This document shows positions 1-7,224 of a DNA stretch of 7,224 nucleotides, piece after piece. The stretch comes from Promethearchaeia archaeon. Its GTDB lineage: Archaea; Asgardarchaeota; Lokiarchaeia; Sigyniarchaeales; SOKP01. The stretch lies in NCBI GenBank assembly GCA_046497275.1, contig JAWOFX010000153.1, positions 1 to 7,224 on the forward strand, read 5' to 3'. Made by a program: the position numbers and the translations under genes. The notes beneath the pieces are model-generated. The model had not been told where the DNA came from, did no database searches, and saw nothing but the letters and a program-made list of their open reading frames with translations. How positions within the stretch are numbered: the stretch's first letter is position 1; every line of letters begins with the position of its first letter.

Positions 1-174
1 ACACCTAAAGCTGTATATTTTGTAAAAGCACTTCCAAAAACACGTTCTGGAAAAGTAATAAGGAGAGCTATAAAGAATTTAGCTGAAGGGAAAGAACCGG
101 GCGACTTAAGTACAATAGAAGACCCATCCACTATTGATAAAATAAGAAATATCTTAGAAGAAGCAACAAAATAG
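1..174 (+). CDS. acs: 3' end (57 aa, 5'-truncated by the window) of an AMP-forming acyl-CoA synthetase, acetyl-CoA synthetase-like
   Basis: Frame 1 reads TPKAVYFVKALPKTRSGKVIRRAIKNLAEGKEPGDLSTIEDPSTIDKIRNILEEATK, with TAG at 172-174. LPKTRSGK is the A10 motif of ANL adenylate-forming enzymes. GDLSTIEDP matches the Acs C-terminal GD.ST..DP motif. Substrate specificity cannot be fixed from this fragment. Confidence 0.85.
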   Translation, partial: TPKAVYFVKALPKTRSGKVIRRAIKNLAEGKEPGDLSTIEDPSTIDKIRNILEEATK

Positions 175-185
175 GTATAAAACAC

Positions 186-206
186 TATTTCTTCTCTTTT
201 TTTTAT
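186..206 (+). terminator. Oligo-T terminator after the acs-like gene
   Basis: Pyrimidine tract tatttcttctctttttttt (T8 at 197-204) starts about 12 nt after the stop codon, typical of archaeal intrinsic termination. Confidence 0.6.
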
Positions 207-285
207 ATCTATTAAATTCTATCCAAAATCGGAACCTAACTACTATTCTTTAATTAAACCTAAGAAACAAGCCTTTATTATTAGC

Positions 286-312
286 TAAAAATAAGAAAGA
301 AAAGGAATAATA
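286..312 (-). terminator. Oligo-pyrimidine terminator after the MaoC gene
   Basis: The minus strand reads ...attattccttttctttcttatttttag just downstream of the stop at 325-327, convergent with the acs terminator. Confidence 0.5.
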
Positions 313-324
313 TGATTTTTAAGA

Positions 325-768
325 TTAATTCATAACCATTACAACAGCTTCTCCGTCTGTTACCATCTCTTCATTTTGGTTAAAAACTTGAGTGGTACAT
401 CGAATAAATTTTAGTTTTCCGTCCTTTTTAGTATATTTTTCCTTTATTGTCGCTACCGCAGTCAATTCATCACCAAAATATACAGGTTTAACGAATCTTA
501 CTGTTTGTTCTCCATATAATATTCCCGCTCCGAATAATTCCATTCCTAAAACGGCAGAAATCAAACCAACACTTATCACTCCATGTGCAACTTGCTCACC
601 AAACATTTGTGTTTTTGCAAATTCTGGATTTACATGAAGTGGATTATAATCGCCGGAAACCTCAGCAAACTTCATGACATCTTCTTCGGTAATTTTTTTC
701 GTAAATTTCGCTAAATCGCCTACTTCGTAATCATCAAACTTAACGGGTTCTAAATTAGATTCACTCAT
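325..768 (-). CDS. MaoC/PhaJ-family (R)-specific enoyl-CoA hydratase (hot-dog fold), 147 aa
   Basis: FAEVSGDYNPLH carries the catalytic Asp/His of the hydratase-2 motif. VAHG and RFVKPVYFGDEL are also typical of MaoC_dehydratas. Confidence 0.92.
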   Translation of the reverse strand: MSESNLEPVKFDDYEVGDLAKFTKKITEEDVMKFAEVSGDYNPLHVNPEFAKTQMFGEQVAHGVISVGLISAVLGMELFGAGILYGEQTVRFVKPVYFGDELTAVATIKEKYTKKDGKLKFIRCTTQVFNQNEEMVTDGEAVVMVMN

Positions 769-791
769 AATAATATTAATTATTTTTTAAC

Positions 792-808
792 AATAAAAAG
801 GTTTTTTT
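792..808 (-). promoter_or_regulatory. BRE/TATA-like promoter of the MaoC gene
   Basis: The minus strand reads AAAAAAACC-TTTTTATT, with the TATA-like octamer at 792-799, 24-31 nt upstream of the ATG at 768. No Shine-Dalgarno sequence is visible. Confidence 0.55.
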
Positions 809-940
809 GAACTTTATACTAAAAGTAAAAAGAGTTCATATAATCAATTTTTATTCCAAACATTAAGGATGAGACGATTAAATACTAGTTGAGGAAATAT
901 AGTAGTAATGGAATTTTTTCTTTGGTGGCGTTCTTAATCA

Positions 941-1608
941 ATGTATATAAAAATCTCAAATAATACTGCATATAAAATAGAACTTTTAGGATTCTTAGTT
1001 TCTATTGTTTTCTGTGCCCTCGCTATGATATTTTATACAAGGGGTACCAAAATGAATCCAAGCGCTCCAAGTTATAGTTTTTGGTTTAATACAATCAGTG
1101 ATTCGGGGAGATTAGTAGCCCATAATGGAGAATTGAACTTAATTTCCTTGATATTTTTAATAACTGCATGGAATGTGCTTGGTCTAACGTGGATCCCTTT
1201 CTATGTAGTATTTCCAAGGATATTTGAGGAAGGTACACCTGAAAAAAATTATCAGAAAAAGGGGCTTATTTAGGAATTTTCGCGTCTATTGCCCATATCG
1301 CAGTTTTTCTTGCCCCTGTGGATGTCTTTTTCTTAGCACATTATCTAATCGCATTTATTATGTATATAACGTTACTTTCTACCATGATCCTTTCTACCTT
1401 GACCATAAAACGAAGTGAAAAATTTTCTAAACAATATCAATATACCTTTATGATATTTACTGGGCTTTTCTTTTTATATGTAATTTTAGCTCTTATCTCA
1501 CTAGGTATAAGTGTCTGTGAACTAATGACAATCTTTCAAAAAATAGGTAGATTTTCAATTTATGCTGGTTTTATCGTTTTAACCATCGGAGGTTGGAAAA
1601 TAGATTAA
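941..1608 (+). pseudogene. DUF998-like six-TM membrane protein gene interrupted by a -1 frameshift in an A7 run (1242-1248); pseudogene, recoded gene or assembly error
   Basis: ORF 941-1273 has the YSFWFNTISDSG...NG motif and two TM segments. The frame of ORF 1318-1608 stays open back to 1243 (KKLSEKGAYLGIFASIAHIAVFLAPVDVFF...). One extra A joins both into a continuous ~222-aa protein with six hydrophobic segments. The DUF998 call is from motif recall (YS...N.ISDLG), not from a search. Confidence 0.7.
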
Positions 1609-1614
1609 AATTAC

Positions 1615-1661
1615 GGATAATTTTTTCTATCCTAGGGATTTTTTTCTTATTCTTTTTTACT
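1615..1661 (+). terminator. Short hairpin plus T-tract terminator after the membrane-protein gene
   Basis: GGATA(1615-1619)...TATCC(1628-1632) inverted repeat, followed by T-runs (tttttttcttattctttttt). Confidence 0.5.
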
Positions 1662-1777
1662 ATTAAGAAACTATAGAATGAATAATTATTATTCTGAACT
1701 TCAAAATATTTATTTTTTAAATTATTACTATAATAAGCAAAATTATAATTGTGTATAATTAATTAGTGTGAATAAAA

Positions 1778-3037
1778 ATGGGAAAATTAGCAAAAAAGGT
1801 TGCCATGGTCGGAGCCGGAATGTGTAAATTTGGACGGAATTTTCCAGAGAAACGCAATCCCGATATGTGGATTGATGCTTGGTTGGATGCTATCGACAAA
1901 ACGGATAACGGTATAGAACCAAAAGATATTGACGCGTGCTATGTTGGTAATTACTCTTCTGATTTATTTAATCACCAAGGTCATTTAGGTCCTCAGCTAA
2001 CTAATTTAGTAGGATTAACACCTAAACCTACTGCAAGATTTGAGGGTGCTTGTGCATCTAGTGGAATAGCATTAAGACAAGCTGTATTAGCAATAGCTGC
2101 TGGGGTTCATGACGTAATAGCTGTTGCTGGTGTGGAATGTATGACCGAACTGCCTACTACGGGCGTAACAGACGTATTAGCCACAGCCTCGGATACTCTC
2201 TTTGAATATCCCGCAGGAGCAACTTTTCCAGGGCTCTATGCTACTATCGCCTCTGCTCATTTCGAGAAATATGGAACTAGCCATGAAGATTTAATGAGAG
2301 TGGGAATTAAAAATCACGTCAATGGAGCTGAAAATCCATATGCTCAAATGCAAGAATCTATAGCAGATATGATGAAAAGTAAGCAGGTAAAATATGAGGA
2401 ACAAGGACGAGATGTTCCCGATTGGAATGATGAGTTTGATTTCTTGAAAAGTTCTTCAAATCCTATTATCGCTTATCCATTACGTCTTTTTGATTGTAGT
2501 TTAATCACTGATGGAGCAGCATGCTTGTTTCTCGCATCCGAAGAAGTAGCGAGAAATTTTACAGACACGCCAATATGGATTAGTGGTTCGGGACATGGAA
2601 GCGCTGCATTATCTCTGCATGATAGGGATTCTTTAACTTCATTCATCGCAACGAAGGAAGCTTCTCGCCAAGCATACGAAATGTCCGGTTTGGGTCCTAA
2701 AGATATTCAAATCGCAGAGGTTCATGACTGTTTTACAATTGCTGAAATTTTAGCTATGGAAGATTTAGGTTTTTATGAGAAAGGGAAAGCTGTTGAAGCA
2801 GTAAAAAATGGAGAATCTAAACTAGATGGATCATTACCCATCAATACGAGTGGAGGATTAAAGAGTAAGGGGCATCCTGTTGGAGCAACTGGTGCGGCTC
2901 AAGCTGTTGAAATCTTCAAACAAATGCGAGGCATAGCGGAAAGAAAGAGGCAAGTGAAATTTGATGTTGAGAGAGCTTTAACACATAATTTAGGAGGATC
3001 TGGCGGTACTTGTGTCGTCACGATCTATGAAAAATAG
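1778..3037 (+). CDS. Thiolase (acetyl-CoA C-acyltransferase), archaeal/SCP2-thiolase-like clade, 419 aa
   Basis: KKVAMVGAGMCKFG N-terminus; EGACASSG with catalytic Cys92; EVHDCF (His316); SKGHPVGATG (His366); HNLGGSG C-terminal loop. Upstream GTGA is SD-like. Confidence 0.95.
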   Translation: MGKLAKKVAMVGAGMCKFGRNFPEKRNPDMWIDAWLDAIDKTDNGIEPKDIDACYVGNYSSDLFNHQGHLGPQLTNLVGLTPKPTARFEGACASSGIALRQAVLAIAAGVHDVIAVAGVECMTELPTTGVTDVLATASDTLFEYPAGATFPGLYATIASAHFEKYGTSHEDLMRVGIKNHVNGAENPYAQMQESIADMMKSKQVKYEEQGRDVPDWNDEFDFLKSSSNPIIAYPLRLFDCSLITDGAACLFLASEEVARNFTDTPIWISGSGHGSAALSLHDRDSLTSFIATKEASRQAYEMSGLGPKDIQIAEVHDCFTIAEILAMEDLGFYEKGKAVEAVKNGESKLDGSLPINTSGGLKSKGHPVGATGAAQAVEIFKQMRGIAERKRQVKFDVERALTHNLGGSGGTCVVTIYEK

Positions 3038-3042
3038 AGGTG
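3037..3042 (+). promoter_or_regulatory. Shine-Dalgarno GAGGTG overlapping the thiolase stop codon (translational coupling to DUF35)
   Basis: The sequence TAGAGGTGctataaaaATG places the SD 8 nt before the ATG at 3051. Confidence 0.75.
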
Positions 3043-3050
3043 CTATAAAA

Positions 3051-3470
3051 ATGTCAAATGAAAAAGATTTTACGATTGAGAGTTATTTAGAATATATTAG
3101 GAATAAGAAACTTATGGGTACAAAATGTAAAAACTGTGGAGAAATGTATATCCCCGTACGAAAGCTTTGTACAAAATGTAACACTGCTAATATGGAATGG
3201 GTTGAAATGTCTGGAGAGGGAGAATTAGCCGCTTTTACGAGTATAACTGTAGGAACTCCTTATTTTGTGGAAAAAGGGTATGATAGAAAAAATCCTTATT
3301 GTTTTTCTGTAATCAAACTTAAAGAAGGACCTATGGTTAGCGCCCAACTAGTAGGCATTGACGAAAGTAAGCCGGAGGAAATTAAGATTGGAATGCCTCT
3401 CAAAGTCACCTTTTTAGAAACAGAGATTAGGGGAGAGACGAAAGTAGATCTAGGTTTTGAACCAGCATAA
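3051..3470 (+). CDS. DUF35/ChsH2-type Zn-ribbon + OB-fold acyl-CoA-binding protein, thiolase partner, 139 aa
   Basis: CKNC...CTKC zinc ribbon, then SGEGELAAFT, PY...IKLKEGP and IKIGMPLKVTF OB-fold motifs. Start corrected from the track's GTG at 3012 to the ATG at 3051 because of the SD and the absence of overlap. Confidence 0.92.
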   Translation: MSNEKDFTIESYLEYIRNKKLMGTKCKNCGEMYIPVRKLCTKCNTANMEWVEMSGEGELAAFTSITVGTPYFVEKGYDRKNPYCFSVIKLKEGPMVSAQLVGIDESKPEEIKIGMPLKVTFLETEIRGETKVDLGFEPA

Positions 3471-3478
3471 TTAAAGAT

Positions 3479-3516
3479 CTATATATTTTTATTTTTTCAC
3501 TTTTATATATTTTTTT
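3479..3516 (+). promoter_or_regulatory. T-rich terminator of the thiolase operon combined with a TATA box (TTTATATA, 3502-3509) for the M28 gene
   Basis: T-tracts follow the DUF35 stop. The TTTATATA octamer predicts a start site near 3532, downstream of the track's TTG start at 3515. Confidence 0.5.
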
Positions 3517-3544
3517 GATAATTTTAGCAAATTATATTATTACG

Positions 3545-4705
3545 GTGTTTTTAATAAAGAAAAAAGTAGCTCTCTTTGTCATTCTTGTAATTTTTATTAC
3601 TGGAGGAATTTTCATTATAGTGTATAATTTACTTTCTCCCTCAAAATTAATAGCAAATAATTTGGATATAGACCTTCAATATAATGCGGGAAATTCTTAT
3701 ATCTATATCAAGAATCAAACGATGGATATTGGTAATAGAATCCCCGGAACAAATAAAAGTAAGGAATGCATCCGGTTTTTTATTTCTAAATTTCATGAGA
3801 TTGATTCCAATTTCTCATATTATTATCATAATTTTTCTGTATTAGGAGTTAATTGTTCAAATATTTTATTCAAATTAAATAAAGAAAAAGAACATATCAT
3901 CATTTTAGGAGCGCATTTCGATTCCAGAGCAAGAGCTACTAAAGATAGTGGGAATATAAATCAACCCGTACCAGGGGCAAATGATGGAGCAAGCGGCTGC
4001 GCAGCTTTAATCGAACTTGCAAGAATTTTTTATAGCAAAAGGAATAATCTAAGTGCTCAAATTTGGTTTCTCTTTTTTGATGCTGAAGATCAAGGTATTG
4101 ATGAAAGTTATGGGATATATGGATGGGATTGGTGTGAAGGCTCAAAACGATTTGTTAATCAACTCGATAATTTTTATAACTCTAATGATGAAATTATTGA
4201 TTGCATGATTCTTTTAGATATGATTGGAGGGACAGGATTAGAATTTATCAATGAACAGTATTCTACCTCTTCATTACTTGATGAGATTTTTGTTGTTGGA
4301 CGCGCTTTGGGCTATACTCACGCATTTCCTAGTAATCCCACTGTCAACTCAATCATAGATGATCATAAAGCATTTGTTGATGCTAACATTCCATCTGCGG
4401 ATCTAATAATAAATTTCTGGAATAATCCCTCTTGGCCATTCCACCATACTTTAAATGATACAATTAATCATATCTCTAATGAAAGTTTAACTGCTACAGG
4501 GAAAACAATTGAACAATTTGTGTATAATAATTATCTTGATGTACCGTGGAATACTTACCGGGGGAATTTTCCTTGGACCTCAGATAAAAACCTTTTGAAT
4601 ACTGAGATTATATTTCAAATCTTGATTTTAATAGGATTTGTCTCCGTTGGAATTATCATTTATTTGGTTTATGAACACCAAAAGAGTAAATCTGCAAATT
4701 TATGA
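3545..4705 (+). CDS. Membrane-anchored M28-family zinc enzyme, type II glutaminyl-peptide cyclotransferase-like (~386 aa; start uncertain, GTG 3545 preferred over TTG 3515)
   Basis: M28 motifs GAHFDSR, GANDGASG, FFDAEDQG, WCEGS, LLDMIGG, IIDDH and FHHT. N-terminal KKK plus TM segment, C-terminal TM segment, and eight N-X-S/T sequons between them. The M28 call is firm; QC activity is an inference. Confidence 0.85.
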   Translation: MFLIKKKVALFVILVIFITGGIFIIVYNLLSPSKLIANNLDIDLQYNAGNSYIYIKNQTMDIGNRIPGTNKSKECIRFFISKFHEIDSNFSYYYHNFSVLGVNCSNILFKLNKEKEHIIILGAHFDSRARATKDSGNINQPVPGANDGASGCAALIELARIFYSKRNNLSAQIWFLFFDAEDQGIDESYGIYGWDWCEGSKRFVNQLDNFYNSNDEIIDCMILLDMIGGTGLEFINEQYSTSSLLDEIFVVGRALGYTHAFPSNPTVNSIIDDHKAFVDANIPSADLIINFWNNPSWPFHHTLNDTINHISNESLTATGKTIEQFVYNNYLDVPWNTYRGNFPWTSDKNLLNTEIIFQILILIGFVSVGIIIYLVYEHQKSKSANL

Positions 4706-4820
4706 TATAATAACTCCCAATAGATTTTCAAGGAATTTTTATCTAACTTTTAATATGTATAACGAAACTTATTTTTCAGATCATATTTTTTTAATAATAA
4801 TTGAAAAATTTTGAACTAAA

Positions 4821-5471
4821 ATGGAAAGTACTTCTAAAAAAAAACCCTCCTCAACATCCAAAGAACCTCGTTCTAAGAAAAAAATCATTATTTCAGTAAT
4901 AGTTATTATTCTTGCTATCTCTTCACCTTTTCTAATATATTGGATCCTTCAGTTGTCTTTAAAAACGAGCTCTCCCATGGTTGTGGTCGTATCTGGATCC
5001 ATGGAACCAACTTTATCAAGGGGTGATCTCTTGTTTCTATACGGGAAGGATCCCGCGGATATTAGAAATGGAACTGCATTAGAAAAAAATGGAGATATTA
5101 TCGTATTTGATGCTCATGGATATTGGCCTCTTCCCCCTGCTGAACCCGTTGTCCATCGAGTGATTGATAAAAGATTTGAAAATGGAACATGGTGGTTTAA
5201 AACTAAAGGAGATGATAACACTATAGAAGATCCTTGGATACCGGAGAATCAAATATTCGGAGTTGTAGTTGGTGTTATCCCTTATATAGGTTGGGTGAAA
5301 ATATTTTTCACAGAGTCTGGGTTGTTAATTCCTATCATTATTATCATATTTGGAATTCTAATCATAAGCTTGATTTCCGATGTTATGAAAGAATCAAAAG
5401 AGAAACAACAATCTAAAAATGAAGACTTTTCTGATTCCAATCATACAAAAGCAGAAAAATTCACAAAATAG
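4821..5471 (+). CDS. sec11: Signal peptidase I, ER/archaeal type (S26B, Sec11/SPC18-like), 216 aa
   Basis: SPMVVVVSGSMEPTLSRGDLLFL (catalytic Ser), PVVHRV (catalytic His), TKGDDN and IPYIGWV, with TM segments on both sides of the catalytic domain. These motifs closely follow eukaryotic Sec11. Confidence 0.95.
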   Translation: MESTSKKKPSSTSKEPRSKKKIIISVIVIILAISSPFLIYWILQLSLKTSSPMVVVVSGSMEPTLSRGDLLFLYGKDPADIRNGTALEKNGDIIVFDAHGYWPLPPAEPVVHRVIDKRFENGTWWFKTKGDDNTIEDPWIPENQIFGVVVGVIPYIGWVKIFFTESGLLIPIIIIIFGILIISLISDVMKESKEKQQSKNEDFSDSNHTKAEKFTK

Positions 5472-5550
5472 TATTTTTCCTCTATAAATTATAGCATAAT
5501 TAGGGTATAATTGGCCTCTCTAGATTAAAAATATCGAATTATTTACCCTA

Positions 5551-5567
5551 TAATAAACTTTAAAAAA
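5551..5567 (+). promoter_or_regulatory. Candidate BRE/TATA promoter of alba
   Basis: TAATAAAC-TTTAAAAA (TATA at 5559-5566) has the same form as the histone promoter. An alternative TTTTATAT lies at 5601-5608. SD GAGGT is at 5727-5731. Confidence 0.4.
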
Positions 5568-5739
5568 TCTTTCAGTTTATTTAAATTACCCATATTATAT
5601 TTTTATATGATAAGGAAATTATCGTAATTGAAATACACCCGAATTAATTACGAAAAACTGTAAGATACACACTACAGTAAAGCAAAATAGATATTCAAAA
5701 AAAAATTCAAACCAATACAAACAACAGAGGTAAAATATT

Positions 5740-6018
5740 ATGGCAAAAGATGAAAATGCTGTATATGTTGGTCGCAGGCCCACAATGAATTATGTAATGG
5801 CGACAATGATGATTCTCAATAAAGGAGAGAATTGTGTCGTCAAAGCAAGAGGAAGAGCAATCTCTCATGCAGTAGATGTTTGCGAAATTTTACGAAACAG
5901 ATTTTTAAAAGGAACTGAATACGAAGATATTAAACTCAGCACCGAAACTTTAGAAGGGGAGAACGGTCAAAGCAACAACGTGAGCAGCATAGAGATAACA
6001 TTAAAGCCTCCAGAGTAA
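5740..6018 (+). CDS. albA: DNA/RNA-binding protein Alba (Sac10b family), 92 aa
   Basis: VYVG..P.MNYV, VKARGRAIS.AVDV.EI.RNRFL and VSSIEI.L are all Alba1 signatures. Strong SD GAGGT 8 nt upstream. Confidence 0.96.
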   Translation: MAKDENAVYVGRRPTMNYVMATMMILNKGENCVVKARGRAISHAVDVCEILRNRFLKGTEYEDIKLSTETLEGENGQSNNVSSIEITLKPPE

Positions 6019-6068
6019 AAAAATGGCTTAGTTAGAACATAAGTACTTAGATACTTAGAAATCAACAA

Positions 6069-6121
6069 CTCTTTTTTTTAATATTTTAATAATTAATATT
6101 CCCTATTTTTGACCTTTTTTC
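6069..6121 (+). terminator. Oligo-T terminators after alba
   Basis: T8 at 6072-6079, with further T5/T6 runs to 6120. These separate alba from the downstream small gene. Confidence 0.6.
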
Positions 6122-6166
6122 TGTAATTTAAGAAAATATTGAGAATGCTATGAAAAAATATTGGAG

Positions 6167-6174
6167 TTTAAATA
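6167..6174 (+). promoter_or_regulatory. TATA box of the small secreted-peptide gene
   Basis: Canonical archaeal TTTAAATA 47 nt upstream of the ATG at 6221, predicting a start site near 6197-6200. The BRE match is weak. Confidence 0.55.
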
Positions 6175-6193
6175 ATAAATTATGGAAATATAG

Positions 6194-6215
6194 ATACCAA
6201 TAAGATAATTGGTAT
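6194..6215. promoter_or_regulatory. Perfect palindrome ATACCAAT-N6-ATTGGTAT (operator or 5'-UTR hairpin)
   Basis: Arms at 6194-6201 and 6208-6215 are exact reverse complements. The element spans the predicted start site and the SD-like GGTATGA. Confidence 0.6.
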
Positions 6216-6220
6216 GAATC

Positions 6221-6331
6221 ATGAAGAAAAAAACTATTGCAATATTAGCCTTAATGCTGGTTGTAGCGTATGGGTTAAGTTTGGCAACAGCAGGAGTAAG
6301 TTATCCTGGCTGCTCAGAAAGTGGACCCTAA
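6221..6331 (+). CDS. Small secreted-peptide precursor, 36 aa: MKKKTIAILALMLVVAYGLSLATA|GVSYPGCSESGP (absent from the ORF track)
   Basis: Basic n-region (MKKK), hydrophobic h-region (IAILALMLVVAYGL) and A-T-A SPase I site. G+C is 45/111 (~41%) against ~20-21% in 100-nt samples of each flank (hand count). It has its own TATA box and terminator. Confidence 0.75.
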   Translation: MKKKTIAILALMLVVAYGLSLATAGVSYPGCSESGP

Positions 6332-6332
6332 G

Positions 6333-6374
6333 CTGATATAATAAATCAGTGGTATAATTTTCTTTTTTTATTTT
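6333..6374 (+). terminator. Hairpin plus T-tract terminator after the peptide gene
   Basis: CTGAT(6333-6337)-ataataa-ATCAG(6345-6349), then ttttcttttttta-tttta. Confidence 0.6.
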
Positions 6375-6737
6375 ATTAAAAAGCTACTTTCTCTTTTAAT
6401 TTTGAATGAATGAATTAAACCCAACTAGATATAACCCATAAATAAAGATAAATCTAACTTATTAAGTTTTTATCTGAATGTATCAACTTAAATAAGCATA
6501 TCTCTTTATATATTTTCCAAAATAAATACATATAGCCTAAAAACCTTAAAATTAAATTCCGTTTATAAAAAAAGTGCTAAAAGTATACTAACAATTCAAA
6601 CAATTAATTTTTAATAGAATAGAGTTGAATCTGTCGCGCTTCTTGATATTTTTTAAATATAGAGGAATCACCTATTTTATCCTCTCTTTATATTTTTCTT
6701 TAGAAAAATAGTAAAATGCTTTTATTCATCAGTTTGT

Positions 6738-6752
6738 AAAAAGATTTAAAAA
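6738..6752 (+). promoter_or_regulatory. BRE/TATA promoter of the histone gene
   Basis: AAAAAGA-TTTAAAAA (TATA at 6745-6752) predicts a start site near 6776. SD AGAGGA is at 6812-6817, 7 nt before the ATG. Confidence 0.6.
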
Positions 6753-6824
6753 CTCACAAAATAATAATTAATTTAAGTTTCAGTAAAATCTAACTAAATT
6801 CTAATAAAATAAGAGGAATAAATT

Positions 6825-7019
6825 ATGGCGAAGAAAAAAGTTGAACCGCTTTATGTAAAATCAAAAATTAGAGATTATCTCAAATCGAAGGGCTGCAACA
6901 CAAGCTCAGGAGTCATCGATGGAGAGAAACTTAATACTCGTATAATCGAGATACTTGACAGAGCAGTAGACCGAGCGAAGAAAAACGGCAGAAAGACGGT
7001 TAAACCGAGGGACATATAA
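6825..7019 (+). CDS. Histone-fold protein, short-alpha3 class (face-to-face / Bd0055-like prokaryotic histone), 64 aa
   Basis: RAKKNGRKTVKPRDI contains the L2 R-x-T-x-x-x-x-D motif (R56, T58, D63), and the protein ends one residue after the Asp. LYVKSKIRDYLKSKGCNTS forms alpha1/L1. 18 K+R versus 8 D+E. Confidence 0.85.
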   Translation: MAKKKVEPLYVKSKIRDYLKSKGCNTSSGVIDGEKLNTRIIEILDRAVDRAKKNGRKTVKPRDI

Positions 7020-7034
7020 TTTAAGATTAAATTA

Positions 7035-7067
7035 TCTTTTTTTTCTTTTAATATCTCTTTTTTTTTA
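7035..7067 (+). terminator. Double oligo-T terminator after the histone gene
   Basis: T8-c-T4 and T9 runs begin about 17 nt after the stop. Confidence 0.7.
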
Positions 7068-7113
7068 ATTAAATTGGCAATATTAGGGAAATCCGCAGAA
7101 TAAACAAGAATTA

Positions 7114-7224
7114 TTATTTTTGTTGTTTTATTAATTCTTTAATATTTTTCTCAGTAACCTCTATTTCATTTTTAATTATTTTGAGATATGAATCCATTGA
7201 ATCAAGGCGCGAAAATGTTCTACT
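7114..7224 (-). CDS. 3' end (36 aa) of an unidentified gene entering from the right edge; coiled-coil-like C-terminus
   Basis: Open frame SRTFSRLDSMDSYLKIIKNEIEVTEKNIKELIKQQK followed by tandem TAA TAA (7116-7111), with a heptad-like hydrophobic pattern. The fragment is too short to assign. Confidence 0.6.
   Translation of the reverse strand, partial: SRTFSRLDSMDSYLKIIKNEIEVTEKNIKELIKQQK

Follow-up and report, generated by a model that had tools for sequence, protein, structure and literature searches.

The open reading frame (ORF) at positions 6221–6331 on the forward strand of the window, i.e., the entire 7,224-nt contig of a 3.85-Mb genome with 30% GC (G000), is a genuine stand-alone gene. 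It exceeds what chance would produce, because intact homologues occur in about 35 genomes, dN/dS is about 0.15, and promoter, SD, and terminator signals were kept. Its 36 codons plus the stop codon TAA encode the 36-residue protein MKKKTIAILALMLVVAYGLSLATAGVSYPGCSESGP. The most likely reading of the sequence, which we hold tentatively, is that the 36-mer is exported and cut at ATA|G, and that a 12-residue, Pro-capped peptide acts outside the cell. This would be a weaker form of the model put forward in the original prediction, namely a precursor of a secreted peptide signal resembling Bacillus Phr and phage AimP; the ORF coordinates and the translation given there were reproduced exactly. No prior description of the micro-protein family was found in the full-text literature and, as far as this literature shows, the family, which belongs to the kind of small proteins with an export signal, is apparently undescribed. 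What the original prediction lacked was a second copy in G000 and a Cys-less subfamily beside a candidate regulator or receptor.

A lone 36-codon ORF in AT-rich DNA is weak evidence for a gene, and short ORFs are common. The ORF might have arisen by chance, or its gene-like GC island might reflect a small structured RNA. However, searches of the window returned no Rfam match (E ≤ 1) and no tRNA (ARAGORN), an SD is conserved at the right distance from the start codon, and the homologues are substituted codon by codon, with differences between certain paralogues being exclusively synonymous. Judged by sequence comparison, this substitution pattern effectively refutes the artefact reading, the probability of which is marginal. 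The GC island noted in the original prediction was also observed (0.43 over 6250–6349, as compared to 0.20–0.22 in the flanks); it represents the ordinary coding-versus-spacer contrast of this genome, since the neighbouring alba gene also reaches 0.35–0.39. The 36-mer matched no Pfam family, and a feature search in the ESM-Atlas returned unnamed clusters only, with values of 0.81–0.84 corresponding to chance level. A predicted complex of four copies scored 0.02, which is evidence neither way.

To collect homologues, relatives were first searched with the protein, and 400 genomes of the phylum were then searched with a profile. Intact frames of 36–40 aa were recovered from about 35 genomes, all of one Asgard order (families f1, f2, and f4), with one to four copies per genome; no credible homologue was found outside this order among the 400 genomes. 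One homologue carries the NCBI label ‘hypothetical protein’ (Promethearchaeota archaeon), and a protein search started from a 40-aa homologue returned four ‘hypothetical’ proteins. The second copy in G000, located on contig C136, shares 82% nucleotide identity with the window copy and reads MKKKTIAVLVLMLVVAYGLSMATTGVSMLMPGCSESGP. The family consensus can be given in short as MxxxKK-hydrophobic-AYGLSxAxAGVSxPGCxExxP and more fully as MxxxKK-x-I-xx-LALLLxVAYGLSMATAGVSxPGCxExxP. Residues K4, G25, and P29 are invariant in the family alignment; conservation reaches 90% or more for L9, L13, G18, V26, S27, G30, and C31, and the YGLS motif (Y17, G18, L19, and S20) inside the hydrophobic segment is nearly invariant.

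Nei–Gojobori estimates computed over 41 distinct DNA sequences gave a dN/dS of 0.15 overall, 0.14 for the leader, and 0.15 for the tail. Paralogues residing in the same genome and encoding identical peptides differ at 10–20 of 99 nt, every difference being synonymous, which excludes both RNA-level constraint and recent gene conversion. Within the subfamily carrying the PGC motif, identity amounts to 0.66 for the tail versus 0.53 for the leader, making the tail the most conserved part; it is near-constant over about ten genera. The original prediction had proposed conservation across Asgard genomes as a check, and had considered stops or frameshifts in close relatives, as well as an origin as the broken 5′ stub of a long secreted-protein gene, as possible alternatives. 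The frame was found intact in about 35 genomes and under purifying selection, with an in-frame stop in one of about 60 copies, and the window ORF is a complete gene rather than a stub, because every homologue terminates at the same point. Two family copies are possibly decaying: the one at L054:3708–3821 (minus strand; G014) has an in-frame TAA within the hydrophobic segment, and the one in L033 (G005b) lacks ATG, GTG, and TTG alike where its start would be expected. Within G000, a six-frame scan found the motif G[VI][SAT]x(1-3)PGC in two micro-ORFs only, and a loose genome-wide micro-ORF screen (K-rich start, transmembrane segment, TATA box, and T-tract) convincingly recovered the two paralogues alone, so that the search for further signal-peptide micro-ORFs suggested by the original prediction yielded nothing convincing beyond them.

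The gene is equipped with signals of its own. A TATA box, TTTAAATA, lies at 6167–6174 (+), 47–54 nt before the ATG. In the 49 homologous loci, the exact 8-mer occurs 38 times on the sense strand 40–100 nt before the start, and only three times on the minus strand in the same span. The SD-like sequence TGGTAT (6210–6215, +) places its GGT 8–10 nt before the ATG, and GGTG, GGAG, or AGTGA is present 6–12 nt before the start in most homologous loci. Beyond the stop codon, a small hairpin (CTGAT-7 nt-ATCAG; 6333–6349, +) and the T-tract TTTTCTTTTTTT of the archaeal terminator type (6358–6369, +) were read in the sequence. A T-tract follows 20–45 nt past the stop in nearly all loci, and a post-stop hairpin in several of them without sequence conservation. 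In the 5′ leader, the 8+8 palindrome ATACCAAT..ATTGGTAT (6194–6215, +) would form an RNA hairpin pairing the SD-like GGT, with an MFE of −7.8 kcal/mol and a z of −2.85. Leader hairpins with z < −1.5 were detected in 15 of the 52 loci, comprising genus-level relatives and some others; the SD-pairing hairpin is a feature of a lineage and not a rule of the family. Thus, the TATA box, the palindrome, and the terminator of the original prediction were all located, the first and the last being kept at most loci, and the conserved TATA box, SD, and T-tract support its stand-alone transcription unit. A scan for sigma-70 promoters and intrinsic terminators is inapplicable to archaea and was uninformative for the window.

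A leader that sequesters the SD is also encountered among type I toxins (Hok, Fst, and TisB), and the micro-protein might be viewed as a small toxin that damages membranes, either holin-like or part of a type I toxin–antitoxin system, with its translation checked by this leader. Small size, hydrophobicity, several copies per genome, and varied intergenic sites are in line with such a role, as is the hairpin pairing the SD in the window. However, the leader hairpin is not universal, the opposite strand carries no positioned TATA box and hence no positioned antisense promoter in the 49 loci, the predicted extracytoplasmic tail shows a strong conservation between genera that type I toxins typically lack, and the orthologous site beside alba is stable in three genera. 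A toxin is therefore regarded as very improbable, and it is counted, together with the artefact discussed above and the modified peptide discussed below, among the minor readings.

Contigs from RNA libraries matched the micro-gene at 100% identity in salt-lake metatranscriptomes from two studies, one of them covering 6202–6418 and the second representing an adapter-flanked 100-nt insert at 6227–6326. These contigs document the presence of the micro-gene in RNA libraries, which is weaker than proof of transcription: their depth over the micro-gene does not exceed that of some pieces of spacer, and DNA carry-over or read-through is possible. Contig depths and uncovered stretches are unfit to rank expression or to show its absence. 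Over alba (5590–6015) and a 64-aa histone-fold gene (6831–7013), the RNA-contig word depth reaches approximately 100–400, far above that of the spacers, and the contigs end near the gene borders.

The protein itself shows the n–h–c layout of an export signal, MKKK / IAILALMLVVAYGL / SLATA. The n-region MKKK (6221–6232, +), including the invariant K4, is placed on the cytoplasmic side by the positive-inside rule. The hydrophobic segment T5–A24 (6233–6292, +), composed of the h-region and the small-residue c-region SLATA, could act as a signal that is cleaved off or as a signal anchor. The 12-residue tail GVSYPGCSESGP (6293–6328, +), with G25 and P29 invariant, is predicted to lie outside the cell under cleavage and anchoring alike. 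At A-x-A|G (A24|G25 in the window protein), the −3/−1 rule is obeyed by 32 of the 40 distinct family sequences; the other eight have Met at −1 (four sequences) or Trp or Phe at −3 (four, in the most distant family). Position −2 varies freely among the members, K and E included, which counts for cleavage because these residues are unfavourable inside a transmembrane helix; the invariance of G25 counts in the same direction. Furthermore, in 11 of 17 members of a Cys-less sister subfamily, the apolar run is ended by K, R, Q, or H after only 13–16 residues, corresponding to the length of a signal peptide and not of an anchor. The signal-peptide-like N-terminus and the conserved 12-residue C-terminal part recognized in the original prediction are therefore well founded, and cleavage at A|G appears somewhat probable from the sequences. 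Consistent with a free peptide, a C-terminal Pro was noted family-wide. Two other kinds of signal were considered and rejected: a lipobox or general sorting signal, as Pro occupies −2 in the S-Y-P-G-C of the tail and the motif is confined to two micro-ORFs, and a class III (type IV pilin-like) signal, as KK is followed by T, A, V, L, I, or S and at no time by a conserved G/A.

The main competing explanation proposes that the product remains in the membrane as an uncleaved N-in/C-out anchor, where it would modulate some membrane protein or complex in the manner of small bacterial proteins of the MgrB, AcrZ, or CydX type. Contact would be made through a small-residue helix face (A16xxxS20xxxA24 and G18xxxA22) and the outer tail of 10–12 residues with its conserved Cys, and the giant wHTH-like protein encoded beside several relatives would simply regulate it. 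This explains the data nearly as well as release does. The window protein offers a transmembrane-competent stretch of 24 uncharged residues, with a KD 19-window score of 2.32 and a summed insertion energy of approximately −1.3 kcal/mol; if uncut, the segment would sit stably in the membrane. Purifying selection is equal in leader and tail and the YGLS motif is conserved, both unusual for a disposable signal peptide. Moreover, the aromatic residues at the putative −3 position of the most distant members resemble an interfacial aromatic belt, the Met at −1 in four sequences points in the same direction, and several copies with a consensus promoter would suit an abundant structural component. On the other hand, K or E at −2 in some members and the interruption of the apolar run in most sister members are awkward for a transmembrane helix, and neighbours at 54 loci include no conserved membrane partner. 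Retention of the protein as an uncleaved anchor is thus rated from the sequences as a real but lesser possibility, and the same holds for the membrane-resident micro-protein as a whole.

Small membrane regulators of bacteria with a single span, such as MgrB (47 aa), AcrZ, CydX, and KdpF, resemble the family in size, in the predicted N-in single hydrophobic helix, in the short outer tail, and in being encoded by stand-alone genes, and MgrB additionally shares a conserved Cys in the outer tail. In contrast to them, the micro-family shows no sequence similarity to these proteins and is not linked to any sensor kinase or transporter, and most of its members possess an AxA-type site.

For the exported peptide, the course of events would be as follows. 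The stand-alone, strongly promoted micro-gene would yield a 36-aa product. Since a chain of 36 residues fits entirely in the ribosomal tunnel and is set free before the hydrophobic segment is exposed, we infer that membrane insertion is post-translational, the product reaching the membrane after translation. The MKKK end would be kept in the cytoplasm and the tail placed outside the cell, where signal peptidase I would cut at ATA|G and release the Pro-capped peptide to act extracellularly. The data show the gene itself, its conservation, its promoter, SD, and terminator signals, its presence in RNA libraries, and the linkage of relatives to a giant protein; topology, cleavage, release, and any signalling role are putative.

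Another possibility is a RiPP-like precursor, in which a Ser27–Cys31 thioether is formed or the C-terminus is activated by the ThiF/E1-like enzyme encoded upstream of the paralogue. The G000 paralogue on C136 is flanked by this gene and by a 1,216-aa gene. The ThiF/E1-family gene (L002:1763–2758, minus strand; ThiF E 1e-46) encodes 331 aa, about 70 of which form an N-terminal extension, and ends 113 nt upstream of the paralogue; the same adjacency was found in G002 and G176. In G024 (L039:3423–5009, +) and, equivalently, in L057 of G030, a gene for a B12-binding radical-SAM (rSAM) protein lies directly upstream of the micro-gene; these two genomes belong to different families, and an Obg-like GTPase gene precedes the rSAM gene. 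In addition, S27 and C31 are nearly invariant in the PGC subfamily, tandem arrays of three copies exist in G240 and G236, and the S-x-P-G-C spacing in the tail resembles a class I lanthipeptide ring. The TPGC ring of nisin or epidermin is such a ring motif. However, ThiF adjoins the micro-gene in only 3 of the 54 loci and the B12-rSAM gene in 2 of 54; the neighbours vary, and most loci, the window included, lack a candidate modifying enzyme, which is unlike the clustering of RiPP precursors with their modifying enzymes. No LanB, LanC, or LanM-type gene is located nearby, and the Cys is absent from the sister subfamily. RiPP leaders are not typically of the hydrophobic Sec type, so that the leader of the micro-protein is atypical as well. 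A modified peptide is consequently considered improbable.

The neighbour that stands out is the 1,216-aa giant protein encoded beside the G000 paralogue (L028:3082–6729, minus strand, on C136), which is predicted to be soluble. Its sequence had no match in Pfam, NCBIfam, or the PDB sequences; no helix–turn–helix (HTH) was recognized at sequence level, nor any TPR or RRNPP Pfam family. An AlphaFold2 model was built from 21 sequences, with a mean pLDDT of 74. With this model as the query, Foldseek matched archaeal entries in the AFDB clusters whose names denote transcriptional regulators of the winged-helix, Lrp/AsnC, or ArsR kind (probability 1.0, E 1e-7 to 1e-5). In the ESM-Atlas shape search, residues of approximately 136–771 aligned to archaeal clusters of 350–415 aa with TM values by hit of 0.68–0.74, and in four of six such rows, 81–93% of the members carry HTH_AsnC-type and/or HTH_24 domains; the feature search agreed weakly (0.79). 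Foldseek matches to RND transporters in the PDB had low TM values and were dismissed as spurious. The predicted fold thus resembles archaeal HTH_AsnC/wHTH regulators.

The giant protein is encoded in 118 of the 135 genomes of the taxonomic family, in one to five copies, several of which contain in-frame stops. PGC-type micro-genes adjoin it in four genera (G000, G022, G010/G183, and G014). A shared pattern of presence and absence of both genes was rejected, the giant protein also occurring in genera in which no PGC micro-gene was found. Beside other copies of the giant gene, weak profile matches led to the Cys-less sister subfamily, whose members comprise 36–40 aa with a Gly-rich tail ending in Pro (for example, MKLQNKIKVSLAFLTAISIGLKMLVAGLAVNAGEGGP) and form tandem arrays of up to three. 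Arrays of three Cys-less 37-aa micro-ORFs were located at L079:4834–5519 (+; G240) and L101:588–1330 (−; G236). Their members are divergent, end in GEGGP, GGGGP, or GEGTP, and in many cases seem to start with TTG; for both arrays, transcription runs in the direction opposite to that of a giant-gene copy and away from it. With a broader profile, the micro-ORF family was detected in 40 of the 135 genomes, and a comparison of coordinates showed that, at some 19 loci in at least seven genera, micro-ORFs and a copy of the giant gene are no more than about 750 nt apart. Four arrangements were distinguished, namely divergent from the giant 5′ end (at least eight loci, with a spacer of 120–280 nt), tandem upstream, downstream, and convergent, and G012 and G240 each contain two separate modules.

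A quick maximum-likelihood tree was computed from 41 copies of the giant protein. Seven of the nine copies with an adjoining Cys-less micro-ORF fall into one clade (SH-aLRT 100, three genera), and the other paralogue clades of the same three genera have none. This clustering indicates an old, paralogue-specific linkage and not co-evolution, because labels of this sort will cluster through relatedness by itself. The site beside the soluble protein of about 1200 aa would be the older genomic home of the family, from which the window copy, having no giant-protein neighbour, would have dispersed. Based on the modelled fold, the giant protein is the best candidate for a regulator of the micro-genes or a sensor of their product, and the module formed by both is possibly new.

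The divergent arrangement with its short spacer resembles that of Lrp/AsnC (FFRP) regulators with divergent targets, and the fold searches with the modelled giant protein likewise led to HTH_AsnC/HTH_24-bearing archaeal proteins. Unlike Lrp, the giant protein is eight times larger and has no HTH match at sequence level, and its binding of DNA or a ligand is putative. A further comparison concerns the RRNPP systems (Rap-Phr, NprR-NprX, PlcR-PapR, and arbitrium AimR-AimP). Their pro-peptides likewise start from a pre-peptide of about 40 aa with a mostly Sec-type signal and a short C-terminal active part, and members of the micro-family often adjoin a soluble cytoplasmic protein that, according to its model, may bind DNA. 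The differences are considerable: the host is an archaeon, the neighbour of about 1200 aa is predicted to have an HTH_AsnC/wHTH-like fold instead of being a TPR-type receptor, the tail is conserved and not diversified, and the window copy lacks a receptor-like neighbour. In RRNPP signalling, the released mature peptide is taken up again by Opp and bound by the receptor; for the micro-family, secretion, processing, and re-import would be putative.

A complete Lokiarchaeia-type signalling module can be sketched from the models, in which a Sec-exported, Pro-capped peptide of 11–12 residues, released from precursors of 36–40 aa present in one to four copies, would be sensed directly or indirectly by the giant Lrp/AsnC-like protein, which in turn would control the micro-genes. 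We consider this unlikely; if true, it would represent an archaeal counterpart of RRNPP quorum sensing assembled from unrelated parts. The signalling idea of the original prediction thus gains a candidate receptor or regulator beside relatives, the second G000 copy included, and loses on other points: this partner is not of the RRNPP type, the window copy is an orphan, and the tail is conserved. The missing diversification of the tail across genera speaks against behaviour like that of the Phr and AimP pheromones.

To our knowledge, roles have been established for very few archaeal micro-proteins, and no ribosomal peptide signal was found in the full-text literature for the archaea closest to eukaryotes. 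The present family is small enough for synthesis, and conserved enough to be functional, and a candidate for its partner can be named, namely the regulator-like giant protein that almost all genomes of the taxonomic family encode. Two questions are thereby opened in Lokiarchaeia enrichment cultures, namely the export of small peptides and their role. If the product is a membrane protein only, it would constitute a conserved, highly promoted, and lineage-specific component of the Asgard envelope that is annotated at best as ‘hypothetical protein’.

Neighbour clustering at the 54 loci gave a varied picture with no universal operon partner. In the window, the micro-gene is preceded by alba (5740–6018; Pfam Alba E 2e-17) and followed by the histone-fold gene (64 aa; 6825–7019). 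As stated in the original prediction, neither a receptor-like neighbour nor a candidate modifying enzyme was recognized in the window. The signal peptidase I gene (4821–5471), which contains an SGSMEPTL box and matches Pfam S26 with E 2.7e-4, just under the cut-off, does end 750 nt upstream of the micro-gene as described there; as a link to the micro-gene it loses its force, being a housekeeping gene that is separated from the micro-gene by alba. Six genomes from three genera share the gene order thiolase–DUF35–[M28 peptidase]–signal peptidase I–alba–micro-gene, indicating that the window copy occupies an old, vertically kept locus; it is a dispersed orphan paralogue maintained beside alba in several genera. 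At the contig end (7114–7224, −), an ORF runs off the sequence, comprising the C-terminal 36 residues of a protein. The pair of M28-peptidase and signal peptidase I genes (window 3515–5471) upstream of alba is syntenic in G000, G002, G008, and G020, and the same block without the M28 gene is present in G010 and G183.
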